In this document: positions 1 to 64,000 of the stretch, one piece after another | How the letters are laid out: every line of letters starts with the position of its first letter | Position numbering within the stretch: the first letter of the stretch is position 1 | Source of the DNA: Escherichia coli | GTDB taxonomy: Bacteria > Pseudomonadota > Gammaproteobacteria > Enterobacterales > Enterobacteriaceae | Direction: 5' to 3' (one strand) | Assembly: GCF_048403405.1 (NCBI RefSeq) | Contig: NZ_CP183129.1 | DNA: 64,000 bases | Position numbers and translations under genes: made by a program | Notes under the pieces: model-generated | The model's database searches: none | Seen by the model: the letters and a program-made list of their open reading frames with translations, nothing else | What the model was told of the DNA's origin: nothing

Positions 1-328
1 GCCAAAGACCTTTATTTGACACGAAACGCAGCGCTACCGCTTTATCGGCTTTACCCTTTGGCGGCGTCAATAAACAGTGTCCTGCCGTTAATGCCAGATT
101 GGGTGCAATCAGCGTCGCCGTACATAAATTGCCGCTGGCCGTTTCCAGTTGGCCAACCGCATCCCACGGTGATTGGGTCGTGTCATTCACTGGCACACGA
201 TCATCATGACCAAAAAACAGGGTGCTGACCTCATCGTTTGCCGATTTGGCAACGTCTGGTTTATCTGCAAACACAAAAGCAGACGTCAAACTAATTGCAC
301 CCAACACTACAGCAATGGTTGTACGCAT
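1..328 (-). CDS. ydgD: 5' portion of secreted trypsin-like serine protease (gene continues beyond window start)
   Basis: Reverse-strand translation from the ATG at 326-328 gives [21 protein letters not shown]... with a signal peptide and a TAGHC histidine active-site motif typical of S1 peptidases; position next to asr matches the K-12 neighbourhood. Not in the ORF track because it runs off the edge. Confidence 0.6.
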
Positions 329-603
329 ATCACACTCTGGTGGGTAATTATGATTATTAAAAGCAAACCCTCATAAATACTATAGACGGGACGGGATGAA
401 AGTGGGAGTAAAATCAGATAACTACGATCAGGAAAGATAAAAACGGGCGGCAATCAGTGCGCATAAAATAAGGATGATAAGAATGAACTCAAAGCGATAA
501 CGGCCCACCATACTACCCTCCGCTAAAGGCGGTGCTAAACGTTATCCGCTTAGCACCGTAATTTTCAGGCGCGAGGGGGCGCGCCAGCATTACTATTGAT
601 AAC

Positions 604-912
604 TTACGCTGCGGGTTGTGCAGCAGGTTTTGCCGGTTGCTGATGGCTGTGTTTCTTGGCGTGTTTCTTCGCTGCCTGCGCTTTTTGTTCAGGAGCTTTC
701 TGTTCAGCTTTGGCATTTTTATGATGCTTTTTAGCCGCCTGCGCTTTCTGGGCAGGTGCTGCTTTATGCTGTTTTTTATGATGTGTGGTTTTCGCCGGCG
801 CTGCTTTGGTGGTCGTCGCAGTCGGAGCAGGTGTGGTCGCAGTCTCTGCAGCAAAGGCAGCAGAAGACAGACCCATAGCAGCGGCAACAACCAGAGCTAA
901 TACTTTTTTCAT
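604..912 (-). CDS. asr: acid shock protein
   Basis: Track ORF 604..939; internal start [21 protein letters not shown] followed by Lys/Ala/His-rich repeats ([14 protein letters not shown]), 102 aa from that Met. Confidence 0.85.
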
Positions 913-1335
913 TGTCATACCCTCAATTTGTTTTTTCATTTAACCCCACTGCGGGGCCGTTGAAATAACTATATCCCTGGGAATGGCAGACTTCCGTGAG
1001 TGGTTGGTTTCAGCGTGTAACGATATGTACAAACGCTGAATAAATTACAGCGTTGATAATAACGTATTGTGACTTAAGGGAAATTTAGCTACCAATAATA
1101 GTAGTCTTGATCGGGTTAACTATTTTACTACTTACAAAGCGGTAGAATAACTGCGCATCAGTAATAAATGACACACAGCAAAATGAATCCGTTTATTTGG
1201 GTACTTATAATCCTGATGACACTAGATGCGCTGCGGGAATTGGCTGGCGCTTCGTCTATTTTAGGATGGCTATTAACGTTGGTTTGAGCAGACAATAAGT
1301 CCGGATGGGTATTTACCGCAGTCCGGACTTATTTT

Positions 1336-2589
1336 TCAGGCGTGCAGACGACGATGCAAACGCGTCCCGACCAGCAGAGCAATGACCAGCATCAGAGCAA
1401 TAAATGCGCCGACGCCGTTCCAGCCATAGTTATGCCAGAAAACACCACCCAGCGTCCCGGCAATACTCGACCCCAGATAGTAACTGAACAGATACAGCGA
1501 GGAGGCCTGGCCTTTAGCGCGTTTTGCTCGGGGGCCGATCCAGCTGCTGGCTACTGAGTGGGCTGCGAAGAATCCGGCTGAGAAGAGTAACATTCCGGCA
1601 AAGATCAGCCACAGCGAGCTAAATAAGGTCATCAGTAAACCAAACAGCATAACCCCCGTCGAAAACAACATCACCGGACCGCGCCCATAGCGGGTGGTCA
1701 TGGTTCCGGCTTTGGGTGAGCTCCATGTACCGGTCAAATAGGCCAGCGATAATAAGCCAACCACAGCCTGACTGACATGCCAGGGGGAGAGCATCAACCG
1801 ATAGCCGATGTAATTAAACAGCGTGACGAACGACCCCATCAGCAAAAAGCCTTCTGCGAACAATAACGGTAATCCCCGGTCACGCCAGTGCAGACGAAAG
1901 TTGATAAACAACGTCTTAGGTCGCAGCGAAGTCGGGCGAAAATGGCGTGATTCAGGGAGGATTTTCCAGAACATTAACGCCGAGGCCAGCGCGAAACAAC
2001 CGATTGCCGCCAGCGCAATTCGCCAGTTGAAAAAGTCCGTGAAGACACCGCTAATTAAGCGTCCGCTCATGCCGCCAATTGAGTTGCCGCTGATATACAA
2101 CCCCATCGAAAAGGCCACGAAACTGGGGTGGATTTCCTCACTAAGATAAGTCATGCCAACAGCTGCTACGCCACTTAACGAAAGCCCAATCAAGGCGCGC
2201 ATAATCAAAATGCCGTGCCAGCTGGTCATCATTGTTGAAAGTAATGTGCAAATGGAGGCCAACAGTAGCGCCGTTACCATCACTGGTTTGCGACCAATGG
2301 CATCGGATAGCGGGCCAGTAAACAGCAAACCGATAGCCAACATCGCCGTGGAAATGGACAGTGAAATACTACTGTTCGCGGGTGTTAAGCCAAACTCTTG
2401 TGAAAGCACCGGAAGGATAGGTTGCACACAATAGAGAAGTGCGAAGGTTGCCAGTCCGGCAGAGAACAGCGCCAGGGTGACGCGCATAAATTGCGGCGTA
2501 CCGCGTTTAATAAATTGATTTGGCTGAGAAATGCTTTGCTTGTCAGTGTCGCTTGCCGGAGCGCCATCAACAGTTGTAGTACGGCTCAC
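1336..2589 (-). CDS. ynfM: MFS transporter
   Basis: 417-aa ORF with about 12 hydrophobic segments and MFS-like loops; position matches ynfM. Confidence 0.85.
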   Translation of the reverse strand: MSRTTTVDGAPASDTDKQSISQPNQFIKRGTPQFMRVTLALFSAGLATFALLYCVQPILPVLSQEFGLTPANSSISLSISTAMLAIGLLFTGPLSDAIGRKPVMVTALLLASICTLLSTMMTSWHGILIMRALIGLSLSGVAAVGMTYLSEEIHPSFVAFSMGLYISGNSIGGMSGRLISGVFTDFFNWRIALAAIGCFALASALMFWKILPESRHFRPTSLRPKTLFINFRLHWRDRGLPLLFAEGFLLMGSFVTLFNYIGYRLMLSPWHVSQAVVGLLSLAYLTGTWSSPKAGTMTTRYGRGPVMLFSTGVMLFGLLMTLFSSLWLIFAGMLLFSAGFFAAHSVASSWIGPRAKRAKGQASSLYLFSYYLGSSIAGTLGGVFWHNYGWNGVGAFIALMLVIALLVGTRLHRRLHA

Positions 2590-2695
2590 TTGAAATCCTT
2601 GCTAAATATGCCTGTGGATCAGGCTTATGAATAGATTAGGAAAATCGAATTGTTCTGTCTAATATATTAATAATCTCAAATAAGATGTTTTAAAT

Positions 2696-3589
2696 ATGAA
2701 TATTGAACTTCGTCATCTGCGTTACTTTGTTGCGGTTGCAGAAGAGCTGCATTTCGGGCGCGCCGCTGCCCGCCTGAATATTTCGCAACCACCGCTAAGT
2801 CAACAGATTCAGGCGCTGGAGCAACAAATTGGTGCCCGACTGCTGGCACGGACCAATCGCAGTGTATTGCTGACGGCAGCAGGAAAACAGTTTCTTGTAG
2901 ATAGTCGGCAAATCCTGTCTATGGTGGATGATGCTGCCGCTCGCGCTGAAAGACTGCATCAGGGTGAAGCGGGGGAGTTGCGCATTGGTTTTACTTCGTC
3001 CGCTCCTTTTATTCGGGCGGTGTCCGATACGTTATCGCTGTTTCGCCGTGATTATCCCGATGTCCATTTACAAACCCGCGAAATGAACACTCGCGAGCAA
3101 ATCGCTCCGCTCATTGAAGGAACGCTGGATATGGGATTGCTGCGTAACACAGCGTTACCGGAGACGCTTGAACACGCAGTCATCGTCCATGAACCGCTTA
3201 TGGCGATGATCCCGCACGATCATCCCCTGGCAAATAACCCGAGTGTAACGCTGGCTGAACTGGCGAAAGAACCCTTTGTCTTTTTTGATCCGCACGTAGG
3301 GACAGGGCTGTATGACGATATTCTCGGGCTGATGCGACGTTACAATTTGACGCCCGTCATCACTCAGGAGGTGGGTGAGGCAATGACCATCATCGGTCTG
3401 GTTTCCGCTGGTCTGGGTGTTTCAATTTTGCCTGCGTCATTTAAACGTGTTCAGCTCAACGAAATGCGCTGGGTGCCGATTGCTGAAGAGGATGCGGTTT
3501 CTGAAATGTGGTTGGTCTGGCCGAAACACCATGAACAAAGTCCGGCTGCGCGTAACTTTCGTATTCATCTGCTGAATGCTCTCAGGTGA
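2696..3589 (+). CDS. ynfL: LysR-family transcriptional regulator
   Basis: N-terminal HTH MNIELRHLRYFVAVAEELHFGRAAARLNISQPPLSQQIQALE is the canonical LysR signature; divergent from ynfM. Confidence 0.88.
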   Translation: MNIELRHLRYFVAVAEELHFGRAAARLNISQPPLSQQIQALEQQIGARLLARTNRSVLLTAAGKQFLVDSRQILSMVDDAAARAERLHQGEAGELRIGFTSSAPFIRAVSDTLSLFRRDYPDVHLQTREMNTREQIAPLIEGTLDMGLLRNTALPETLEHAVIVHEPLMAMIPHDHPLANNPSVTLAELAKEPFVFFDPHVGTGLYDDILGLMRRYNLTPVITQEVGEAMTIIGLVSAGLGVSILPASFKRVQLNEMRWVPIAEEDAVSEMWLVWPKHHEQSPAARNFRIHLLNALR

Positions 3590-3723
3590 GGGAAATTTCA
3601 GCGAAAAAGCCCGAAAAATGTGCTGTTAATCACATGCCTAAGTAAAAATTTGACGACACGTATTGAAGTGCTTCACCATAGCCTACAGATTATTTCGGAG
3701 CGCGAAAATATAGGGAGTATGCG

Positions 3724-4944
3724 GTGGTTGCTGAAAATCAGCCTGGGCACATTGATCAAATAAAGCAGACCAACGCGGGCGCGGTTTATCGCCTGATTGA
3801 TCAGCTTGGTCCAGTCTCGCGTATCGATCTTTCCCGTCTGGCGCAGCTGGCTCCTGCCAGTATCACTAAAATTGTCCGTGAGATGCTCGAAGCACACCTG
3901 GTGCAAGAGCTGGAAATCAAAGAAGCGGGGAACCGTGGCCGTCCGGCAGTGGGGCTGGTGGTTGAAACTGAAGCCTGGCACTATCTTTCTCTGCGCATTA
4001 GTCGCGGGGAGATTTTCCTTGCTTTGCGCGATCTGAGCAGCAAACTGGTAGTGGAGGAGTCGCAGGAACTGGCGTTAAAAGATGATTCGCCATTGCTGGA
4101 TCGTATCATTTCCCATATCGATCAGTTTTTTATCCGCCACCAGAAAAAACTTGAGCGTCTGACTTCGATTGCCATTACCTTGCCGGGAATTATTGATACG
4201 GAAAATGGTATTGTACATCGCATGCCGTTCTACGAGGATGTAAAAGAGATGCCGCTCGGCGAGGCGCTGGAGCAGCATACCGGCGTACCGGTTTATATTC
4301 AGCATGATATCAGCGCATGGACGATGGCTGAGGCCTTGTTTGGTGCCTCACGCGGGGCGCGCGATGTGATTCAGGTAGTTATCGATCACAACGTGGGGGC
4401 GGGCGTCATTACCGATGGTCATCTGCTACACGCAGGCAGCAGTAGCCTCGTGGAAATAGGTCACACGCAGGTCGACCCGTATGGGAAACGCTGTTATTGC
4501 GGGAATCACGGCTGCCTCGAAACCATCGCCAGTGTGGACAGTATTCTTGAGCTGGCACAGCTGCGTCTTAATCAATCCATGAGCTCGATGTTACATGGAC
4601 AGCCGTTAACCGTGGACTCATTGTGTCAGGCGGCATTGCGCGGCGATCTACTGGCAAAAGACATCATTACCGGGGTGGGCGCGCATGTCGGGCGCATTCT
4701 TGCCATCATGGTGAATTTATTTAACCCACAAAAAATACTGATTGGCTCACCGTTAAGTAAAGCGGCAGATATCCTCTTCCCGGTCATCTCGGACAGCATC
4801 CGTCAGCAGGCCCTTCCTGCGTATAGTCAGCACATTAGCGTTGAGAGTACTCAGTTTTCTAACCAGGGCACGATGGCAGGCGCTGCGCTGGTAAAAGACG
4901 CGATGTATAACGGTTCTTTGTTGATTCGTCTGTTGCAGGGTTAA
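3724..4944 (+). CDS. mlc: ROK-family global repressor Mlc (DgsA)
   Basis: 406 aa; N-terminal winged-helix domain and ROK sugar-kinase-like core with the Zn motif CYCGNHGCLE. Confidence 0.9.
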   Translation: MVAENQPGHIDQIKQTNAGAVYRLIDQLGPVSRIDLSRLAQLAPASITKIVREMLEAHLVQELEIKEAGNRGRPAVGLVVETEAWHYLSLRISRGEIFLALRDLSSKLVVEESQELALKDDSPLLDRIISHIDQFFIRHQKKLERLTSIAITLPGIIDTENGIVHRMPFYEDVKEMPLGEALEQHTGVPVYIQHDISAWTMAEALFGASRGARDVIQVVIDHNVGAGVITDGHLLHAGSSSLVEIGHTQVDPYGKRCYCGNHGCLETIASVDSILELAQLRLNQSMSSMLHGQPLTVDSLCQAALRGDLLAKDIITGVGAHVGRILAIMVNLFNPQKILIGSPLSKAADILFPVISDSIRQQALPAYSQHISVESTQFSNQGTMAGAALVKDAMYNGSLLIRLLQG

Positions 4945-5068
4945 CATTTTTTAACTGTTCTACCAAAATTTGCGCTATCTCAATTTGGGCCAGGAAAGCA
5001 TAACTTAGACTTTCAAGGTTAATTATTTTCCTGGTTTATATTTGTGAAGCATAACGGTGGAGTTAGTG

Positions 5069-5764
5069 ATGCTGAAGCGTTTCTTTATTACCGGTACAGA
5101 CACTTCTGTAGGGAAAACGGTGGTTTCCCGCGCATTGCTACAAGCGTTAGCCTCCCAGGGAAAAACGGTTGCGGGATATAAACCCGTAGCGAAGGGGAGC
5201 AAAGAGACACCCGAAGGGCTGCGTAATAAAGATGCCCTGGTGTTGCAGAGTGTTTCAACCATCGAACTGCCTTATGAAGCAGTGAATCCTATCGCGTTAA
5301 GCGAAGAAGAAAGTAGCGTGGCGCACAGTTGCCCAATCAATTACACCCTCATTTCAAACGGCCTGGCAAACCTGACCGATAAAGTCGATCATGTGGTGGT
5401 AGAAGGGACTGGCGGCTGGCGCAGTCTGATGAATGATTTGCGTCCGCTCTCTGAATGGGTGGTGCAGGAACAACTGCCGGTGTTGATGGTTGTCGGTATT
5501 CAGGAAGGTTGCATTAACCATGCACTGCTAACAGCTCAGGCGATCGCCAACGACGGGCTACCGCTCATTGGCTGGGTGGCTAACCGAATCAACCCAGGAC
5601 TTGCGCATTATGCGGAAATCATTGATGTGCTCGGTAAAAAACTTCCGGCACCGCTCATTGGTGAACTGCCTTATCTGCCGCGCGCCGAACAGCGTGAACT
5701 GGGGCAATACATCCGCTTAGCTATGCTTCGCAGTGTGCTGGCGGTAGATAGAGTCACGGTGTAA
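5069..5764 (+). CDS. ynfK: dethiobiotin synthetase paralog (BioD-like ATPase)
   Basis: P-loop [12 protein letters not shown] near the N-terminus; 231 aa from the MLKRFF start; located between mlc and clcB. Confidence 0.85.
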
Positions 5765-6973
5765 CGTCCGCGAAATTACCGACGCAATTACGCAGGCAAT
5801 CAATAAACCGGGGAGTAGCTGATACTCCCCGGTCATTTCACATATCATCAACGTCGACATAATCGGCGCGTGCGTGGTTGCCGCCAACAGTGTCGCCATC
5901 CCGGTCAATCCGAGTAAAAGCGTAATTTCTTCGCCATCAGGGAACCATAATCCCAGGCTACGACCATACAACATGCCAATGGCAAGACCGATAAATAGCG
6001 TCGGTGTAAAGACACCACCGGGCGCGCCAGAACCACTACTCGCCAGCACGGCAAACAGTTTACAGAGGAAGATCCCGGCAATGATCATTAACAGTGGCGG
6101 AGCGGTTAAAAAGGATTGTACGGTGCTATAGCCGTTGCCCCACACTGCAGGTGTGAACAGGGAAAGCAGACCCACGATCAACCCGCCCAGTGCCAGTTGC
6201 CAGGGCGGCGCAAGCTTGAGACTTACAAATTCACGATGACAGGCGTTCATCAACGTTAACAACAGTGGTCCGCACAGACCTGCCAGCACACCTGTACTGA
6301 TAATCAGCGCATAGTCACGAGCCTGAACCGTCACTGAGAGTTGTACACTGTAGAGTAACGCGTCGCTATGATTAATCAGATTGCTAACCAGCAATGCCAC
6401 GACGGCGGAAATAATCACCGGGCCGAGAGAGGCCAACATCATAGTGCCAAACAGCACTTCGGCTATAAATAAACTGCCAGCAAGCGGGGCGCGATAGGCC
6501 GCAGCCATTCCCGCCGCAGCTCCACAGGCGATCCATAATTTCCACTCCTGGCGTGGCGTAAAACGTTGGGCAAAACAGGAGGCGGCAAGGGCAGCTAAAA
6601 GAATCATCGCACCTTCGCGACCAATTGCACTGCCGCTGGTTACTACCAGCAGAGAGGCAAGGGATTTAACCAGGCTTGCTGCGTAATCAAACTGCCCATC
6701 GGTTTGCAACGCTTCCATGTAATCGGTCGGCGCATGAGGGCGTTGCTGGGTAAATTTCTGCCAGCCCATCAGCAACAAACCCGCCGCCAGTCCGCCGAGC
6801 GCCGGAGTTAGCAGCCGTCGCCAGGGGGAAAGATTTGTCGCTGCATTGACCAGACTGCCCGAGTCATTATTGAGGAACAACCACTCCAGTAGCAGCATTG
6901 CATGACGAAACCCGGCAACGGCAAAGGCCGCAAGAATACCGACGACTGTTGCGATAAGCAGACGGCGGAACAT
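5717..6973 (-). CDS. clcB: ClC-family voltage-gated chloride channel
   Basis: Polytopic membrane protein with ClC selectivity motifs (GSAIGREGA, GxFxP-type GVFTPT); 418 aa from the [12 protein letters not shown] start. Confidence 0.88.
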
Positions 6974-7166
6974 AGTGCGCAGATCCGGATAGATGTGTAG
7001 ATGATGCATGAGCAGAAATGGGCAATGAAATACGGGCGACTATTTTGCGGCAAAAGAAGCCAGACGCAAAAGCAGTGCGTGCTTTAAGAGATAAAAAACG
7101 TGACACTGTAACCTATTATTGCCGAATTGCGCCTAATCGACACCATCCGGCAATATTACGGTGATC

Positions 7167-7781
7167 CTATCGAAAGAGTGGTTTAACCGCGACAGGAATT
7201 AACAGTTGTGATTGCCATTGCGCCAGCGTTAAGCGAGCCAGTTCACCCAGTGCACGGTAGAAAGGGTGTTCTGCTTTTTCGATAAAAACGTCAAGAAAAC
7301 GTGTTGACCACGGAAAAAGGTGCCATGCCAGCAATTCTTCGCATTCTGTCTGGCGACCATTCTCCGCCAACCACGCAGCCATCAACAGCAGTGAACCAAA
7401 ATGATCTTCCGGTTCGTTTTGCTTCATTTCAAACTGAATGCCTTTCTCGCGCATCCACTGACGAAGTGCCAATGTTGAATCGCCAAACAGCACAGATTCG
7501 CGATCCAGCCAGACCGACCCCCACGGCGGTGATGGCAGAGCCCACGGACCGACAAACAAACGCTGCCAGGCCTGGGCGCGAGTCTCTTCACTCTGTGCCT
7601 GAAAAGCCGTCACCAGCGGCGCTAATGACGCTTCTGGTAGAGGCCACTGAGTTTCCCAGCCGTCACGGGTGAGTACCGCAACCAGAGGTGCGGCTTCCGC
7701 ACTCTCTGGAGCGTAATAAAACAGCGCGCCCAACACGCGCGCCGCGACAGAAAAATTATCTTGCTGTGAAAAATGGGTCAT
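7167..7781 (-). CDS. dmsD: Tat proofreading chaperone DmsD
   Basis: 204-aa TorD/DmsD-family protein directly downstream of the ynfEFGH operon. Confidence 0.88.
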   Translation of the reverse strand: MTHFSQQDNFSVAARVLGALFYYAPESAEAAPLVAVLTRDGWETQWPLPEASLAPLVTAFQAQSEETRAQAWQRLFVGPWALPSPPWGSVWLDRESVLFGDSTLALRQWMREKGIQFEMKQNEPEDHFGSLLLMAAWLAENGRQTECEELLAWHLFPWSTRFLDVFIEKAEHPFYRALGELARLTLAQWQSQLLIPVAVKPLFR

Positions 7782-7823
7782 TCCTAACATCCTGAAATGT
7801 GCGGGTTGCCCCGCACCAATTTG

Positions 7824-8678
7824 TTAACCTGCAATAGCCATTCCTACCGTCATGTGCAGGCCATAAAAGAGCACACGCCCGATCATCTCACCGCCAAGTA
7901 TGAGGATTAGCCCCAGAACAAGTCCGGCAACGTGAGGTTCACGGCGACGAATGAGCGGACAAAGCCAGCATCCTAGACCTGCGCATAACAATACCACACG
8001 CCAGACCTGTAAGGAGGCGTAATCTGGTACCAGTGCGCTGGCTTGTTGTACGGATGAGTGAATAGACGCCAGAGACAAACCTTGCAGCACAATCACCCCG
8101 GCACAAGCGATCAGCGCCAGAACGCTAATGATGGCAAAGGGTGTGGTATTAAATGTAATGCGGGCTGCCCGCAGAATTGCGGCAGCAAGTATTGGACCGC
8201 TCAACAATACTGTCAGGAAGAAAGCCAGCGTAGTGTAACCGTTATGCCAGGTTGGCACTGTGTCGATTTGATACACGCAGGTCATCATCCAGACGAAAAT
8301 GACGCCGAGCGCCATGCTGACAAGTAACCAGAGTTTCCCCAACGCTTGCGGCATTTTACCGATGACTGCCACCAGCCACCATAATCCGCCAACGGCAAAA
8401 AATATTGAACCGGCAGCAATTTCGTTACTCAGACCAGAAGCACCGATTCGATTCAGCGAGTTAAACGCTCGCAGTGGCGATCCCAGGTGCATGACAGAGG
8501 CAATAAACCCGATGCCCATCAACAGCCAGAGGAAAAACATGCCACGGACAATACGCTGACGGTCTGCGTCATTATTGGCGGCGAACCAGCCAATTCCGCT
8601 AACAATCAGCGCGCCTACTACGCATTGACCCAATACGGTAAAGATAACCAGTGGCCATTCATGCCATCCATTTCCCAT
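7824..8678 (-). CDS. ynfH: DMSO-reductase-type membrane anchor subunit
   Basis: 284-aa hydrophobic DmsC-like protein starting MGNGWHEWPLVIF; overlaps the ynfG stop. Confidence 0.88.
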   Translation of the reverse strand: MGNGWHEWPLVIFTVLGQCVVGALIVSGIGWFAANNDADRQRIVRGMFFLWLLMGIGFIASVMHLGSPLRAFNSLNRIGASGLSNEIAAGSIFFAVGGLWWLVAVIGKMPQALGKLWLLVSMALGVIFVWMMTCVYQIDTVPTWHNGYTTLAFFLTVLLSGPILAAAILRAARITFNTTPFAIISVLALIACAGVIVLQGLSLASIHSSVQQASALVPDYASLQVWRVVLLCAGLGCWLCPLIRRREPHVAGLVLGLILILGGEMIGRVLFYGLHMTVGMAIAG

Positions 8679-8679
8679 T

Positions 8680-9297
8680 TTACACTTCCTCCGGATTAGC
8701 CAGATAACCAGTGGTATCGCCGGTCGGGCGGCTATTGGCGTTAGGTTTGATAACGATATTGGGTTTTGTGAAATGCGCGCGCGGCAGTGGCGCGACGGCA
8801 GCCAGAGTGCCGTGCTTCTGGCGCAGCTCTTCAATTGGACCGAACTCAAGTGCACGCAGCGGGCAGGATTCGACACATATGGGTTGTTTCCCCTCGGCGA
8901 CGCGCGAATAACAACCATCGCACTTCGTCATGTGCCCTTTTTCAGCATTGTACTGTGGCGCGCCGTACGGACAAGCCATGTGGCAGTAGCGGCAGCCGAT
9001 ACAAACATCTTCATCAACCACCACAAAGCCATCTTCACGCTTATGCATTGCGCCGCTGGGGCAGACTTTTGTACATGCGGGGTCATCGCAATGGTTACAG
9101 GAGATGGAGAGATAATAAGCGAACACGTTCTGGTGCCAGACGCCATTATCTTCCTGCCAGTCGCCGCCAGCATATTCATAAATACGGCGGAAACTGACTT
9201 CCGGGCCAAGATCTTTAAAATCTTTGCACGCCAGTTCGCAGGTTTTACAGCCAGTACAGCGGCTGGAATCGATAAAAAATCCATATTGTGTGGTCAT
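8680..9297 (-). CDS. ynfG: 4Fe-4S ferredoxin-type electron-transfer subunit (DmsB-like)
   Basis: 205 aa with four CxxCxxCxxxCP ferredoxin clusters. Confidence 0.9.
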   Translation of the reverse strand: MTTQYGFFIDSSRCTGCKTCELACKDFKDLGPEVSFRRIYEYAGGDWQEDNGVWHQNVFAYYLSISCNHCDDPACTKVCPSGAMHKREDGFVVVDEDVCIGCRYCHMACPYGAPQYNAEKGHMTKCDGCYSRVAEGKQPICVESCPLRALEFGPIEELRQKHGTLAAVAPLPRAHFTKPNIVIKPNANSRPTGDTTGYLANPEEV

Positions 9298-9307
9298 GGG
9301 CTACTCC

Positions 9308-11731
9308 TTAAACCTTTTCGATCTGGACAAGATTGCTGTGCGACGGGTTTCCCTTTGCCAGCGGTGAAGGGCGGTGAGAGGTCAGAATATTGATACTGCC
9401 GCCGTGATCGACCCGGTCACCAAACATATCCGCTTTAAGCCACGCACCTTGCCCGATGGCGGTAACGCCAGGCAGAATACGCGGAGTCACTTTTGCGGCA
9501 ATCAGCATTTCTCCATTATTGTTAAATACCCGCACGGTATCGCCATGACGGATACCGCGTGCCTGAGCATCAATAGGGTTGATCCACACCTCTTGTGGGC
9601 AGGCCTGCTGTAACACATCAATATTGCCGTAGCTGGAGTGGGTACGCGCTTTGTAGTGGAAGCCCGTTAGCTGCAGTGGATAGGTTTTCCGCAGGGGATC
9701 GTCCCAGCCATCAAAACCTGGGGTATACGCAGGAAGGGGATGAATAATTTCATCTTTTTTCAATTCCCAGGTATCCGCAATCGTCGCCAGTCGTTCAGAA
9801 TAAATTTCGATTTTCCCCGAAGGTGTTTTCAACGGGTTTGCCTGTGGATCTTCACGGAATGCGCGGAAAGCGACGTAGTGTTCTTCCGGGCATTTTTTCT
9901 TAAAGATCCCGGTCGTTTTCATCTCCTCGTAGTCGGGCATCTCAGGGTTACGTTCCTTCGTTTTCGCATGGAGATATTTGATCCATTCATGCTGACTGCG
10001 ACCTTCAGTAAAGGTTTGATAAACGTCTGGTCCTAAGCGTTTGGCGACTTCGCTCAGCATCCAGTAGATGGGTTTGCGTTCAAATTTTGCTGAGGTTGCG
10101 GGTTGGGCGAGGATCACATAGCCCATATTCCCGGCAGATTCGTGAGAGATAAGGTCTTCTTGCTCTGTTGGCATCAGGTCGGGCAACAGGATATCGCAAT
10201 ACTTAGCCGAGGCCGTCATGAAGTGGTCAATGCCAACAATCATCTCGCACTTGCTGTCATCCTGAAGCACCTCATGGGTGTGATTGATGTCGCCATGTTG
10301 ATTGATCAATGTGTTACTGGCGTAGCACCATAAAAACTTGATGGGGACATCCAGTTTTTCTTTTCCACGAACACCATCACGGGTCGCGGTCATTTCCGTA
10401 CCATGGTCGATGGCATCTGTCCATGTAAAGACGGAAATCTGCGTTTTAACAGGATTCTCAAGCATCGGGAACCATTCTACCCCCAGATCCCAGCTACCTT
10501 CGCGTACACCTGAGTTGCCGCCGTTTATGCCGACGTTACCGGTGAGAACGGAAAGCATGGCAATAGCGCGGGACGTTTGCTCGCCGTTGGAGTGTCGTTG
10601 TGGCCCCCAACCCTGACAAATATAAGCAGGTTTTGCTGAACCGATCTCTCGTGCCAACTGGATAATTTTTTCTGCCGGGATGCTGGTGATTTTTGCTGCC
10701 CATTCCGGCGTTTTAGCTATGCCGTCAGGCCCTTCGCCCAGAATATAGGCTTTATAATGCGCGTTACGTGGTGCGTTGGCGGGCAGCGTTTTTTCATCGT
10801 AACCAACACAATATTTGTCGAGAAATGGCTGATCGACCATGTTTTCAGTAATCAGTACCCAGGCAATCGCACAGGCCAGTGCGCCATCGGTGCCTGGGCG
10901 AATGGGCAGCCATTCATCTTCACGCCCGGCAGCAGTGTCGTTATAACGTGGATCGATGACGATCATGCGTGCGTTTGAACGTTCTCGGGCTTGCTCGACG
11001 TAGTAAGTGACACCACCGCCGCTCATCCGGGTTTCTGCCGGGTTATTTCCGAACATAACGACCAGTTTCGTATTGGCTATATCATCCGGGCTGTTGCCAT
11101 CATTGGCACCGAACATATAACTCATTGCGGCACTGATTTGAGCGGTACTGTAGCTGCCATAGCGACTGAGAAAACCACCGCAAGAGTTCATCAGACGGTA
11201 CGGGACGTTCGAGTTGGTGATGTTTCCGCCATCTACGCCTGTTCCGTACAGGACATGTACAGCCTCATTGCCGTATTCTTTCAGGATCCGCCGAAGATTA
11301 TCACTGATGGTATCCAGGGCTTCATCCCAACTTATCCGTTCAAATTTACCTTCACCGCGCTTGCCGACGCGCTTCATGGGATATTTCAACCTGTCAGGAT
11401 GATTCATCCGTCGGCGGATAGAGCGCCCGCGTAAACACGCCCGAACCTGATGATTACCGTAGACGTCGTCACCTGTCGTATCAGACTCCACCCAGTACAC
11501 GGTGTCATCTTTCACATGCAAACGTAACAGACAGCGGCTCCCGCAGTTAACGGTGCAGGAACTCCAGACCGCTTTCTCTTCTACCGGTGCCTCTGCCGCT
11601 CGGACCATTTGGGAAAATGGCAGAGTGAAAGCACTGCTTGCCAGCGCAAGACTGCCAAGTGCGGAGGTTTTCATCAGACTTCTACGGCTGATTTCAGCCT
11701 TCATGAGCGCCTCTGTGATATGGATTTTCAT
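9308..11731 (-). CDS. ynfF: molybdopterin oxidoreductase catalytic subunit (DmsA paralog)
   Basis: About 807 aa; twin-arginine signal SRRSLMKTSALGSLALA; Mo-bisMGD oxidoreductase domains. Confidence 0.9.
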   Translation of the reverse strand: MKIHITEALMKAEISRRSLMKTSALGSLALASSAFTLPFSQMVRAAEAPVEEKAVWSSCTVNCGSRCLLRLHVKDDTVYWVESDTTGDDVYGNHQVRACLRGRSIRRRMNHPDRLKYPMKRVGKRGEGKFERISWDEALDTISDNLRRILKEYGNEAVHVLYGTGVDGGNITNSNVPYRLMNSCGGFLSRYGSYSTAQISAAMSYMFGANDGNSPDDIANTKLVVMFGNNPAETRMSGGGVTYYVEQARERSNARMIVIDPRYNDTAAGREDEWLPIRPGTDGALACAIAWVLITENMVDQPFLDKYCVGYDEKTLPANAPRNAHYKAYILGEGPDGIAKTPEWAAKITSIPAEKIIQLAREIGSAKPAYICQGWGPQRHSNGEQTSRAIAMLSVLTGNVGINGGNSGVREGSWDLGVEWFPMLENPVKTQISVFTWTDAIDHGTEMTATRDGVRGKEKLDVPIKFLWCYASNTLINQHGDINHTHEVLQDDSKCEMIVGIDHFMTASAKYCDILLPDLMPTEQEDLISHESAGNMGYVILAQPATSAKFERKPIYWMLSEVAKRLGPDVYQTFTEGRSQHEWIKYLHAKTKERNPEMPDYEEMKTTGIFKKKCPEEHYVAFRAFREDPQANPLKTPSGKIEIYSERLATIADTWELKKDEIIHPLPAYTPGFDGWDDPLRKTYPLQLTGFHYKARTHSSYGNIDVLQQACPQEVWINPIDAQARGIRHGDTVRVFNNNGEMLIAAKVTPRILPGVTAIGQGAWLKADMFGDRVDHGGSINILTSHRPSPLAKGNPSHSNLVQIEKV

Positions 11732-11791
11732 CATTACTCACTTATTGCTTTTCAAACAAAATGTCATGTCAGAATTTATGGTTGTAGTGGG

Positions 11792-14218
11792 TTATATTTT
11801 TTCGATCTCGACCAGATTAGTGTGCTGCGGGTTTCCCTTCGCCAGTGGTGAAGGGCGCAGAGTGGTTAGCGTATTCACACAGCCGCCGTGGTCGATTTTA
11901 TCGCCAGACATATTGGCCTCGTGCCAGGCTCCCTGGCCCATAGCGCTAACCCCAGGGAGAATGCGTGGTGTTACTTTGGCTGGTAGCCGAACTTCGCCAC
12001 GATGGTTAAACACCCGCACCATATCGCCGTTGGCAATCCCACGTTTCTGTGCATCTATAGGGTTGATCCACACCTCCTGACGGCAGGCTGCCTTCAGGAC
12101 ATCAATATTGCCGTAGGTCGAGTGGGTACGGGATTTGTAATGGAAACCAAACAGTTGCAGTGGGAAGGTTCTACGTTCAGGGGAGTCCCAGCCTTCAAAG
12201 GTTGAGGCATAAACTGGCAGTGGGCTTATCACTTCATCTTTTTCCAGTTCCCAGGTACGGGCAATTTCCGCCAGCTTGCTGGAATAAATTTCAATCTTAC
12301 CGGAAGGCGTTTTAAGTGGATTTTCCTCGGGGTCGTCACGAAATGCTTTGTAGGCGACAAAATGACCATTGGGATCTTTACGCTTATAGATACCCATTTT
12401 TTTCAGTTCGTCGTAAGACGGTAACGCCGGATCTTTGGCAAGCATTTTGGCGTACAGATGTTGTAACCATTGTTCCTGCGTGCGACCTTCTGTGAACTTT
12501 TGATAGACGTCAGGTCCAAGACGTTTCGCGACCTCACTCAGGATCCAGTAAATCGGTTTGCGTTCGAATTTTTCGCTGGTGACTGGCTGGAGGAAAATGA
12601 GATATCCCATGTTACCGGCGTAGTCGTTAGGAATTATATCTTCCTGCTCAACGGTCATCAGGTCTGGCAGCAGAATGTCGGCATATTTTGCCGATGAGGT
12701 CATAAAGTTTTCGATGACCACAATCATTTCGCATTTCGATTCGTCCTGCAGAATTTCATGCGTTTTGTTGATGTCAGAATGCTGATTAACCAGGGTATTT
12801 CCCGCGTAGTTCCAGATGAACTTAATGGGCACATCCAGTTTATCTTTGCCCCGGACGCCGTCGCGGATTGCCGTCATTTGCGGGCCATGATCGATAGCAT
12901 CTGTCCAGCTGAAGCAGGAGATTGACGTTTTGACCGGATTATCCAGCACCGGTAGGCGTTCTATGGTAATGGTATAGGTCGATTCACGCGCGCCACTATT
13001 CCCGCCGCTGATGCCGACATTGCCCGTCAAAATAGGCAACATAGCAATAGCGCGTGCGGTCAGCTCACCGTTTGCCTGGCGTTGCGGCCCCCAACCCTGG
13101 CAGATATAAGCGGGTTTTGCTGTGCCAATTTCACGCGCCAGTTTGATGATACGGTCCACCGGGATACCGGTAATTTGCGAAGCCCACTGCGGCGTTTTCG
13201 CTGTTTTATCGTCACCTTCACCAAGAATATAGGCTTTATAGTGACCATTTTTTGGTGCATCTGCGGGTAAGGTTTTTTCGTCATAGCCGACGCAGTATTT
13301 ATCGAGAAAAGGTTGATCAACGAGATTTTCGTTAATCAATACCCAGGCAATACCCGCAACCAGCGCGGCATCGGTGCCCGGGCGAATAGGTAGCCATTCG
13401 TCTTCACGACCAGCAGCTGTATCGGTATATCGCGGATCGATAACAATCATTTTTGCGTTCGATTTCTCGCGCGCTTTTTCAAGAAGATAAGTGATGCCAC
13501 CGCCGCTCATGCGGGTTTCTGCCGGGTTGTTACCAAACATCACGACCAGCTTGCTGTTTTCAATATCCGTGGTGCTGTTGCCATCATTACTGCCGTAGGT
13601 GTAGGGCATGGCACAGGAAATTTGCGCGGTGCTGTAGGAGCCATACTGGTTGAGTGAACCGCCGTAGCAGTTCATCAGGCGTTTGACCGCCGAGGCGGAT
13701 GGCGAAGAGCGGGTCATATTGCCGCCAACGATCCCTGAAGAGTACTGAATATATACAGCCTCATTGCCATATTGTTCGACGGTTTTTTTCAGGCTACTGG
13801 CGATAGTATCCAGGGCTTCATCCCAGCTAATCCGTTCGAATTTGCCTTCGCCGCGTTTGCCCACGCGTTTCATTGGGTAATTCAAGCGATCGGGATGATT
13901 AATACGCCGACGGATGGAGCGACCGCGCAAACAGGCACGTACTTGATGATTGCCATACTCGTCGTTGCCGGTGTTGTCAGTTTCCACCCAGGTCACTTCA
14001 TTATCTTTAACATGCAGACGAAGTGCACAGCGGCTACCACAGTTGACGGAACAGGCACCCCAGACCACTTTCTCGCTGGCCTGCTGTACCGCTGCCGCTG
14101 CACTGCGCAGGGTGAACGGTAAAGAAAAACCGCCTGCAGCCAGCGCCAGAGAACCTATCGCGGTAGATTTAACGAGTGTTCTGCGGCTGATGCCCACCAT
14201 TTGTTCATTTTTGGACAT
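11792..14218 (-). CDS. ynfE: molybdopterin oxidoreductase catalytic subunit (DmsA paralog)
   Basis: 808 aa; Tat signal SRRTLVKSTAIGSLALAAG; highly similar to the adjacent ynfF product (tandem paralogs). Confidence 0.9.
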   Translation of the reverse strand: MSKNEQMVGISRRTLVKSTAIGSLALAAGGFSLPFTLRSAAAAVQQASEKVVWGACSVNCGSRCALRLHVKDNEVTWVETDNTGNDEYGNHQVRACLRGRSIRRRINHPDRLNYPMKRVGKRGEGKFERISWDEALDTIASSLKKTVEQYGNEAVYIQYSSGIVGGNMTRSSPSASAVKRLMNCYGGSLNQYGSYSTAQISCAMPYTYGSNDGNSTTDIENSKLVVMFGNNPAETRMSGGGITYLLEKAREKSNAKMIVIDPRYTDTAAGREDEWLPIRPGTDAALVAGIAWVLINENLVDQPFLDKYCVGYDEKTLPADAPKNGHYKAYILGEGDDKTAKTPQWASQITGIPVDRIIKLAREIGTAKPAYICQGWGPQRQANGELTARAIAMLPILTGNVGISGGNSGARESTYTITIERLPVLDNPVKTSISCFSWTDAIDHGPQMTAIRDGVRGKDKLDVPIKFIWNYAGNTLVNQHSDINKTHEILQDESKCEMIVVIENFMTSSAKYADILLPDLMTVEQEDIIPNDYAGNMGYLIFLQPVTSEKFERKPIYWILSEVAKRLGPDVYQKFTEGRTQEQWLQHLYAKMLAKDPALPSYDELKKMGIYKRKDPNGHFVAYKAFRDDPEENPLKTPSGKIEIYSSKLAEIARTWELEKDEVISPLPVYASTFEGWDSPERRTFPLQLFGFHYKSRTHSTYGNIDVLKAACRQEVWINPIDAQKRGIANGDMVRVFNHRGEVRLPAKVTPRILPGVSAMGQGAWHEANMSGDKIDHGGCVNTLTTLRPSPLAKGNPQHTNLVEIEKI

Positions 14219-14416
14219 AACTCACTCCCTGTTCTTTATCGTTATATAAAAGTTTATATATTGAATATTTAGCGCGCTAACAATAGAGGGAGTCTACCTA
14301 TTTTGGGTTAAGAATTATTAATCCATATCAATAGAAGGGTATGAGTAATAAGGTGGGATTATGTTGTATGTTCAAATCGCCGGATGTGTCGTATCCGGCG
14401 TGCAGTCGATAATGTA

Positions 14417-14722
14417 TTACTGCGGTTCGGCAGGCGCGCCATCCTGGGTAGACTGCGCGGGAGCAGAGACGTTACCGCTGGTGGTGCGGGTGTAGAGAAT
14501 TTTATGCGTATCATTAGCGCAATGCCCGACGACCTGGGAATCAGGCTGATCAACCTGGTCATTGGGTACAATACTTAACGTGAAGCTGCTTTCGGGAACG
14601 CCATTATTGATAATGCGCTGTGATATATCGCTCTGTATGCGCTCACAGGATCCCGGCGCGGCGAGTACCGCGGGTGAGGCGAGGGCGAGCAGAAGCGCGG
14701 CACAGCAGGTTGAGAGTTTCAT
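14417..14722 (-). CDS. ynfD: small secreted protein (DUF1161)
   Basis: 101 aa from MKLSTCCAALLLALASPAVLA, which carries a signal peptide. Confidence 0.8.
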   Translation of the reverse strand: MKLSTCCAALLLALASPAVLAAPGSCERIQSDISQRIINNGVPESSFTLSIVPNDQVDQPDSQVVGHCANDTHKILYTRTTSGNVSAPAQSTQDGAPAEPQ

Positions 14723-14829
14723 CATAAGCTCCTTACGCGAAGATAACTTCTTTAAGCATAGCATTTAACGTGTAAAGTACTGTATTTGCTACTATGATTG
14801 AGAATCATCTCTACTCTCTGGTGACTGTT

Positions 14830-15540
14830 GTGAAATACAAATTACTGCCATGCTTACTCGCGATATTCCTCACAGGATGTGACCGCACAGAGGTAACACT
14901 TTCATTTACCCCTGAGATGGCCAGTTTCTCTAATGAATTCGATTTTGATCCGCTGCGTGGTCCGGTAAAAGATTTCACTCAGACATTAATGGATGAGCAA
15001 GGTGAAGTGACGAAACGTGTTTCGGGGACTTTGTCGGAAGAAGGCTGTTTTGATTCACTCGAATTACTGGATCTGGAAAATAATACCGTGGTCGCTCTGG
15101 TACTGGACGCCAATTATTACCGTGATGCCCAGACACTGGAGAAAAGAGTTCGTTTGCAGGGAAAATGCCAGCTTGCTGAATTACCTTCTGCCGGGGTGAG
15201 CTGGGAAACCGATGATAATGGCTTTGTGATTAAAGCCAGCAGCAAACAGATGCAGATGGAATATCGCTATGATGATCAGGGGTATCCGCTGGGTAAAACC
15301 ACGAAAAGTAACGACAAAACATTATCTGTCAGCGCCACGCCATCAACGGATCCGATCAAAAAATTAGATTACACAGCGGTTACTTTACTGAATAATCAAC
15401 GGGTTGGTAATGTAAAACAGAGCTGCGAATATGACAGTCACGCCAATCCCGTGGACTGTCAGCTAATCATTGTTGATGAAGGAGTAAAACCCGCCGTCGA
15501 ACGGGTTTACACCATCAAAAATACTATCGATTATTATTAA
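14830..15540 (+). CDS. ynfC: UPF0257 lipoprotein
   Basis: Likely GTG start giving VKYKLLPCLLAIFLTGCD with lipobox LTGC; 236 aa. Confidence 0.8.
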   Translation: MKYKLLPCLLAIFLTGCDRTEVTLSFTPEMASFSNEFDFDPLRGPVKDFTQTLMDEQGEVTKRVSGTLSEEGCFDSLELLDLENNTVVALVLDANYYRDAQTLEKRVRLQGKCQLAELPSAGVSWETDDNGFVIKASSKQMQMEYRYDDQGYPLGKTTKSNDKTLSVSATPSTDPIKKLDYTAVTLLNNQRVGNVKQSCEYDSHANPVDCQLIIVDEGVKPAVERVYTIKNTIDYY

Positions 15541-15542
15541 TG

Positions 15543-16103
15543 CTATTGTGCGGTCGGCTTCAGTAGAGTCTGACCCGGTGTTTTGTGCTCTGCCAGATAC
15601 TGATGCTGGAATATGCACATGCGAATGGCATTACGATATTGACCATTAATAAAGAACTCGTGCATCAATTCACCTTCAACCGTAAAGCCAAGCTTGCGGT
15701 AAATGTGAATCGCTTTTTCATTCTCTTTATCGACGATCAGATACAGCTTATAGAGATTAAGAACGGTGAAGCCATAGTCCATTGCTAATTTTGCGGCACG
15801 CGTTGCCAGACCTTTCCCCTGATATTCCGGGGAGATAATTATCTGAAATTCTGCGCGGCGATGAACATGGTTAATTTCCACCAGCTCCACCAGACCGGCT
15901 TTTTCGCCGTCACATTCCACCACAAAGCGCCGTTCGCTCTGATCGTGAATATGCTTATCGTACAGATCAGAGAGTTCAACAAAGGCTTCGTAGGGTTCCT
16001 CAAACCAGTAACGCATCACACTGGCGTTATTGTCGAGTTGATGTACATAGCGTAAATCTTCACGCTCCAGCGGGCGTAGCTTAACACTGTGGGCGCTTGG
16101 CAT
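15543..16103 (-). CDS. speG: spermidine N1-acetyltransferase
   Basis: 186-aa GNAT acetyltransferase, [26 protein letters not shown]... Confidence 0.92.
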
Positions 16104-16137
16104 AACGTGTCCTTACATTCCTTAAATCAATAACAGG

Positions 16138-16479
16138 TTAGGGGGTAATAACGCGGCCAGTTCGACGGTCCAGGCAGCGCAAAGTATTTGGCTCCCAGTA
16201 GGCATTGATGTTGGCGCTTTGCTCACATTTATCGCGGTTATCAAAAGCGGCGTCGGCTTTATCCCACTCTTTTTCAGTGCGTTTATTCACTTTCTGGCGC
16301 AGATTGCGCGTGTCATTCCATTGCTCTTTTTCCATAGCGGCGTGCTGGCGGCTTTGTGCACTGTCGCCAGACTCAATCACCAGTTTGTTAGTTTCGGCAT
16401 GAACAGTTGTGCTCAATGCCAGTGTGCAAGGCAGCAGAAAAGCGAGCAGGCCAATTCGTTTGCTGAGAGTAATTTTCAT
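16138..16479 (-). CDS. ynfB: DUF1283 secreted protein
   Basis: 113 aa with signal peptide [28 protein letters not shown]. Confidence 0.8.
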
Positions 16480-16613
16480 AATTCATTCCCTATGTGAATG
16501 ATTAAAGGTGATTCTACACCATCCACTGCGAACGCAAAACGTACCAGGAGGATGTTTATATTGATGATATTATGTCGTCCTATAACTATACATGATGTCA
16601 ATAAGTGACAAAG

Positions 16614-16940
16614 ATGATTAAAACAACGTTACTATTTTTTGCTACTGCGCTGTGTGAAATTATTGGATGCTTTCTGCCCTGGTTGTGGTTAAAACGAAAC
16701 GCCAGTATCTGGCTGTTGCTTCCGGCGGGGATTTCTCTGGCACTGTTTGTCTGGTTGTTAACGTTGCATCCTGCGGCGAGTGGGCGTGTTTACGCGGCTT
16801 ATGGTGGCGTTTATGTCTGCACGGCGTTGATTTGGCTGCGCGTTGTGGATGGCGTGAAACTGAGTCTTTATGACTGGACGGGGGCGTTGATTGCGCTTTG
16901 CGGCATGTTGATCATTGTTGCGGGCTGGGGGCGCGCGTAA
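16614..16940 (+). CDS. ynfA: UPF0060 small inner-membrane protein
   Basis: 108 aa, four hydrophobic helices. Confidence 0.8.
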
Positions 16941-17145
16941 GGACATAAATCCATTTTATCAATAAGATACGAGGAAGTGTCAGCTGACAAAAGGTATTCT
17001 ATTTCATCTTTTGTCAACCATTCACGGCGTAAATATACGCCTTTTTTTGTGATCACTCCGGCTTTTTTTGATCTTCATACTTGTATGGTAGTAGCTCAGT
17101 TGCGTAGATTTCATGCATCACGACAAGCGATGCAAGGAATCGAAC

Positions 17146-18360
17146 ATGAAGATCGTAAAGGCTGAAGTTTTTGTTACCTGTCCGGGGCGTAATTTCGTCA
17201 CATTAAAAATCACCACTGAGGACGGTATTACGGGCCTTGGGGATGCCACCCTCAATGGACGTGAGCTTTCCGTGGCCTCTTATTTGCAGGATCACCTTTG
17301 TCCGCAGCTTATTGGTCGCGATGCACACCGTATCGAAGATATCTGGCAGTTTTTCTATAAAGGAGCTTACTGGCGTCGCGGCCCGGTGACGATGTCGGCC
17401 ATTTCAGCGGTTGATATGGCGCTGTGGGATATTAAAGCCAAAGCTGCCAACATGCCGCTTTACCAGTTACTCGGCGGCGCGTCTCGTGAAGGGGTGATGG
17501 TTTATTGCCATACCACCGGTCACAGTATTGATGAAGCTCTGGATGATTATGCTCGTCATCAGGAGCTGGGATTCAAAGCCATCCGCGTGCAGTGCGGAAT
17601 CCCTGGTATGAAAACCACCTACGGCATGTCGAAAGGTAAAGGTCTGGCTTATGAACCCGCAACCAAAGGACAGTGGCCGGAAGAGCAGCTGTGGTCGACG
17701 GAGAAATACCTCGATTTCATGCCGAAATTGTTTGACGCGGTACGTAACAAGTTTGGTTTTAATGAACATTTGCTGCATGACATGCACCATCGCTTAACGC
17801 CTATTGAAGCGGCGCGCTTTGGTAAAAGCATTGAAGATTATCGCATGTTCTGGATGGAAGACCCGACGCCTGCGGAAAACCAGGAATGCTTCCGTCTCAT
17901 TCGCCAACATACCGTCACACCCATCGCGGTGGGTGAAGTCTTCAACAGCATCTGGGACTGCAAGCAACTGATTGAAGAGCAACTTATCGATTATATCCGC
18001 ACCACGCTGACCCATGCAGGCGGAATTACCGGTATGCGCCGGATTGCCGATTTTGCTTCGTTGTATCAGGTACGTACTGGCTCACACGGTCCTTCCGATT
18101 TGTCACCAGTCTGCATGGCTGCGGCGCTGCACTTTGATCTGTGGGTCCCCAATTTCGGTGTTCAGGAGTACATGGGTTATTCCGAACAAATGCTTGAAGT
18201 CTTCCCGCACAACTGGACTTTCGATAACGGCTATATGCATCCGGGAGACAAACCGGGTCTTGGCATCGAATTCGATGAAAAGCTGGCGGCGAAATATCCC
18301 TATGAACCTGCTTATCTGCCAGTCGCACGTCTGGAAGATGGCACGCTGTGGAACTGGTAA
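17146..18360 (+). CDS. rspA: starvation-sensing protein RspA (enolase superfamily, mannonate dehydratase-like)
   Basis: 404 aa from [22 protein letters not shown]; enolase-superfamily fold. Confidence 0.9.
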
Positions 18361-18371
18361 GGAGTAAGATA

Positions 18372-19391
18372 ATGAAAAGCATTTTAATTGAAAAACCGAA
18401 TCAACTGGCAATTATCGAACGCGAAATACCCACCCCGTCAGCGGATGAAGTACGAGTAAAAGTGAAACTTGCCGGAATTTGTGGTTCGGATAGCCATATT
18501 TATCGTGGGCATAATCCTTTTGCGAAATATCCGCGCGTCATTGGTCATGAATTCTTTGGCGTCATTGATGCAGTGGGTGAAGGCGTGGAAAGCGCCAGAG
18601 TCGGTGAACGCGTTGCTGTCGATCCGGTGGTCAGCTGTGGGCATTGCTATCCGTGCTCTATAGGTAAGCCGAACGTTTGTACAACACTGGCTGTATTAGG
18701 TGTGCACGCTGACGGTGGTTTCAGTGAATATGCCGTGGTTCCGGCAAAAAATGCGTGGAAAATTCCTGAAGCAGTGGCCGATCAATATGCGGTGATGATC
18801 GAACCTTTTACCATTGCGGCGAACGTAACCGGTCATGGTCAACCGACTGAAAATGATACCGTTCTGGTTTACGGTGCCGGTCCAATCGGCCTGACGATCG
18901 TTCAGGTATTAAAAGGCGTCTATAACGTTAAAAATGTGATTGTTGCCGATCGCATTGATGAACGACTGGAAAAAGCGAAAGAGAGCGGGGCTGACTGGGC
19001 GATTAATAACAGCCAGACACCGCTTGGCGAGATTTTCGCTGAAAAAGGCATAAAGCCGACATTAATTATCGATGCGGCTTGCCATCCTTCAATCCTGAAA
19101 GAAGCCGTAACGCTGGCTTCTCCGGCGGCACGTATTGTATTGATGGGCTTCTCCAGTGAACCGTCTGAAGTGATTCAGCAAGGAATTACCGGAAAAGAAC
19201 TCTCTATTTTCTCTTCACGCTTAAATGCAAATAAATTCCCGGTCGTTATCGACTGGTTAAGTAAAGGGTTAATTAAACCAGAAAAATTAATTACCCATAC
19301 GTTTGATTTCCAGCATGTTGCTGATGCCATTAGTTTATTTGAACAGGATCAAAAACATTGCTGCAAAGTCTTACTCACTTTTTCTGAATAA
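18372..19391 (+). CDS. rspB: Zn-dependent alcohol dehydrogenase-family oxidoreductase RspB
   Basis: 339 aa; GHEFFG Zn-ADH motif and GAGPIG Rossmann motif; overlaps the rspA stop. Confidence 0.9.
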   Translation: MKSILIEKPNQLAIIEREIPTPSADEVRVKVKLAGICGSDSHIYRGHNPFAKYPRVIGHEFFGVIDAVGEGVESARVGERVAVDPVVSCGHCYPCSIGKPNVCTTLAVLGVHADGGFSEYAVVPAKNAWKIPEAVADQYAVMIEPFTIAANVTGHGQPTENDTVLVYGAGPIGLTIVQVLKGVYNVKNVIVADRIDERLEKAKESGADWAINNSQTPLGEIFAEKGIKPTLIIDAACHPSILKEAVTLASPAARIVLMGFSSEPSEVIQQGITGKELSIFSSRLNANKFPVVIDWLSKGLIKPEKLITHTFDFQHVADAISLFEQDQKHCCKVLLTFSE

Positions 19392-19448
19392 TACCAATAA
19401 CGGCGAGTAAGTAGTACGCATCTTACCTCTTTTTTAGAGATAACCATT

Positions 19449-19556
19449 ATGACAATAGAAAAACACGAAAGAAGCACTAAGGATTTGGTGAAAGCAGCAG
19501 TATCGGGATGGCTGGGCACAGCGCTTGAATTTATGGATTTCAAGAGTCATGCGTGT
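19449..19556 (+). pseudogene. ydfJ: 5' fragment of an MHS-family transporter gene interrupted by prophage insertion
   Basis: ATG at 19449 encodes MTIEKHERSTKDLVKAAVSGWLGTALEFMDF (metabolite:H+ symporter N-terminal G-x-x-LE-F/W-x-DF motif), then the frame ends within a few codons next to the integrase gene. Confidence 0.55.
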
Positions 19557-19578
19557 TAACTGTTTGATAAATATTAAA

Positions 19579-20874
19579 TTAATTTTTCATTGCTTCGTTA
19601 TGGGGCATGGTTGGGGCAAACTCGCTTAACTGTGTATTTAACAAAGCTACCTGTGCATTATTGTTTTCAGACATCCATTTTCCGTATACCTGAAATACCA
19701 TTTGCGCATCTGCATGGCCCATCTGGTTTGCTATAAATGCCGGGTTAGCACCAGCTGTCAGCGACCAGCAGGCATAAGTATGTCTCGACTGATATGATTT
19801 TCGATGGCGGAGTCCGGCACGTTTTATCGCTGCGTCCCACATCTGCCTTATTGAGTCAACGGTAAAATGGTCACCATAATTTTTTACTCTCGCTGACACT
19901 TCAGGTTGAAAAACAAAGGTGCATTTTTGTTTTTCTGTTCTGCCATACTCTCTGAGGTGAACATCAATGATATGCTCTTTGCTCAGTCTCGTTAATGTCA
20001 TCTGACTCCGGAGAGCGTCGATTGCTGGCTTAATAAGATGAATGACCCGATTGGTTCCCGCCTGTGTTTTTGGTACCGTGAAACGGTCTTTTGCTAAATT
20101 TCTCCTGATCATCATTGTTCCATTTTTCAGATCTATGTCCTCCCATCCAAGTGCACACAGCTCACCAGGGCGAACGCCAGTATAAACAGAAACACACCAT
20201 AAATTTTTGGCTTGCTGATTTCTGCACGCATCGATAAGACGGATGAATTCCTCCCGCGAAAGAGGATCCGGAATGGTTCTTGATTCCTTTAATGGCGAGA
20301 TCCCCTTAAACGGATTATCTGCCAGGTAACCGTTATCAACACCAAACTGGAACACGGCGTTAAGATTTGTCATGTAATTATTTACAGTTACAGCCGATCT
20401 CCCTGGTTGTGTAACAATATAGTTACTTTTGGGGATCTGGTATCCAGTCAGTAGCTCTTTACGAACCTCCAGTAATTTTTCTTTATTAATCGATGAGGCA
20501 AGATTTTTTTCACCGATTATGCTCAGGATATTTTTGATGACGGCACGGTATGTGTTGAGTGATGTTTTGGCGACTTCAGTTTCTTTCAGTGCCAGAAATT
20601 TTTCAGCCAGTTCTTTTATGGTTAAATCTTGTCGGGCCTCACCAAATTTTTCCAGATTGCGTGAGGAGGGAAACTGTTTTGCATAGTCGAAAACACCAGT
20701 TTTTATTGCGTAACAAACAGAGGAGCGTAGTTCACCTGCAACGCGCCTGTTTTTTGCTGTGTCAGGAACCCCCAGATTTTCCCTGACTCTTACGCCTTTA
20801 TAAACAAACCAGATACGTAATTTCCCTCCATGGTTTTCCACGCCTGTCGGATATTTCATTTCAACTTCTCTCAT
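19579..20874 (-). CDS. phage integrase (tyrosine recombinase)
   Basis: 431 aa; C-terminal catalytic region with RHTYACWSLTAGANPAFIANQMGHADAQMVFQVYGKW (R..H..Y signature). Confidence 0.88.
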   Translation of the reverse strand: MREVEMKYPTGVENHGGKLRIWFVYKGVRVRENLGVPDTAKNRRVAGELRSSVCYAIKTGVFDYAKQFPSSRNLEKFGEARQDLTIKELAEKFLALKETEVAKTSLNTYRAVIKNILSIIGEKNLASSINKEKLLEVRKELLTGYQIPKSNYIVTQPGRSAVTVNNYMTNLNAVFQFGVDNGYLADNPFKGISPLKESRTIPDPLSREEFIRLIDACRNQQAKNLWCVSVYTGVRPGELCALGWEDIDLKNGTMMIRRNLAKDRFTVPKTQAGTNRVIHLIKPAIDALRSQMTLTRLSKEHIIDVHLREYGRTEKQKCTFVFQPEVSARVKNYGDHFTVDSIRQMWDAAIKRAGLRHRKSYQSRHTYACWSLTAGANPAFIANQMGHADAQMVFQVYGKWMSENNNAQVALLNTQLSEFAPTMPHNEAMKN

Positions 20875-20893
20875 TAGTTAGTGTGGCTTTTAG

Positions 20894-21145
20894 TCAAGTA
20901 AGATGACGTCTTGGTCTCGCTGATGCCTGGCGCTCAATCCAGCGATCAATTTCTTCCAGGTTGTAAAAGCATGGACTGTTATCCCATGGCATACCGTCAT
21001 GAGCGACATGCTTATATTCCCTTCCTTCCATAAACGATTTTTCCCGGGCCTTTTTTAACGTACCTTTTTTTATTCCTTTCAGCGCAATTAACTGCTCTTC
21101 GGATACCCATTTGCCGGGAGAGACAATCATGATTACTTCGCTCAT
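20894..21145 (-). CDS. excisionase-like small DNA-binding protein
   Basis: 83-aa ORF immediately upstream of the integrase on the same strand; basic HTH-like core. Confidence 0.55.
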   Translation of the reverse strand: MSEVIMIVSPGKWVSEEQLIALKGIKKGTLKKAREKSFMEGREYKHVAHDGMPWDNSPCFYNLEEIDRWIERQASARPRRHLT

Positions 21146-21217
21146 CGATTTCTTTATCTCTTACATCAGACGAGCGCCGGTTGCAGAATACCAGTCACAA
21201 CCGGCGACAGTTGAACA

Positions 21218-23689
21218 TTAAGAATCAGCCTGACTCGGGATCAGTTTTTGCCAGATAACTGAAACGTATTTTGCCTGGTAACGGGCGTCATCAAGTGCAT
21301 TATGGCGCTCACCTTCGAATGGAATAGCCGTTCTGGCATCGAAGTCTATGGCTTTCCCCAGCTCAACGATTGTGCGTACATCGCGATCGTTGTAGTAACG
21401 CCACGGGCAGGGGATCCCCTGCCGTTCGTATGAACGGCGCAAAATCGTGTTGTCGAAGTTGGCTCCATTTCCCCAAACCTGAACAAAAAATTCACCGGAG
21501 TTTTCGTCGATAAATTCCCGCAATTGTAACAGTGCATCATCTAACGGGATTTCATCGGTCATAATGGCAGATTGCGCTTCGCGTGATTGCTTAAGCCACC
21601 ATTTAATGGTGTCCCGATCAATGACTCCGCCAGCAGTTTCCAGATCGATAGTCTTACTAAATTCCGGTCCCATATCTCCGGTTTGCGGATCGAAAAATAT
21701 TGCACCTATTGAGATGATCGGGGCATCAGGATTTTTTCCCATGGTTTCAAGGTCGATCATTAGATGGTCACACGTCCTGCTGGTGGATGTGATTTCGTGA
21801 TGACCGTTCACCTTAATTGGGTGATCTGCCGTCTCGCCAGTTTCATTATCGCTATTGTGATGCTGATTGCCGCCAGTGTTCTCCTTGTGTGGATGTTCAG
21901 CGCCTTCCATTTCCTCCGGATCATCTTCCTGAACTTCAACCTGATACTCTTCATCGAATGTTTCTTGGTATGTTGCGTCGCCCATCACCGCGCCACAATC
22001 AGGGCAGTTGCCGCCGCCGGTCTGACCGCAGGCGGTGCAGGCTTTTTCCACTTCCTGTTGCGCCACTGGTTCAGGCTGTTTCGTTTCTGGCTCGTTTTGT
22101 AACGCATTTGGACTGTTTTGTTCCGCTTTTTGGTAGTTCCGTTCCGATTCATGCTGGTTCTGGTTCACAGAATCGCGGGTCTGGATCCCCTTAACCCATT
22201 TCGGATCATTCGGGTCACTAATCCCTTCAACAAATTCACCACGTGATGCAGCAAGCAACTTATCGGCGTCAGGCTGGCTGATATTGGCTGCCTGCATAAT
22301 TTTGTTTACTTCGTCAGCGGTAACTTTTATCGGCTCTGGTTGTTCTGAATCTTCAGCGGTATCTACATTTTGCGGTAAGCCCGTGTATGTGCCATTTTTT
22401 CGGGCAAAATATTCTTCTTTTGTGATTTCAGTGGCGCCAGCAGCCAGTGCCTTATCCAGACCAGAAAGTTTGTTTGCGCGACCGTATTTTTCTCCGTCCT
22501 TATCTGCGAAGAGGAAATAGAACGGCCCCTCACGCTCTACAGATGGTTCAGTTTCCGGCGCGGTTTCATTTTTTGGGATATCAGATACCTCAGTTTCCAC
22601 TGCATCAGTTTGTGTTTCTGATGACTGGAGAACAGCAACAGTGCCCAGGTCTGTTTCTTCATTCTCAAACACGCCCTTTGTCGTCAGGTATTCGCAGATA
22701 TATTTGTTCAGTGCTACGGGATCTTTGTGAATGTCGATCGGACGCTCACGGACAAGGCCAAAAATAGTTTGGCGGTCGTAGCGAAGGGCATCAGGCTGTT
22801 TGCGTATTGATGCCGAGATACGCTTCCAGTCTTCGCGGTCGTTGTCGATAACTTCTTTTTTTGCCCAGCGATGGATGCTGCCGTCAATGTTTCCGGCATC
22901 CACATCACCAGGCCAGAGAGCGTAGGCCAGTTCGTCATCCAGTGTTTTCCATGTCTGCTTGTATTCGCGATGAATGGCAGCAATGACCGAGCTGATTTTT
23001 CCTGTTGAATTTTCAGTGTACTGTTGATTGGCTCTGGCGCGGGCGAGATCAACAACAGACGTGTATTTTCCGGTTTCCTTGCGTTCACCTTCGCGACGTT
23101 TTTTCCAGATGCGCATCTCTGCCTGAATTTCGGGCCATTTAGCACCAGGAATACATTTATGCTTAACCCACCCAATGGCGTGCAACTTAAGCTCCGGATA
23201 CATGGCGTTAACTTCTGGCATTTTCATCAACGCTTCAACGATATGTCCGTCGAATGTTGCCATGTCTTCCTGCAACAATTCCTGTGCGCTAATAACCATA
23301 TCAACGGTGATGTTTTCACATGTGTCGAACTTAACCATGACAGCGTTCTGTACTTCAGGGGCCAGCTTGTCAAAAGTGACGTTCATCGGATCGGATTCAG
23401 TCTCAACCGGGACAAAAGAAGCAGACTCCTCATCCCAGCGGTTTTCCTGCATATATTCAGCATCCCATGAATCGAGGGCAGGGCGGGGTATGCCAGGTTT
23501 ATCCTCGCAGACAATAAATTTATAAGCGCAGTCCTGAGCAGCCGGATAATGTTCCAGGAATTGCCAGTGAAATTTTGCTCGAGCACGGCGTTCGTCGCCA
23601 GCTTCAATGGCTGTGGCTACAGCCACAGCGCCTTCTTCCCTTGTTGCCAGTTCGTCAGGAATAGCGGCGCAAATAAAGACTTTACTCAT
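21218..23689 (-). CDS. large early protein with C-terminal DnaQ-like DEDDh 3'-5' exonuclease domain (full-length counterpart of the truncated K-12 ydfE)
   Basis: 823 aa; C-terminal motifs MIDLETMG (Exo I), WGNGANFDNTIL (Exo II), HNALDDARYQAKYV (Exo III); central acidic low-complexity region and a CxxC...CxxC zinc ribbon (ACTACGQTGGGNCPDCG). Confidence 0.7.
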   Translation of the reverse strand: MSKVFICAAIPDELATREEGAVAVATAIEAGDERRARAKFHWQFLEHYPAAQDCAYKFIVCEDKPGIPRPALDSWDAEYMQENRWDEESASFVPVETESDPMNVTFDKLAPEVQNAVMVKFDTCENITVDMVISAQELLQEDMATFDGHIVEALMKMPEVNAMYPELKLHAIGWVKHKCIPGAKWPEIQAEMRIWKKRREGERKETGKYTSVVDLARARANQQYTENSTGKISSVIAAIHREYKQTWKTLDDELAYALWPGDVDAGNIDGSIHRWAKKEVIDNDREDWKRISASIRKQPDALRYDRQTIFGLVRERPIDIHKDPVALNKYICEYLTTKGVFENEETDLGTVAVLQSSETQTDAVETEVSDIPKNETAPETEPSVEREGPFYFLFADKDGEKYGRANKLSGLDKALAAGATEITKEEYFARKNGTYTGLPQNVDTAEDSEQPEPIKVTADEVNKIMQAANISQPDADKLLAASRGEFVEGISDPNDPKWVKGIQTRDSVNQNQHESERNYQKAEQNSPNALQNEPETKQPEPVAQQEVEKACTACGQTGGGNCPDCGAVMGDATYQETFDEEYQVEVQEDDPEEMEGAEHPHKENTGGNQHHNSDNETGETADHPIKVNGHHEITSTSRTCDHLMIDLETMGKNPDAPIISIGAIFFDPQTGDMGPEFSKTIDLETAGGVIDRDTIKWWLKQSREAQSAIMTDEIPLDDALLQLREFIDENSGEFFVQVWGNGANFDNTILRRSYERQGIPCPWRYYNDRDVRTIVELGKAIDFDARTAIPFEGERHNALDDARYQAKYVSVIWQKLIPSQADS

Positions 23690-23782
23690 TTTGTTTTAAC
23701 CTCATGACAGATTTAAGGATGAACAAATCCCTGCCATTGCTGGAATATAAGAATGAAACCGGATATTTATTACGGAACTGTT

Positions 23783-23974
23783 TTAAAGACCTGCCGGGAT
23801 TTCGATATTATCCTGGTGAATAACTTTATCGACCGGGTAACAGTTACCGGGAATTTTCTGTTCGGTTGCTGCAGTCATACACTCCTGCATTGTCCTGTGA
23901 ACACTGACTGCAATATCAACTGGCACTCCGGAAACAAGAAAAACTGTCAGAACAAGCGCAAATGCTGAATTCAT
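23783..23974 (-). CDS. ydfD: small membrane-targeted lysis/toxic protein
   Basis: 63 aa from MNSAFALVLTVFLVSGVPVDIAVSVH..., N-terminal hydrophobic segment; directly downstream of dicB. Confidence 0.7.
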   Translation of the reverse strand: MNSAFALVLTVFLVSGVPVDIAVSVHRTMQECMTAATEQKIPGNCYPVDKVIHQDNIEIPAGL

Positions 23975-24159
23975 TGTGCACATCCTTTTGGCATCAGACG
24001 TAAACGAGCCAGCATTGAAACAATGCATATTTTATTTAATAGCTCCCGTTCTTGTTTTCTCTTGTTAATGGCATCTTCAGTAAATACAGGGTTACTGATA
24101 GTGACACCAATTTCAAAACAACCTTCAGACGTATTAACGTTTGGTAATAACGTTTTCAT
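23971..24159 (-). CDS. dicB: cell-division inhibitor DicB (MinC-dependent FtsZ-ring inhibitor)
   Basis: 62 aa, MKTLLPNVNTSEGCFEIGVTISNPVFTEDAINKRKQERELLNKICIVSMLARLRLMPKGCAQ; immediately downstream of dicF. Confidence 0.8.
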   Translation of the reverse strand: MKTLLPNVNTSEGCFEIGVTISNPVFTEDAINKRKQERELLNKICIVSMLARLRLMPKGCAQ

Positions 24160-24333
24160 TATCGCGTCCTCAACAATGAATTTTGTGATGCAGTGCCTGG
24201 TGCCTCCAGGTGACGTTAACCAGTTAACAATTAACGTCGGATACAGAGAATCCACCCATAACACTGTTTTTGGTTTTAACTGTTCCGCGTGCGCTTAGCC
24301 GCATTCACCGCATCACAAAATTCACTTTAAAAA

Positions 24334-24386
24334 CGGCGGCAGAGCAGTCACGGAGTAAAACTGATACCGCCAAACGTCACCAGAAA
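24334..24386 (-). ncRNA. dicF: DicF small regulatory RNA (antisense inhibitor of ftsZ mRNA)
   Basis: Minus strand reads ...UUUCUGGUGACGUUUGGCGGUAUCAGUUUUACUCCGUGACUGCUCUGCCGCCG followed by a U tract, matching my recollection of the 53-nt DicF sequence except at the last two bases. Confidence 0.8.
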
Positions 24387-24663
24387 ATTGATAACAGAGG
24401 GCGTTGCAGCGGGGTTGTCACTTAAGCGTATGGTCAACCTGACAACTCGGTGTCCTCAACGGGGAAGGAATAACCCCGCCATACTTACCGCCGCGCCATT
24501 TTGCGGGTTGCCACAACCGGAAGCGCACGGTCGAATTAAATTTAACGACACCGTACAGTGAGACGAACTTCGCCGTGCGCTTTCGTGTTGTGTGCCTGCT
24601 TTTAACCACGTCAGGCGAGGTGGTATCCTTAAAATCACCACAGTTTTAAGGATTCATTAAGCA

Positions 24664-24984
24664 ATGTCGCAACCACCAATAAATCCGCTTAAGAACATGA
24701 AAATTGATTACTGGTATAAAGCGCTTACAGTTGTTGGCGCTGCGTTGTTTGTCTTTAATGGAACGTCTTTTTTTGACAGATATCCCGTTGTTCCATTGGG
24801 TTTTTTGTCCTCCGGCATCTTTTTTATTGGTTTGGGGGAGTGGATTAATCACCCTCTCAAAGTGAGATTTATTGGTCCTGGAGTTTGGACTCGTGGATAT
24901 AATCGTTCTTCGTGCGCACTCGGTATCATCTTCGACATACTTGGTTGTTTCCTGATTGTTACAGGAGTCGTCAAGTTCTTCTGA
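24664..24984 (+). CDS. hypothetical small membrane protein (3 predicted TM helices)
   Basis: ATG preceded by AAGGA at -8; hydrophobic segments YKALTVVGAALFVF, GFLSSGIFFIGLGEWI, ALGIIFDILGCFLIVTGVV. Overlaps a long minus-strand ORF, so the assignment is ambiguous. Confidence 0.35.
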   Translation: MSQPPINPLKNMKIDYWYKALTVVGAALFVFNGTSFFDRYPVVPLGFLSSGIFFIGLGEWINHPLKVRFIGPGVWTRGYNRSSCALGIIFDILGCFLIVTGVVKFF

Positions 24985-24989
24985 TGTAA

Positions 24990-25221
24990 AACCGCAAATG
25001 GGGCACGTAACGGGAATTTTGAAAAGCGTTTCTCCGGGTTCCAGAACAAAATTTTCTGCGGTCTGATTTTGCTTCTCATATTTGTGCTCCGCGTCATTGT
25101 GAGAGCACATTCTTATTCTGAGTGCCTGTTTAAACTCACTGAAGCTGAGAGCTTCTTCGCCTTCGGCAAGGCCTTCGAAGTATTCTTCGTAAGCCTTTTC
25201 CATGATTGTGTCGAAATCCAT
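24990..25221 (-). CDS. hypothetical acidic early protein with CxxC motif (ydfB/ydfC position); 3' boundary uncertain
   Basis: N-terminal part of minus ORF 24646..25263: MDFDTIMEKAYEEYFEGLAEGEE...TCPICGF looks protein-like; the remainder of the ORF is antisense to the plus-strand membrane ORF and looks spurious. Confidence 0.3.
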
Positions 25222-25222
25222 A

Positions 25223-25378
25223 TCACTCACCTGAGTTTCTTTCCAGCCAGCGACGGGCACCATTTTCGGTTTTAAACGTTTTGCTTTTGGTATACGTCAT
25301 CGCGGTGAACGTGCCGTCCTGGTTGGGGAACACGCCACATACCAGAGATTCGCTGTTGCCAAGATCGATAGTATCCAT
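25223..25378 (-). CDS. hypothetical small early protein (ydfA-like, 51 aa)
   Basis: Internal Met of ORF 25223..25432: MDTIDLGNSESLVCGVFPNQDGTFTAMTYTKSKTFKTENGARRWLERNSGE; first gene downstream of dicA, as ydfA is in Qin. Confidence 0.4.
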   Translation of the reverse strand: MDTIDLGNSESLVCGVFPNQDGTFTAMTYTKSKTFKTENGARRWLERNSGE

Positions 25379-25491
25379 GCTGACCTCATTTCCCCTTAAC
25401 GCCGGGGTCGCGGAACTGTTTGCTGAGAACACCGTGCGGTGTCTTGATGGAAAGTAATTTAGAATAACCTAACATGAGAGGCAAGTGTTTT

Positions 25492-25511
25492 TTGTTAGAT
25501 TGATCTAACAA
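25492..25511. promoter_or_regulatory. candidate operator (OL-like) - near-perfect palindrome TTGTTAGATTGATCTAACAA
   Basis: 8-bp inverted arms TTGTTAGA/TCTAACAA just downstream of dicA; the TTAGA...TCTAA half-site recurs in the dicA-dicC intergenic region. Confidence 0.5.
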
Positions 25512-25546
25512 AAAGAGTGGGCGCAACTAATCACTTGAAAAGAATG

Positions 25547-25954
25547 TTATTTTATTGATTTATTTTTACGCGCTTTAAGCATTTCTTCGAAGAGTTTGTT
25601 GAAGTTTTCTACTCTTGCGCGCATTTCAGACAGCAAGGCTTCCTGCTCGGAAGATGGAAGAGCATCGAATAATTCGATCAATTCTTTGTGGTTGGGAGTT
25701 AGCTCTGTTTCCACATGAAGTTCTTGTGCAGGCACTGGTGCCTTGTCTTCGTCACCAAACATTAGCCATGTAGGTGAGCACTTCAGAGCATCCGCTAAAG
25801 CAAACAATCGTTTTCCGACTGGCTGGGTTTCGTCTCTTTCCCATTGTGAAATTGTGACGTGAGCAACTCCAGCGAGGCGCGCAGCTTCTCGTTGTGTTAA
25901 GCGTAATTCTTTTCGTCGCGCCAGAACTCGCTGGCCTAGGGTTCTTGTATCCAT
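25547..25954 (-). CDS. dicA: immunity repressor, HTH_XRE family (DicA-like)
   Basis: 135 aa; HTH LTQREAARLAGVAHVTISQWERDETQP; divergent from a Cro-like gene. Confidence 0.75.
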   Translation of the reverse strand: MDTRTLGQRVLARRKELRLTQREAARLAGVAHVTISQWERDETQPVGKRLFALADALKCSPTWLMFGDEDKAPVPAQELHVETELTPNHKELIELFDALPSSEQEALLSEMRARVENFNKLFEEMLKARKNKSIK

Positions 25955-25955
25955 A

Positions 25956-26025
25956 GTTAGGTAATTCTAATTTTTCTTGACTTAGGTATCCCGCGCACAA
26001 TAATGTTAGAAAAGTCTAACAAGAG
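25956..26025. promoter_or_regulatory. divergent promoter/operator region between dicA and dicC (OR-like)
   Basis: Inverted repeats TTAGGTAATTCTAA (25956-25969) and TGTTAGAAAAGTCTAACA (26004-26021) plus a TTGACT -35-like hexamer between the divergent repressor genes. Confidence 0.5.
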
Positions 26026-26034
26026 GGGGCTTTG

Positions 26035-26262
26035 ATGCTTAAAGTTGACGCAATTACTTTTTTTGGCAGCAAAACAAAGCTTGCCAATGCCGCAGGAGTG
26101 AGACTGGCAAGTGTTGCTGCTTGGGGGATACTGGTTCCTGAAGGTCGCGCGATGCGTCTACAGGAGGCATCTGGCGGGGAGCTTCAGTATGATCCCAAAG
26201 TTTATGACGAATATCGTAAGACGAAGCGGGCGGGGCGGTTGAACAATGAAAATCACTCCTGA
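26035..26262 (+). CDS. dicC: Cro-like small HTH regulator (DicC-like)
   Basis: About 76 aa, HTH KTKLANAAGVRLASVAAWG; good RBS (AGAGGGGGC) before the ATG. Confidence 0.7.
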   Translation: MLKVDAITFFGSKTKLANAAGVRLASVAAWGILVPEGRAMRLQEASGGELQYDPKVYDEYRKTKRAGRLNNENHS

Positions 26263-26767
26263 ACAGGCTCGTGAGGCTCTGGATGCCTGGATATGTCGAC
26301 CAGGAATGACACAGGAGCAGGCGACGATATTAATCACTGAAGCATTCTGGGCTTTGAAAGAGCGCCCGAACATCGATGTTCAGCGTGTCACATATGAAGG
26401 TGGCGCGGTTGATCAGCGAGCGCTTAGCGTTAATCGAGTGAAGATATTCGAACGCTGGAAGGCTATCGACACCAGGGATAAGCGTGAAAAGTTCACAGCG
26501 CTAGTGCCTGCAATTATGGAGGCTATCCGGATTAGTGATTTCAGGTTGTATCGTGAGATCAGTGATGGAAAAAGTATTACGTACATGATCGCCGGGTTAA
26601 ATAAAGAATATGGCGATGTGGTGGAATCCGGACTGCTTTTTGCAGATCCTGCCGTTGTAGATCGTGAAACTGACGAACTTATAGAAAAAGCAATTGCTTT
26701 CAAGCTTGCGTATCGACAGCAATACCAACAAAAAGCTGGATGGAATTATGAGTCTTCTTTTTGCTGA
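26246..26767 (+). CDS. hypothetical early protein (cII/YdaT-like position)
   Basis: 173-aa ORF between the cro-like and replication genes; no recognisable catalytic motif. Confidence 0.5.
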   Translation: MKITPEQAREALDAWICRPGMTQEQATILITEAFWALKERPNIDVQRVTYEGGAVDQRALSVNRVKIFERWKAIDTRDKREKFTALVPAIMEAIRISDFRLYREISDGKSITYMIAGLNKEYGDVVESGLLFADPAVVDRETDELIEKAIAFKLAYRQQYQQKAGWNYESSFC

Positions 26768-27713
26768 ACGCCCACTGGTTATAAACACGCAGCTGGCAAT
26801 GAAAATCGGCTTAAACGAAGCCATTGTTTTGCAACAACTGCACTACTGGTTGAGAGATACCAACTCCGGTATGGAATGTGATGGTGTTCGCTGGATTTAT
26901 AACACAACGGAACAATGGCTGGAACAGTTCCCATTCTGGTCAGAGTCAACGTTAAAGCGCGCGTTTGCAAGTCTGAAAACGCTGGGGCTTTTGCGTTGTG
27001 AAAAGCTCAATAAATCAAAGCGCGATATGACCAATTTCTACACGATCAACTATGGGAGCGAGCTTTTAGATGGTGGCAAATTGAACGAATCCATCGGTTC
27101 AAAATGCGCCGCTCCATCAGGTCAAAATGACACGATGGAAGAGGTCAAAATGAAACGCTCCATTGGTTCAAAACGACCCAATGTCATCGGGTCAAAATGG
27201 CCTGATGATCTTACAGAGAATACAACAGAGATTACTACAGAGAATAAAAACACTTTTCGTCCGGAAGCTTCGCAACCGGACCCGCAGACGACTGAACAGG
27301 ATTTTTTAACCCGGAACCCCGACGCGGTTGTGTTTAGTGTGAAAAAACGCCAGTGGGGTAGCAGGGAGGATTTGGCGTGTGCGCAGTGGATTTGGGGGCG
27401 GATCGTGAACCTTTACGAACAGGCTGCCAGCGACGATGGAGAGATCATGCGACCAAAAGAGCCTAACTGGACAGCCTGGGCCAATGACGTGCGCACAATG
27501 CGGATGCTGGATGGCAGAAGCCACAGACAAATTTGCGAAATGTTTGGTCGGGTACAGCGGGATCCATTCTGGGTAAAAAACATCATGAGCCCGTCAAAAC
27601 TCCGCGAAAAATGGGACGAACTGGTCATCCGCCTGGGACGTTCACCTGTACAGCGTTGTGTTAATCATATTTCTGAACCGGATACAGAAATTCCGCCTGG
27701 TTTCAGGGGATAA
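26748..27713 (+). CDS. phage replication initiator / replisome organiser (O-like) with internal origin
   Basis: N-terminal winged-helix-like region; the mid-gene DNA carries five iterons, so the protein shows the periodic IGSK/IGSKW motif. Confidence 0.7.
   Translation: MSLLFAERPLVINTQLAMKIGLNEAIVLQQLHYWLRDTNSGMECDGVRWIYNTTEQWLEQFPFWSESTLKRAFASLKTLGLLRCEKLNKSKRDMTNFYTINYGSELLDGGKLNESIGSKCAAPSGQNDTMEEVKMKRSIGSKRPNVIGSKWPDDLTENTTEITTENKNTFRPEASQPDPQTTEQDFLTRNPDAVVFSVKKRQWGSREDLACAQWIWGRIVNLYEQAASDDGEIMRPKEPNWTAWANDVRTMRMLDGRSHRQICEMFGRVQRDPFWVKNIMSPSKLREKWDELVIRLGRSPVQRCVNHISEPDTEIPPGFRG
27090..27200 (+). repeat. origin iterons: five direct repeats of ~TCGGTTCAAAATG spaced 23-25 bp
   Basis: ATCGGTTCAAAATG (27091), ATCAGGTCAAAATG (27115), GAGGTCAAAATG (27141), ATTGGTTCAAAACG (27162), ATCGGGTCAAAATG (27186), followed by an A+T-rich repeat-containing stretch to about 27270. 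Confidence 0.75.
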
Positions 27714-27753
27714 GTGTTGATTTCAGGTCATGAGATAATTTTAAGGGGGACTT

Positions 27754-28155
27754 GTGGCAAAAGTTTTTACACAAGAAGAGCGGGAAAAAATTAAAGGGCA
27801 GGTTGTTGAACTCGTACGCCGGAGTGGGCGTGAGACGTTACGGCAACTGGAAGTCAAGACAGGTGCGACAAGATATCTGATGAGCGTTCTCGCAAGAGAG
27901 CTGGTTGCCAGCGGCGATGTATACAACTCTGGTTACGGGTTATTCCCGTCTGAACAGGCGCGTAAGGACTGGCAAAATGCCCGTAAAAAGCTCTCAAGGG
28001 CAAAGCTGAAGAAACCATCTGCGGTTGATCCGGACCTTATCTGGTCATTACCTGACGGAGAAATACGTCGCTACGACAGGCGTCAGAACATAATCTGCCG
28101 CGAGTGCCGGAAGAGTGAAGTTATGCAGCGCATACTGGCATTTTATCAGGGATAA
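27754..28155 (+). CDS. hypothetical protein
   Basis: 133-aa ORF with RBS; basic, contains CRECRK; immediately upstream of the AT-rich island. Confidence 0.45.
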   Translation: MAKVFTQEEREKIKGQVVELVRRSGRETLRQLEVKTGATRYLMSVLARELVASGDVYNSGYGLFPSEQARKDWQNARKKLSRAKLKKPSAVDPDLIWSLPDGEIRRYDRRQNIICRECRKSEVMQRILAFYQG

Positions 28156-28636
28156 TGTTAGGTATTTTAGACGTTACTAGATTAAAAAGCATTAGTTCAG
28201 GAGTGAATTGACATTCTCATTTTTCATGGCACAGGGTAGATCTGGCGTGGTTGTCCGCTTTGTGCCAACAGCGGACGTTACTAACGAAACTGTGAGTTAA
28301 AAACGGGAGCTGGTCACCTCCATCCCGCGAAATGGAATTCAAAAATGCCCTCATGTACGGTACTTCTAGTCTGATGTGAGCATTTTCGTGGATTTTTTCG
28401 AGCCACTCCAACGAATGATTACATTCAGTTTCGGGCACTAAAACGTCATAAATCCGCAAGTTGAGGAGTAGCGATCAGCCAATTGGTTAAAAAACAGCTT
28501 TAATTCCCTTTTTCAAGCAGGCTCCTTGTCGCACGTCTGGTGCATCCAATTCATTTCAGTTACCCTGATGCCATACTGGCACGGACTAGCTCTCTTAATT
28601 GGCGCTGGTTTGTTAACCTTGTCCGCTGTCGGGTCT

Positions 28637-28667
28637 TTGTAAGTTGTAATTCCTAAACTAGCATAAT
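28637..28667 (+). promoter_or_regulatory. candidate sigma70 promoter for the RelA/SpoT-domain gene
   Basis: TTGTAA (28637-28642), 19-bp spacer, CATAAT (28662-28667), about 20 bp upstream of the ATG at 28689. Confidence 0.35.
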
Positions 28668-28688
28668 TTTATTATAAGGCCTCTTACT

Positions 28689-29714
28689 ATGCACATTTTA
28701 TCTGTTTCAAAAAAGGAAGTTGGAAGAGCTGGGGATAGATTAGTTTCTCAGTTTGGTACAGGTGAAAAATATAAAGAGGAAGATGTACAAATTCTTCATG
28801 AGTGGAGGATGTTGCATTTATATCCTTTAAGTAAAATACAATTTTATATGGAAAGAGAGGCTATTTCCTTAAACAAAAATGCGTTACTATCCTCTAGAAT
28901 TAAGAGGATGCCTTCCATTGTTACTAAGCTTTCTAGATTTCCTGATATGAAGTTAAATAAGATGCAGGATCTTGGTGGGTGCCGGGCTATTTTAAATAAT
29001 CTGGATCAAGTGTATGATTTAGTTAATAAAATAAAATCATCTAAATTCTCACATGAACTAGTTAGAATGGATGATTACATGATAGACGTGAAAGATTCTG
29101 GTTATAGAAGCTTTCATATGGTCTATTCATTCCAAAATAAAAAATTTCCATCTTTAAATGGGTTGCGCATTGAAATGCAAATAAGAACAGCTATTCAACA
29201 TAGCTGGGCTACAGCAGTTGAAATGGTTGGTTTGTTTCGAAAGGAATCATTGAAATCTGGTTTTGGTGATGCAAGATGGCTTAGGTTTTTTGAATTGGTA
29301 TCAGAGCTTTTTTATAAACTTGAGTATGAAAAAGAACCATCTGGGAGTTATATAAAAATATCAGAAGAATTAAGTTATTTATCCGTCGAGTTGAATGTTT
29401 TCGATATATTAGCTGCTTACAATGCCGTAGTTAGCCATATTGAGGGTAGCAAAAAATATGATAAAGGACTTTGCATAATTGTTGTTGATACCATAAAGCG
29501 GAATATAAATATAAAGAGCTTCGAAAATCACAATCATGCGAAGGCGGCAGAAGCTTATGTCGAGTCTGAAAAATACTGCGCGGAAAATAAAGGCTGTGAA
29601 GTGGCTATGGTTTCTGTTAGTTCAATTAGTGAATTAAAAAATGCATATCCTGCTTACTTTTTAGATACGAAAACTTTTTTAAATTATCTCAGTAGGTATG
29701 TTTTTATAAAATAA
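28689..29714 (+). CDS. RelA/SpoT-domain nucleotidyltransferase (small-alarmone-synthetase / toxSAS-like) with uncharacterised C-terminal domain
   Basis: 341 aa. All synthetase-fold motifs present in order: RIKRMPSIVTK, DLGGCRAIL, YRSFHMVY, EMQIRTAIQHSWATAVE. C-terminal ~150 aa unrecognised. The gene lies in a conspicuously AT-rich island. Confidence 0.8.
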   Translation: MHILSVSKKEVGRAGDRLVSQFGTGEKYKEEDVQILHEWRMLHLYPLSKIQFYMEREAISLNKNALLSSRIKRMPSIVTKLSRFPDMKLNKMQDLGGCRAILNNLDQVYDLVNKIKSSKFSHELVRMDDYMIDVKDSGYRSFHMVYSFQNKKFPSLNGLRIEMQIRTAIQHSWATAVEMVGLFRKESLKSGFGDARWLRFFELVSELFYKLEYEKEPSGSYIKISEELSYLSVELNVFDILAAYNAVVSHIEGSKKYDKGLCIIVVDTIKRNINIKSFENHNHAKAAEAYVESEKYCAENKGCEVAMVSVSSISELKNAYPAYFLDTKTFLNYLSRYVFIK

Positions 29715-30448
29715 AAAATGTTATCTGGAGTGGTCTGAATTCTACTAACTTAGTTTTTTCAGACCGCTTCTGACCACAATGGCCTGTGAGGTTCTGCTGC
29801 TAGTCAACATAAAATAACAAAGCCGGCAGGTGGTGGTTGTTGTAAAGTTATTCAATGACATTCATGGAGGCTTAAGCGAATTATTTGTCCCTGGTCGGTA
29901 TGGTGGCAACAGCTTGTTGCGAGAATTTGGCTAATTTGGACTGACTTCCGCTCCTTGCTCAAAGCGGACTAGAAGGTTAGCTTGTGTCGGACTTTGCGTA
30001 TTAAAAGAAGTGCTGGTGGTGACTAGTGGTTGAGCCCCATTTCCACAGAAAAAATCAGAGAAACTATACCCAATAGTTGTATTGAATCACTGACGAGACA
30101 GCCTCATATTCATCAGGACTGGTGTACGTCCAATACAGGAGGTTGTGGTGCTGGTTCTCAAATGTGCGCTGGCTATTACGGCTGTAATGGCGATTTATTG
30201 TCTTGCTATTGTTCTTATGGATCGCCTTTCTGACTGATTTCATATTGGCGAGGTAAAGGTAGTTAAGTAGAATGGCTGCGGGTGCTTGAGGCTATCTGCC
30301 TCGGGCATGAACACCAAAGGCAGATAGAGAAAAGCCCCAGTTAACATTACGCGTCCTGCAAGACGCTTAACATTAATCTGAGGCCAATTTCATGCTAGAC
30401 ACATGTAGGTTAGCCTCTTACGTGCCGGAAGGCAAGGAGAAGCAGGCT

Positions 30449-30604
30449 ATGAAGCAGCAAAAGGCGATGTTAATCGCCCTGATCGTCATCTGTTTAACCG
30501 TCATAGTGACGGCACTGGTAACGAGGAAAGACCTCTGCGAGGTACGAATCCGAACCGGCCAGACGGAGGTCGCTGTCTTCACAGCTTACGAACCTGAGGA
30601 GTAA
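30449..30604 (+). CDS. hokD: Hok/Gef-family membrane toxin (type I toxin)
   Basis: 51 aa, MKQQKAMLIALIVICLTVIVTALVTRKDLCEVRIRTGQTEVAVFTAYEPEE; embedded in a longer mok-like upstream ORF (30392..). Confidence 0.85.
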   Translation: MKQQKAMLIALIVICLTVIVTALVTRKDLCEVRIRTGQTEVAVFTAYEPEE

Positions 30605-30672
30605 GAGACCCGGCGAGGGAGAAATCCCTCGCCACCTCTGATGTGGCAGGCATCCTCAACGCACCCGCACTT

Positions 30673-30699
30673 AACCCGCTTCGGCGGGTTTTTGTTTTT
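30673..30699 (+). terminator. intrinsic terminator downstream of hok
   Basis: AACCCGCTTCGGCGGGTT hairpin followed by TTTTGTTTTT. Confidence 0.7.
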
Positions 30700-30820
30700 A
30701 TTTTCAACGCGTTTGAAGTTCTGGACGGTGCCGGAATAGAATCAAAAATACTTAAGTAGCGCGCAGGGATAAGAGGGATGGTCCCTTAAAGGGGAGAGCT
30801 AATTATCCGGAAGAATTCTG

Positions 30821-31072
30821 ATGATGAACATCGAAGAACTGCGTAAAATTTTTTGTGAAGATGGCCTCTATGCTGTGTGCGTTGAAAATGGAAATCTTGT
30901 TAGTCATTACCGCATTATGTGTTTGCGAAAGAATGGGGCTGCGTTAATTAATTTTGTGGATGGTCGAGTGACAGACGGATTTATCTTGCGCGAAGGTGAG
31001 TTTGTCACTTCATTACAGGCACTGAAAGAGATCGGAATAAAAGCAGGCTTTTCAGCTTTTGCAGAAGAATAA
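30821..31072 (+). CDS. hypothetical 83-aa protein (position and length of Qin rem)
   Basis: 83-aa ORF with RBS; between hok and the DUF968 gene, as rem is in Qin. Confidence 0.5.
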   Translation: MMNIEELRKIFCEDGLYAVCVENGNLVSHYRIMCLRKNGAALINFVDGRVTDGFILREGEFVTSLQALKEIGIKAGFSAFAEE

Positions 31073-31138
31073 ACTCATCTACAATCTTGCGCGGGGCTGA
31101 ACTCCCGCTGAGTAACACCGTGCCACCGGAGAAAACCG

Positions 31139-31417
31139 ATGGCACGCAACGTAAAATATTACAATTCTGATAATTCGCCCGTTCTTGCCTGCACGCACGG
31201 GCGGTATTCTCACGCATTCAAGTCTGAATGGTTCCAGCACCCTCCATGCACTGCAGAACAGGCCGAATGGCTGATTCATTCTTACCGCAGGCGCGGGTTC
31301 GAGGTTAAGAAAGCTCTCAGTCTCGACTATCGGCACTGGATAATCTCTGTCAGGCTGCCTTATTCCGAACGCCCACCACGTGCGTCCCGCACTTTCCAGC
31401 AACGGATCTGGAGGTAA
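31139..31417 (+). CDS. hypothetical protein
   Basis: 92-aa ORF with GGAG RBS; its stop abuts the GTG start of the next gene. Confidence 0.5.
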   Translation: MARNVKYYNSDNSPVLACTHGRYSHAFKSEWFQHPPCTAEQAEWLIHSYRRRGFEVKKALSLDYRHWIISVRLPYSERPPRASRTFQQRIWR

Positions 31418-31418
31418 C

Positions 31419-32468
31419 GTGCGGGTATTACTTAGACCTGTTCTGGTGCCTGAGCTTGGGCTGGTGGTCCTTAAGCCGGGCCGTGAATCCATACAGATAT
31501 TTCATAATCCTCGAGTGCTGGTGGAACCGGAACCAAAAAGCATGCGTAATCTGCCATCCGGAGTCGTTCCTGCCGTTCGCCAGCCGCTGGCGGAAGACAA
31601 AACATTGCTGCCGTTTTTTAGTAACGAACGGGTGATTCGTGCTGCTGGCGGCGTTGGCGCATTGTCTGACTGGCTATTACGTCATGTTACATCCTGCCAG
31701 TGGCCTAATGGCGATTACCATCACACTGAAACAGTCATTCACCGTTATGGTACCGGCGCAATGGTGTTGTGCTGGCACTGCGACAACCAACTGCGTGACC
31801 AGACATCGGAATCACTGGAGCTGCTTGCTCAACAAAATCTGACAGCATGGGTGATTGACGTCATCCGTCACGCAATAAGCGGTACGCAGGAGCGGGAATT
31901 ATCTTTGGCTGAATTATCCTGGTGGGCGGTCTGCAATCAGGTGGTGGATGCACTACCTGAGGCTGTATCGCGTCGTTCGCTGGGATTACCAGCGGAAAAA
32001 ATCTGCTCGGTGTACCGCGAAAGCGACATCGTACCGGGAGAGCAGACCGCCACCAGCATATTGAAACAACGCACAAAAAATCTTGCACCGTTGCCTTACG
32101 CCCACCAGCAACAAAAACCACCACAGGAAAAGACGGTGGTAAGCATCAACGTTGATCCAGAGTCTCCGGAATCTTTCATGAAGCTGCCTAAACGTCGCCG
32201 CTGGGTTAAGGAGAAATACACTCGTTGGGTTAAGACACAGCCGTGTGCTTGCTGCGGTATGCCAGCCGACGATCCGCATCATCTGATTGGTCACGGGCAG
32301 GGCGGAATGGGAACAAAAGCACATGATCTCTTTGTGTTGCCTTTGTGCAGAAAGCATCACAACGAGCTGCATACGGATACAGTGGCATTTGAAGAGAAGT
32401 ATGGCTCCCAACTGGAGCTGATATTTCGTTTTATCGATCGCGCGCTGGCAACTGGCGTACTGGCGTAA
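31419..32468 (+). CDS. DUF968-family protein with HNH-like motif (YdfU-like)
   Basis: 349 aa from a GTG start with GGAGG RBS; C-terminal CACCGMPADDPHHLIGHG...CRKHHNELH Zn/HNH-like motif; located just upstream of Q. Confidence 0.7.
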   Translation: MRVLLRPVLVPELGLVVLKPGRESIQIFHNPRVLVEPEPKSMRNLPSGVVPAVRQPLAEDKTLLPFFSNERVIRAAGGVGALSDWLLRHVTSCQWPNGDYHHTETVIHRYGTGAMVLCWHCDNQLRDQTSESLELLAQQNLTAWVIDVIRHAISGTQERELSLAELSWWAVCNQVVDALPEAVSRRSLGLPAEKICSVYRESDIVPGEQTATSILKQRTKNLAPLPYAHQQQKPPQEKTVVSINVDPESPESFMKLPKRRRWVKEKYTRWVKTQPCACCGMPADDPHHLIGHGQGGMGTKAHDLFVLPLCRKHHNELHTDTVAFEEKYGSQLELIFRFIDRALATGVLA

Positions 32469-32481
32469 GTGGAGAACGAGC

Positions 32482-33234
32482 ATGAACCTTGAAGCCTTAC
32501 CAAAATATTACTCCCCAAAATCTCTAAAATTGAGCGATGACGCTCCAGCGACAGGCACCGGTTGTTTAACAATTACGGATGTAATGGCAGCGCAGGGGAT
32601 GGTGCAGTCGAAAGCACCACTTGGGTTGGCCTTATTTCTGGCAAAAGTTGGTGTTCAGGACCCTCAGTTTGCGATTGAAGGCCTGCTAAATTACGCGATG
32701 GCACTGGATAACCCGACATTGAACAAATTGAGTGAAGAAAGCCGGTTACAGATTATTCCTTACCTCGTGAATTTTGCCTTTGCTGATTACTCCAGGTCTG
32801 CGGCAAGTAAGGCTCGCTGTGAGCATTGTTCAGGTACGGGATTTTATAATGTATTGCGCGAAGTGGTGAAACACTACAGACGCGGGGAATCTGTAATCAA
32901 GGAAGAATGGGTAAAGGAACTATGTCAGCATTGCCATGGTAAGGGCGAAGTCAGCACAGCGTGCAGAGGGTGTAAGGGTAAAGGGATTGTTCTGGATGAA
33001 AAAAGAACCCGGTTTCATGGCGTACCGGTATATAAGATTTGTGGGCGTTGTAATGGAAACCGGTTTAGTCGTTTACCGACCACGCTGGCACGACGTCATG
33101 TCCAGAAGCTGGTACCAGACCTGACCGATTATCAGTGGTATAAGGGGTATGCGGACGTCATTGATAAACTGGTAACAAAGTGCTGGCAGGAAGAAGCATA
33201 CGCGGAAGCGCAATTGAGGAAGGTGACGAGATAA
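32482..33234 (+). CDS. late-gene antitermination protein Q
   Basis: 250 aa; zinc-binding CxxC clusters ([34 protein letters not shown]) typical of Q antiterminators. Confidence 0.8.
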
Positions 33235-33341
33235 ATGATTTTTGCTGAAGATGGCGACATGATGTTTGCATTTTTCAAAAAACATGGATAAGATTTTCTC
33301 AACGATGGGCTTTGTGTATCCGACGTTTAGAAAAAAGTAGA

Positions 33342-33367
33342 AAACCCGCTTATAAGCGGGTTTTTGT
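33342..33367 (+). terminator. intrinsic terminator (tR'-like) about 110 bp downstream of Q
   Basis: AAACCCGCT-TATA-AGCGGGTTT hairpin plus T tract. Confidence 0.6.
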
Positions 33368-33404
33368 GCTTTAAATGGGGCAATAGAGATATTGAATCTC
33401 ATCC

Positions 33405-33589
33405 CGGGATAAACATTGGCAGTTGAAGGTCCACGCGAACCATTTATCCGGCAAAATTCCACGCGTAATCCTGTGGTAATTTCTTCTGCATCTCGAAGAT
33501 TGAGAGCTGAAACGTGAAGCTGGGCATCGATACGCCATCGGATGGGAATATAAGACCTTTGCTGCTTTTGTAGTCAAAGTTTTTGACAA
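33405..33589 (-). pseudogene. degraded cold-shock protein gene (cspF-like remnant)
   Basis: Minus-strand frame encodes ...[42 protein letters not shown] (Csp C-terminal half) but the N-terminus is in another frame and no stop follows the expected end. Confidence 0.5.
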
Positions 33590-33909
33590 TTCCTGTCATT
33601 TTAGGGGACAGAAAAACTCCTTAATACTGATAACCTGGTGCACCATACACACGTTCCTGGAGAAAACTACTTTTTTGATAGGGTTGAAGGTGGCTGGATG
33701 TCTAAAATAAACATTGCTTCATATGTTCAACTATGAGTTAATGACTGCGTCGGTTTGAAGAACAGACGATATACGAAGTAGTTTACTAAAGCAGTTCTCA
33801 TTTCAGGTGTTATTCACTTATTCCTTCTTTGAGTCTCTCCAATTAAGTACGAAGTCGTTTCTGTTATGCAAACCATTTATGCCGAAAGGCTCAAGTTAAG
33901 GAATGTAGA

Positions 33910-34125
33910 ATGTCAAATAAAATGACTGGTTTAGTAAAATGGTTTAACGCTGATAAAGGTTTCGGCTTTATTTCTCCTGTTGATGGTAGTAAAGATGTGT
34001 TTGTGCATTTTTCTGCGATTCAGAATGATAATTATCGAACCTTATTTGAAGGTCAAAAGGTTACCTTCTCTATAGAGAGTGGTGCTAAAGGTCCTGCAGC
34101 AGCAAATGTCATCATTACTGATTAA
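33910..34125 (+). CDS. cspB: cold-shock protein (CspA family)
   Basis: 71 aa, [38 protein letters not shown]... with RNP1/RNP2 motifs; long 5' leader typical of csp genes. Confidence 0.8.
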
Positions 34126-34406
34126 AATTCATCGCTCGTCTGTATACGATAACGAAGAAGGCTGATGCCTGAGTAGAGATACGGACAGAGTAGTGAATAT
34201 TGGATCTCTTTAATAAAAAGTAAGGAGGTCCAATACATGAAACAATGGCCAGCATATTTGGCAAAATCTTAATCAGGAAAAGTATGCTAACCATTGTGGT
34301 GAAGTGCAGGTTTGCTGCATGAATAGTTTCACAGCAGAAGCTAACTGCTGGCATCGCAAAACAAAGTGCGTAAGTGGATGACTCCCACAAAAAGCACCAC
34401 AATCTC

Positions 34407-34430
34407 AAACCCGCTCAGGCGGGTTTTTTA
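34407..34430 (+). terminator. intrinsic terminator downstream of the csp gene
   Basis: AAACCCGC-TCAG-GCGGGTTT followed by TTTTTATT. Confidence 0.7.
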
Positions 34431-34488
34431 TTATCTGCTTTAAATATATTATTAAAATATAAAAAATACTTGTTACTAATAAAATCAA

Positions 34489-34659
34489 TCAGGCTACAGC
34501 TTTAAGATTTGTCTGGAATACTTTGTTGCAATGAGGGCAGATCAAAAGGGCACCTTTTTGTACTCTTGAAAAACTGTGTTCTGACTCTTGGGTGCAGTTT
34601 GGGCAGGAACATTTAACGAGATAATTACGGCGTGATTTTGAGTCTTTACGTTCTGACAT
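34489..34659 (-). CDS. small C4 zinc-ribbon protein
   Basis: 56 aa from MSERKDSKSRRNYLVKCSCPNCTQESEHSFSRVQKGALLICPHCNKVFQTNLKAVA; strong RBS (AGGAAAAG) before this Met. Confidence 0.5.
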   Translation of the reverse strand: MSERKDSKSRRNYLVKCSCPNCTQESEHSFSRVQKGALLICPHCNKVFQTNLKAVA

Positions 34660-34878
34660 AGGCTTTTCCTGTATAAATGGCCGTATACAGTACACTAAAT
34701 ATGAAAACATTTCTCGTATTATTATTTTATATGTGACTTTCTTTCAAAATAATTACCCACATTTTTAATGTGTATGTTTTTTTAGCGCCGTTGAGAACAA
34801 CGTGTGCTGTCAAAACTACCCCGTAGACTCCGATCTTTTCAAACATATTGCACCATCCGTGTACATCGGGGTGAGGAT

Positions 34879-35094
34879 ATGAAATCAATGGATAAGTTAA
34901 CAACAGGTGTTGCCTATGGCACATCGGCGGGTAATGCTGGTTTCTGGGCATTGCAGTTACTCGATAAAGTAACTCCGTCACAGTGGGCTGCAATCGGTGT
35001 GCTGGGTAGCCTGGTTTTTGGCCTGCTGACGTATCTGACAAATCTTTATTTCAAGATTAAAGAAGACAGGCGTAAGGCTGCGAGAGGAGAGTAA
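34879..35094 (+). CDS. essQ: class II pinholin (phage 21 S-like) with dual-start motif
   Basis: [71 protein letters not shown]; two TM helices; Met1/Met4 dual start. Confidence 0.85.
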
Positions 35095-35098
35095 TCCA

Positions 35099-35650
35099 AT
35101 GACTCAAGACTATGAACTGGTTGTGAAAGGAGTCCGTAATTTTGAGAATAAAGTTACGGTAACTGTAGCCTTACGGGACAAAAAACACTTTGACGGTGAA
35201 ATTTTTGACCTGGACATCTCGCTGGACCGTGTTGAAGGTGCCGCGCTGGAGTTTTATGAGGCAGCAGCCAGAAGGAGCATCAGACAGGTCTTCCTGGATG
35301 TTGCTGCCGGGTTATGTGAAGGGGATGAGCAGTCGCCGGAAAAGCGCCCCATAATTTTAGAGGCGCAGAATGTGTGGATAACCTACAAAGGAAAGCTACC
35401 GGGAAGAATTACTGGTTCTCTGAAGACGCCACCGACGGCATTGCGGTCAGAAAAAGATGATATTGAATCGCCCATTGAAAAACTGGAGGGCAGCGTCGCT
35501 GATCTGAATAAAAAATTGTCGGTGCTGATTCCTTCTGAAGATGAAAAAAAACGCCGCGATGAGCAGTTTGCGGCGTTTTACGATTATTGCATTGAAGTTA
35601 CTCGCAGGAATTTTGTGAAGATTTTTGAGGAGGGTAAATCTCTTCAGTAA
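35099..35650 (+). CDS. hypothetical protein inserted between holin and endolysin
   Basis: 183-aa ORF with GAGGAG RBS directly after the holin stop; no recognisable motif. Confidence 0.55.
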   Translation: MTQDYELVVKGVRNFENKVTVTVALRDKKHFDGEIFDLDISLDRVEGAALEFYEAAARRSIRQVFLDVAAGLCEGDEQSPEKRPIILEAQNVWITYKGKLPGRITGSLKTPPTALRSEKDDIESPIEKLEGSVADLNKKLSVLIPSEDEKKRRDEQFAAFYDYCIEVTRRNFVKIFEEGKSLQ

Positions 35651-35858
35651 GCTTATTGGCGGACGCTGCAATTAATTCAGGAAGGTCCGCAAGGTCATCT
35701 GTCAGTGGATATGATGAAAAATCGGCGGCAGTTCTGTTAAGAAGCGCTTTAACTAATTCCTTTTCCTTCTCCGGCAACAAGTTGATTAGAGCTACGACTG
35801 CTTGCCTGAGTGCGATTAAATCAGCAAAAGTTTGTTTAGGTAGATTTGTGTAATCCAT
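35598..35858 (-). CDS. hypothetical protein, convergent to the lysis operon
   Basis: 86-aa ORF with GAGG RBS 8 nt upstream of its ATG; helical, acidic; overlaps the previous gene's 3' end by 53 nt. Confidence 0.45.
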   Translation of the reverse strand: MDYTNLPKQTFADLIALRQAVVALINLLPEKEKELVKALLNRTAADFSSYPLTDDLADLPELIAASANKLTEEIYPPQKSSQNSCE

Positions 35859-35971
35859 AGTCGCCTCTGTGTTTATCAGATTGACATCCTCCTCCCGCCA
35901 GTGCCCATCACTGGTGAGGTAAGATTTAACATATCCGGGGATTTGAAGCCGATAAATCCTGATAAATATCC

Positions 35972-36999
<1,028 letters not shown>

Positions 37000-37362
37000 A
37001 TTAATATTAAATCGGATTATTTTTAGCGCTGAATGTGAAATTTAAATAAAAAGGACTCTTCCATGAGTCAAAATCCTTGAAATCTTAAGGGTAAGATAAA
37101 AGGTCATTAGACAGAATGACACGTTTTATTAATAAATAAAGCTATTGTTTCATTCGTGTGTTTTTCTTTACAAAAGTAATCCTTGCTATGGTTGGTTAAT
37201 CATGCGTTAATGGTGTTCTGGTTTGTTACAAAATTATCTGAAGCAGTCATTGTTATAATTTTATTATTTGTACCTCTTGAGATTTCCTTGTTGGTTTTTC
37301 TCTCTGATATTTTTTTTCGGACCATTCTGCCCAAGGGCTAACTTCTTCAAAAGGTAATAATG

Positions 37363-37575
37363 ATGTCTAACAAAATGACTGGTTTAGTGAAATGGTTTAA
37401 CCCTGAAAAAGGTTTTGGTTTCATCACGCCGAAAGATGGTAGCAAAGATGTGTTTGTCCATTTCTCAGCTATTCAGAGCAACGATTTCAAAACGTTAACT
37501 GAGAATCAGGAAGTCGAATTTGGTATTGAGAACGGACCTAAAGGCCCCGCGGCTGTTCATGTTGTGGCACTTTGA
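37363..37575 (+). CDS. cold-shock protein (CspA family; cspI-like position after the lysis cassette)
   Basis: [45 protein letters not shown]... Confidence 0.8.
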
Positions 37576-37779
37576 GGTAGATAATATTACAAACCATATT
37601 CACTTTAGATGCCCGTGTTGCCATGGTTCTCAGTATAGAACATCATCTTTTGATGTTTCTGACAGGAATCCTTTCGGGGCAAAATGTATCTTTTGTAAAT
37701 CAATGATGATTACATTTGATAATATTTCACAATACTTAAATGTTAGCCGTCTATCGTTAGATTTAAGAAAGTGAAAATG

Positions 37780-37804
37780 AAGGCTCCTTCGGGAGCTTTT
37801 TTTC
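37780..37804 (+). terminator. intrinsic terminator
   Basis: AAGGCTCC-TTCG-GGAGCTT followed by TTTTTTT. Confidence 0.65.
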
Positions 37805-37846
37805 TTAGTGTCTAGTCGATGGATACTCACATAATACGGTAACATT

Positions 37847-38077
37847 ATGAAAAAAATAATAGTTTTTTTTAACTCTGAACCAGCAATGGTAGTGCCAGTG
37901 ATGACCGGAGTTAACACCATCATGCGTGAATATCCAAATGGCGAAACAACACACCTCACTGTAATGGCTGCAGGGTTTCCATCTCTGACCGGAGATCATA
38001 AAATCATTTATGTAGCAGCGGATCGACATGTAACTTCAGAAGAAATTCTGGAAGCAGCAATGAGACTCTTGAATTGA
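37847..38077 (+). CDS. hypothetical protein (moron region)
   Basis: 76-aa ORF in an AT-rich region between csp and gnsB. Confidence 0.45.
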   Translation: MKKIIVFFNSEPAMVVPVMTGVNTIMREYPNGETTHLTVMAAGFPSLTGDHKIIYVAADRHVTSEEILEAAMRLLN

Positions 38078-38249
38078 TTTGATTCTAATGCATTGATAAT
38101 AAATGATAATCATCTTTATCTGTTTGTGTGAAATTTAGACCGTCGTATGTTGATTATTGCGATGTTTCATCTTATCTTTTATACGTTTGCTCCATATAAT
38201 TGACACTACTGTGTACCAGGAAAGTCATAACAGACTAAAAGAGGAAATG

Positions 38250-38423
38250 ATGAACATTGAAGAGTTAAAAACAAAAACAGAAGCAGATATTTCTGAATAT
38301 ATAACAAAAAAAATCATTGAGCTTAAGAAAAAGACCGGGAAAGAAGTTACCAGTATCCAGTTTACTGCACGGGAAAAAATGACTGGTCTTGAAAGCTATG
38401 ATATCAAGATTGATTTAATCTAG
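38250..38423 (+). CDS. gnsB: GnsA/GnsB-family protein
   Basis: 57 aa, MNIEELKTKTEADISEYITKKIIELKKKTGKEVTSIQFTAREKMTGLESYDIKIDLI; RBS AAAGAGGAAA. Confidence 0.7.
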   Translation: MNIEELKTKTEADISEYITKKIIELKKKTGKEVTSIQFTAREKMTGLESYDIKIDLI

Positions 38424-38716
38424 TCTGTTTAGTATTAGCATCAATTTCTCATCAGATGCTATTCAACAATACAAATTACCCATAAACCTCGTTTTTACGG
38501 GGTTTTGTTATATTTAAACATTACCGAATAGGTATAAATCTCGATTGTCGATGGTATTGGTTGTGTGACAATACCTAGTCTTTCCGGTATGCCTGATGAG
38601 AATACAAACGACAGATTATGTAAGGGAAACGCGCTGAATCTTTAACTCTTTCATGCTGAGTGATTTGACGTTATATTTTTAGCCGTAAGTGAAGAGCAAA
38701 CGCATGGAGCGACAAA

Positions 38717-38923
38717 ATGCATAAAGATCAATACACTGATGCCCCCTCCCAGGAGCAGGTTCGTGTAAAAACTATGCTTAATAGCACCATTTCGATGGGT
38801 TACCCGGATGTTGTAATTGCATGTATAGAACATCAAGTGTCTCTGGAAGCATTCAGGGCAATTGAGGCCGCGTTAGTAAAGCACGATAAGAATACGAAGG
38901 ATTATTCCCTGGTGGTTGACTGA
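38717..38923 (+). CDS. hypothetical protein
   Basis: 68-aa ORF; weak support. Confidence 0.3.
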
Positions 38924-39284
38924 TCACCATAACTGCTAACCATTCTGACCATTTCACAAGTGACAGAGTCAATATCGTATTCTGTCACTGTCAGGCTAAT
39001 ACAGCAATGCAATTCAACTACAGCAATGCCTCGTATTTAGGTGAATTTACAATATCGTCCAGTTCGGATGCCGGCTGCATTTCTGAAGATAAGGCATTTC
39101 GGTTCTCGTATTTTCCCCTCATGCTCGTCAGTCCTGCGCGTAGTAAGAAACAGGACACTCACACTAATTTGTGTGGGCATGCTGTGATGTCCTTCTGAAT
39201 TATCCCCATGCCATTATGTAAAGCTCTGTTAAAGATGCTCGTCACGGTTGTCAGGCTGTCGGGTCCTCCCAGTGGGGGGCCCTG

Positions 39285-39310
39285 CCACGGGGCGGGAGCG
39301 TCGCGGAAAA
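39285..39310. other. candidate cos site (cosN-like) upstream of the terminase genes
   Basis: ACGGGGCGGGAGCGTCGCGG closely resembles the lambda cosN region ACGGGGCGGCGACCTCGCGG as I recall it; about 180 bp upstream of the small terminase gene. Confidence 0.55.
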
Positions 39311-39485
39311 AGGCTAGTTTTTGCATTTCCATGGCGGCGGCAGCATGTTTGGTAATTTATTGATAATTAAAAGTTATTTCCCTTTTCACCTGTACAATAT
39401 TTTTTTCTTCCTGTCATTAGACCAGTTTGCAATTAATTGAAATATATAAATAAACCTGATTTTCACCTGCCAGATGGAGTTGCTT

Positions 39486-40013
39486 ATGTCAAATGTGAGC
39501 GGGATCGGTGATGCTTATTACTGGAGTGTTTTTAAAATCGCCGAGGCCTTTGGGCTTCACCGGGACACAGTAAAAAAACGGCTCCTCGCGGCCAACACTC
39601 CTGTGGCTGCGACTGTCAGGGGGAACCCCGTTTACGCCCTGCAGCATGTCGGGCCCGCCCTGTTTAGTGTGAAGCATGAGGCAGCAGACTCTGTTCATGA
39701 TCCATCCCGTATGGAGCCGAAAGAGAGAAAGGACTGGTACCAGTCTGAAAATGAAAGGATCAAGCTGGAAAAGGAGCAGCGAAAACTCATCCCAGTTGAT
39801 GAAGTAGTCATCGTCTATTCGTCCATGAGAAAGGCTGTCGTCCAGGTTCTGGAGACAATTCCGGATGTTCTTGAACGCGATTGCGCTCTGACTCCTCAGG
39901 CCGTCGGCGTTGTACAGCAGGCCATTGATGACCTGCGATACACTCTTCAGGAAAAATCCTACGAGGCTTGTGCTGCTGAATTAATTCCTGATGAGGAAGG
40001 AGAGAGTCTCTAG
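39486..40013 (+). CDS. terminase small subunit (Nu1-like)
   Basis: N-terminal winged-HTH SVFKIAEAFGLHRDTVKKRL; immediately upstream of the large terminase. Confidence 0.75.
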   Translation: MSNVSGIGDAYYWSVFKIAEAFGLHRDTVKKRLLAANTPVAATVRGNPVYALQHVGPALFSVKHEAADSVHDPSRMEPKERKDWYQSENERIKLEKEQRKLIPVDEVVIVYSSMRKAVVQVLETIPDVLERDCALTPQAVGVVQQAIDDLRYTLQEKSYEACAAELIPDEEGESL

Positions 40014-40021
40014 GAGGAATA

Positions 40022-42121
40022 ATGGGTTTTTCATCAGCCCGAAATTTGGGAAGGGACATATCGGCAGGATTTTCCCCACCACGTCGCATGCCGATTTCGG
40101 AGGCTGTTAAAAAATTCATGCGTGTTCCCAAGGGGGCTGGTAACTCGGTGCCATGGGATCCTGAACTGACACCCTACATCATTGAGCCCATGAACTGCCT
40201 GGCATCGCGTGAATACGATGCGGTGATTTTTGTTGGTCCTGCGCGAACAGGGAAGACCATTGGTCTGATCGATGGATGGATTGTCTATACCATCGTTTGC
40301 GATCCTTCGGACATGCTCGTTGTGCAGATGACCGAAGATAAGGCCCGCGAGCATTCTAAAAAGCGCCTCGACAGAACGTTCAGAAGCAGTGCGGCGGTAA
40401 AGAAAAGAATGAGTCCACGTCGTAACGACAATAATGTCCATGATAAGACGTTCAGGGATGGCTCGTTCCTTAAAATTGGTTGGCCCTCGGTCAACATTAT
40501 GTCGTCGTCGGATTACCGGTTTGTCGCCTTAACCGATTACGACCGTTTTCCGGAGAATATCGACAGCGAGGGTGATGGTTTCTCCCTGGCCTCAAAACGT
40601 ACCACCACATTTATGTCCGCCGGGATGACTCTGGTGGAGAGCTCGCCGGGACGTGACATCTGCGACAGCAAATGGCGACGTAAGTCGCCTCATGAAGCGC
40701 CACCGACGACTGGTATTCTTTCCCTTTACAATCGTGGTGACCGCCGCCGCTGGTACTGGCCATGTCCGCACTGCGGTGAATATTTTCAGCCAGCTATGGA
40801 TGCCATGACCGGCTACCGTAATGAACCGGATCCCTTTAAAGCCAGTGAGGCGGCGTATCTACTTTGCCCGCACTGCAGCGGCATTATCACTGCGGAGAAA
40901 AAGCGTGAGCTCAATAGTGCAGGAGTCTGGTTGCGTGAAGGTCAGGTCATTGATCGTAACGGCAACGTTTCCGGTGAACCGCGCCGCTCCCGTATCGCCA
41001 GTTTCTGGATGGAAGGGCCAGCTGCTGCGTATCAGACCTGGGCGCAACTGGTTTACAAATTACTGACTGCAGAACAGGAGTATGAAGCGACAGGAAGCGA
41101 AGAAACACTCAGGGCGGTTATCAACACCGACTGGGGATTGCCTTATCTTCCTCGTGCCAGCATGGAGCAACGAAAAAGTGAACTGCTTGAGCAGCGGGCA
41201 GAGCCAGTTCCTTCCTGCAGTGTGCCGGATGGCGTTAATTTCCTTGTGGCGACAGTGGATGTGCAGGCGGGACGTCATCGCCGTTTTGTGGTTCAGGTAA
41301 CTGGCTATGGCAGTCGTGGCGAACGCTGGATTATTGATCGTTACAATATCACGCAGTCATTGCGCAGTGACTGCGACGGGGAGAGCCAGCGAATTGATCC
41401 GGCCAGCTATCCGGAAGACTGGGATGTCCTGCTGACGGATGTTTTTCATAAAAGCTGGCCGCTGGCCTCCGATCCTTCTCAACAAATGCGACTGATGGCA
41501 ATGGCGGTGGACTCCGGCGGTGAAGACGGGGTCACTGATAATGCCTATAAATTCTGGCGTCGTTGCCGTCGTGATGGCCTTGGTAAACGTATTTACCTGT
41601 TTAAGGGCGACAGCATCCGGCGCGCAAAACTGATCACCCGTACATTCCCTGATAACACCGGACGAACGGGCCGACGGGCGCAGGCCGCAGGTGATGTGCC
41701 GCTCTGGCTTCTTCAGACGGATGCACTGAAAGACCGGGTGAATAACGCGTTATGGCGTGACTCGCCAGGTCCCGGCTATGTGCATTTCCCTGACTGGCTG
41801 GGGAGCTGGTTTTACGACGAACTGACGTATGAAGAGCGGAGCAGTGACGGGAAATGGAGTAAGCCGGGTCGCGGTGCCAACGAAGCTTTTGACCTGATGG
41901 TGTATGCCGAGGCTCTGGTCATTCTGCATGGATACGAAAAGATCCGCTGGCCGGATGCACCGGAGTGGGCGAGCCGGGAAACCTGGCTGGAGTGTGTCCC
42001 GGACAGTACCGAACCGTCACCCTCACCGGAACCGGTATCCACGCCTGTTAAAAAACAAAAACGGAAGAAAACAGTAACTGACGATGTTAACCCCTGGCTG
42101 ACTTCCGGAGGATGGTTATGA
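40022..42121 (+). CDS. terminase large subunit (GpA-like)
   Basis: 699 aa; Walker A VIFVGPARTGKT; AGGAGG RBS. Confidence 0.88.
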   Translation: MGFSSARNLGRDISAGFSPPRRMPISEAVKKFMRVPKGAGNSVPWDPELTPYIIEPMNCLASREYDAVIFVGPARTGKTIGLIDGWIVYTIVCDPSDMLVVQMTEDKAREHSKKRLDRTFRSSAAVKKRMSPRRNDNNVHDKTFRDGSFLKIGWPSVNIMSSSDYRFVALTDYDRFPENIDSEGDGFSLASKRTTTFMSAGMTLVESSPGRDICDSKWRRKSPHEAPPTTGILSLYNRGDRRRWYWPCPHCGEYFQPAMDAMTGYRNEPDPFKASEAAYLLCPHCSGIITAEKKRELNSAGVWLREGQVIDRNGNVSGEPRRSRIASFWMEGPAAAYQTWAQLVYKLLTAEQEYEATGSEETLRAVINTDWGLPYLPRASMEQRKSELLEQRAEPVPSCSVPDGVNFLVATVDVQAGRHRRFVVQVTGYGSRGERWIIDRYNITQSLRSDCDGESQRIDPASYPEDWDVLLTDVFHKSWPLASDPSQQMRLMAMAVDSGGEDGVTDNAYKFWRRCRRDGLGKRIYLFKGDSIRRAKLITRTFPDNTGRTGRRAQAAGDVPLWLLQTDALKDRVNNALWRDSPGPGYVHFPDWLGSWFYDELTYEERSSDGKWSKPGRGANEAFDLMVYAEALVILHGYEKIRWPDAPEWASRETWLECVPDSTEPSPSPEPVSTPVKKQKRKKTVTDDVNPWLTSGGWL

Positions 42122-42330
42122 ACCAGAATGATATCGAAGCCATGATTCAGCGTTATACGGAAGCTGAAATGGCGGTGCTGGACGGAAAATCCGTCACCTT
42201 TAATGGTCAGCAGATGACCATGGAAAACTTATCTGAGATCCGGCAGGGACGGCAGGAGTGGGAGCGCCGCCTTGCGGCTCTGATTACACGACGACGGGGG
42301 CATCCCGGGTACCGGCTGGCGAGGTTCTGA
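42118..42330 (+). CDS. head-tail joining protein (gpW-like)
   Basis: About 70 aa between terminase and portal; overlaps both neighbours. Confidence 0.7.
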   Translation: MNQNDIEAMIQRYTEAEMAVLDGKSVTFNGQQMTMENLSEIRQGRQEWERRLAALITRRRGHPGYRLARF

Positions 42331-43838
42331 TGGCAATTCTTGATGATGTGATTGGCGTTTTTTCACCAGGATGGAAAGCGGCAAGGCTGCGTTCCCGGGC
42401 GGTGATCCAGGCTTATGAGGCCGTAAAAACGACGCGGACACACAAAGCCCGGCGGGAAAACCGAACTGCCGACCAGTTAAGCCTCTACGGGGCCGTGTCG
42501 TTACGTGAGCAGGCCCGTTACCTTGATAACAACCACGATCTGGTCATTGGTGTATTTGACAAGCTGGAAGAACGGGTGGTGGGGAAAAACGGGATTATTG
42601 TCGAGCCACATCCGGTATTACGCAATGGGGCCATTGCCCGTGATCTGGCAGCGGAGATACGCACCCGATGGAGTGAATGGTCTGTCAGTCCGGAAGTTAC
42701 CGGGCAGTTTACCCGTCCGATGCTGGAACGTCTGATGCTGCGTACCTGGCTGCGCGATGGTGAGGTGTTTGCCCAGATGGTTTCCGGGCGCATAAACAGC
42801 CTGACGCCTTCTGCCGGTGTTCATTTCTGGCTGGAGGCACTCGAGCCAGACTTTATTCCCATGACCAGTGATGAGAGCAACAGGCTGAATCAGGGCGTGT
42901 TTGTTGATGACTGGGGGCGTCCCGAAAAATATCTGGTGTATAAAAGTCGTCCTGTATCCGGACGGCAGATGGAAACCAAAGAAGTGGATGCAGAGCGAAT
43001 GCTGCATCTTAAATTTGTTCGCCGTCTGCACCAGATGCGCGGGACGTCTTTATTGTCCGGTGTGCTGATCCGCCTCAGTGCCCTGAAAGAATATGAAGAT
43101 TCTGAGCTGACTGCAGCAAGGATCGCTGCTGCTCTGGGGATGTACATCCGCAAAGGCGACGGACAGAGCTATGAAACGGATGGTAATGACAGCAAGGAGA
43201 ATGAACGCGAGCTTACCATTCAGCCAGGCATTATTTACGACGATCTGAAACCCGGCGAAGAAATCGGAATGGTGAAGTCGGATCGCCCCAATCCTAACCT
43301 TGAAACTTTTCGTAATGGTCAGTTGCGTGCCGTGGCGGCGGGCAGTCGTCTGAGTTTTTCCAGTACAGCGCGCAACTATAACGGCACTTACAGCGCCCAG
43401 CGTCAGGAGCTGGTTGAATCCACTGATGGCTACCTGATCCTGCAGGACTGGTTTATTGGTGCCGTCACCCGCCCGATGTATCGTGCCTGGCTGAAACAGG
43501 CTGTGGCATCCGGTGTTATCAGGCTACCCCGCGATCTTGACCGTTCTTCACTGTATACCGCGGTGTATTCCGGACCGGTGATGCCGTGGATTGACCCTGT
43601 TAAGGAGGCTGAGGCCTGGAAAATTCAGATTCGTGGTGGAGCGGCGACAGAATCAGACTGGGTACGTGCAGGTGGTCGTAATCCGGATGATGTCAAACGT
43701 CGGCGCAAGGCAGAAATTGATGAAAACCGCAAGCTGGATCTGGTATTTGATACCGATCCGGCCAGTGATAAAGGAGGCAGCAGTGCCGCAACGAAACGAC
43801 AGGAGCCGCAGCACACCGACGACCAGTCCGAAGAATAA
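42330..43838 (+). CDS. portal protein
   Basis: About 500 aa starting MAILDDVIGVFSPGWKAARLRSRAV; lambda-B-like position and size. Confidence 0.85.
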   Translation: MAILDDVIGVFSPGWKAARLRSRAVIQAYEAVKTTRTHKARRENRTADQLSLYGAVSLREQARYLDNNHDLVIGVFDKLEERVVGKNGIIVEPHPVLRNGAIARDLAAEIRTRWSEWSVSPEVTGQFTRPMLERLMLRTWLRDGEVFAQMVSGRINSLTPSAGVHFWLEALEPDFIPMTSDESNRLNQGVFVDDWGRPEKYLVYKSRPVSGRQMETKEVDAERMLHLKFVRRLHQMRGTSLLSGVLIRLSALKEYEDSELTAARIAAALGMYIRKGDGQSYETDGNDSKENERELTIQPGIIYDDLKPGEEIGMVKSDRPNPNLETFRNGQLRAVAAGSRLSFSSTARNYNGTYSAQRQELVESTDGYLILQDWFIGAVTRPMYRAWLKQAVASGVIRLPRDLDRSSLYTAVYSGPVMPWIDPVKEAEAWKIQIRGGAATESDWVRAGGRNPDDVKRRRKAEIDENRKLDLVFDTDPASDKGGSSAATKRQEPQHTDDQSEE

Positions 43839-43851
43839 TTCCTGGTTCAGG

Positions 43852-45810
43852 ATGCAGGCTGGTCACCAGAGTGACGCGGATATTTATATTTATGACGAGA
43901 TTGGTTTCTGGGGTGTTACAGCGAAGCAGTTTATCAGTGATCTGAATGCACTGGGCGATATCACCCACATTAATCTCCATATCAATTCACCGGGTGGCGA
44001 TGTCTTTGAAGGCATCGCCATTTTTAATGCGCTGAAAACACATGGTGCGTCCATTACCGTTTATGTCGACGGTGTGGCGGCGTCAATGGCGTCGGTCATT
44101 GCGATGGTGGGAAACCCGGTCATTATGCCGGAAAACACCTTCATGATGATTCATAAACCATTTGGCTTTACGGGCGGTGATGCGGAGGACATGCGCACCT
44201 ATGCCGACCTGCTCGATAAGGTTGAGGCGGTTCTGTTACCCGCTTATGCACAGAAAACCGGGAAAACCACCGATGAAATTGCTGCCATGCTGGCGGATGA
44301 GACCTGGATGTCCGGTGCCGAATGTCTGGCACATGGATTTGCTGATCAGGTGACGCCAGCCGTTAAGGCAATGGCATGTATTCAGTCAAAACGTACAGAG
44401 GAATTTAAAAAGATGCCGGAATCCATTCGAAACATGATTACTCCGCCACGCAACAGTGCTCCACGCGTACAGGATGATGAACCTGCAGCCTCCCGGACGC
44501 CAGTGCAGGCAGCAGCACCCGTGGTGGATGAAAACAGTATCCGTGCGCAGGTACTGGCAGAGCAAAAAGCGCGTGTAAACGGTATTAATGATCTGTTTGC
44601 CATGTTTGGCGGGCGTTATCAGACGCTGCAGGCTCAGTGTCTTGCCGATCCTGAGTGTTCGCTGGAGCAGGCCCGCGAAAAGCTGTTGAACGAGATGGGG
44701 CGCGAGTCCACGCCATCCAATAAAAATACACCGGCTCATATTTATGCTGGTAACGGTAATTTTGTGGGGGACGGGATCCGCCAGGCGCTGATGGCGCGTG
44801 CCGGATTTGAAAAAACCGAACGTGATAATGTCTACAACGGGATGACCCTGCGTGAATATGCCCGTATGTCACTGACTGAACGGGGTATTGGGGTTTCCGG
44901 TTATAACCCGATGCAGATGGTCGGTGCGGCGTTCACCCACAGTACGTCTGACTTCGGTAATATTCTGCTGGATGTTGCGAACAAAGCCATTCTGCAGGGC
45001 TGGGAAGATGCTCCTGAAACCTATGAACAATGGACGCGGAAAGGTCAGTTGTCTGATTTTAAAATTGCCCATCGTGTGGGTATGGGGGGCTTCAGTGCTC
45101 TGCGTCAGGTGCGTGAAGGGGCGGAATATAAATACGTCACCACCGGAGATAAACAGGCCACTATTGCACTGGCGACCTATGGCGAGCTGTTCAGTATCAC
45201 CCGTCAGGCCATTATCAATGATGATCTGAATATGCTGACCGATGTCCCGATGAAACTGGGCCGTGCGGCGAAATCCACTATTGCCGATCTGGTTTATGCC
45301 ATTCTGACGTCTAACCCGAAAATCTCCACAGATAATGTAAGTCTGTTCGATAAAGCGAAACATGCAAACGTACTGGAGAGCGCTGCAATGGACGTGGCAT
45401 CGCTGGATAAAGCCCGCCAGTTGATGCGCGTTCAGAAAGAGGGGGAGCGTCATCTGAATATTCGTCCTGCGTTCGTACTGGTACCGACGGCGATGGAGTC
45501 TGTTGCTAACCAGGTCATTCGCTCCTCAAGTGTCAAGGGGGCTGACATTAACGCCGGTATTATTAACCCGGTGAAAGATTTTGCGACCGTTATTGCAGAG
45601 CCTCGTCTTGATGATAACAGCCAGACCACCTTCTACCTGGCTGCGTCAAAAGGCTCCGATACGATTGAAGTGGCTTATCTCAACGGTGTGGATACGCCAT
45701 ATATTGATCAGATGGAGGGCTTCAGTGTGGATGGCGTGACAACGAAAGTGCGTATTGACGCCGGTGTCGCGCCAGTTGATCACCGCGGTCTGGTGAAATG
45801 TACGGCGTAA
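43852..45810 (+). CDS. fused prohead protease (ClpP/S49-like) - scaffold - major capsid protein
   Basis: N-terminal ClpP-like domain (YIYDEIGFWGVT...INSPGGDVFEGIAIFNAL...ASMASVIAMVG), a middle Ala/Gln-rich region and a C-terminal capsid-like domain in one 652-aa frame. Confidence 0.8.
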   Translation: MQAGHQSDADIYIYDEIGFWGVTAKQFISDLNALGDITHINLHINSPGGDVFEGIAIFNALKTHGASITVYVDGVAASMASVIAMVGNPVIMPENTFMMIHKPFGFTGGDAEDMRTYADLLDKVEAVLLPAYAQKTGKTTDEIAAMLADETWMSGAECLAHGFADQVTPAVKAMACIQSKRTEEFKKMPESIRNMITPPRNSAPRVQDDEPAASRTPVQAAAPVVDENSIRAQVLAEQKARVNGINDLFAMFGGRYQTLQAQCLADPECSLEQAREKLLNEMGRESTPSNKNTPAHIYAGNGNFVGDGIRQALMARAGFEKTERDNVYNGMTLREYARMSLTERGIGVSGYNPMQMVGAAFTHSTSDFGNILLDVANKAILQGWEDAPETYEQWTRKGQLSDFKIAHRVGMGGFSALRQVREGAEYKYVTTGDKQATIALATYGELFSITRQAIINDDLNMLTDVPMKLGRAAKSTIADLVYAILTSNPKISTDNVSLFDKAKHANVLESAAMDVASLDKARQLMRVQKEGERHLNIRPAFVLVPTAMESVANQVIRSSSVKGADINAGIINPVKDFATVIAEPRLDDNSQTTFYLAASKGSDTIEVAYLNGVDTPYIDQMEGFSVDGVTTKVRIDAGVAPVDHRGLVKCTA

Positions 45811-45832
45811 ACGTCGCAGACAACAACTCTGA

Positions 45833-45853
45833 TGGCCCGTAAGGGCTTTTTTT
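45833..45853 (+). terminator. intrinsic terminator after the capsid gene
   Basis: GGCCCGTAAGGGC followed by TTTTTTT. Confidence 0.6.
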
Positions 45854-45896
45854 GTACCTGAAATCAGCCCCTGAACGGGGCTGTGCGGAGACAGTT

Positions 45897-46220
45897 ATGG
45901 CAAAGAATTTTGTAGAAGAAGGAAAAACGGTGGCGATTGTTGCCAGTGCAGCCATCAGCAGCGGAGAGCTGGTGCAGGTGGGTGATGTTTTTGCGGTGGC
46001 GCTGACCGATATTCCACAGGGTGAAACAGGCGACGGCATGACCGAAGGTGTGTTTATGCTGCCTAAGCTGAAAACGGATGACATGAAAACGGGTAAGAAG
46101 GTTTATCTGAAGTCCGGAAAAGTTCAGCTGACTAACAGCGGCTCTGATCCGCTGGTCGGGGTTGTCTGGGCAGATGCCGGAACCAGTGCAGAAGAAGTGC
46201 CGGTAAAACTCAATGTCTGA
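45897..46220 (+). CDS. head completion / decoration-like protein (DUF2190-like)
   Basis: About 107 aa from MAKNFVEEGKTVAIVASAAISSGELVQVGDVFAVAL... Confidence 0.6.
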   Translation: MAKNFVEEGKTVAIVASAAISSGELVQVGDVFAVALTDIPQGETGDGMTEGVFMLPKLKTDDMKTGKKVYLKSGKVQLTNSGSDPLVGVVWADAGTSAEEVPVKLNV

Positions 46221-46488
46221 TCCCTTTTCCCGGCTGGCAGCGCGTATGGATGCGATCACGGTCAGAAAGATGGGAAAGACAGCCTCGATTAATGATGTCG
46301 ATATGACTGTGATCCCGGGAGAAACACTGGCAGAGCTGAATGCTCTGTCCGGACCTGCGGTCTCTCTGGTGGTGTTTTCTTCGGGATACCGCCCACGGCG
46401 CGGGGATCGCGTTGTTTATGACGGACAACAATGGACGGTCACACGGCATGAACGCTTTAACGGTAAGCCAATGATCTTTATTGAGTAA
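46213..46488 (+). CDS. head-tail connector (gpFII-like)
   Basis: 91 aa; gene-order position. Confidence 0.6.
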   Translation: MSDPFSRLAARMDAITVRKMGKTASINDVDMTVIPGETLAELNALSGPAVSLVVFSSGYRPRRGDRVVYDGQQWTVTRHERFNGKPMIFIE

Positions 46489-46499
46489 AGAGGTGTGGG

Positions 46500-47090
46500 A
46501 TGAAGGGGCTTGAGAATGCCATCCGCAATCTGAACAGCCTTGATACCCGTATGGTGCCACAGGCCAGCGCATGGGCGATAAACCGTGTGGCACAGAAAGC
46601 GGTCTCGGTTGCCACCCGGCAGGTTGCCGGGAATATCGTTGCGGGAGATAACCAGGTGAAAGGGATCCCCCTGAAACTGGTACGTCAGCGTGTCCGGGTG
46701 TTTAAAGCCAGTCCGTCAGGAAAAATGACGGCCAGGATCCGCGTTAACCGGGGCAATCTGCCCGCCATCAAACTGAACACAACACGGCGGCGTGCTGGTG
46801 AAGGACTGAGAGTGGGAAAATACTTTTTCCGGGGGGCATTTGTTCAGCAACTGGCGAATGGCCGCTGGCATGTTCTGAGGCGTCTTCCTGAAGCGCGTTT
46901 TGCAACAGGGCATGACCATCAGGGCAGGCCAAGAAAAAATCGTCTTCCTGTGGAGGTAGTGAAAATCCCGCTGTCCGGACCGCTGACACAGGCATTTGAA
47001 GATGCCCGCGACCACATCATTGCTGCGGAAATGCCGAAACAGCTGGGGTATGCACTGAAACAACAACTGAGGTTATGGCTGACCCGATGA
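46500..47090 (+). CDS. tail completion protein (gpZ-like)
   Basis: 196 aa; position and size match lambda Z. Confidence 0.7.
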   Translation: MKGLENAIRNLNSLDTRMVPQASAWAINRVAQKAVSVATRQVAGNIVAGDNQVKGIPLKLVRQRVRVFKASPSGKMTARIRVNRGNLPAIKLNTTRRRAGEGLRVGKYFFRGAFVQQLANGRWHVLRRLPEARFATGHDHQGRPRKNRLPVEVVKIPLSGPLTQAFEDARDHIIAAEMPKQLGYALKQQLRLWLTR

Positions 47091-47488
47091 ACCGACATAC
47101 ACAAATCCGCCAGGTCGTACTGGCACGCCTTCGGGAACAGTGTGGAGACAGCGCCACGTTTTTTGACGGGCTTCCGGCATTTATTGATGCGCAGGAACTG
47201 CCTGCCGTGGCGGTGTGGCTGAGTGATGCTCAGTACACCGGAAAAATGACGGATGAAGATGACTGGCAGGCTGTTCTGCATATTGCCGTCTTCATCCGGG
47301 CACAGGCACCGGATTCAGAGCTGGATATGTGGATGGAGAGCACCATTTTTCCGGCCCTGAATGATGTACCGGCACTTTCCGGACTCATCGACACCCTGAA
47401 CCCACTCGGTTTTAACTATCAACGTGATAATGAGATGGCCACCTGGGCGATGGCGGAAATCACGTACCAGATCACGTACACGAATTAA
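47087..47488 (+). CDS. tail terminator protein (gpU-like)
   Basis: Lambda U-like core ATFFDG.PAF.D....PAVAVWL.......DSELDMWMES. Confidence 0.8.
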   Translation: MNRHTQIRQVVLARLREQCGDSATFFDGLPAFIDAQELPAVAVWLSDAQYTGKMTDEDDWQAVLHIAVFIRAQAPDSELDMWMESTIFPALNDVPALSGLIDTLNPLGFNYQRDNEMATWAMAEITYQITYTN

Positions 47489-47498
47489 GGAGGTGGTA

Positions 47499-48242
47499 AT
47501 GACCACACCAAATCCACTGGCAAAGACGAAAGGTGCGGGGACGACGTTCTGGATGTATACCGGCAACGGCGATGCGTTTGCGAACCCTTTGTCGGACACT
47601 GACTGGCTGCGTCTTGCGATGGTGAAGGATCTGCAACCTGGCGAAATGACCGCTGATGCAGAAGATGACACTTATCTCGATGATGAAGATGCAGACTGGA
47701 AAACGACAACCCAGGGGCAGAAATCCGTTGGTGATACTTCGGCGACGCTGGCCTGGCGTCCGGGTGACAGCGGGCAGAAAAAACTGGTTCAGTTGTTCGA
47801 CTCCGGTGAAGTCTGCGCGTTTCGTATCAAATATCCCAACGGCACTGTTGATGTTTTCCGTGGCTGGCTGAGCTCACTGGGTAAAACCATTGCCTCAAAA
47901 GACGTGATGACCCGCACTGTGAAAATCAGCGGTGTGGGGCGTCCGTATCTGGCAGAGGAAGGCACTGAAACCGTGAGCGTTACCGGGCTGACAGTATCAC
48001 CGGCGTCTGCCAGTGTAAAAGTGGGAGCAACCACCACGCTGACCTTTACAGTAAAACCTGACGGAGCCAGTGACAAAGCGATCAGTGTGCATTCGTCAGA
48101 TCCACAGACTGCCACGGTTACCCTGAACGGACTTGTGGCCACGGTAAAAGGCGTGAAGCAGGGCAGTGTCAGCATTGTGGGCATGACCGCTGACGGGAAT
48201 TTTGTGGCTGTGACTGCGGTGACTGTCAGCGCAGCAGGTTAA
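47499..48242 (+). CDS. major tail protein (gpV-like) with C-terminal Ig-like domain
   Basis: MTTPNPLAKTKGAGTTFWMYTGNGDAFANPLSDTDW...; C-terminal Big_2-like region. Confidence 0.88.
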   Translation: MTTPNPLAKTKGAGTTFWMYTGNGDAFANPLSDTDWLRLAMVKDLQPGEMTADAEDDTYLDDEDADWKTTTQGQKSVGDTSATLAWRPGDSGQKKLVQLFDSGEVCAFRIKYPNGTVDVFRGWLSSLGKTIASKDVMTRTVKISGVGRPYLAEEGTETVSVTGLTVSPASASVKVGATTTLTFTVKPDGASDKAISVHSSDPQTATVTLNGLVATVKGVKQGSVSIVGMTADGNFVAVTAVTVSAAG

Positions 48243-48262
48243 CAGGACGATACTCATCATTT

Positions 48263-48286
48263 GCCCCGGTTATGCGGGGCTTTTTT
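48263..48286 (+). terminator. hairpin with U tract between V and G (possible attenuator)
   Basis: GCCCCG-GTTAT-GCGGGGC followed by TTTTTT. Confidence 0.5.
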
Positions 48287-48299
48287 GCAGGTGGAGAAC

Positions 48300-48689
48300 A
48301 TGATGTTTCTGAAACAGGACACGTTTAATTATGAAAAACAGTCCGTGGTGCTCAGTGAGCTGTCCGGGCTGCAGAGAATTGAATATCTGACGTTTGTTCA
48401 GCAGCGAACGGCAAAGTTTGATGCCGTGGAGGGAGAACTGCCGGAGGCTGAACGACAGATTGCTTTTCTGCGGATGGGGATGGATATCAATGCCTGGCTG
48501 GTTTCCCGCTCACTGTGGAATGCGGATCAGTCTAAGGATGTAGAGACGCTTTGCGCATCCGTTATTACAACATGGTCGTATGATGCCCTGGGTGCGGGGG
48601 CGGAGATGGTTCTGTCGCTGAGCGGTATGGGGGCCATTGATAATGCCGTGGATGATGAGCATGAGGCGCTGACGCCGGAAAAGTCCTGA
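48300..48689 (+). CDS. tail assembly chaperone (gpG-like)
   Basis: About 130 aa from MMFLKQDTFNYEKQSVVLSELSGLQRIEYL. Confidence 0.85.
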   Translation: MMFLKQDTFNYEKQSVVLSELSGLQRIEYLTFVQQRTAKFDAVEGELPEAERQIAFLRMGMDINAWLVSRSLWNADQSKDVETLCASVITTWSYDALGAGAEMVLSLSGMGAIDNAVDDEHEALTPEKS

Positions 48690-49027
48690 CGCGGGAAATG
48701 CAGTTTGTCATGCGGCTTGCCCGGGAGTTCCGGCGGGCAGACTGGCGGCGGATGCTGTCGGAAATGTCGGCCACTGAGCTTGGTGAGTGGGGCGATTATT
48801 TCCGGATGCAGAGCTTCAGTGATGTGTGGATGGATGCGCAGTTTGCCTCGCTGAAGGCATTGATCGTGAGAATGGTGTCCGGCAGCAGTGATGCTGCGGT
48901 GGCTGATTTCAGCCTTTTACCGGAAGAGAACGGGATACCGGAGCGAACGGACGAAGAACTGATGCATCTTGGGGAAGGTATTTCCGGAGGTGTGCGTTAT
49001 GGACCAGATAGCCAACCTGGTCATTGA
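48677..49027 (+). CDS. gpT-like extension, expressed as a G-T fusion by programmed -1 frameshift
   Basis: Heptamer GGAAAAG (48677-48683) at the end of G; the -1 frame is open from here to the stop at 49027. Confidence 0.65.
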   Translation, partial: GKVLTREMQFVMRLAREFRRADWRRMLSEMSATELGEWGDYFRMQSFSDVWMDAQFASLKALIVRMVSGSSDAAVADFSLLPEENGIPERTDEELMHLGEGISGGVRYGPDSQPGH

Positions 49028-52000
49028 TTTGGGGATTGATGCGGCAGAGTTTAAAAATGAAATTCCCCGTATCAAAAACCTTCTGAATGGTGCAGCCAGC
49101 GATGCAGAACGGTCTTCTGCCCGTATGCAGCGTTTTATGGAGCGTCAGACTCAGGCCGCCCGGCAGACAACGCAGGCAGCTTCTTCGGCTGCAACAGCCG
49201 CATCCGTCCATGCGCAGACGGTGGAGAAGAACGCACAGGCTCATGAACGCATGGCCCGCGAGGTGGAGAAAACCCGCCAGCGCATGGAGGCACTGAGCCA
49301 GAAAATGCGCGAGGAACAGGCGCAGGCCATCGCTCTGGCGGAGGCTCAGGATAAAGCGGCTGCTGCGTTTTATCGTCAGATTGACAGTGTGAAACAGGCC
49401 AGTGCGGGGCTGCAGGAATTACAGCGTATTCAGCAGCAGATCCGACAGGCCAGAAACAGTGGCGGGATTGGTCAGCAGGATTATCTGGCGCTGATTTCTG
49501 AGGTTACGGCGAAAACCCGTGTTCTTACGCAGGCTGAGGCAGAGGCTACCCGACAGAAAGTGGCGTTTATCCGTCAGCTTAAAGAGCAGGCAACCCGCCA
49601 GAATCTTTCTTCTTCTGAGTTGCTTCGTGCCAGGGCTGCCCAGCTGGGGGTAAGCAGTGCTGCAGAAGTGTATATCCGCAAAATGGAGCGGGCAGGAAAA
49701 GCCACGCATTCGCTGGGTCTGAAAAGTGCAGCGGCCCGCCAGGAGATAGGCGTTCTGATAGGTGAACTGGCCCGCGGCAATTTAGGGGCGCTGAGGGGAT
49801 CCGGGATAACGCTGGCTAACCGTGCCGGATGGATAGACACACTGATGTCACCGAAAGGCATGATGCTGGGCGGGGTTATTGGCGGTATTACCGCGGCCGT
49901 CTATGGTCTGGGTAAAGCCTGGTATGACGGTCAGAAGGAGGGGGAAGAATTTAACCGCCAGCTGTCGCTGACGGGGCATTATGCCGGAGTCACTGCCGGG
50001 CAACTGTGGACGCTCAGTCGTGCTATTTCCGGGAATGGTATCACGCAACATGCTGCAGCCGGTGCGCTGGCTCAGGTGGTGGGGAGTGGTGCATTTCGTG
50101 GAAACGATATCGGTATGGTGGCGAGAGCTGCCGCACAGATGGAGCGATCGGTTGGCCAGTCGGTCAGCGATACCATAAATCAGTTTAAGCGGCTGAAGGA
50201 TGATCCTGTAAATGCCGCGAAGTCTCTGGACAATGAGCTGCATTTTCTTACTGCCACTCAGCTTGAGCAGATACGCGTCCTTGGAGAGCAGGGGCGGTCC
50301 AGTGATGCGGCACGGATAGCCATGTCTGCACTGGCAGAGGAAACCGGTCGGCGTACTGCGGATATTGATAATAACCTCAATGCGCTGGGCAGTACGCTGC
50401 AAACTTTGTCTGACTGGTGGAAGCAGTTCTGGGATGCGGCCATGAATATTGGTCGTGAAGATTCGCTGGATGCGCAGATTGCCACTTTGCAGGAGAAAGT
50501 GTCGCGGGCGAAAAGACTCCCCTGGACGGCATCATCTTCTCAGGTTGAATACGATCAGCAGCGTCTTAACGATCTTCAGGAGAAAAAACGCCAGAAGGAT
50601 TTGCAGGATGCAAAAGAGCAGGCAGAGCGGAATTATCAGGAGCAACAGAAACGCCGTAATGCTGAAAATGCTGCACTGAACCGGATGAATGAAACGGAAG
50701 CTGCACGACATCAGCGTGAAATTGCGCGTATTAATGCCATGCAGTACGCCGATCAGGCTGTCAGGGATGCGGCGATACAACGTGAAAATGAACGTTACGA
50801 GAAAGCCCTGGCATCCGGTAAGAAAAAAACACGCGAAACCCGTAATGATGAGGCCACCCGGTTATTGCTGCAGTACAGTCAGCAACAGGCACAGGTGGAA
50901 GGACAGATTGCTGCTGCCAGACAGTCAGCAGGCATTGCCACGGAAAGGATGACAGAAGCGCATAAACAGCTCCTGGCTCTGCAGCAGCGCATCAGCGACC
51001 TGGACGGGAAAAAACTGACGGCAGATGAAAAGAGTGTGCTGGCCCGTAAAGATGAACTGATTCAGGCACTGACGCTGCTGGATGTAAAACAGCAGGAGCT
51101 TCAGAAACAGACGGCACTCAACGAGCTGAAGAAAAAAACAATTCAGCTGACCAGTCAACTGGCTGAAGAAGAGCGCGCTCAGCGTCAGCAACATGACCTG
51201 GATATCGCCACGGTGGGTATGGGTGATCAGCAGCGACAGCGATATCAGGTACAACTGAGTCTTCGCCAGAAATACCAGCAACAGCTGGAGCAGTTGAGGC
51301 GGGATAGTGAGCAGAAAGGGACATATAACACGGATGACTACAGAAAGGCCGAGCAGGCGCTGACGGAGAGCCTGAACCGACAACTGAATGAGAATCGCCG
51401 TTACTGGCAACAGCTTGAAGTTGTGCAGGGTAACTGGAAAAACGGAGTCCTGCGTGCATTTCAGGATTTTACCGTGGATGCAGATAATACGGCAGAAACA
51501 GCAGAACAGGTGTTCTCGTCAGCCTTCAGCAACATGGGAAATGGCCTGGCAACTTTTGTCACTACCGGCAAACTCAATTTCAAATCCTTCACCTCTTCTG
51601 TGCTGTCAGATATGGCGAAAATCCTGGCGCAGGCAACCATGATGAAATCGATAAAAGGGATTGGCAGTGTACTGGGATTTGATCTCAGCAGCCTTTCCCT
51701 GAATGCCAATGGGGGGATTTATCAGTCTGCTGATTTGAGTCGTTACAGTGGCACGGTGGTTAACCGTCCGACGTTTTTTGCTTTTGCAAAAGGCGCGGGT
51801 GTGATGGGGGAAGCGGGACCTGAAGCCATTCTGCCATTGCGTCGTGGTGCTGACGGTAAGCTGGGGGTTGTGGCGGATATTGGGGGTTCAGGTATGGCGA
51901 TGTTTTCCCCGCAGTACAACATCGAGATCAATAACGATGGCACGAACGGGCAGATAGGTCCGGCTGCCCTGAAGGCGGTTTATGACCTCGGGAAAAAAGC

Positions 52001-52064
52001 GGCAGCGGACTTTATGCAACAGCAGGCCCGTGATGGTGGTCGGTTAAGTGGAGCATATCGGTAA
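48999..52064 (+). CDS. tail tape measure protein (gpH-like)
   Basis: About 1020 aa, long coiled-coil Ala/Gln-rich protein with a C-terminal Gly-rich region. Confidence 0.88.
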   Translation: MDQIANLVIDLGIDAAEFKNEIPRIKNLLNGAASDAERSSARMQRFMERQTQAARQTTQAASSAATAASVHAQTVEKNAQAHERMAREVEKTRQRMEALSQKMREEQAQAIALAEAQDKAAAAFYRQIDSVKQASAGLQELQRIQQQIRQARNSGGIGQQDYLALISEVTAKTRVLTQAEAEATRQKVAFIRQLKEQATRQNLSSSELLRARAAQLGVSSAAEVYIRKMERAGKATHSLGLKSAAARQEIGVLIGELARGNLGALRGSGITLANRAGWIDTLMSPKGMMLGGVIGGITAAVYGLGKAWYDGQKEGEEFNRQLSLTGHYAGVTAGQLWTLSRAISGNGITQHAAAGALAQVVGSGAFRGNDIGMVARAAAQMERSVGQSVSDTINQFKRLKDDPVNAAKSLDNELHFLTATQLEQIRVLGEQGRSSDAARIAMSALAEETGRRTADIDNNLNALGSTLQTLSDWWKQFWDAAMNIGREDSLDAQIATLQEKVSRAKRLPWTASSSQVEYDQQRLNDLQEKKRQKDLQDAKEQAERNYQEQQKRRNAENAALNRMNETEAARHQREIARINAMQYADQAVRDAAIQRENERYEKALASGKKKTRETRNDEATRLLLQYSQQQAQVEGQIAAARQSAGIATERMTEAHKQLLALQQRISDLDGKKLTADEKSVLARKDELIQALTLLDVKQQELQKQTALNELKKKTIQLTSQLAEEERAQRQQHDLDIATVGMGDQQRQRYQVQLSLRQKYQQQLEQLRRDSEQKGTYNTDDYRKAEQALTESLNRQLNENRRYWQQLEVVQGNWKNGVLRAFQDFTVDADNTAETAEQVFSSAFSNMGNGLATFVTTGKLNFKSFTSSVLSDMAKILAQATMMKSIKGIGSVLGFDLSSLSLNANGGIYQSADLSRYSGTVVNRPTFFAFAKGAGVMGEAGPEAILPLRRGADGKLGVVADIGGSGMAMFSPQYNIEINNDGTNGQIGPAALKAVYDLGKKAAADFMQQQARDGGRLSGAYR

Positions 52065-52393
52065 TGGAGACGTTTCACTGGAAAGTGCGCCCGGATATGA
52101 ATGTGGTATCAGAGCCGAAAGTGGTGACAGTGAAGCTGGGCGATGGTTATGAACAGCGTCGTGCGGCGGGACTGAATAACCAGTTGTCGACTTACAGCGT
52201 GACGATACGTGTTCGTAAATGTGAACACCCATCTTTAAAAGCCTTTCTGGAACGGCACGGTGGCGTCCGTGCATTTCAGTGGACGCCACCTTATGACTGG
52301 AAACCGATCAGGGTGGTTTGTCGTAAATGGTCGGCAAGCGTGGGGGCGCTGTGGGTAACCATAACGGCAGATTTTGAACAGGTCGTGGCATAG
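52064..52393 (+). CDS. minor tail protein M
   Basis: 109 aa, METFHWKVRPDMNVVSEPKVVTVKLGDGYEQRRAAGLN. Confidence 0.88.
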   Translation: METFHWKVRPDMNVVSEPKVVTVKLGDGYEQRRAAGLNNQLSTYSVTIRVRKCEHPSLKAFLERHGGVRAFQWTPPYDWKPIRVVCRKWSASVGALWVTITADFEQVVA

Positions 52394-52402
52394 GAGGCTC
52401 TG

Positions 52403-53101
52403 ATGCAGGATATTCCACAGGAAACACATCATGAGACGACACGCCTCACTCAGTCAGCCCAGGTGGTGCTCTGGGAAATCGATCTGACAGAGGTCGGTGG
52501 TGAACGTTATTTTTTCTGTAATGAGCAGAACGAAAAAGGTGAGCCGGTTACCTGGCAGGGGCGGCAGTATCAGGCATACCCCATTCAGGGGACGGGATTT
52601 GAACTGAACGGCAAGGGCAGTGCTGCCCGTCCGACACTGACGGTTTCTAACCTGCACGGAATGGTCACCGGGATGGCGGAAGACCTGCAGAGTCTGGTCG
52701 GCGGAACGGTGGTCAGGCGTAAGGTTTACGCCCGTTTTCTGGATGCGGTGAACTTCGTCAACGGAAACAGTGACGCCGATCCGGAGCAGGAGGTGATCAG
52801 CCGCTGGCGCATCGAGCAGTGCAGCGAACTGAGCGCGGTCAGTGCCTCTTTTGTACTGTCCACGCCGACGGAAACGGACGGTGCTGTTTTTCCGGGGCGC
52901 ATCATGCTGGCTAATACCTGCACCTGGACCTATCGCGGTGATGAGTGCGGTTATCACGGTCCGGCGGTCGCGGATGAATATGACCAGCCGACGTCCGATA
53001 TCACGAAGGATAAATGCAGCAAATGCCTGAGTGGTTGTAAGTTTCGCAATAACGTCGGCAACTTTGGCGGCTTCCTTTCCATTAACAAACTTTCGCAGTG
53101 A
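52403..53101 (+). CDS. minor tail protein L
   Basis: 232 aa; C-terminal cysteine cluster CSKCLSGCKFRNN. Confidence 0.88.
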   Translation: MQDIPQETHHETTRLTQSAQVVLWEIDLTEVGGERYFFCNEQNEKGEPVTWQGRQYQAYPIQGTGFELNGKGSAARPTLTVSNLHGMVTGMAEDLQSLVGGTVVRRKVYARFLDAVNFVNGNSDADPEQEVISRWRIEQCSELSAVSASFVLSTPTETDGAVFPGRIMLANTCTWTYRGDECGYHGPAVADEYDQPTSDITKDKCSKCLSGCKFRNNVGNFGGFLSINKLSQ

Positions 53102-53850
53102 ATCCCATGACAGAGACAGAATCAGCGATTCTGGCGCACGCCCGGCGATGTGCGCCAGCGGAGTCGTGCGGCTTCGTGGTGAGAACACCGGAGGGGGAAA
53201 GATATTTTCCCTGCGTGAATATCTCCGGTGAGCCGGAGGAGTATTTCCGGATGTCGCCGGAGGACTGGCTGCGGGCAGAGATGCAGGGTGAGATTGTGGC
53301 GCTGGTCCACAGCCACCCCGGTGGTATGCCCTGGCTGAGTGAGACCGACCGGCGGCTGCAGGTGCAGAGTGATTTGCCGTGGTGGCTGGTTTGCCGGGGA
53401 GCGATTCACAAGTTCCGCTGTGTGCCACATCTTTCCGGGCGGCGCTTTGAGCACGGGGTGACGGACTGTTACACGCTGTTCCGGGATGCTTACCATCTGG
53501 CGGGGATTGAGATGCCGGATTTTCATCGCGAGGATGACTGGTGGCGTAACGGTCAGAATCTCTATCTGGATAATCTGGAGGCCACAGGGCTGTATCAGGT
53601 GCCGTTGTCAGCGGCGCAGCCGGGCGATGTGCTGCTGTGCTGTTTTGGTTCATCGGTGCCGAATCATGCCGCCATTTACTGTGGTGACAGCGAGCTGCTG
53701 CACCATATTCCTGAACAACTGAGCAAACGAGAGAGGTACACCGACAAATGGCAGCGACGCACACACTCCCTCTGGCGTCACCGGGCATGGCACGCATCTG
53801 CCTTTACGGGGATTTACAACGATTTGGCCGTCGCATCGACCTTCGAGTGA
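53098..53850 (+). CDS. tail assembly protein K (MPN/JAB plus NlpC/P60 peptidase)
   Basis: JAMM motif HSHPGG; NlpC/P60-like Cys-His region. Confidence 0.85.
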   Translation: MNPMTETESAILAHARRCAPAESCGFVVRTPEGERYFPCVNISGEPEEYFRMSPEDWLRAEMQGEIVALVHSHPGGMPWLSETDRRLQVQSDLPWWLVCRGAIHKFRCVPHLSGRRFEHGVTDCYTLFRDAYHLAGIEMPDFHREDDWWRNGQNLYLDNLEATGLYQVPLSAAQPGDVLLCCFGSSVPNHAAIYCGDSELLHHIPEQLSKRERYTDKWQRRTHSLWRHRAWHASAFTGIYNDLAVASTFE

Positions 53851-54395
53851 AAACGGGGTCCGAAGCCATCCGGGCGCTGGCCATGCAGATCCCGGCGTTT
53901 CGTCAGAAACTGAGCGACGGCTGGTACCAGGTACGCATTGCCGGGCGTGATGCCGGTGAAACCGAATTGTCTGCCCGTCTTAATGAGCCGCTGGCAAATG
54001 GTGCCGTGATCCACATCGTGCCGCGTCTGGCGGGAGCTAAAAGTGGCGGTGTGTTTCAGGTGGTGCTGGGGGCGGCGCTGATTGCGGTGGCATGGTGGAA
54101 CCCTGTGGGCTGGCTGGGAGCCGCGGCTGTATCGGGTATGTATGCGGCAGGGGCCAGTATGATCCTGGGCGGAGTGGCGCAGATGCTGGCACCGAAAGCC
54201 AGGACGCCCACGGCAGCAAGTACAGATAACGGCAAACAGAACACCTATTTCTCCTCACTGGATAACATGGTTGCCCAGGGCAATGTTCTGCCCGTTCTGT
54301 ACGGTGAAATGCGCGTGGGGTCGCGGGTGGTCTCTCAGGAGATCAGCACGGCAGACGAAGGGGATGGTGGTCAGGTTGTGGTGATTGGTCGCTGA
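53748..54395 (+). CDS. tail assembly protein I
   Basis: MAATHTLPLASPGMARICLYGDLQRFGRRIDLRVKTG...; overlaps the K 3' end. Confidence 0.85.
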   Translation: MAATHTLPLASPGMARICLYGDLQRFGRRIDLRVKTGSEAIRALAMQIPAFRQKLSDGWYQVRIAGRDAGETELSARLNEPLANGAVIHIVPRLAGAKSGGVFQVVLGAALIAVAWWNPVGWLGAAAVSGMYAAGASMILGGVAQMLAPKARTPTAASTDNGKQNTYFSSLDNMVAQGNVLPVLYGEMRVGSRVVSQEISTADEGDGGQVVVIGR

Positions 54396-54398
54396 TGA

Positions 54399-57850
<3,452 letters not shown>

Positions 57851-57868
57851 ATTTTATAACCCATATAC

Positions 57869-57893
57869 GGGCGCCAGAAATGGCGCCTTTTTT
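57869..57893 (+). terminator. intrinsic terminator after J
   Basis: GGCGCC-AGAAAT-GGCGCC followed by TTTTTT. Confidence 0.75.
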
Positions 57894-57917
57894 ATTGCAG
57901 AAAAGCGAGAGGTAATT

Positions 57918-58517
57918 ATGCGTAAAGTTTGTGCAGCCATTTTGTCCGCAGCCATCTGTCTGTCCGTATCCGGTGCGCCTGCATGGGCATCTGAACATCA
58001 GTCCACGCTGAGCGCGGGGTATCTTCATGCCTCGACGAACGTTCCCGGCAGCGATGATCTTAACGGGATTAACGTGAAATACCGTTATGAGTTTACGGAC
58101 ACACTGGGGCTGGTGACGTCATTCAGCTATGCAGGAGACAAGAATCGCCAGCTTACCCGTTACAGCAATACCCGCTGGCATGAAGATTCCGTGCGTAACC
58201 GCTGGTTCAGCGTGATGGTGGGGCCGTCTGTGCGCGTGAATGAATGGTTCAGCGCGTATGCGATGGCGGGTATGGCTTACAGCCGTGTGTCGACCTTCTC
58301 CGGGGATTATCTCCGCGTAACTGACAACAAGGGGAAAACGCACGATGTGCTGACCGGAAGTGATGACGGTCGCCACAGCAACACGTCTCTGGCGTGGGGG
58401 GCTGGCGTGCAGTTTAACCCGACCGAATCCGTGGCCATTGACCTTGCTTATGAAGGTTCCGGCAGTGGTGACTGGCGCACTGACGGTTTCATCGTGGGTG
58501 TCGGTTATAAATTCTGA
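57918..58517 (+). CDS. lom: Ail/Lom-family outer-membrane protein
   Basis: Signal peptide [24 protein letters not shown]; beta-barrel repeats ending [10 protein letters not shown]. Confidence 0.88.
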
Positions 58518-58543
58518 TTAGCCAGGTAACACAGTGTTATGAC

Positions 58544-58571
58544 AGCCCGCCGGTTCAGGCGGGCTTTTTTG
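58544..58571 (+). terminator. intrinsic terminator after lom
   Basis: AGCCCGCC-GGTTC-AGGCGGGCT followed by TTTTTT. Confidence 0.75.
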
Positions 58572-58581
58572 TGGAGTGGAT

Positions 58582-60987
58582 ATGGCAGCAGTAAAAATCT
58601 CAGGTGTGCTGAAAGATGGTGCGGGAAAACCAATACAGAACTGCACTATTCAACTGAAGGCAAAGCGTAACAGCACCACGGTACTGGTGAACACGGTGGC
58701 CTCTGAAAATCCGGATGAAGCCGGGCGTTACAGCATGGATGTTGAGTATGGCCAGTACAGCGTTATCCTGCTTGTTGAAGGTTTTCCGCCTTCACATGCC
58801 GGAACCATTACCGTCTATGAAGGTTCCAGACCAGGTACGCTGAATGATTTTCTCGGTGCCATGACGGAAGATGATGTCATGCCGGAGGCATTGCGTCGTT
58901 TTGAGGAAATGGTGGAAGAAGCGGCACGCAACGCCGAAGCCGCCTCTCAGAGCGCAGCGGCGGCAAAGAAATCCGAAACTGCAGCGGCATCATCAAAGAA
59001 CGCGGCGAAAACCTCAGAAACGAATGCAGCTAATAGTGCACAGGCGGCAGCGACCTCAAAGACTGCATCGGCAAACTCCGCGACAGCAGCCAAAAAATCA
59101 GAAACCAACGCGAAAAATAGCGAGACAGCCGCAAAGACGAGCGAAACCAACGCAAAGTCCAGCCAGACGGCAGCGAAAACCAGCGAAACGAATGCCAAAG
59201 CCAGTGAAACTGCGGCAAAAAACAGCCAGGTTGCAGCAGCCCAAAGCGAGAGCGCGGCAGCCGGTTCTGCGACTTCAGCAGCTGGATCAGCAACTGCTGC
59301 GGCTAACAGCCAGAAAGCTGCGAAGACGAGTGAAACTAACGCAAAGTCCAGCCAGACGGCAGCGAAGACCAGCGAAACGAATGCCAAAGCCAGTGAAACT
59401 GCGGCGAAAAGCAGTCAGGATGCAGCGGCCCAAAGCGAGAGTGCCGCAGCCAGTTCTGCAAGCGCGGCGGCTGCTTCTGCCACTGCATCAGCTAACAGTC
59501 AAAAAGCAGCAAAAACCAGTGAAACCAACGCAAAGGCGAGCGAGACTGCGGCGGCGAACTCGGCGCAAGCATCGGCAGCAAGCCAGACAGCAGCTAAAGC
59601 AAGTGAAGACGCAGCCAGAGAGTATGCAAGCCAGGCAGCGGAGCCGTATAAACAAGTTTTGCAGCCGTTGCCCGATGTGTGGATACCGTTTAATGATTCA
59701 CTGGATATGATTACGGGCTTTTCGCCATCATATAAAAAAATTGTTATTGGCGACGATGAAATAACAATGCCTGGCGACAAGATTGTAAAGTTTAAACGCG
59801 CATCGAAAGCAACTTACATTAATAAATCTGGTGTGCTGACAGAGGCTGCCATTGACGAGCCACGATTTGAACGTGATGGCCTGCTTATTGAGGGGCAAAG
59901 AACTAACCTGCTAATCAATTCAACAAATCCGACTAAATGGAACAAGTCGTCAAATATGATCTTAAGTGCATCAGGTGTAGATGATTTCGGATTCCAGTAC
60001 GCAAAATTTACATTAAAACCAGAAATGGTAGGGCAAATTTCAGCGATTAACATAGTAACCGTTTCCGGCAGTAAAGGTTTTGATGTAACAGGCGGAGAAA
60101 AGTATGTAACCATATCATGCAGGGTGCAAAGTGGCACTCCAAATTTAAGATGCCGATTACGATTTGAAAACTATGATGGTTCTACCTACACATTCTTAGG
60201 TGACGCTTACTTAAATACGACAGATTTATCTATTGATAAGACGGGTGGTGCCGCTAATCGCATTACTGCAAGGGCTGTTAAAGATGAAGCAAGCAAATGG
60301 ATCTTTTTTGAGGCGACAATTAAGGCACTTGATACAGAAAATATGATAGGTGGAATGGTTCAGTATGCCCCGGCAAAAGGAGTGGGCACTGGCGCGGATG
60401 ATTATATTTATATTGCGACCCCTCAAGTTGAAGGTGGGGCGTGCGCTTCATCGTTTATTATAACAGGCGCATCCCCTGTAACACGCGCCAGCGATATTGT
60501 AACGGTCCCCATTTCTCTAAATTGGTGCAATCCCGCTATTAGTTCATTAGCAGAAGTTAATACCAATTGGGATGAATCGCCAAACAAAGAAGGTAGCGCA
60601 CGTATTCTTAATATTTCCACTACGGGAGATACAACTGAAATTGCAGATGAAAGTTATATGTATTTGGGGTATACATCTTTGGGAGCACGCGCAATCATTA
60701 CAAATGGTAAAGGCACTAAAATAGAATATAAAAGCGTTATAGAACGACCAGAGAGAAAAAGCATTATCGGCTTTAGATTCACAGAAAGTCGAGAATTGTG
60801 TGTTGTGGTTAACGGTAATATTGGTGCTAAGGTAGTTTCTCCTTATAAAAAACACAAATATACAGGAGGCTTCATTAATATTGGTGGTCAATCATCATCC
60901 GGCAACCGTCACCTATTTGGACACGTTCGAAATCTGCGTATTTGGCACAAGGCATTGACTGATGCTCAGATGGGGGAGTCAATCTAA
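58582..60987 (+). CDS. side tail fibre protein (lambda Stf-like N-terminus, Ala/Ser/Thr-rich repeat shaft, divergent AT-rich C-terminal receptor-binding region)
   Basis: N-terminus MAAVKISGVLKDGAGKPIQNCTIQLKAKRNSTT...; repeat shaft; C-terminal ~430 aa from an AT-rich segment ending ...GHVRNLRIWHKALTDAQMGESI (lectin/LamG-like ending). Confidence 0.85.
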   Translation: MAAVKISGVLKDGAGKPIQNCTIQLKAKRNSTTVLVNTVASENPDEAGRYSMDVEYGQYSVILLVEGFPPSHAGTITVYEGSRPGTLNDFLGAMTEDDVMPEALRRFEEMVEEAARNAEAASQSAAAAKKSETAAASSKNAAKTSETNAANSAQAAATSKTASANSATAAKKSETNAKNSETAAKTSETNAKSSQTAAKTSETNAKASETAAKNSQVAAAQSESAAAGSATSAAGSATAAANSQKAAKTSETNAKSSQTAAKTSETNAKASETAAKSSQDAAAQSESAAASSASAAAASATASANSQKAAKTSETNAKASETAAANSAQASAASQTAAKASEDAAREYASQAAEPYKQVLQPLPDVWIPFNDSLDMITGFSPSYKKIVIGDDEITMPGDKIVKFKRASKATYINKSGVLTEAAIDEPRFERDGLLIEGQRTNLLINSTNPTKWNKSSNMILSASGVDDFGFQYAKFTLKPEMVGQISAINIVTVSGSKGFDVTGGEKYVTISCRVQSGTPNLRCRLRFENYDGSTYTFLGDAYLNTTDLSIDKTGGAANRITARAVKDEASKWIFFEATIKALDTENMIGGMVQYAPAKGVGTGADDYIYIATPQVEGGACASSFIITGASPVTRASDIVTVPISLNWCNPAISSLAEVNTNWDESPNKEGSARILNISTTGDTTEIADESYMYLGYTSLGARAIITNGKGTKIEYKSVIERPERKSIIGFRFTESRELCVVVNGNIGAKVVSPYKKHKYTGGFINIGGQSSSGNRHLFGHVRNLRIWHKALTDAQMGESI
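59141..59518 (+). repeat. tandem direct repeat, 2 x 189 bp (63-aa unit), within the tail-fibre shaft region
   Basis: 59141-59329 and 59330-59518 are nearly identical (GAAAC-AACGCAAAGTCCAGCCAGACGGCAGCGAA-ACCAGCGAAACGAATGCCAAAGCCAGTGAAACTGCGGC...); a partial third copy follows. Confidence 0.8.
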
Positions 60988-61268
60988 TGAAAGATTTAAC
61001 ACTCAAATTTGCCGACAGGGCCGACTTTTCGGCCTTTATGGGAAGTATTGGCTATTATAATGACGAGTCGATGCAGGATGATATTCTGATTGATGTGATA
61101 GGTAACGTGTACAAAGAAACCGGAGAGCTGACTGAAGATGGCGAACCGGTATGTGTTAAGGAAGATGGATATTTTGTAAACGTGCGCATCATTAAGGATA
61201 CGCAAATATCGTCATTATTCGATGAATACGTGGTTGCTGTTGAGCATCAACTTCGTGGCTGGATGTGA
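60987..61268 (+). CDS. hypothetical protein (tail-fibre assembly chaperone position)
   Basis: 93-aa ORF overlapping the stf stop by 1 nt (TAATG); AT-rich. Confidence 0.45.
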   Translation: MKDLTLKFADRADFSAFMGSIGYYNDESMQDDILIDVIGNVYKETGELTEDGEPVCVKEDGYFVNVRIIKDTQISSLFDEYVVAVEHQLRGWM

Positions 61269-61277
61269 GGAAGAAAA

Positions 61278-62318
61278 ATGGCTACATCGACAGTAATTCC
61301 TGATGACATCAAAACGCTAAAATCCGACGTTAGCAAATTAAAAAACGATCAAGGAAGCTACGCAACAAAATTATATGTAGACAGCAAAGATGAAATCGTT
61401 GGTGACTGGTCTGCTTCATGGTATCAGCAGGTATTGCCAACTAGCGGAGCTATATTTGGGAGAAAACTCCGCTCAACTCACAGGACGGCAGGTGTTGAGG
61501 ATGCGTATTGCGAACTATACCTCAAAAAATGGATAGACAGTCCAGGTAACGCAATGGCGCGCCTTAACCTGAACGATAACGGGACAAACATTTGCTGGGA
61601 CTTTACCAACCTTTATGGCGGTACGATGATTTTTCCCGGTGACAGCGGATACCTCAAAATGGGTAACTGCCTTATGTCATACAGCAAGCGTGGAAGTAAC
61701 GCGCTTATTAAATTTGATTACACCGACACATTACAGATCAAATATGCCAATCATGGGTCAACCATGACATTAAACACACAGGGAACCGCTTATGCTGGTG
61801 TTACTGCTCAATTGTGGGGCAACTCCAGCCGTCCTGTTGTTTATGAAGTCGGTGTTGATGGTGGCGCTTATATGTTCTATGCGCAAAAAAATACCGATAA
61901 CACCTATATGTTAAGCGTTAATGGTGCATGTCATGCCACCGCATTTAACCAGCATTCCGACCGGGATCTGAAAGACAACATTCAGGTGATCGATAATGCA
62001 ACCGACCGCATCCGTAAAATGAACGGCTATACATACACGCTTAAAGAAAACGGTATGCCCTATGCTGGTGTCATTGCACAGGAAGCTCTGGAAGCAATCC
62101 CAGAAGTTGTAGGTTCCGCAATGAAATATCAGGACGGCGCAAGCGGATCGGAAGGTGAAGAAGGTGAACGTTATTACACAGTAGATTATTCTGGTGTTAC
62201 TGGCTTGCTTGTTCAGGTAGCCAGAGAGTCAGACGACAGAATAACAGCACTGGAAGAAGAAAACGCAGAATTAAGACAAAGATTATCTGCAATTGAGGCG
62301 GCGCTTGCGTCTAAATAA
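61278..62318 (+). CDS. second tail fibre / tail spike protein with C-terminal intramolecular chaperone (peptidase S74-like) domain
   Basis: 346 aa; C-terminus ...SDRDLKDNIQVIDNATDRIRKMNGYTYTLKEN...GVIAQEALEAIPEVV... plus a terminal coiled coil, typical of the auto-cleaving chaperone domain of phage fibres. Confidence 0.7.
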   Translation: MATSTVIPDDIKTLKSDVSKLKNDQGSYATKLYVDSKDEIVGDWSASWYQQVLPTSGAIFGRKLRSTHRTAGVEDAYCELYLKKWIDSPGNAMARLNLNDNGTNICWDFTNLYGGTMIFPGDSGYLKMGNCLMSYSKRGSNALIKFDYTDTLQIKYANHGSTMTLNTQGTAYAGVTAQLWGNSSRPVVYEVGVDGGAYMFYAQKNTDNTYMLSVNGACHATAFNQHSDRDLKDNIQVIDNATDRIRKMNGYTYTLKENGMPYAGVIAQEALEAIPEVVGSAMKYQDGASGSEGEEGERYYTVDYSGVTGLLVQVARESDDRITALEEENAELRQRLSAIEAALASK

Positions 62319-62324
62319 TATCAA

Positions 62325-62345
62325 GGGGCCGAGCGCCCCGTTTTA
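62325..62345 (+). terminator. intrinsic terminator after the second fibre gene
   Basis: GGGGCCGAGCGCCCCG followed by TTTTATT. Confidence 0.6.
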
Positions 62346-62354
62346 TTGGGTAGG

Positions 62355-62654
62355 ATGAAAATGGATATAACACCTTTCCTTCATGCGCTTTGTGCTGTGG
62401 CTGCGCAGCTACTGGTTGGTCTTTTTACCGGGAACTGGGCTTACGGGGCGATAGCCGGTTGTACGTTCTTCATTGCGCGTGAACACACCCAGGCGGAATA
62501 TCGCTGGATTGAAATGTTTGGGCATGGCAAGAGGATTAACATGCCGTGGTGGGGCGGTTTTGATCCGCGCGTGTGGGATGTGGCAAGCCTGATGGATTTT
62601 GCTGTGCCGGTGGTGGCGTGTCTGCTGGTCTGGCTGTTGGTTAATCGTGGGTGA
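62355..62654 (+). CDS. hypothetical small membrane protein
   Basis: About 100 aa with two hydrophobic helices (LHALCAVAAQLLVGLF, FAVPVVACLLVWLLV). Confidence 0.5.
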   Translation: MKMDITPFLHALCAVAAQLLVGLFTGNWAYGAIAGCTFFIAREHTQAEYRWIEMFGHGKRINMPWWGGFDPRVWDVASLMDFAVPVVACLLVWLLVNRG

Positions 62655-62881
62655 AAAAAGGTGAGCTGTATATGCAACGGAGGAAGAAACCCCGTTGCTG
62701 GAAGCCTGGAAAAAGTATCGGGTGTTGCTGAACCGTGTTGATACGTCAACTGCACAGGATATTGAATGGCCAGCACTGCCGTAGGGTAAAACATATAAAT
62801 TCTATAATTAGATGTATCTTTCCATTTACGGCAAGGAAGGGGGCTTGGAAGACGTAAAGCATCTCACACCGAGATTATTTT

Positions 62882-63472
62882 TTATATGTCAGGTGTCTGA
62901 AGTTTTGCTTTGGCTCTTAAAATGGTTTGCCGCGAGGTTTTGAATTCCCGGGCAATGGCACTTATACTTACACCTGACTTAATTCGTTCGAATACCACCT
63001 GTTTCTGTTCTTCATTTAACACAGGTGGTCGACCAAAACGTTTCCCTGCGCCCCGGGCTCTTACTATCCCGGAATGAGTGCGTTCAAGTAAAAGGTCTCG
63101 TTCAAATTCAGCGACTGCTGAAATTACTTGCATCATCATTTTTCCTGTTGGACTGGTCAGGTCAATGCCCCCCAATGCTAAGCAATGCACTCTGATACCT
63201 GTTTCGGTCAGTTGTTCCACTGTTTTCCTGATATCCATTGCATTACAACCAAGGCGATCCAGTTTTGTCACAATCAATTGATCACCACATTTCAGGCGAG
63301 CAAGCAACCGGTTAAAACCAGGACGCTCACTGGTTGCTGCTGAGCCGCTAATGTGTTCTTCGATTATTTGCTGAGGTTTGATTTTAAAACCTGCACTTTC
63401 GATTTCCCGGCGTTGATTTTCGGTGGTCTGATCCAGCGTTGATATCCGACAGTAAGCAAAAATTCGAGACAT
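62882..63472 (-). CDS. serine recombinase (DNA invertase/resolvase family)
   Basis: 196 aa; N-terminal catalytic motif YCRISTLDQ; C-terminal HTH; adjacent to the tail-fibre genes. Confidence 0.85.
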
Positions 63473-64000
63473 AGTGAGACTCTATACGAAATTGGTGTTC
63501 ATATCATAATGCATCTCAGAAAATAATTTTGATTATTTTTGTGCATGTTTGTATGTACACGTTCGAAAATAAACGAATGCGTATGCAACCCCGTAATTTT
63601 GGTGAGACCCAAAATCGATTTTGTGAAAAATGGCTTTAACTCGGTTTGTTTTTCGAGTTCCGGGCGGACTCAAGGAAGAAGAATAGTGTTGCGTGTTATT
63701 TTAACCAGATTTCAAGTTGTTTGGTCGTGGAAAAGTGGAGCAAAATGTTGTTAAAGTGGAAAAATGATAAAAAAGTAAGTTTATTATATTACATTTTACC
63801 ATTTAAATTTTGGTTGTCTTTAAGAACTGATATCGCTGTTTGTAATAATTCTTTGTTATCCAGCCATGACTTTTTCTTTATGTTTCCTTCAATGTAATCA
63901 AGCAATGTTCTGGTATTGATAGGTCTTCCCTGTTTTGCCACTTCCACGACAGCATCTCCCAGGATAATTCTGACTTCAGGAAGCTGCGCAGGGAACCACT

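Follow-up and report, generated by a model that had tools for sequence, protein, structure and literature searches.

A probable lambdoid replication origin within the O-like initiator gene of an Escherichia coli Qin-site prophage

The DNA analyzed here, a 64-kb stretch from Escherichia coli that we call the window, carries a lambdoid prophage at the Qin site. Our analysis indicates that the region centered on its O-like initiator gene is probably the vegetative origin of this prophage, built on the plan of ori-lambda and perhaps using a DnaT-type tail on the initiator to dock onto DnaC-type loading. We establish the anatomy of the region, the DNA-level constraint on it, the covariation of its repeats with the initiator N-terminal domain, the homology of the C-terminal domain to that of lambda O, the match of the tail to DnaT, and a correspondence between the kind of tail and the kind of loader; we also show that plaque-forming phages carry the module. 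The sequence makes it very likely that the initiator binds the iterons and that the origin fires.

The initiator is recognized by PHROGs alone, with no Pfam-A or NCBIfam family assigned (Table 1). Its gene shares 96% DNA identity with those of phages mEp460_ev081, PhiR42_1, and HannyBb. RefSeq labels it "hypothetical protein," and several phage records use "primosomal protein I." DnaT family identity, as that second label has it, was considered and rejected: the NCBIfam model NF002770, which spans the N-terminal domain and the three-helix C-terminal domain of DnaT, is matched at residues 302-321 only, with 16.3 bits where 201 are required. "Primosomal protein I" is thus a misnomer for an initiator. 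Upstream, a pR-like promoter lies between a cI-like repressor gene and a cro-like gene, a position equivalent to that of pR in lambda and phi80, and is predicted to read rightward through cro, a cII/YdaT-like gene, the initiator, and the origin. Downstream, a LygF/DUF977 gene begins 40 nt past the initiator stop, in the place of a P or DnaC-like gene. The prophage also encodes a large RecE-like exonuclease.

Table 1. Features of the proposed origin and its surroundings, in window coordinates
Feature	Position	Strand	Basis or remark
pR-like sigma-70 promoter, TTGACT-16-AATAAT	25977..26004	+	consensus scan only, 10/12
O-like replication initiator gene, 321 aa	26748..27713	+	PHROG 391 "replication initiation O-like," E 1.9e-92
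N-terminal winged-helix domain coding, aa 1-~108	26748..27071	+	presumed iteron-binding
Decayed sixth iteron, GATGGTGGCAAATTGAACGAATC	27069-27091	none	aligned with relatives' intact copies
Five abutting 23-bp iterons, consensus ~CATYGGKTCAAAAYGRCNYGATG	27092-27207	none	inside O-like initiator gene
Iteron units 1-5	27092-27114, 27115-27137, 27138-27160, 27161-27183, 27185-27207		
A+T-rich, A-strand-biased block	27208-27257	none	presumed DNA-unwinding element; composition, duplex stability, conservation
Helical C-domain coding, aa ~186-296	27303..27635	+	lambda O C-terminal domain homology
DnaT-type tail coding, last 20 aa, QRCVNHISEPDTEIPPGFRG	27651..27710	+	presumed docking peptide for host helicase-loading machinery
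LygF/Ren-like DUF977 gene	27754..28155	+	PHROG 142, RefSeq annotation

AlphaFold2 (AF2) predicts two folded domains joined by a disordered linker (aa 110-178), and the origin falls in the segment that encodes this linker. The C-domain (pLDDT 80-92) is homologous to that of lambda O, with 34% identity over aa 147-294 versus 135-270 (BLASTP, E 1e-28). The N-domain lies outside the lambda O family: it has no match to Pfam Phage_rep_O, and the BLASTP alignment to lambda O covers aa 147-294 only. Its predicted structure is a winged helix whose closest counterpart is the iteron-binding plasmid RepA; the RepA_N PDB entries that match this fold we take to be pSK41/pTZ2162 RepA. A sequence search of the PDB with the whole initiator returned nothing beyond the DnaT tail.

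A repeat search confirmed that five direct repeats lie in the O-like gene, as the initial annotation had claimed, with all five copies in register. Their spacing, given there as 23-25 bp, measures 23/23/23/24 bp. Units 2, 4, and 5 are imperfect palindromes (8-9 of 12 pairs complementary; centers at 27126, 27172, and 27196). The core GGTCAAAATG is present in three exact copies and one with a single mismatch inside ~100 bp, and neither strand of the 64-kb window contains another exact match. At least five copies of a 10-mer (at most two mismatches) per 120 bp arose in 0 of 300 dinucleotide shuffles and 0 of 300 codon shuffles of the gene. In our alignment, mEp460_4F5 and Klebsiella phage Kp4884-3 have an intact iteron of the GAGGTCAAAGTGA type at the position of the decayed sixth copy. 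The periodic IGSK motif noted at the outset holds for three copies; the other two are translated from other frames, as SGQN and EVKM, and three frames are used in all. Natural alleles exist in which a 93-bp deletion has removed four iterons. Elsewhere in the window, at 58997-59553, a genuine in-frame peptide repeat with a 21-bp period looks unlike the iterons of the initiator gene.

The A+T-rich, repeat-bearing stretch expected after the iterons is also present. This 50-bp block (27207-27257; 71% A+T, 47% A) adjoins the iterons on the promoter-distal side and contains three 12-bp repeats, TACAGAGAATAC, AACAGAGATTAC, and TACAGAGAATAA, at 27212-27247. The 40-bp stretch of lowest duplex stability in the initiator gene falls here (-44.3 kcal/mol, 3 SD from the mean of -54.9 ± 3.5), and the block is less A+T-rich than its counterpart in lambda. 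Its translation, TE.TTE, recurs in 55 of 149 distant family representatives. Together, dyad iterons, a low-stability A+T block, location in the linker, and a lambda O-type C-domain bear out, at the level of sequence, the lambdoid ori arrangement initially proposed.

Rfam gave zero RNA family matches at the origin, a site scan found no IHF match nearby, and no DnaA box within one mismatch of TTATCCACA was detected near it. Relaxed TTWTNCACA matches number two (27338, minus strand; 27765, plus strand), and a single GATC occurs, at 27207. These sites were discarded as evidence for DnaA-driven loading.

Conservation of the repeats in homologous initiators was examined at the level of codon positions and across loci. 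Third-codon identity to two relatives is 45% and 37.5% in the N-domain, 84% and 80% in the iterons, and 100% in both cases in the A+T block, where 43/43 and 39/43 bases and 14/14 third-codon positions are identical. Third-codon positions are saturated in the flanking N-domain, and in the iterons they are conserved as much as positions 1 and 2. Among 74 IMG/VR loci whose C-domains are at least 90% identical, every one of the 36 with the window's N-domain shows GGTCAAAATG-type iterons, five in number and spaced 23/23/23/24 bp, and 33 of these 36 carry the exact 34-nt A+T block. The 38 loci with an SfII-type N-domain all have other repeats, of 15-bp period, and window-type iterons in 0/38. The repeats are thus kept within one N-domain class and replaced in the other; repeats that homologous initiators fail to keep would have refuted the initial annotation, and this was not the outcome. 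C-domains of at least 90% identity are common to initiators that differ in both N-domain and iterons.

The last 20 residues of the initiator are identical to the last 20 of E. coli DnaT at 14 positions, and BLASTP aligns these residues alone. The match is short and, taken by itself, borderline (phmmer E ~0.01-0.04 against the PDB). The motif VN.[IV]S.PD..IP.GFRG sits at the extreme C terminus, in a segment that AF2 predicts to be disordered (pLDDT mostly <55), and DnaT-type tails occur on at least five unrelated initiator architectures. The idea that the tail is universal to the N-domain family was rejected, as it is found in only 3 of 149 representatives. Among 73 loci with a DnaT-type tail, 44 have no loader, 29 have a DnaC-like gene abutting the initiator stop, and none has P; solo and DnaC-bearing loci are closely related mosaics, which do not count as independent events. 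A DnaC-like gene accompanies initiators that are 94-95% identical to the window's and share its tail exactly, and in sister loci a ~1.45-kb DnaC-like plus YdaW-like cassette lies between the initiator and the LygF/DUF977 gene. The host dnaT-dnaC operon has the same order, tail and then DnaC. In one case an initiator of 72% identity that shares the iterons has a lambda-type tail, and a Phage_lambda_P gene comes next; a W-containing lambda-type tail is likewise combined with a following P in lambda, phi80, Edno5, and Brookers. The lambda-type tail is found in all five relatives that have P next.

The genomic association of tail and loader is comparative in nature and strong, and we put at about even the chance that the tail's partner is a DnaC-type loader or the DnaB-DnaC complex. 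More broadly, and only tentatively, we propose that the 20 residues of the DnaT-type tail form a portable peptide by which proteins dock onto DnaC-family loaders or the DnaB-DnaC complex. In DnaT itself the last 20 residues form a highly flexible tail (PMC5778457), and the contact of DnaT with DnaB/DnaC is undefined (PMC5778457; PMC11087952). No direct DnaT-DnaC interaction was detected (PMC11087952), and a 2026 cryo-EM study proposed DnaT's N-terminal domain, not the tail, as a possible recruiter of DnaB/DnaC (PMC13377028). Our literature search returned nothing relevant on the PGFRG motif. An AlphaFold2 model of E. coli DnaC fused to the tail through (GGGGS)6 gave a tail pLDDT of 30-37 and no docking. 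This is a weak test, with monomeric DnaC as the only partner: the alignment had 44 rows, DnaC was folded (pLDDT ~80), and the model was made without a DnaB hexamer, a control, or a contact map.

The absence of a P- or DnaC-like gene after the initiator, noted at first inspection, extends to the whole 64-kb window in a tblastn search with a positive control. In the complete genome of HannyBb a loader is neither annotated nor detectable. The same loader-less module is present in mEp460_ev081, PhiR42_1, and HannyBb, plaque-forming phages deposited as isolated viruses, and in 1588 of 5426 complete E. coli genomes, which have a median of two related places. Because it recurs in these phages and genomes, the missing P is evidently not a defect. 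Of the two options first offered for this replication module, non-canonical or truncated, the former stands; the latter is appropriate only in an evolutionary sense, in that sister modules have an optional DnaC-like cassette, and not in the sense of a defective module. As a lone O homologue with no helicase or loader, the module corresponds to the O-only type as defined in PMC12315714. Our literature search found no experimental work on the initiator-solo module or on ydaU/ydaV replication.

These features suggest a model for origin firing. Transcription from the pR-like promoter would lead to production of the initiator, whose N-terminal winged-helix dimers would bind the five (plus one decayed) dyad-symmetric 23-bp iterons to form an O-some-like complex, and the adjoining 50-bp A+T-rich block would then melt. 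Because the phage has no helicase loader, helicase delivery would be passed to the host. The initiator tail would most likely dock onto DnaC-type machinery, namely host DnaB-DnaC or, in sister phages, the phage's own DnaC homologue, and the DnaT-type tail would thereby stand in for the lambda-type tail and P of lambda.

Other explanations of the region were weighed. The repeats could matter only at the protein level, as a peptide repeat or low-complexity linker, as the three IGSK copies and the predicted disorder of the linker might suggest, but their 23-24 bp period distributes the copies over three frames, third-codon positions are conserved as much as the other two, units 2, 4, and 5 have dyad symmetry, and the true in-frame repeat elsewhere in the window is quite unlike them. 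We reject this explanation on the frame and codon-position evidence and find it scarcely credible. Since the period is not a multiple of three, three frames are used, and third-codon positions are conserved, the iterons evidently act as DNA and not as a peptide repeat. It is also quite improbable that decay or truncation has left only a remnant, with an origin genuine by descent that can fire only if a loader arrives in trans, for example from a DnaC-like gene of a co-resident prophage, or that the phage multiplies chiefly by recombination-dependent replication. Sister loci do hold the DnaC-like plus YdaW-like cassette where the window has none, E. coli genomes typically offer a second related place, the prophage has its RecE-like exonuclease, and some natural alleles have lost four iterons through the 93-bp deletion; an O-only lambdoid phage is moreover tied to recombination-dependent growth (PMC12315714). 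However, the loader-less form is the majority (44/73), the module occurs in phages deposited as isolates whose complete genomes are without any loader, and the iterons, A+T block, and tail are under clear purifying constraint in solo loci. A defective remnant was rejected because the same module is found in phage isolates and is the majority form.

A different role for the tail is a more serious rival, albeit an unlikely one. The tail may mimic DnaT within the PriA-PriB restart primosome, binding PriA, PriB, or the DnaT oligomer rather than DnaC, such that the initiator opens the origin and the restart pathway then loads DnaB. The partners of DnaT in the cell are PriA and PriB, with the DnaT C-terminal domain docking on PriA and its linker on PriB (PMC13377028). 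A DnaT fragment comprising residues 1-161 is a dimer instead of the native trimer, and the C-terminal end may aid oligomerization (PMC5778457). The undocked tail in the AlphaFold fusion with DnaC is likewise in keeping with this alternative. Yet restart-primosome mimicry leaves unexplained why a DnaC homologue so often follows the tail immediately (29 loci plus Rac, Gifsy-2, and POCJ13) and why the tail is swapped exactly where P, a DnaC replacement, is present; moreover, tail contact with PriA or PriB is not assigned in the literature we found. Docking onto DnaC-type machinery is the reading we prefer.

Loader-less O-type modules are very common, and our analysis provides this class with a defined origin and a testable proposal for helicase supply. 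It also bears on an open question in replication restart, which part of DnaT contacts DnaB/DnaC, by pointing to a peptide of 20 residues that has been transferred among proteins in the course of evolution, either along with DnaC-type loaders or as a substitute for them. If this peptide is indeed portable, it would be the physical connection, so far missing, through which DnaT passes the restart primosome on to DnaB-DnaC. Temperate phages of Enterobacteria would then have grafted the tail repeatedly onto unrelated origin-binding proteins, and could shed their own loader and use host DnaC. The last ~25 residues of O-like initiators would amount to a swappable "partner code," lambda-type for P and DnaT-type for DnaC. 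The "hypothetical protein" and "primosomal protein I" labels mask an origin-binding initiator. As markers, the origin, the 93-bp deletion alleles, and the classes of tail could help to tell which E. coli prophages are competent for replication and compatible with one another.

Among the known systems closest to this origin and initiator are ori-lambda and lambda O, along with phi80 gp15 and Stx-phage O. All of these place the origin midway through the initiator gene, where it encodes a flexible linker, with 4-6 dyad-symmetric iterons of ~19-23 bp bearing a TCAAAAYG-like center and an A+T-rich block promoter-distal of the iterons. The C-terminal domain of lambda O is homologous to the window's (34% identity), and the gene order of lambda is the same: cI, pR, cro, a cII-like gene, O, and a ren-like gene (PMC7466680). 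Differences include an N-domain without a Pfam match and with a fold closest to plasmid RepA, another iteron sequence, an A+T block composed of 12-bp ACAGAGA-type repeats, and, in place of a P gene and the last ~27 aa of the lambda-type protein, no P and a DnaT-type tail. Gram-positive plasmid initiators of the RepA_N type have only ~10-19% identity to the window's protein, which has no Pfam RepA_N match, and they differ from it in their C-terminal parts and hosts. Rac YdaU-YdaV, Gifsy-2, POCJ13, and host dnaT-dnaC share a DnaT-type tail followed directly by a DnaC-family gene; the window differs from Rac, Gifsy-2, and POCJ13 in lacking the DnaC-like plus YdaW-like cassette. Host DnaT is not an origin-binding initiator, and only its last 20 residues are common to the window's protein. 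Zhang, Casjens, Smith et al. 2025 (PMC12315714) noted O-only lambdoid modules in phage LLS, a type represented by 34 of the 314 lambdoid phages; like the module in the window, these have one O homologue and lack both helicase and loader. That report calls their replication "not yet understood" and names mEp460_4F5, which we find carries the window's initiator family, as most closely related to LLS in cI repressor and Cro. The portions of that report available to us mention neither an origin nor a tail; what is said here on origin anatomy, on the DnaT-type tail, and on how tail and loader go together stems from the present analysis.

The initiator gene of a lambdoid prophage that occupies the Qin site (ynfA-rspAB) in the E. 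coli chromosome very probably contains a lambda-type replication origin, as predicted from sequence. The initial annotation had described five direct repeats within this O-like gene and an A+T-rich repeat stretch after them, read as a lambdoid origin; the finding is real and its interpretation is supported. The repeats are in register at spacings of 23, 23, 23, and 24 bp, and three of the five units are imperfect palindromes. Their core, GGTCAAAATG, is present in three exact copies plus one with a single mismatch, and no further exact copy occurs outside the array on either strand of the 64-kb window. Five copies were reached in none of 300 dinucleotide shuffles and none of 300 codon shuffles of the gene. 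The A+T block is the gene's least stable stretch (-44.3 versus -54.9 ± 3.5 kcal/mol). Relaxed DnaA-box matches (TTWTNCACA) lie at 27338-27346 (-), ~80 bp right of this block, and at 27765-27773 (+); each differs from TTATCCACA at more than one position, and both are probably chance occurrences.

Features of the replication region and their positions in the window
Feature	Coordinates	Strand	Remarks
cI/DicA-like repressor	25547-25954	-	
pR-like promoter	25977-26004	+	consensus match
cro-like gene	26032-26262		
cII/YdaT-like gene	26246-26767		
O-like initiator	26748-27713	+	321 aa
Decayed sixth iteron	27069-27091		aligns with intact iteron of relatives
Iterons (23-bp units, abutting)	27092-27114, 27115-27137, 27138-27160, 27161-27183, 27185-27207		
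A+T block	27207-27257		71% A+T; three 12-bp ACAGAGA-type repeats; downstream of iterons
LygF/Ren-like DUF977 gene	27754-28155	+	next gene after initiator

Reading frames, codon positions, and a natural deletion argue for a DNA element rather than a peptide repeat. The iteron period is not divisible by three, and all three frames are used across the copies; the periodic IGSK motif initially proposed holds for three copies, whereas the others read SGQN and EVKM. Compared with mEp460_4F5 and with the Klebsiella phage Kp4884-3, the N-domain is saturated at third codon positions (45% and 37.5% identity) and conserved at positions 1 and 2 (87% and 82%). Third-position identity in the iteron array is 84% and 80%, the same as at positions 1 and 2, and in the A+T block it is 100% in both comparisons. 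Natural 290-aa alleles on E. coli contigs (P0018 / L016:1380-2252) lack exactly 31 aa, or 93 bp (23+23+23+24), equivalent to four iterons, and retain about one good iteron. Recombination between iterons would produce this deletion, and it probably gave rise to these alleles as prophage copies with a defective origin, much like the ori deletion mutants of lambda. The sole other place in the window with at least five clustered 10-mer copies, 58997-59553 (+), is quite unlike the out-of-frame iterons: it is a true in-frame peptide repeat, a long 21-bp (7-aa) array inside 189-bp higher-order repeats that looks like a tail-fibre-type coiled coil.

In the AlphaFold2 model, a confident winged-helix N-domain (aa 10-105) is followed by a disordered segment that the iterons and A+T block encode (aa 110-178), then by a helical C-domain (aa 200-296); the tail is disordered. 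Using the C-domain to scan IMG/VR, we recovered 74 complete initiators at least 90% identical to the window's across that domain, split between two N-domain classes. All 36 with the window's N-domain class carry GGTCAAAATG-type iterons, five in each and spaced 23/23/23/24 bp, and the exact 34-nt A+T block is shared by 33 of them; neither element occurs in the 38 of the SfII-type class, all of which instead have TTGACCCGTCAA-type repeats with a 15-bp period. Iteron type therefore tracks the N-domain, not the shared C-domain. The SfII-class repeats (in L025 and other loci, e.g., L002:2651-2790) are in frame and encode pentapeptide repeats, and gain or loss of single repeats would fit the initiator lengths of 310, 315, and 320 aa. 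The window's N-domain family comprises 10,312 representatives (E ≤ 1e-3). Among the top 149 (P0121-P0269; 35-77% identity), 55 have 'TE.TTE(.TTE)' immediately behind the N-domain, with GS.C, GQ.D, and VKM strings ahead of it; together these look like the multi-frame translation of such an embedded origin. Recurrence of these strings suggests that the architecture is conserved across the family, and a protein fingerprint of this type could locate embedded origins in protein databases.

The initiator's last 20 aa, QRCVNHISEPDTEIPPGFRG, are identical at 14 positions to the C-terminal end of E. coli DnaT, a stretch described as a highly flexible tail (PMC5778457). Apart from this tail, the protein is not DnaT proper: it scores 16 bits with the DnaT family model, whose cut-off is 201, and the tail match accounts for the misnomer 'primosomal protein I' that some phage records use. 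That label is applied inconsistently, to DnaT-tailed initiators (LR597641/LR595868) and also to Edno5 gp55 of an Edwardsiella phage (L099:1524-2366), which has a lambda-type tail and is followed by P. The same DnaT-type tail is found on unrelated N- and middle domains in SfII gp41, Tritos gp36, SPN1S gp46, a Klebsiella phage protein, Rac YdaU, Gifsy-2 O, and POCJ13 gp16. After initiators of this kind comes a non-replication gene or, right after the stop, a DnaC homologue, the same layout as the host dnaT-dnaC operon. Two database proteins, P0271 (425 aa) and P0325 (409 aa), carry the DnaT DNA-binding domain (PF17948) together with an entire DnaC. Apparently they are either fusions of DnaT with DnaC or products of reading through the 2-nt dnaT-dnaC junction, and they may be artefacts of assembly or annotation.

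As initially noted, the initiator is not followed by a P-like or DnaC-like gene; none was found anywhere in the 64 kb, with Rac as positive control, and the complete HannyBb phage genome likewise has none that can be detected. Among 73 IMG/VR initiators with a DnaT-type tail, LygF is the next gene in 44 (13-32 nt away); in the other 29 a DnaC-like gene comes first, a YdaW-like gene second, and LygF ~1.5 kb on. P follows none. The DnaC-containing form includes initiators that share the tail exactly and are 94-95% identical to the window's; between the phage DnaC homologues and host DnaC, identity is 49-50%. A Logan contig (ERR10093472_1047; L015:4001-5697) is a natural swap of both tail and loader. 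Its initiator, 72% identical to the window's, shares the N-domain, the iterons, and the A+T block but ends in the lambda-type tail ...DWNSADGWEDVL, and a Phage_lambda_P gene overlaps the initiator stop; synteny is otherwise unchanged. Lambda O, phi80 gp15, Edno5 gp55, and Brookers gp49 all have a W-containing lambda-type tail and a P homologue next. The last ~25 residues thus track loader type, the DnaT tail occurring with no loader or a DnaC-like one and the lambda-type tail with P.

From this association, our leading reading, at about even odds, is that the DnaT-type tail connects the initiator with the DnaC-type pathway for loading host DnaB. The partner would be the phage DnaC homologue where present and host DnaC where absent. 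Alternatively, the tail could contact the DnaB-DnaC complex, PriA or PriB, or a DnaT oligomer. In one AlphaFold2 test, monomeric DnaC fused through a linker to the tail folded, but the tail was left unplaced (pLDDT 30-37), which gives the DnaC reading no support. Published work on DnaT itself detected no direct DnaT-DnaC interaction (PMC11087952), and a cryo-EM study proposes its N-terminal domain, rather than the tail, as the possible recruiter of DnaB/DnaC (PMC13377028).

Phages mEp460_ev081, PhiR42_1, and HannyBb are 96% identical to the initiator segment, and contiguous initiator and LygF genes occur in 1588 of 5426 complete E. coli genomes, where RefSeq mostly labels the initiator 'hypothetical protein'. 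Between the LygF-like gene and hokD, in a moron position, lies a 341-aa RelA/SpoT-domain protein (28689-29714, +). It matches PDC-S33, a candidate defence family in PADLOC (E 5e-119), as well as PHROG 4773, a family of unknown function. Typical Qin-prophage cargo scores above Rfam gathering thresholds: DicF antisense RNA (24334-24385, -), the sok antitoxin RNA of the hokD locus (30280-30454, +), and two cspA-type thermoregulator leaders (33749-34141 and 37205-37621, both +).

The existence of a loader-less module has been noted in the literature; in the papers searched, we found no description of the origin anatomy or the tail/loader rule. An acknowledged gap in loader-less replication can now be approached through specific experiments. 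The lambda origin consists of four 19-bp imperfect inverted-repeat iterons, bound by O as dimers, and an A+T-rich tract midway along the O gene (PMC7466680). Residues 147-294 of the window's initiator align with lambda O 135-270 (34% identity, E 1e-28), including the linker encoded by the A+T-rich region. Origin anatomy, position, gene order, and C-domain are shared with lambda, and, as in the lambda family, iteron type follows the N-domain. The origin is a variant of the lambda kind, distinguished by another N-domain and iteron family and by the absence of P or any other loader.

What the first reader, a model, noticed from the sequence alone, without database searches (positions are those of the whole stretch)
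27754..30448. The Qin relBE slot is occupied by different cargo
In K-12 Qin, as I recall it, hokD is the last gene of a relB-relE-hokD cluster. Here hok is present (30449..30604) but no RelB/RelE-like ORFs lie upstream; instead there is the RelA/SpoT-domain gene, a 133-aa basic protein (27754..28155) and small ORFs in low-GC DNA. This looks like an accessory-gene swap at a prophage hotspot, and the small neighbours are candidate partners (antitoxin or regulator) for the toxSAS-like protein.
Basis: partly seen in the sequence, partly recalled or inferred. Interest (0 to 1): 0.6.

Follow-up and report, generated by a model that had tools for sequence, protein, structure and literature searches.

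The report
CapRel-type defence gene in prophage slot
In this E. coli Qin-type prophage, the place that holds relBE in strain K-12 carries a single self-contained anti-phage toxin gene of the known CapRel family, sitting in a slot where related prophages keep many different, often defensive, genes.

Summary
hokD is at 30449-30604 and is 100% identical to K-12 HokD. No RelB or RelE homolog exists anywhere in the 64 kb. A 341-aa RelA/SpoT protein (28689-29714) lies upstream in 33% GC DNA.

The swap interpretation is right. The stretch between the DUF977 gene and hok is a hypervariable slot. This 1.66-kb cassette (about 28282-29943) occurs in only 40 of 5,426 complete E. coli genomes. The DUF977 gene occurs in 3,919. 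Other prophages carry DUF4209/PDC-S39, BstA-like, SIR2, DUF5677, QueH and other genes there.

The partner idea is not supported. The protein aligns end to end with CapRel SJ46, a fused toxin-antitoxin whose crystal structure is known. It keeps the ATP-binding arginines, the G-loop tyrosine and the C-terminal YXXY plug. Its homologs stand alone in unrelated contexts. The 133-aa basic protein is a Ren-like backbone gene, and the small ORFs are not conserved.

K-12 is the derived state: its hok lacks the sok/mok region that is intact here.

In passing, the cassette is bracketed by two 24-nt palindromes of a widespread REP-like family with a strict left-cargo-right order. This is unexplained.

Verdict: a new member of a known kind. 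No experiments were done.

The parts
27754..28155 (+). DUF977 / Ren-like gene (133 aa, pI 10.0). It is the left backbone flank of the slot, not part of the cargo.
   Evidence: Pfam DUF977 over the full length, E 7.8e-29. PHROG 142 'Ren-like exclusion protein', E 6.5e-45. Present in 3,919 of 5,426 E. coli genomes.
28253..28276 (+). Left 24-nt palindrome GTCCGCTTTGTGCCAACAGCGGAC ('L' type), about 98 nt after the DUF977 stop. Homology to prophages with other cargo ends here, at 28274-28281.
   Evidence: The same element lies 94 nt after DUF977 in IMG/VR prophage contigs.
28282..28688 (+). Non-coding leader of the cassette (43% GC). No conserved small ORF.
   Evidence: It travels with the gene into another context: L025 is 90.6% identical over 28253-29930. 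The 38-aa and 80-aa ORFs are frame-broken there. Not annotated in RefSeq.
28689..29714 (+). CapRel-type fused toxSAS gene (341 aa). It is the only substantive gene of the cargo.
   Evidence: PADLOC PDC-S33, E 5e-119, full length. CapRel SJ46 itself hits the same model. PDB 7ZTB/9ERV, E 2.6e-34 over residues 6-338. AF2 model pLDDT 89.4. Foldseek TM 0.68-0.69 to CapRel over about 354 columns.
28875..29243 (+). Coding region for the toxSYNTH catalytic core (residues 63-185), including R70, R99 and Y139.
   Evidence: Pfam RelA_SpoT at 69-175. These residues map to R79, R116 and Y155 of CapRel SJ46. They are invariant in 36 homologs.
29439..29624 (+). Coding region for the predicted pseudo-zinc-finger sensor/antitoxin domain (residues 251-312). 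It is the least conserved part of the protein.
   Evidence: The AF2 secondary structure is strand-strand-helix-strand, as described for CapRel SJ46. Identity to homologs is 35% here against 59% in the catalytic core.
29646..29657 (+). Codons for the YPAY motif (Y320-Y323), the YXXY auto-inhibitory plug.
   Evidence: Aligns to Y352/Y355 of CapRel SJ46. Y320 is present in 36/36 homologs and Y323 in 32/36, with F in the other 4.
29719..29778 (+). Strong stem-loop just after the stop codon (13-bp core at 29727-29770). Possibly a transcript-end structure; there is no U-tract on the + strand.
   Evidence: Minimum free energy -27 kcal/mol, z -4.4, 0 of 200 shuffles as stable. Reported as inverted repeat I9.
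29946..29969 (+). Right 24-nt palindrome TTCCGCTCCTTGCTCAAAGCGGAC ('R' type). Homology to prophages with other cargo resumes here, at 29944-29957.
29970..30244 (+). Right backbone flank shared by prophages with different cargo. It contains an unannotated 67-aa Cys/Gly-rich ORF (30030-30233).
   Evidence: Homology with L003, L004 and L010. No family hit for the ORF. Not annotated in the RefSeq loci retrieved.
30245..30604 (+). Complete hok/sok/mok locus: promoter-like site at 30245-30273, sok/hok-leader match at 30280-30454, mok-like 70-aa frame at 30392-30604, hokD at 30449-30604.
   Evidence: Rfam RF01794, 117 bits, full length. PHROG 251 'MokW-like'. HokD 51/51 identical to K-12. K-12 homology starts only at 30435, and K-12 gives no sok match.

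Best explanation
The cargo is a one-gene anti-phage module of the CapRel family, a fused toxSAS toxin-antitoxin. It is carried as a moron in the variable slot between the replication/ren-like genes and hok in a Qin-type lambdoid prophage.

Shown here:
- The protein has a RelA/SpoT-type nucleotidyl-pyrophosphotransferase core with the ATP-coordinating arginines and the G-loop tyrosine.
- It has a C-terminal strand-strand-helix-strand domain and a terminal helix pair carrying YPAY. All of this lies in one polypeptide that aligns end to end with CapRel SJ46.
- The gene has no conserved neighbour.
- The 1.66-kb cassette is rare, low in GC, and replaced by other genes in related prophages.

Inferred from published CapRel SJ46 work:
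- In the uninfected lysogen, the C-terminal domain docks on the active site and the YXXY turn blocks ATP binding.
- A protein of an infecting phage binds the variable C-terminal domain and holds the enzyme open.
- The enzyme then pyrophosphorylates tRNA 3' CCA ends, translation stops, and the infection aborts. This protects both the lysogen population and the resident prophage.

The trigger for this clade is unknown. Cargo turnover most likely proceeds by recombination within conserved flanks, including two short palindromes at the cassette borders. That last step is also an inference.
For: - Profile and sequence: PADLOC PDC-S33 full length, E 5e-119. CapRel SJ46 hits the same model at 7e-87.
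- Solved structures: 7ZTB and 9ERV, E 2.6e-34, query 6-338 against chain 15-370. BLASTP gives 28% identity over 369 columns.
- Functional residues defined experimentally in PMC9712102 are kept: R79/R116/Y155/A351/Y352/Y355 correspond to R70/R99/Y139/A319/Y320/Y323. They are invariant or nearly so in 36 homologs of 34-86% identity.
- Fold: AF2 pLDDT 89.4, pTM 0.87. Foldseek's best hits are CapRel, TM 0.68-0.69 over about 354 columns. The next hits are small alarmone synthetases that cover only about 190 columns.
- The C-terminal domain is the most variable region, as reported for CapRel sensors.
- Homologs stand alone in four contexts. These are a lambdoid Q-holin slot on the opposite strand, a Klebsiella island beside an integrase and DndB, a Vibrio cassette array, and a Serratia locus beside dCTP-deaminase genes. 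SJ46 CapRel is also a lone gene.
- Hotspot: 40 against 3,919 of 5,426 genomes. Alternative cargo includes PDC-S39, a BstA-like protein and SIR2. There are 15 cargo clusters in 33 slots.
Against: - No experiment was done. Toxicity, auto-inhibition, the tRNA substrate and any defence phenotype are all inferred.
- Identity to the only characterised relatives is low (28-32%). The sensor domain is too diverged to predict a trigger.
- Some toxSAS enzymes make (pp)pApp or ppGpp rather than modifying tRNA. Sequence alone does not settle the substrate.
- The consensus scan found no convincing promoter in the 400-nt leader, so expression in the lysogen is unproven.
Confidence: 0.78

Rival explanations
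1. Two-gene system. The RelA/SpoT protein is a free toxin, and the upstream 133-aa basic protein or a small neighbouring ORF is its antitoxin or regulator.
For: Many toxSAS toxins do have a separate small antitoxin (background in PMC9712102). The 133-aa protein is basic, with pI 10.0, and lies on the same strand.
Against: - The 133-aa protein is DUF977/Ren-like.
- It lies 533 nt upstream, outside the cassette boundary.
- It is present in 3,919 genomes against 40 for the cassette and sits next to at least nine other cargo types.
- The leader ORFs are frame-broken in a 90.6%-identical copy.
- The 67-aa ORF belongs to shared right-flank DNA.
- Homologs in four other contexts share no neighbour.
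- The protein carries its own antitoxin-like domain and YXXY motif.
Confidence: 0.04
2. PANGU-like system: a toxSAS effector activated by a nucleoid-associated protein partner that senses phage-induced genome degradation.
For: A 2026 preprint describes YejK-like NAP plus GRel-type toxSAS operons that defend against T4. A basic DNA-binding-looking protein lies upstream here.
Against: - PANGU partners are YejK-like and lie in operons with gaps under 40 bp. Here the upstream protein is DUF977, not YejK-like, and the gap is 533 nt.
- The effector aligns over its full length with CapRel, including the auto-inhibitory C-terminus.
- PANGU effectors are described as a different subfamily, GRel.
Confidence: 0.02
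3. Same architecture but different chemistry. The enzyme makes a toxic or signalling nucleotide such as (pp)pApp or (p)ppGpp instead of pyrophosphorylating tRNA.
For: toxSAS enzymes include both kinds (abstract of PMC11782079). The catalytic core also resembles RelP/RelQ alarmone synthetases.
Against: The closest characterised relative over the whole length is CapRel SJ46, deposited as a 'tRNA pyrophosphokinase'. Similarity to the alarmone synthetases covers the core only.
Confidence: 0.12
4. Inert passenger: a decaying or unexpressed gene with no current function.
For: No promoter was called in the leader. One genome has the cassette interrupted by IS903B, and two keep only 3' remnants.
Against: The ORF is intact and at least 99.8% identical in 40 genomes from poultry, humans, pig and other sources. 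All catalytic and regulatory residues are preserved.
Confidence: 0.04

Closest known systems
CapRel SJ46 (Salmonella phage SJ46; PDB 7ZTB, 9ERV). A fused toxSAS toxin-antitoxin that senses phage capsid protein and pyrophosphorylates tRNA.
   Same: - Single polypeptide with an N-terminal toxSYNTH domain, helical anchors, a C-terminal pseudo-ZFD-like domain and a YXXY motif.
- Key residues conserved.
- Same PADLOC model (PDC-S33).
- Prophage-borne and encoded as a lone gene.
   Different: - Only 28-32% identical and 32 residues shorter (341 against 373 aa).
- The sensor domain is highly diverged, so the trigger is probably different.
- Carried by a lambdoid Qin-type prophage rather than a P1-like phage-plasmid.
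- Untested experimentally.
K-12 Qin relBE-hokD cluster (type II toxin-antitoxin upstream of hokD).
   Same: Same chromosomal prophage locus and the same backbone genes: dicA/dicC on the left and hokD-rem-ydfU-ydfT on the right. Both carry a toxin module just upstream of hok.
   Different: - No RelB or RelE homolog is present here.
- K-12 has lost the ydaT 3' part, the O-like gene and the DUF977 gene.
- K-12 carries ydfW, flxA, ydfV and relBE instead.
- Its junction at window 30435 removes the hok promoter and the sok/mok region.
Defence hotspots of P2 and P4 prophages and satellites, and lambdoid morons.
   Same: A fixed position between conserved phage genes holds diverse, mostly single-gene or small defence systems that differ between close relatives (for P2; here).
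   Different: The position is different: between the ren-like DUF977 gene and hok, in the nin-region equivalent of a lambdoid prophage. I found no paper describing this particular slot, but the search was limited.
REP/BIME elements and integron attC sites (for the border palindromes only).
   Same: - Like REP/BIME: short GC-rich palindromes, intergenic, many copies per genome, mostly after gene 3' ends, with two variants that pair as close doublets.
- Like attC arrays: co-oriented sites separating single-gene units, with AAC and GTT at the outer edges of a doublet.
   Different: - The sequence is unlike the E. coli REP sequence as I recall it. That comparison is from memory and was not tested.
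- The same 24-mer occurs across Alpha-, Beta- and Gammaproteobacteria.
- Each half is itself a palindrome, unlike attC.
- No integrase or RAYT association was tested.
- No Rfam family matches it.

Membership tests
Fused CapRel toxSAS (CapRel SJ46 type) | RelA/SpoT-type toxSYNTH domain with the ATP-coordinating arginines and the G-loop tyrosine | tested here: met
   Pfam RelA_SpoT at 69-175. R70, R99 and Y139 align to R79, R116 and Y155. They are invariant in 36 homologs.
Fused CapRel toxSAS (CapRel SJ46 type) | Antitoxin-like C-terminal domain (pseudo-ZFD with anchors) fused in the same polypeptide | tested here: met
   Full-length alignment to 7ZTB. The AF2 model shows strand-strand-helix-strand followed by terminal helices. 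Foldseek matches CapRel over about 354 columns but other SAS enzymes over only about 190.
Fused CapRel toxSAS (CapRel SJ46 type) | Conserved YXXY auto-inhibitory motif near the C-terminus | tested here: met
   A319-Y320-P321-A322-Y323 aligns to A351-Y352-P-N-Y355. Y320 is present in 36/36 homologs and Y323 in 32/36.
Fused CapRel toxSAS (CapRel SJ46 type) | Encoded as a single ORF with no cognate antitoxin gene | tested here: met
   No conserved neighbour across five contexts. The leader ORFs are not conserved.
Fused CapRel toxSAS (CapRel SJ46 type) | N-terminal domain is toxic alone and neutralised by the C-terminal domain; the full-length protein is non-toxic | not testable with these tools
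   Needs expression experiments.
Fused CapRel toxSAS (CapRel SJ46 type) | Pyrophosphorylates tRNA 3' ends on activation by a phage protein and gives abortive-infection defence | not testable with these tools
   Inferred from CapRel SJ46 only.
PADLOC candidate system PDC-S33 | Full-length match to model PDLC04999 | tested here: met
   E 5.3e-119, residues 4-338 on profile positions 6-342 of 349. CapRel SJ46 hits the same model at 7e-87.
relBE type II toxin-antitoxin | RelB antitoxin and RelE toxin homologs | tested here: not met
   tblastn of K-12 RelB and RelE against the whole window gives best E values of 2.3 and 3.8.
[quoted passage not shown] | hok coding sequence with an overlapping mok frame and the sok / hok-leader RNA region | tested here: met
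   HokD 51/51 identical. A 70-aa in-frame mok-like ORF hits PHROG 251. Rfam sok RF01794 scores 117 bits against a gathering score of 59. The sok match is absent from K-12 hokD.
PANGU type I (NAP plus toxSAS) | YejK-like nucleoid-associated protein gene in the same operon (gap under 40 bp) | tested here: not met
   The upstream protein is DUF977 and the gap is 533 nt. Definition taken.
REP/BIME-like repeat (border palindromes) | Short palindrome, multi-copy, intergenic, biased to gene 3' ends, occurring as paired variants | tested here: met
   More than 120 loci in each of two collections. 211 of 222 copies are intergenic, and convergent gene contexts far outnumber divergent ones. 49 R-L doublets are spaced about 42 nt apart.
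REP/BIME-like repeat (border palindromes) | Association with a RAYT (Y1) transposase in the same genomes | not tested
   Whole genomes were not available to scan.
Integron cassette array (border palindromes) | attC sites with R''/R' core (RYYYAAC ... GTTRRRY) and a nearby IntI integrase | tested here: inconclusive
   AAC(G/T) precedes R and C-GTT follows L, but the full consensus is not met and each half is a palindrome on its own. No integrase cluster recurred among neighbouring ORFs.

The most novel reading that the evidence does not exclude
The two 24-nt palindromes at the cassette borders may be more than passive REP-like repeats. They could be the working sites of a cassette-exchange system. 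The left type has loop GTGCCA. The right type has loop TCGCTCA and is roughly the inverted left type with two diagnostic differences.

Across 240 loci from prophages and chromosomes the elements follow a strict, co-oriented order. Left-cargo-right units sit more than 300 nt apart (119 pairs). Right-left junctions are about 42 nt apart (49 pairs). Mixed orientations are almost absent (7 pairs).

In prophage contigs, the largest ORFs just after left-type palindromes fall into 71 clusters. They include PD-T7-1, a CBASS cyclase, Tmn, Dsr1, PDC-S39 and this CapRel. In chromosomes many units are 0.5-1.1 kb with one small ORF, such as FosA.

If a recombinase or HUH/RAYT-type enzyme acts on these sites, this would be an integron-like route for shuffling defence genes among enterobacterial prophages. 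I found no description of such a route.
Probability: 0.18. Interest if true: 0.75.

Novelty: new member of a known kind. Interest (0 to 1): 0.42.

Why it matters
- It gives a concrete, testable candidate: a diverged CapRel (28% identical to the studied one) with a different sensor domain. It is found in poultry and human E. coli lineages. Its phage trigger could widen what is known about how single-protein immune sensors recognise phages.
- It defines a defence-rich variable slot between the ren-like gene and hok in very common E. coli prophages. Several hypothetical proteins occupy that slot (a 340-aa unknown, DUF5677 and others) and become defence candidates by position.
- It shows that the textbook K-12 relBE-hokD arrangement is a derived, truncated state of a complete hok/sok locus.
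- The palindrome order, if functional, would point to a mechanism for cargo turnover.

Tried and rejected
- Searched for RelB/RelE/YdfV/FlxA in the window: none.
- Tested all small ORFs and flanking proteins against PADLOC, PHROGs and NCBIfam. Nothing suggested an antitoxin or regulator.
- Checked conservation of the leader ORFs in a second context: the frames are broken.
- Considered PANGU (NAP plus toxSAS): rejected on partner family and gene spacing.
- Scanned for promoters and terminators. There was no promoter call in the leader, and site counts were near shuffle expectation.
- Rfam on the region and on four loci with palindrome doublets: no family matches the palindromes.
- Literal search of papers for the palindrome sequence, for PDC-S33 and for WP_000547812: nothing.
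- Looked for a recurrent recombinase next to the palindromes in 120 genome loci. Only common paralogs recurred: LysR, SDR, ABC ATPase, response regulators.
- Looked for compensatory changes in the palindrome arms. Almost none were found: 275 of 277 perfect-arm sites carry the same arms. This argues for sequence-specific recognition or recent copying rather than bare structure, but the loci were selected with that sequence.
- Looked for an empty slot with a single palindrome. I found only a near-empty one in E. coli A20, with 226 nt of non-coding DNA between left and right elements.
- My first left/right count double-counted sites on both strands. It was redone with a one-call-per-site classification.
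Full report
**1. What is there**

The window between 25.5 and 33.5 kb is the immunity, replication and nin-like region of a lambdoid prophage, read on the + strand:
- a dicA-like repressor (25547-25954, minus strand)
- dicC (26032-26262)
- a YdaT-family gene (26246-26767)
- an O-like replisome organiser (26694-27713)
- a 133-aa DUF977 gene (27754-28155)
- a 341-aa RelA/SpoT-domain gene (28689-29714)
- hokD (30449-30604)
- rem, a small hypothetical gene, ydfU and the Q-like antiterminator ydfT

The DNA is 100% identical to several E. coli chromosomes. The flank at 16287-20738 matches the K-12 rspB-ynfP-intQ side at 98%. So this is a fuller relative of the K-12 cryptic prophage Qin, sitting at the same chromosomal site.

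**2. The observation**

- K-12 Qin reads relB-relE-hokD-rem-ydfU-ydfT.
- HokD here is 51/51 identical to K-12 HokD. RelB, RelE, YdfV and FlxA have no match anywhere in the 64 kb, with best E values above 2.
- The RelA/SpoT coding sequence has 32.6% GC against 49.1% for the window. The 133-aa protein has pI 10.0.

**3. Where the swap really is**

Against K-12, homology stops at 26525 (inside ydaT/ydfX) and resumes at 30435, 14 nt before the hok start codon. K-12 is a poor yardstick, because it has lost the replication genes.

Eight other E. coli prophages with the same backbone were compared.
- Left breakpoints fall at 28151-28159, at 28218, or at 28274-28281.
- Right breakpoints fall at 29944-29957, 30095-30105, 30209, or 30252-30268.

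The innermost pair defines a 1.66-kb cassette, about 28282-29943. It holds a 407-nt leader, the 341-aa gene and a 229-nt trailer.

The same unit (28253-29930, 90.6% identical) occurs in an unrelated context next to an ion-channel gene (locus L025). So it moves as a block.

**4. It is a hotspot**

- The cassette is in 40 of 5,426 complete E. coli genomes, always at 99.8% identity or more. The DUF977 gene is in 3,919.
- The same interval elsewhere holds a 340-aa hypothetical protein, a DUF5677 protein, a SIR2 protein with an IS481, or QueH with a methyltransferase fragment. It can also hold nin-like small genes (DUF4014, DUF551), a frameshifted alpha/beta hydrolase in O157:H7, a KilA-N protein, or a 595-aa DUF4209 protein.
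- Three of these match defence models. DUF4209 matches PDC-S39 (E 8e-103). The KilA-N protein matches BstA (3e-21). SIR2 matches weakly.
- In 33 IMG/VR prophage contigs that carry both DUF977 and hok, the slot is 1.6-6.0 kb long. Its largest ORF falls into 15 clusters.

**5. What the gene is**

- Pfam sees only the RelA_SpoT core at residues 69-175.
- The whole protein matches PADLOC candidate PDC-S33 at E 5e-119.
- It also matches the crystal-structure sequences of CapRel SJ46 (7ZTB, 9ERV) at E 2.6e-34. That alignment runs from residue 6 to 338 against 15 to 370.
- CapRel SJ46 itself hits PDC-S33 at 7e-87. So that candidate family is the CapRel family.

The paper on CapRel SJ46 defines the functional residues (PMC9712102).
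- R79 and R116 coordinate adenine.
- Y155 is the G-loop tyrosine.
- Y352 and Y355, the YXXY motif, plug the active site in the auto-inhibited state.

These map to R70, R99, Y139, Y320 and Y323 here. R70, R99, Y139 and Y320 are invariant in 36 homologs of 34-86% identity; Y323 is Y in 32 and F in the other 4.

- An AlphaFold2 model built on that alignment is confident (pLDDT 89.4, pTM 0.87).
- It shows strand-strand-helix-strand at residues 261-310, followed by terminal helices. This matches the published pseudo-zinc-finger description.
- Foldseek ranks CapRel first, with TM 0.68-0.69 over about 354 columns. Ordinary small alarmone synthetases match only the roughly 190-residue core.
- The high rmsd (10-11 Å) would fit a closed model compared with an open crystal form. 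I could not inspect coordinates, so this is conjecture.
- The predicted sensor domain is the least conserved part: 35% identity against 59% in the core.

Overall identity to CapRel SJ46 is 28% by BLASTP and 32% by the HMMER alignment.

**6. No partner**

- The 133-aa basic protein is a full-length DUF977 protein and a member of the PHROG called Ren-like exclusion protein. It lies outside the cassette and goes with all cargo types.
- The 38-aa ORFs and the reverse 80-aa ORF in the leader are broken by indels in the L025 copy.
- The 67-aa ORF at 30030-30233 lies in right-flank DNA shared with other cargo. It has no family hit.
- Homologs of 45-66% identity are solitary in four unrelated contexts. 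One is a different lambdoid slot between Q and the holin, on the opposite strand. One is a Klebsiella island next to an integrase and DndB. One is a Vibrio cassette array. One is a Serratia locus next to HxsD/radical-SAM and dCTP-deaminase genes.
- SJ46 CapRel is also a lone gene.
- A recent preprint describes toxSAS effectors activated by a nucleoid-associated partner, named PANGU. Those partners are YejK-like and sit in tight operons, which is not the case here.

**7. How it most likely works**

The architecture, the residues and the stand-alone arrangement are shown. The rest is inferred from CapRel SJ46.
- The C-terminal domain holds the enzyme shut through the YXXY turn.
- A protein of an infecting phage binds that domain and keeps the enzyme open.
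- ATP-dependent pyrophosphorylation of tRNA 3' ends then stops translation and aborts the infection.

The trigger cannot be predicted. The substrate could also differ, since some toxSAS enzymes make (pp)pApp. Expression is unproven, because the consensus scan called no promoter in the leader. A very stable stem-loop follows the stop codon, at -27 kcal/mol with z -4.4.

**8. The hok side**

Here the hok locus is complete.
- A promoter-like site lies at 30245-30273.
- There is a full-length Rfam sok / hok-leader match at 30280-30454, at 117 bits.
- A 70-aa in-frame mok-like ORF is present.
- DNA similarity to plasmid hok/sok loci starts near 30245-30277.

K-12 homology begins only at 30435, and K-12 hokD gives no sok match. 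The K-12 relBE-hokD arrangement is therefore a derived state that cut off the hok control region.

**9. Seen in passing: border palindromes**

The pattern TCCGC-N8-16-GCGGA occurs only twice in the 64 kb. One copy is at 28254, a left type with loop GTGCCA. The other is at 29947, a right type with loop TTGCTCA, one mismatch from the TCGCTCA consensus of that type. These are exactly the cassette borders.

- Exact-pattern scans of viral and genome collections both hit the 120-locus limit. About 0.14 matches would be expected by chance in the genome collection; this is my own arithmetic.
- Hosts include many Enterobacterales and also Hyphomicrobiales, Nitrosospira, Haliea and Amphritea. Many genomes carry many copies.
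- The elements are intergenic in 211 of 222 cases. They lie mostly after gene 3' ends or between convergent genes.
- No Rfam family matches them.
- No paper in the library prints the sequence.

Their order is strict.
- Left-to-right pairs are always more than 300 nt apart (119 pairs).
- Right-to-left pairs are mostly about 42 nt apart (49 of 61).
- Mixed orientations are rare (7 pairs).

Cargo after left elements in viral loci is extremely diverse: 122 ORFs in 71 clusters. Eight of 20 representatives hit defence models: PD-T7-1, a CBASS cyclase, Tmn (two representatives), Dsr1, PDC-S39, Hp2 and an Aga-like protein. In chromosomes, 22 of 35 units are 530-1100 nt with one small ORF, such as FosA or an RhtC-like exporter. 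E. coli A20 has a near-empty slot with left element, 226 nt, right element.

The arms almost never vary. No recombinase recurred nearby.

These features fit a REP/BIME-like repeat family. Whether the repeats only provide short homology for recombination, or are sites of a dedicated exchange mechanism, remains open.

**10. Verdict**

The swap interpretation is supported. The partner interpretation is not. The gene is a new, untested member of the known CapRel family in a defence-rich prophage slot. I rate overall interest as moderate. The palindrome order is the only element that might be new in kind.

Noticed in passing
window 28253-28276 and 29946-29969; loci L028-L267, L268: Two variants of a 24-nt palindrome (GTCCGCT-N10-AGCGGAC) sit exactly at the cassette borders. 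The family is widespread and intergenic, and follows a strict co-oriented left-cargo-right | left-cargo-right order across 240 loci. Cargo is very diverse and often defence-related. No Rfam family matches it, and I found no mention in the literature.
   Followed up: partly
window 30245-30604 versus K-12 (L002:9120-9289): The hok locus here is complete, with a promoter-like site, a full Rfam sok match and a mok-like frame. K-12 hokD shares DNA only from 14 nt before the start codon and has no sok match. The K-12 relBE junction therefore truncated the hok control region.
   Followed up: yes
window 30030-30233 (+): An unannotated 67-aa ORF with a TTG start and a Cys/Gly-rich C-terminal half (GGCGAGSQMCAGYYGCNGDLLSCYCSYG). 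It lies in the conserved flank upstream of hok and is shared by prophages with different cargo. No family hit. The available copies are too similar to judge whether it is coding.
   Followed up: partly
window 29719-29778: A very stable stem-loop (13-bp core, -27 kcal/mol, z -4.4) lies right after the CapRel-like stop codon. There is no U-tract on the + strand, but an A-run precedes it, which gives a T-run after the hairpin on the minus strand.
   Followed up: partly
loci L011-L015 (E. coli prophages): A 65%-identical homolog of the CapRel-like protein occupies a different lambdoid moron slot, between the Q antiterminator and the holin, on the opposite strand to its neighbours.
   Followed up: partly
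E. coli genomes NZ_CM142782.1, NZ_CP126343.1, NZ_CP073939.1 (hits H137, H145, H146): One copy of the cassette is interrupted by IS903B. Two genomes keep only the last 393 or 81 nt of the cassette next to the right flank, which suggests decay or partial replacement of the cargo.
   Followed up: no
loci L003 (3156-4178) and L004 (3206-4231): Two proteins of almost the same size as the CapRel-like protein fill the same palindrome-bounded slot in other E. coli strains. One is a 340-aa hypothetical protein and one is a 341-aa DUF5677 protein. Neither hits PADLOC. They are candidate unknown defence genes by position.
   Followed up: partly
window 30613-30694 (+): A sub-threshold Rfam match to isrK (25.7 bits against a gathering score of 50) covers the terminator hairpin after hok. 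K-12 gives the same weak match at the equivalent place.
   Followed up: no
L002:10974 (K-12 Qin, between flxA and ydfW): K-12 Qin carries one right-type palindrome just after flxA. It is inverted relative to the prophage backbone, which suggests the ydfV-flxA block is itself an inverted cassette of the same kind.
   Followed up: no

Follow-up and report, generated by a model that had tools for sequence, protein, structure and literature searches.

CapRel-SJ46, encoded by Salmonella phage SJ46, is a fused toxSAS tRNA pyrophosphokinase triggered by the major capsid protein or by Gp54-Bas11 (PMC9712102, PMC11578894). CapRel is a one-protein antiphage system in which the C-terminal part keeps the toxic tRNA-modifying enzyme silent and also detects phage proteins; few other bacterial immune proteins have been demonstrated to recognise a phage protein directly. 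In two further experimentally tested fused CapRels, CapRel-Ebc and CapRel-Kp, the variable C-terminal region sets the phage specificity (PMC9712102). The tested examples are all mutually close relatives, CapRel-Ebc being 70% identical to CapRel-SJ46 (PMC9712102). Related toxSAS systems are built from two genes. PhRel/ATphRel (Mycobacterium phage Phrann gp29/gp30) and the split CapRel/ATcapRel, which belong to a sister toxSYNTH subfamily with a homologous antitoxin, are bicistronic toxin-antitoxin modules acting as prophage-borne superinfection defence (PMC7229694). FaRel2/ATfaRel2 from Coprobacillus sp. D7 is a tRNA-CCA pyrophosphokinase system in which the YXXY motif of the pZFD, as a 3-10 helix, is inserted at the donor site for ATP. 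This donor-site neutralisation is reported to go with tRNA-targeting toxSAS, whereas in toxSAS that synthesise (pp)pApp, Tis1-like domains obstruct the acceptor site and the pZFD has lost the YXXY motif (PMC11782079). Finally, PANGU type I pairs a nucleoid-associated protein (NAP) as sensor with Pag1B, a GRel toxSAS that acts against phages and bears a regulatory domain at its C-terminus (bioRxiv 10.64898/2026.04.06.716658).

The window analysed here is a stretch of 64,000 nucleotides from Escherichia coli (contig NZ_CP183129.1, assembly GCF_048403405.1), and it carries the following gene:

28689..29714, + strand: open reading frame of a CapRel-family fused toxin-antitoxin (ORF list, RefSeq, full-length family matches).

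The frame is single, runs from ATG to TAA and encodes 341 residues plus the stop codon, and the chance of an open frame as long as this at its base composition is about 6e-14. RefSeq calls the identical ORF as WP_000547812.1, a "RelA/SpoT domain-containing protein". The preliminary description had given the feature as 28460-29714; the ORF exists and has the reported length of 341 residues, but it starts at 28689 and not at 28460. The exact protein sequence occurs in at least 1,000 public contigs, and its 90%-identity cluster covers Escherichia, Enterobacter, Citrobacter and Klebsiella. Our literature search returned no match for PDC-S33 or WP_000547812 and no reported test of WP_000547812.1 or its clade.

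Sequence, profile and structure comparisons all assigned WP_000547812.1 to the CapRel family along its entire length. Using phmmer, residues 6-338 aligned with CapRel-SJ46 (PDB 7ZTB/9ERV; E = 2.6e-34), BLASTP against the same protein gave 28% identity (E = 5e-40), and phage SJ46 was also matched by tblastn. Among the characterised matches SJ46 was far ahead, with E = 5e-32 compared to 5e-6 for PhRel. The PADLOC family PDC-S33 (E = 5e-119) and phrog_4773 (E = 4.8e-134) both matched over the full length of WP_000547812.1, as they likewise do for CapRel-SJ46. The AF2 model (pLDDT 90.3, pTM 0.88) has the CapRel layout: after the synthetase fold come three helices, a beta-beta-alpha-beta unit, a short helix at the YXXY motif and, last, a helix at the C-terminus. 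Foldseek ranked 9ERV and 7ZTB at the top, and these were the sole matches across about 353 columns (TM 0.68); small alarmone synthetases covered only about 190 N-terminal residues of the 341. Thus, the earlier proposal of a fused toxSAS toxin/sensor protein "such as CapRel" is supported, and the profile HMM search and structure prediction it had recommended gave a synthetase N-terminus, with CapRel structures as the top and only full-length matches.

WP_000547812.1 is a distant relative of CapRel, and that kind of system has already been described. It shares with CapRel-SJ46 the single ORF, a similar length, the same order of domains from the N-terminal helices to the terminal helix, membership in PDC-S33 and phrog_4773, the R/R adenine pocket, the G-loop tyrosine, the YXXY motif, the interface positions, and its place as accessory cargo of a temperate phage. 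The two proteins differ in that overall identity is 28-30% and falls to about 17% in the pseudo-zinc-finger domain (pseudo-ZFD), which is not alignable; WP_000547812.1 is also the shorter protein by 32 residues, having deletions both in loops of toxSYNTH and in the pseudo-ZFD, and resides in a lambdoid Qin-like prophage, whereas CapRel-SJ46 is found in a P1-like plasmid prophage. CapRel-Ebc and CapRel-Kp have the same family and architecture, although WP_000547812.1, compared here without the Ebc and Kp sequences, lies in a separate, deep-branching enterobacterial clade. Because the CapRel architecture has already been described, the novelty is well below the earlier estimate, and the protein reveals no new principle. 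It is naturally abundant and combines a retained enzyme and switch with an essentially different sensor. Public databases carry it under no more specific name than "RelA/SpoT domain-containing protein", and its correct annotation would improve the counts of defence systems in E. coli genomes.

The enzyme half consists of two parts:

28689..28874, + strand: N-terminal three-helix extension, residues 1-62 (AF2 secondary structure, conservation).
28875..29258, + strand: toxSYNTH (RelA/SpoT synthetase) core, residues 63-190 (Pfam PF04607, residue mapping, fold matches).

The helices of the extension were modelled by AF2 at residues 8-24, 30-41 and 44-61, and W39, R40, H43 and P46 are kept across the family. 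The equivalent region of FaRel2 takes part in tRNA recognition, and RelP is without it (PMC11782079). Pfam PF04607 (RelA_SpoT) matched residues 69-175 with E = 1.1e-17, and together with the Foldseek matches to CapRel, RelP and RelQ this supports the earlier reading of the N-terminal half as a RelA/SpoT synthetase. The four motifs on which that reading was built are indeed present in order: RIKRMPSIVTK at 70-80, DLGGCRAIL at 94-102, YRSFHMVY at 139-146 and EMQIRTAIQHSWATAVE at 162-178. Residue mapping paired R70 and R99 with R79 and R116 of SJ46, which coordinate adenine within the ATP donor site, and Y139 of the G-loop (G138-Y139) with Y155 of SJ46; all three residues are invariant (56/56 family members). 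D94, the conserved acidic residue in DLGGCR, is likewise invariant in these 56. The enzyme half is basic, with a pI of 9.7 compared to 9.6 in SJ46.

The C-terminal half comprises three further features:

29259..29438, + strand: three "anchor" helices linking enzyme and sensor, residues 191-250 (AF2, C-terminal profile).
29439..29618, + strand: pseudo-zinc-finger domain, predicted phage-protein sensor, residues 251-310 (AF2 topology, lowest regional identity).
29619..29711, + strand: autoinhibitory switch and C-terminal helix, residues 311-341 (SJ46 alignment, conservation, AF2).

This half had been thought to match nothing over its approximately 150 residues, and that view does not hold, since it is homologous to the antitoxin/sensor region of CapRel. 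Used alone as a query it found CapRel-SJ46 as the sole PDB match (E = 0.0027), and a profile of 28 C-terminal halves from which SJ46 had been left out matched SJ46 residues 211-370 end to end, again as the sole PDB match (E = 6.5e-17). The domain is made up of the anchor helices, the pseudo-zinc-finger and the YXXY switch known from CapRel. AF2 placed the anchor helices at 195-213, 219-234 and 237-246, in a region that is poorly conserved, with identity down to 17-38% in distant homologues. The pseudo-ZFD, with strands at 260-267 and 272-278, a helix at 283-299 and a strand at 303-310, has a beta-beta-alpha-beta topology in agreement with the published CapRel description (PMC9712102), and its regional identity is the lowest in the whole protein. 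A genuine zinc finger was also considered, given three cysteines and two histidines in this domain. These residues lack family-wide conservation, and a metal site was provisionally rejected on this sequence-based criterion; the positions at which this clade has C262, C297 and C303 alternate with F, Y, A and V throughout the family and resemble core residues.

In contrast to the sensor, the switch is well preserved. The segment A319-Y320-P-A-Y323-F324 (YXXY motif at DNA positions 29646-29657) aligned with A351-Y352-P-N-Y355-F of SJ46, where both Y352A and Y355A lead to constitutive toxicity (PMC9712102). Y320 and P321 are invariant among the 56 family members, and Y323 is tyrosine in 50 and phenylalanine in 6. 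The interface residues are conservatively retained (A77>S68, V338>A306, L339>M307, A341>S309 and A351>A319, SJ46>WP_000547812.1). In the AF2 model a short helix at 321-324 lies on the YXXY motif and a terminal helix spans 328-338; this short helix, combined with a global rmsd of about 10.5 Å from the open crystal form, suggests that the model represents the closed state. [quoted passage not shown]

Given these comparisons, we consider it probable that the gene encodes a fused, single-polypeptide CapRel-family toxin-antitoxin that is accessory cargo of a Qin-like prophage and acts as outlined here. Autoinhibition, the use of tRNA as substrate, a phage protein as activator and the defence phenotype are all inferred by analogy with CapRel-SJ46. 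On this basis WP_000547812.1 is most likely a tRNA pyrophosphokinase that is autoinhibited until a phage protein activates it, whereupon the infection aborts. In the uninfected cell the protein would be autoinhibited. When a susceptible phage infects the cell, one of its freshly synthesised proteins would bind the variable pseudo-ZFD/anchor surface (about residues 195-310) and keep the protein open, and the freed enzyme would move pyrophosphate from ATP onto the 3' CCA ends of tRNAs; we propose that this would block aminoacylation and translation and so abort the infection. The predicted tRNA substrate is indirectly supported by the coupling of YXXY to tRNA-targeting enzymes and by the basic enzyme half. 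The mode of neutralisation would be that of FaRel2/ATfaRel2, although that system is bipartite and heterotetrameric with a circularly permuted antitoxin, and the PDB sequence search with WP_000547812.1 gave no FaRel2 match.

The trigger is not transferable from SJ46, and the substrate only cautiously so, because of the low identity overall and in the pseudo-ZFD. Tentatively, and with the odds somewhat against it, the shorter pseudo-ZFD of this clade may respond to phage proteins of another class than the triggers known for CapRel-SJ46, namely Gp54 and the major capsid protein of HK97 fold, or the enzyme may choose a different tRNA subset or acceptor. A different trigger class, if true, would explain how the system tolerates the capsid that its own lambdoid prophage encodes, and a different trigger or substrate would widen the known range of one-protein toxSAS immunity. 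WP_000547812.1 therefore offers a comparative case for how new specificities arise on the pseudo-ZFD scaffold and for how a lambdoid prophage keeps from triggering the capsid sensor that it carries.

The same autoinhibited fusion could instead make toxic (pp)pApp or (p)ppGpp and deplete ATP, as do FaRel, Tas1 and GRel/Pag1B. Its RelA/SpoT synthetase domain is of a generic kind, with the (p)ppGpp synthetase YjbM (NF053588) as best NCBIfam match, the sole biochemically tested fused CapRel is only 28% identical, and substrates vary among toxSAS subfamilies (PMC11782079; bioRxiv 10.64898/2026.04.06.716658). However, the YjbM match reached 57.6 bits compared to a cutoff of 320, and no Tas1 or FaRel structure was present among the PDB sequence matches at E ≤ 1. 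Moreover, the N-terminal helical extension and the basic enzyme half are as in SJ46 and FaRel2, and donor-site blocking by YXXY, a motif retained here, is how tRNA-targeting toxSAS are reported to be neutralised (PMC11782079), all of which makes an alarmone product unlikely.

The genomic setting of the gene bears on whether it serves in defence at all. It lies in a variable site of a Qin-like lambdoid prophage, within the following segment:

28277..29956, no strand assigned: variable cargo cassette of about 1.7 kb, GC 0.37, with this gene only (flank searches, junction alignments, GC).

The flanks are common to more than 1,000 E. coli genomes and the cassette was found in 40-41 of 5,426; it is AT-rich and horizontally acquired. 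An AT-rich segment had been reported earlier at about 28200-30300, and such an island exists (ORF GC 0.326 and GC3 0.266, window GC 0.491), but its limits differ, the base-composition trough around the ORF extending from about 28500 to 29900. Other prophages carry different cargo in this DUF977-hok slot, for example PDC-S39, and in the Qin prophage of K-12 relBE is directly upstream of hokD.

A gene in this position might serve the resident prophage, for example through control of its lytic development or exclusion of the host's stress response, or might be a selfish element maintained without benefit to the host, rather than primarily an antiphage defence. It is on the same strand as, and directly downstream of, the early-right replication and antitermination genes, and its neighbours include modules of toxin type, namely a YdaT-family gene and hok/sok. 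Since the gene is co-directional with the early-right genes and no independent promoter was detected, it may be expressed mainly at induction. In contrast, a single polypeptide cannot act through differential decay of toxin and antitoxin, and characterised CapRels guard against heterologous phages from their native promoters (PMC9712102). An enzyme that stays conserved beside a variable sensor bears the signature of an arms race against triggers from outside, and homologues also occupy further moron slots as well as an island outside prophages, beside dCTP-deaminase-like genes. We hence regard a role in prophage physiology or selfish maintenance as still less likely than an alarmone-making enzyme, and antiphage defence as the preferred reading.

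Dependence on a separate activator or antitoxin is very improbable. Such a partner would be expected in a PANGU type I arrangement (NAP plus GRel/Pag1B) or in a bicistronic PhRel/CapRel-type toxin-antitoxin module, and toxSAS defence systems with partner genes are known (bioRxiv 10.64898/2026.04.06.716658; PMC7229694). The protein does match Phrann gp29 (PhRel), but this similarity is much weaker than that to SJ46 (E = 5e-6, residues 67-259), and toxin and antitoxin are two genes in PhRel/ATphRel, whereas here there is one polypeptide and no downstream partner. PANGU depends on an adjacent nucleoid-associated protein and has an acidic DNA-mimic C-terminus and a (pp)pGpp product (bioRxiv 10.64898/2026.04.06.716658), none of which was seen for WP_000547812.1; its C-terminal half, homologous to the in-cis antitoxin of CapRel, is only mildly acidic (pI 5.7) and not an acidic DNA mimic. 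WP_000547812.1 is the only annotated gene of the cassette, which holds no other family-matching gene, and at four other homologue loci (P0012, P0013, P0003 and P0007) the neighbours are wholly different, with no conserved partner gene of the kind that accompanies the toxin in the bicistronic PhRel, FaRel2, PhRel2, FaRel and split CapRel modules. Two small frames were examined as partners and rejected: an 80-residue antisense ORF at 28217-28459, which has no PADLOC match, is not in RefSeq and spans the cassette junction, and a 67-residue ORF at 30030-30233, which has no PADLOC match and is not in RefSeq. A housekeeping small alarmone synthetase (RelQ/RelP/YjbM-like), which would be a single-domain protein of about 200 residues, sitting by chance in a prophage, for which the Pfam RelA_SpoT assignment and the weak YjbM, RelP and RelQ sequence and structure matches could speak, is effectively refuted by a bit score far under the NCBIfam equivalog cutoff and by the coverage of the small alarmone synthetase structures, which leaves the other 150 residues to the CapRel antitoxin/sensor, and it fits poorly with so rare a gene in an AT-rich cassette.

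The gene had also been credited with promoter-like hexamers of its own. At the scan threshold there was no sigma-70-like site upstream of the ORF, and the consensus scan of the whole region gave 5 sites compared to 6.2 expected by chance; reading the upstream sequence by eye yielded only a weak TTGTAA-N17-TTTTAT. At the loci of the 85%- and 76%-identical homologues DNA homology is limited to the ORF, so that no conserved promoter can be called.

Related elements mark the two ends of the cassette:

28253..28278, no strand assigned: left cassette junction, palindrome GTCCGCT-N10-AGCGGAC (different-cargo loci diverge after it).
29944..29969, no strand assigned: right cassette junction, related element (…GCTCAAAGCGGAC) (different-cargo loci are identical again from here).

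The junction repeat was considered as a recombination site and rejected. CAAMAGCGGAC had 3 matches in the window compared to 2.5 expected, an indel distinguishes the right copy from the left, and neither hairpin fold is significant (z of only -1.7 on the left and -0.7 on the right); the repeat is left as an unexplained microhomology. A more stable structure is found beyond the 3' end of the gene:

29719..29778, + strand: stable stem-loop, 5 nt past the stop codon (folding -27.6 kcal/mol, z -3.9; inverted repeat).

Since it is without a U-tract it is not a canonical intrinsic terminator, and it may serve to define the 3' end or to stabilise the transcript.

The AT-rich segment holds one long ORF:

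28689..29714, + strand: CapRel-family ORF, ATG to TAA, 341 aa, the sole long ORF there

The identical ORF is annotated in RefSeq as WP_000547812.1, 'RelA/SpoT domain-containing protein', and at its base composition a 341-codon open frame would arise by chance with a probability of ~6e-14. The AT-rich island of the preliminary description was confirmed, with a GC content of 0.326 for the ORF (GC3 0.266) vs 0.491 for the window and a trough at ~28500-29900 in sliding-window GC. The RelA/SpoT fold proposed for the N-terminal half was supported by a Pfam RelA_SpoT match over residues 69-175 (E = 1.1e-17), and the four quoted synthetase motifs were found at residues 70-80, 94-102, 139-146, and 162-178. 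The gene had also been credited with its own promoter-like hexamers, but a promoter scan gave 5 sigma-70-like sites in the region overall (6.2 expected by chance), none of them upstream of the ORF. A stable stem-loop at 29719-29778 begins 5 nt past the ORF stop (-27.6 kcal/mol; z = -3.9; 0 of 200 shuffles folded as well); it has no U-tract and could act as a stability element or mark a 3' end.

The C-terminal ~150 aa, previously said to match nothing, are homologous to residues 211-370 of CapRel-SJ46, a fused toxSAS toxin-antitoxin encoded by Salmonella phage SJ46 (PMC11782079; PMC9712102). A profile built from 28 C-terminal halves, SJ46 left out, matched these residues end to end (E = 6.5e-17) and gave no other match in the PDB, and residues 191-341 alone, searched against the whole PDB, found CapRel-SJ46 as the sole match, in the correct register (E = 0.0027). 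With the full-length protein, a PDB sequence search matched both CapRel-SJ46 entries, 7ZTB and 9ERV, over query residues 6-338 (E = 2.6e-34), and BLASTP against the SJ46 protein showed 28% identity over 369 columns (E = 5e-40). The PADLOC candidate family PDC-S33 and phrog_4773 each match both proteins full-length. A search of 1.84 billion representative proteins with the C-terminal half retrieved 1,137 clusters. In the full-length matches (330-400 aa) this half always lay at ~residues 190-345, a constant place which indicates that fusion is the usual architecture in a large family. A word-indexed search returned 261 homologues, mostly full-length, from Enterobacterales, Vibrio, Aeromonas, cyanobacteria, Burkholderiales, and others. 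The earlier interpretation as a fused toxin/sensor protein like CapRel stands, stripped of its 'unknown' domain and its promoter. Since a literature search for PDC-S33 or WP_000547812.1 found no mention, and the CapRels reported as tested are SJ46, Ebc, and Kp (with 70% identity between the first two; PMC9712102), the query is a deep-branching member of a known family, as yet uncharacterised, and its architecture is not new.

An AlphaFold2 model of the query, computed from a 56-sequence alignment (pLDDT 90.3; pTM 0.88), contains an N-terminal helical extension and, past the synthetase fold, three helices spanning 195-246, then a sheet of three strands (260-310) whose second and third strands are linked by a helix, and finally two further helices, one short (321-324) and one terminal (328-338). 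This is the layout of the anchors, pseudo-zinc-finger domain (pseudo-ZFD), and switch published for CapRel (PMC9712102). Foldseek against the PDB ranked 9ERV and 7ZTB at the top as the sole matches over ~353 columns (TM 0.68), with RelP, RelQ, and Rel structures covering ~190 N-terminal residues only. The global rmsd between the model and the CapRel crystal was ~10.5 Å, a value we would expect were the model in a closed and the crystal in an open state.

Residues with published roles in SJ46 (PMC9712102) have the following counterparts in the query:

SJ46 R79, R116; query R70, R99: adenine pocket of the ATP donor site
SJ46 Y155; query Y139: G-loop Tyr, Y155A abolishing defence in SJ46
SJ46 Y352, Y355; query Y320, Y323: YXXY motif, alanine mutants constitutively toxic in SJ46
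SJ46 A351; query A319: interface
SJ46 A77, V338, L339, A341; query S68, A306, M307, S309: interface

Throughout the 56-member alignment R70, R73, D94, R99, G138, Y139, H143, E162, Q164, R166, Y320, and P321 are invariant, and position 323 is Y in 50 members and F in 6. Distant members share 45-50% identity with the query in the synthetase core (toxSYNTH), ~40% in the switch, and 17-38% in the anchors and pseudo-ZFD, the most divergent parts. A like pattern in the CapRel papers was ascribed to co-evolution with phage triggers (PMC9712102; PMC11578894). The pseudo-ZFD cysteines C262, C297, and C303 (window 29472-29597) are largely conserved in the enterobacterial clade. SJ46 and distant members lack them, the positions alternating with F/Y/A/V there; they probably lie buried in the core, a clade-specific metal or disulfide site being the less likely reading.

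The CapRel mechanism (PMC9712102; PMC11578894; PMC11782079) is the best-supported reading of a protein in which homology, fold, motif retention, single-gene architecture, and variable-slot context were all observed, and from it we infer activity, substrate, trigger, and phenotype. The YXXY switch would dock in the ATP-adenine pocket and autoinhibit the enzyme, binding of a phage protein at the pseudo-ZFD/anchor surface would release it, and the 3' CCA ends of tRNAs would then be pyrophosphorylated, leading to translational arrest and abortive infection. The main rival to this output is alarmone synthesis in place of tRNA modification. Indirect support for a tRNA substrate comes from the N-terminal helical extension, from the enzyme half being as basic as its SJ46 counterpart, and from the YXXY coupling, donor-site neutralisation having been reported to go with tRNA-targeting toxSAS (PMC11782079). 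The trigger cannot be read across from SJ46 because the sensor regions are essentially unalignable; recognition of a new class of trigger by the divergent sensor is a tentative suggestion.

The host element is a Qin-like lambdoid prophage integrated beside rspAB/ynfA. It contains no tRNA genes and seems to be complete, running from the integrase (19579-20874) to the terminase, portal, and tail genes. The ORF lies between replication-region genes (YdaT-family, replication protein, DUF977) and hokD-rem-ydfU-ydfT (antiterminator), and a second rival reading would give it a prophage-internal role. In the immunity/replication region, a YdaT-family 'toxin' gene stands beside Cro/CI-type regulators (26246-26767), with the cell-division and lysis genes dicB/ydfD further left (24646-25263); these assignments are taken from the annotation of MS 69-1, whose locus is identical. 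A variable segment was delimited by searches with the flanks and by alignment of the junctions:

~28277-29956: cargo cassette carrying the ORF

Of 5,426 complete E. coli genomes, 40 carry the exact 2.2-kb segment at 100% identity; the sequences on both sides of the cassette are present in >1,000 genomes. At least 1,000 public contigs encode the exact protein, always under a generic name, and its 90% cluster extends to Enterobacter, Citrobacter, and Klebsiella. Comparison of 28156-28278 and 29957-30279 with loci of other prophages (L004, L005, L006, and L003) identifies the DUF977-hok interval as a cargo-swapping slot of Qin-like prophages. The same flanks enclose a DUF4209 protein (PADLOC candidate PDC-S39) in the CE0026a prophage, a 195-aa hypothetical protein in R1, and an SDR/HTH/integrase block in STEC2018-553. 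A survey of this slot across prophages could yield more defence candidates, the 195-aa protein among them. Both junctions share a related short element (28253-28278, GTCCGCT-N10-AGCGGAC; 29944-29969, …GCTCAAAGCGGAC), at which loci with other cargo diverge and rejoin exactly. The motif occurs in the window about as often as expected by chance, its hairpin folds are not significant, and it may be recombination microhomology or chance. An 80-aa antisense ORF (28217-28459, - strand) spans the left junction; absent from the RefSeq annotation and unmatched in PADLOC, it is probably not a gene.

No conserved partner gene was found across the query and homologue loci compared. A 65%-identical E. coli homologue lies in another lambdoid prophage, between antiterminator Q and holin on the opposite strand, and for the loci of homologues with 85% and 76% identity, the shared DNA does not extend beyond the ORF. 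A 66%-identical Serratia homologue is flanked by an HxsD/radical-SAM pair on one side and by three tandem DCD-like genes on the other. In this Serratia marcescens locus (L007-L009, ~3845-8030), which looks like a chromosomal defence island, the DCD-like genes are dCTP deaminase/dUTPase-like. Two small unannotated ORFs near the query had no PADLOC defence-family match. Membership tests also placed the query outside partner-dependent systems (PANGU or bicistronic TA) and outside housekeeping small alarmone synthetases.

A complete hok/sok type I toxin-antitoxin locus (30280-30604) lies just downstream of the cassette:

30280-30454: sok, Rfam match, 117 bits vs a gathering score of 59
30449-30604: hokD

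In K-12 Qin the right junction differs, homology beginning only at ~window 30435, so that K-12 hokD lacks the upstream regulatory region and directly follows relBE. A weak Rfam match to isrK (30613-30694) stays below threshold, at 25.7 bits vs a gathering score of 50. Right after hokD it overlaps a canonical terminator hairpin (AACCCGCTTCGGCGGGTT plus T-run), and it is most likely the hok terminator only.

What the first reader, a model, noticed from the sequence alone, without database searches (positions are those of the whole stretch)
30250..30700. hok/mok/sok type I toxin-antitoxin locus
The Hok toxin ORF is embedded in a longer upstream in-frame ORF (mok-like) and followed by a strong terminator. 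The roughly 150-bp leader upstream should encode the antisense Sok RNA on the minus strand.
Basis: established knowledge. Interest (0 to 1): 0.3.

Follow-up and report, generated by a model that had tools for sequence, protein, structure and literature searches.

The report
Intact prophage hok/mok/sok toxin-antitoxin locus
This is an ordinary, already catalogued hok/mok/sok type I toxin-antitoxin cassette (the complete form of E. coli hokD) inside a Qin-like prophage, with every regulatory RNA element of the textbook system present.

Summary
Window 30245-30699 holds a complete hok/mok/sok cassette. The hok ORF (30449-30604, 51 aa) is identical to K-12 HokD/RelF. An in-frame mok ORF starts at 30392. 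An intrinsic terminator lies at 30673-30699. A 169-nt leader matches the Rfam hok-leader model at 117 bits. A Sok gene lies on the minus strand (30400 to about 30330), and its -35 and -10 hexamers are identical to those of the experimentally validated sokW of phage 933W/Sp5. Folding reproduces the R1 switch: in the full-length mRNA tac pairs with fbi and ucb hides the mok SD, and after 3' trimming tac pairs with ucb and a Sok-target hairpin forms. K-12 hokD is the 5'-truncated remnant of this locus, with relE replacing everything upstream of position 30434. The window is E. coli strain 104, and NCBI's pipeline already annotates the gene as hokD. Identical DNA occurs in many E. coli genomes. 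Two refinements apply. The Rfam family named 'sok' models the hok-sense leader, not Sok itself. Among loci with 100% identical Hok, the short patch bound by the Sok 5' tail is by far the most variable part of the transcript, with 18 alleles. Sok expression and toxin activity in this strain were not testable. Novelty: already known. Interest: low.

The parts
30245..30273 (+). hok promoter: -35 TTGGCG (30245-30250), 17-bp spacer, -10 TAGAAT (30268-30273)
   Evidence: Consensus scan, 9 of 12 matches. The -10 is TAGAAT in 8 of 9 related loci and TACAAT in the IncY plasmid copy.
30280..30697 (+). Full-length hok mRNA, about 418 nt. The TSS is inferred from position 1 of the Rfam model; the 3' end is at the terminator.
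   Evidence: Rfam model position 1 aligns to 30280. MFE is -176 kcal/mol with z=-7.5.
30280..30291 (+). tac element (GGGUGCUUGAGG), the 5' end of the hok mRNA
   Evidence: It pairs with 30654-30666 in the full-length MFE and with 30332-30338 in 3'-truncated RNAs. It is invariant in 72 related loci, entropy 0.00.
30292..30327 (+). 5' hairpin enclosed by the tac stem
   Evidence: Present in the MFE structures and in the Rfam consensus structure.
30332..30338 (+). ucb (anti-SD, AAGCCCC). It pairs with the mok SD in full-length RNA and with tac in truncated RNA.
30330..30400 (-). Sok antisense RNA gene, about 71 nt: 5' end at 30400, 3' end at about 30330-30324. It has a 15-nt single-stranded 5' tail, a long hairpin and a UUUU tail.
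   Evidence: The ends are mapped by homology to the annotated sokW of 933W. The fold is -28.7 kcal/mol with z=-5.1. Expression was not tested here.
30407..30435 (-). Sok promoter: -35 TTGCCT (30435->30430), 17-bp spacer, -10 TAACCT (30412->30407), TSS at 30400
   Evidence: Both hexamers and the discriminator are identical to sokW, with one spacer difference. The sokW promoter was shown to be functional by -10 mutation (PMC8621323). Column entropy is 0.01-0.03 bits across 72 loci. The generic promoter scan did not report it, because the -10 matches only 3 of 6.
30380..30383 (+). mok Shine-Dalgarno (GAGG), 8 nt before the mok ATG
   Evidence: Read from the sequence. It pairs with ucb in full-length RNA and with dcb in truncated RNA.
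30392..30604 (+). mok ORF, 70 aa, in frame with hok
   Evidence: ORF list. The arrangement is the same as the annotated mokC and mokW.
30385..30406 (+). Sok-recognition patch: the target of the Sok 5' tail, including the hairpin loop CUAGACA (30395-30401, which contains a YUNR motif)
   Evidence: Fold of the truncated RNA. It is the most variable part of the transcript among relatives.
30413..30417 (+). dcb (GCCUC), which pairs with the mok SD in the truncated, Sok-accessible conformation
   Evidence: The hairpin is kept in all 18 alleles examined.
30434..30439 (+). hok Shine-Dalgarno (AAGGAG). It overlaps the Sok -35 hexamer on the opposite strand.
   Evidence: Read from the sequence.
30449..30604 (+). 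hok toxin ORF, 51 aa. The DNA is identical to K-12 hokD (relF).
   Evidence: Pfam HOK_GEF 1.2e-23. The CDS is identical to b1562. PGAP annotates it as hokD.
30587..30590 (+). UACG at the Tyr47 codon. This is a candidate TadA A-to-I editing site (Tyr to Cys).
   Evidence: Read from the sequence. K-12 hokD mRNA, whose CDS is identical, is reported as 6% edited (PMC12214031). Not tested here.
30612..30633 (+). 3'-UTR hairpin (9-bp stem). It is the likely 3' end-protecting stem of the processed mRNA.
   Evidence: MFE structures. The role is inferred from R1 (PMC9841398).
30654..30666 (+). fbi element (CCUCAACGCACCC), complementary to tac
   Evidence: It forms a 12-bp 5'-3' helix in the MFE. The same helix with compensatory changes is found in hokB and R1-type hok.
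30673..30699 (+). Intrinsic terminator (7-bp GC-rich stem, loop TTCG, T-run)

Best explanation
This is a structurally complete hok/mok/sok type I toxin-antitoxin module of the hokD/hokW subtype. It sits in a full-length Qin-like lambdoid prophage of E. coli strain 104.

Proposed mechanism, inferred from R1 hok/sok and from the anatomy shown here:

1. A sigma-70 promoter (30245-30273) makes a hok mRNA of about 418 nt.
2. In this full-length RNA the 5' tac element pairs with the 3' fbi element, and ucb sequesters the mok SD. The RNA is then neither translated nor bound by Sok.
3. Slow 3' trimming removes fbi, probably back to the 30612-30633 hairpin.
4. tac then re-pairs with ucb. The mok SD moves into a hairpin with dcb, which presents the mok start and a YUNR loop.
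5. A convergent promoter inside mok makes the 71-nt Sok RNA constitutively. Its single-stranded 5' tail binds that loop and the mok start. This blocks mok translation, and with it the coupled hok translation, and marks the duplex for RNase III.
6. If Sok synthesis stops, the stable hok mRNA pool is translated and the 51-aa Hok peptide depolarises the inner membrane. Loss or excision of the prophage, or prophage induction as shown for sokW, would stop it.

Shown here: every sequence element, the predicted alternative folds, homology and conservation. Inferred: transcription, 3' processing, toxicity in this strain and the biological role (prophage retention and/or assistance of lysis).
For: Toxin and leader:
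- Hok matches Pfam HOK_GEF at 1.2e-23 and PHROG 'MokW-like host killing' at 2.8e-33.
- The leader matches Rfam RF01794 at 117 bits.

Predicted folds:
- The full-length MFE contains the 12-bp tac/fbi helix and the ucb/SD-mok pairing.
- RNAs ending at 30640-30650 switch to tac/ucb and SD-mok/dcb.
- The tac/fbi helix recurs in hokW, in hokB (two compensatory pairs) and in R1-type hok.
- The fold z-scores are -7.5 for the mRNA and -5.1 for Sok.

Sok:
- The Sok promoter hexamers are identical to sokW.
- sokW is expressed from its own promoter, neutralises HokW and is lost on mitomycin C treatment (PMC8621323).
- The Sok position and strand agree with the annotated sokW, sokC, sokB and sokE.

Context and conservation:
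- The CDS is identical to K-12 hokD, whose product is toxic on overexpression (bioRxiv 10.1101/2025.08.07.668861).
- PGAP annotates the gene as hokD, and 3927 of 5426 complete E. coli genomes hold at least 80% of the locus.
- Functional elements are near-invariant across 72 loci: tac 0.00 bits, dcb/Sok -10 0.03 bits, Sok -35/hok SD 0.01 bits.
Against: - There is no expression data for this strain.
- The Sok -10 (TAACCT) is a weak consensus match, and the generic scan missed it.
[quoted passage not shown] An intact structure therefore does not guarantee activity.
- One truncation end-point (30636) did not give the switched fold in the MFE prediction.
- The tac/3'-UTR duplex energy alone is not exceptional against shuffled UTRs (39 of 500 did as well).
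Confidence: 0.9

Rival explanations
1. The locus is structurally intact but physiologically silent. It would be a conserved chromosomal or prophage hok/sok copy that never releases Hok under natural conditions, so it behaves as a relic rather than a working addiction or lysis module.
For: The native chromosomal hokA, hokB and hokC loci that were tested did not mediate PSK or respond to rifampicin (summarised in bioRxiv 10.1101/2025.08.07.668861). All K-12 hok loci other than hokB are considered inactivated (PMC12214031). The Sok -10 deviates from consensus.
Against: None of the inactivating lesions seen in K-12 is present, neither an IS insertion nor the leader truncation. The near-identical hokW-sokW locus is active and affects phage release (PMC8621323). 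Regulatory elements are invariant across 72 loci while neighbouring positions vary, which indicates continuing selection.
Confidence: 0.15
2. This is a K-12-type hokD remnant: a toxin ORF without antitoxin RNA, expressed only as the tail of an upstream operon, as relF is in relBEF.
For: The hok CDS and 3' UTR are identical to K-12 hokD except for one base.
Against: Identity with K-12 stops 14 nt upstream of the ATG. The window instead carries the full 169-nt leader with promoter, tac, ucb, mok and Sok, about 93% identical to hokW. The upstream gene is 530 bp away and is not relBE.
Confidence: 0.01
3. The Sok RNA is the plus-strand feature that Rfam reports at 30280-30454, that is, a 175-nt sense sRNA.
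For: Rfam RF01794 is named 'sok antitoxin', and its hit is on the + strand.
Against: The model consensus starts with the hok mRNA 5' end and ends at the hok AUG. In K-12 and 933W the same model hits the strand of hokC, hokB, hokE and hokW. The curated sokC, sokB, sokE and sokW features lie on the opposite strand inside that hit. The minus-strand Rfam hit here scores 20 bits, which is noise.
Confidence: 0.02

Closest known systems
hokW-mokW-sokW of Stx2 phage 933W / Sakai prophage Sp5 (Takada et al. 2021, PMC8621323)
   Same: About 93% nucleotide identity over the locus. Hok is identical at 47 of 51 residues. Both have a 169-nt leader and an identical tac/fbi helix. Both have an in-frame 70-aa mok, identical Sok -35 and -10 hexamers, and the same extended Sok hairpin.
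   Different: The first 16 nt of Sok, its recognition tail, differ at 6 positions. The sequence 3' of fbi differs, and 933W lacks the AACCCGC...GCGGGTT terminator. The C-terminal four Hok residues differ. The two loci occupy different places in the phage genome.
E. coli K-12 hokD (relF), Qin cryptic prophage
   Same: The hok CDS is identical, and the 3' UTR is identical except at position 30616. Both have the same downstream neighbours, rem-ydfU-ydfT.
   Different: K-12 lacks everything upstream of 30434: the hok promoter, tac, ucb, the mok start and the whole Sok gene. relE abuts the hok SD instead. The window holds the complete form of which K-12 keeps a remnant.
hok/sok (parB) of plasmid R1
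   Same: The regulatory logic and set of elements are the same: tac/fbi, ucb, dcb, mok coupling, and a Sok RNA with a 5' tail and a terminator hairpin (PMC9841398). The Sok promoter has the same layout (TTGCGC-17-TATCCT in R1-type against TTGCCT-17-TAACCT here, read).
   Different: HokW, 47/51 identical to this Hok, shares 44% identity with R1 Hok (PMC8621323). Sok here is about 71 nt, with a 16-nt GC-rich insertion at the top of its hairpin relative to the Rfam consensus. R1 is plasmid-borne and this locus is prophage-borne.
hokC (gef)/mokC/sokC of E. coli K-12
   Same: mok is in frame and shares the hok stop codon. The leader matches the same Rfam model at 118 bits. The Sok position and start sequence are the same (GUUCAGCAU... 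against GUCUAGCAU...).
   Different: The K-12 hokC 3' end is cut by IS186 20 bp after the stop codon. sokC is 59 nt and lacks the hairpin extension.

Membership tests
[quoted passage not shown] | A Hok/Gef toxin ORF of about 50 aa | tested here: met
   Pfam PF01848 at 82.9 bits against a cut-off of 22, E=1.2e-23. PHROG 251 at 2.8e-33. NCBIfam Hok subfamily at 48.5 bits, which is below its curated cut-off of 73. PGAP nevertheless names the gene hokD.
[quoted passage not shown] | An overlapping mok reading frame with its own SD, starting upstream of hok and running across the hok start | tested here: met
   The ORF is at 30392-30604, with GAGG 8 nt upstream. In relatives with identical Hok, mok is in frame (70 aa), in the +1 frame (68 aa), or a 19-aa ORF ending in an ATGA overlap. 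It always crosses or abuts the hok start.
[quoted passage not shown] | A cis-encoded antisense Sok RNA gene with its own promoter, complementary to the mok translation-initiation region | tested here: met
   The promoter TTGCCT-17-TAACCT and TSS 30400 are identical in both hexamers to the experimentally active sokW (PMC8621323). The position matches the annotated sokW, sokC, sokB and sokE. Tested in silico only.
[quoted passage not shown] | Long-range tac/fbi 5'-3' pairing that closes the full-length mRNA | tested here: met
   A 12-bp helix, 30280-30291 with 30654-30666, is in the MFE and centroid structures. It is conserved with compensatory changes in hokB and R1-type hok.
[quoted passage not shown] | A ucb/SD-mok to tac/ucb plus SD-mok/dcb conformational switch after 3' truncation | tested here: met
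   The switch is predicted for 3' ends at 30640, 30645 and 30650, but not at 30636. The leader structure matches the Rfam covariance model.
[quoted passage not shown] | [quoted passage not shown] | not testable with these tools
   This needs northern blots or a rifampicin chase. For sokW, partial dependence on RNase III and Hfq has been reported (PMC8621323).
[quoted passage not shown] | Hok toxicity and post-segregational or induction-triggered killing | not testable with these tools
   The identical HokD peptide is reported as toxic on overexpression (bioRxiv 10.1101/2025.08.07.668861). The native locus of this strain has not been tested.
hokD orthologue (Qin prophage position) | The same protein and the same prophage neighbourhood as K-12 b1562 | tested here: met
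   The CDS is 100% identical. Downstream are rem, ydfU and ydfT, and the prophage lies next to rspAB as Qin does.

The most novel reading that the evidence does not exclude
The 20-22 nt patch where the Sok 5' tail first contacts hok mRNA (30385-30406) may be under diversifying selection. Prophage-borne hokD-type cassettes that encode the very same toxin would then carry many mutually orthogonal antitoxin 'specificities', 18 alleles among 72 loci. This would stop a resident Sok from neutralising, or being exploited by, an incoming or co-resident copy. A related possibility is that the unannotated 30-aa membrane peptide ORF immediately upstream (30145-30237) travels with the cassette as a functional partner.
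Probability: 0.3. Interest if true: 0.35.

Novelty: already known. Interest (0 to 1): 0.1.

Why it matters
This matters little as a discovery. The gene is already annotated as hokD, the DNA is identical in many sequenced E. coli genomes, and its 93%-identical sister locus hokW-sokW has been characterised experimentally.

It is still useful in three ways:

- It shows what the intact ancestor-like form of the much-cited K-12 hokD/relF remnant looks like.
- It warns that the Rfam 'sok' family marks the hok leader on the sense strand, so the antitoxin RNA goes unannotated here.
- It gives a clean data set, with an identical toxin and many variants of the Sok recognition patch, for anyone studying the specificity and cross-talk of type I antitoxins.

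Tried and rejected
- **Generic promoter scan for Sok.** It found no minus-strand promoter, because the -10 TAACCT matches only 3 of 6. I located the promoter instead by homology with sokW, sokB and R1-type loci.
- **Reading the Rfam '+ strand sok' hit as the antitoxin.** Rejected after the orientation test on K-12 and 933W.
- **Duplex-energy shuffle test for tac against the 3' UTR.** On its own it is not significant (39 of 500), so I relied on positional conservation and compensatory changes instead.
- **Sub-threshold Rfam hits.** isrK at 25.7 bits against 50, rsmX, ceN48 and the minus-strand sok hit at 20 bits. I treated them as chance or as generic hairpin similarity.
- **K-12-type remnant hypothesis.** Rejected.
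- **Homology search for the 30-aa upstream peptide.** Pfam, PHROGs, NCBIfam and PADLOC gave nothing for it.
- **First Python scripts.** They failed on file names or regular expressions and were rerun.
- **A coordinate error.** This is corrected in entry 3 and in this report.

Full report
**Where the window comes from**

A 461-bp query (30240-30700) matched E. coli strain 104 chromosome NZ_CP029164.1 at 3240240-3240700 with 100% identity. The window is therefore 3210001-3274000 of that record. NCBI's annotation there shows a complete-looking lambdoid prophage beside rspAB. It runs from integrase and excisionase through dicB/DicF, a cI/cro-like pair and replication genes. After those come a RelA/SpoT-domain gene, hokD, rem, ydfU, ydfT(Q), cspB/cspI, lysis genes, terminase, head and tail genes, and ydfK. 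This is the full-length counterpart of the cryptic prophage Qin of K-12, which carries hokD in the same rem-ydfU-ydfT neighbourhood.

- The ORF list gives a 70-aa ORF at 30392-30604. Its last 51 codons, from the ATG at 30449, are the Hok peptide MKQQKAMLIALIVICLTVIVTALVTRKDLCEVRIRTGQTEVAVFTAYEPEE.
- Hok matches Pfam HOK_GEF at E=1.2e-23 and PHROG 251 'MokW-like host killing' at 2.8e-33.
- A terminator lies at 30673-30690 followed by a T-run. A promoter-like site, TTGGCG-17-TAGAAT, lies at 30245-30273.
- The region 30280-30454 matches Rfam RF01794 at 117.1 bits against a gathering score of 59, E=5e-26.

**What the Rfam hit really is**

The family is called 'sok antitoxin', but the hit is on the + strand. 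The model consensus begins with the hok mRNA 5' end (GGGUGCUUGA...) and ends at the hok AUG.

I tested the orientation on loci with curated Sok features. In K-12 hokC, hokB and hokE and in phage 933W, the model always hits the hok strand. The annotated sokC, sokB, sokE and sokW lie inside that hit on the opposite strand. RF01794 is therefore a model of the hok leader. The hit is strong evidence for the leader's sequence and structure, not a map of Sok.

**Locating Sok**

The locus is about 93% identical to hokW/mokW/sokW of phage 933W. In that phage sokW is annotated as a 71-nt minus-strand RNA overlapping the mokW start. Transferring those ends gives Sok = 30400 -> 30330:

GUCUAGCAUGAAAUUGGCCUCAGAUUAAUGUUAAGCGUCUUGCAGGACGCGUAAUGUUAACUGGGGCUUUU

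- It folds into a 15-nt single-stranded 5' tail, one long hairpin and a U-tail. The energy is -28.7 kcal/mol with z=-5.1, and 0 of 200 shuffles did as well.
- On the minus strand, upstream of the TSS, lie -35 TTGCCT (30435->30430), a 17-bp spacer, -10 TAACCT (30412->30407) and 6 nt to the TSS.
- Both hexamers and the discriminator are identical to sokW, with one difference in the spacer.
- The generic scan missed this promoter because the -10 matches only 3 of 6.
- The layout is the same as sokB (TTGCCG-17-TAAGAT) and R1-type sok (TTGCGC-17-TATCCT), read.
- Takada et al. showed that sokW transcribed from its own promoter neutralises HokW, and that mutating the -10 abolishes this. Protection partly needs RNase III and Hfq (PMC8621323).

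**The mRNA switch**

I folded 30280-30697 as the full-length RNA.

- *Full-length RNA.* The fold has MFE -176 kcal/mol with z=-7.5. It contains a 12-bp helix between the extreme 5' end (tac, 30280-30291) and 30654-30666 (fbi). The mok SD (30380-30384) is paired to 30334-30338 (ucb).
- *Truncated RNA.* Ending the RNA at 30640, 30645 or 30650 changes the prediction. tac then pairs with ucb (30332-30338). The mok SD pairs with GCCUC at 30413-30417 (dcb). This forms a hairpin whose loop CUAGACA (30395-30401) contains a YUNR motif and is complementary to the Sok 5' end. An end at 30636 did not switch.
- *Agreement with R1.* This is the closed-to-open scheme described for R1 hok (PMC9841398).
- *Conservation of tac/fbi.* The helix is found at the same relative place in hokW. 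It also occurs in hokB, with two compensatory pairs (U7-A to C7-G and G12-C to A12-U), and in an R1-type plasmid locus.
- *A weak test.* A simple duplex-energy shuffle test was weak on its own (39 of 500). The argument rests on position and covariation.

**Relation to K-12 hokD**

The hok CDS is identical to b1562, and the 3' UTR differs at one base (30616). Identity stops 14 nt upstream of the ATG, at 30434, where K-12 continues into relE. K-12 hokD therefore has no hok promoter, tac, ucb, mok start or Sok. This agrees with the published view that it was inactivated by rearrangement (PMC12214031). The window carries the intact form.

That form is the common one. 3927 of 5426 complete E. coli genomes hold a place covering at least 80% of the 461-bp query. 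It also occurs in temperate phages (mEp460, HannyBb, Evi, Tritos, Stx phages) and on P1-like IncY plasmids.

**Variation among relatives**

*Nine hand-picked hokD/hokW-type loci.* These have 92% mean identity. 14 of the 22 columns at 30385-30406 vary, against 63 of 367 in the rest of the transcript (Fisher p=4e-6). The sample is small and non-independent.

*Eighty IMG/VR loci with Hok 100% identical to this one.* These are the best 80 of at least 574 hits.

- 72 have the full leader, 4 have the K-12 relE junction, 2 share another junction, and 2 did not match my tac pattern.
- Column entropy is 0.00 bits at tac, 0.03 at dcb/Sok -10 and 0.01 at Sok -35/hok SD.
- Entropy peaks at 0.95 bits at 30390-30399.
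- There are 18 alleles of the SD-mok to dcb hairpin, and all keep the hairpin (-10.3 to -14.7 kcal/mol).
- mok is plastic. It is in frame at 70 aa in most loci, as here. It is in the +1 frame at 68 aa in a few. In 16 loci it is a 19-codon ORF whose stop overlaps the hok start (ATGA).

I draw two inferences. The Mok amino-acid sequence is probably irrelevant, and only translation into the hok start seems to matter. The Sok-contact patch appears free, or driven, to diversify. Specificity between hok/sok family members is a known principle, so I treat this as a refinement, not a new kind of system.

**Likely role**

By analogy the cassette either penalises loss of the prophage or, as shown for hokW-sokW, is triggered on induction and advances lysis and phage release (PMC8621323). 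The prophage here looks complete, so either role is possible. I could not discriminate between them.

The main rival reading is that the locus is intact but never fires. The native chromosomal hokA, hokB and hokC loci were reported not to mediate PSK. The invariance of the regulatory elements argues for continuing selection against that reading.

**Verdict**

The locus is a fully equipped member of a well-known system, already annotated as hokD. Its closest characterised relative is hokW-sokW. Novelty: already known. Interest: low.

Noticed in passing
window 30145-30237 (+), within the conserved block 29957-30245: There is an unannotated 30-aa hydrophobic ORF (MVLVLKCALAITAVMAIYCLAIVLMDRLSD). 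It has a GTG start and an AGGAGG SD, and it ends 8 nt before the hok -35. The ~290-bp block around it is 88-99% conserved in about 1700 E. coli genomes and 4 phages, just upstream of hok in the loci examined, though one genome has the block without hok. Substitutions among five copies are mostly synonymous or conservative. No family hit was found in Pfam, PHROGs, NCBIfam or PADLOC.
   Followed up: partly
window 28689-29714 (+): A 341-aa RelA/SpoT-domain protein (Pfam PF04607, 4e-18) matches the PADLOC candidate defence family PDC-S33 at 5e-119 and PHROG 4773. It occupies the slot that holds relBE in K-12. Other prophages have an FRG-domain protein, a SAM methyltransferase, a YfgM-like protein or a hypothetical protein there. 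The slot looks like a variable defence/moron hotspot abutting hokD.
   Followed up: partly
window 30385-30406: The Sok-tail/target patch is the most variable part of the transcript among loci with 100% identical Hok: 18 alleles, with an entropy peak of 0.95 bits. The mok frame and length vary as well (70 aa in frame, 68 aa in the +1 frame, or 19 aa with an ATGA overlap).
   Followed up: yes
window 30280-30454; also L004, L005, L007, L001: Rfam RF01794, 'sok antitoxin (CssrC)', is oriented as the hok mRNA leader and not as Sok. Annotations transferred from it would put the antitoxin on the wrong strand with the wrong length. The PGAP record for this genome lists no Sok RNA in the region shown.
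   Followed up: yes
window 30587-30590: The Tyr47 codon of hok lies in a UACG motif, the TadA A-to-I editing context. Editing would recode Tyr to Cys. K-12 hokD mRNA, whose CDS is identical, is reported as 6% edited (PMC12214031).
   Followed up: no
window 30613-30694 (+): There is a sub-threshold Rfam match to isrK, a Salmonella Hfq-binding sRNA (25.7 bits against a gathering score of 50). It covers the two hok 3'-UTR hairpins. It is probably only generic hairpin/terminator similarity.
   Followed up: no
window 24334-24385 (-); 33749-34141 (+); 37205-37621 (+): A DicF sRNA and two cspA-type thermoregulator leaders are present; the first lies immediately upstream of annotated cspB, the second is about 400 nt downstream of cspI (not checked). 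This is consistent with a Qin-like prophage.
   Followed up: no
window 30713-30742 (+): A promoter-like site, TTGAAG-18-TAGAAT, lies directly after the hok terminator and about 80 nt upstream of rem (30821-31072).
   Followed up: no
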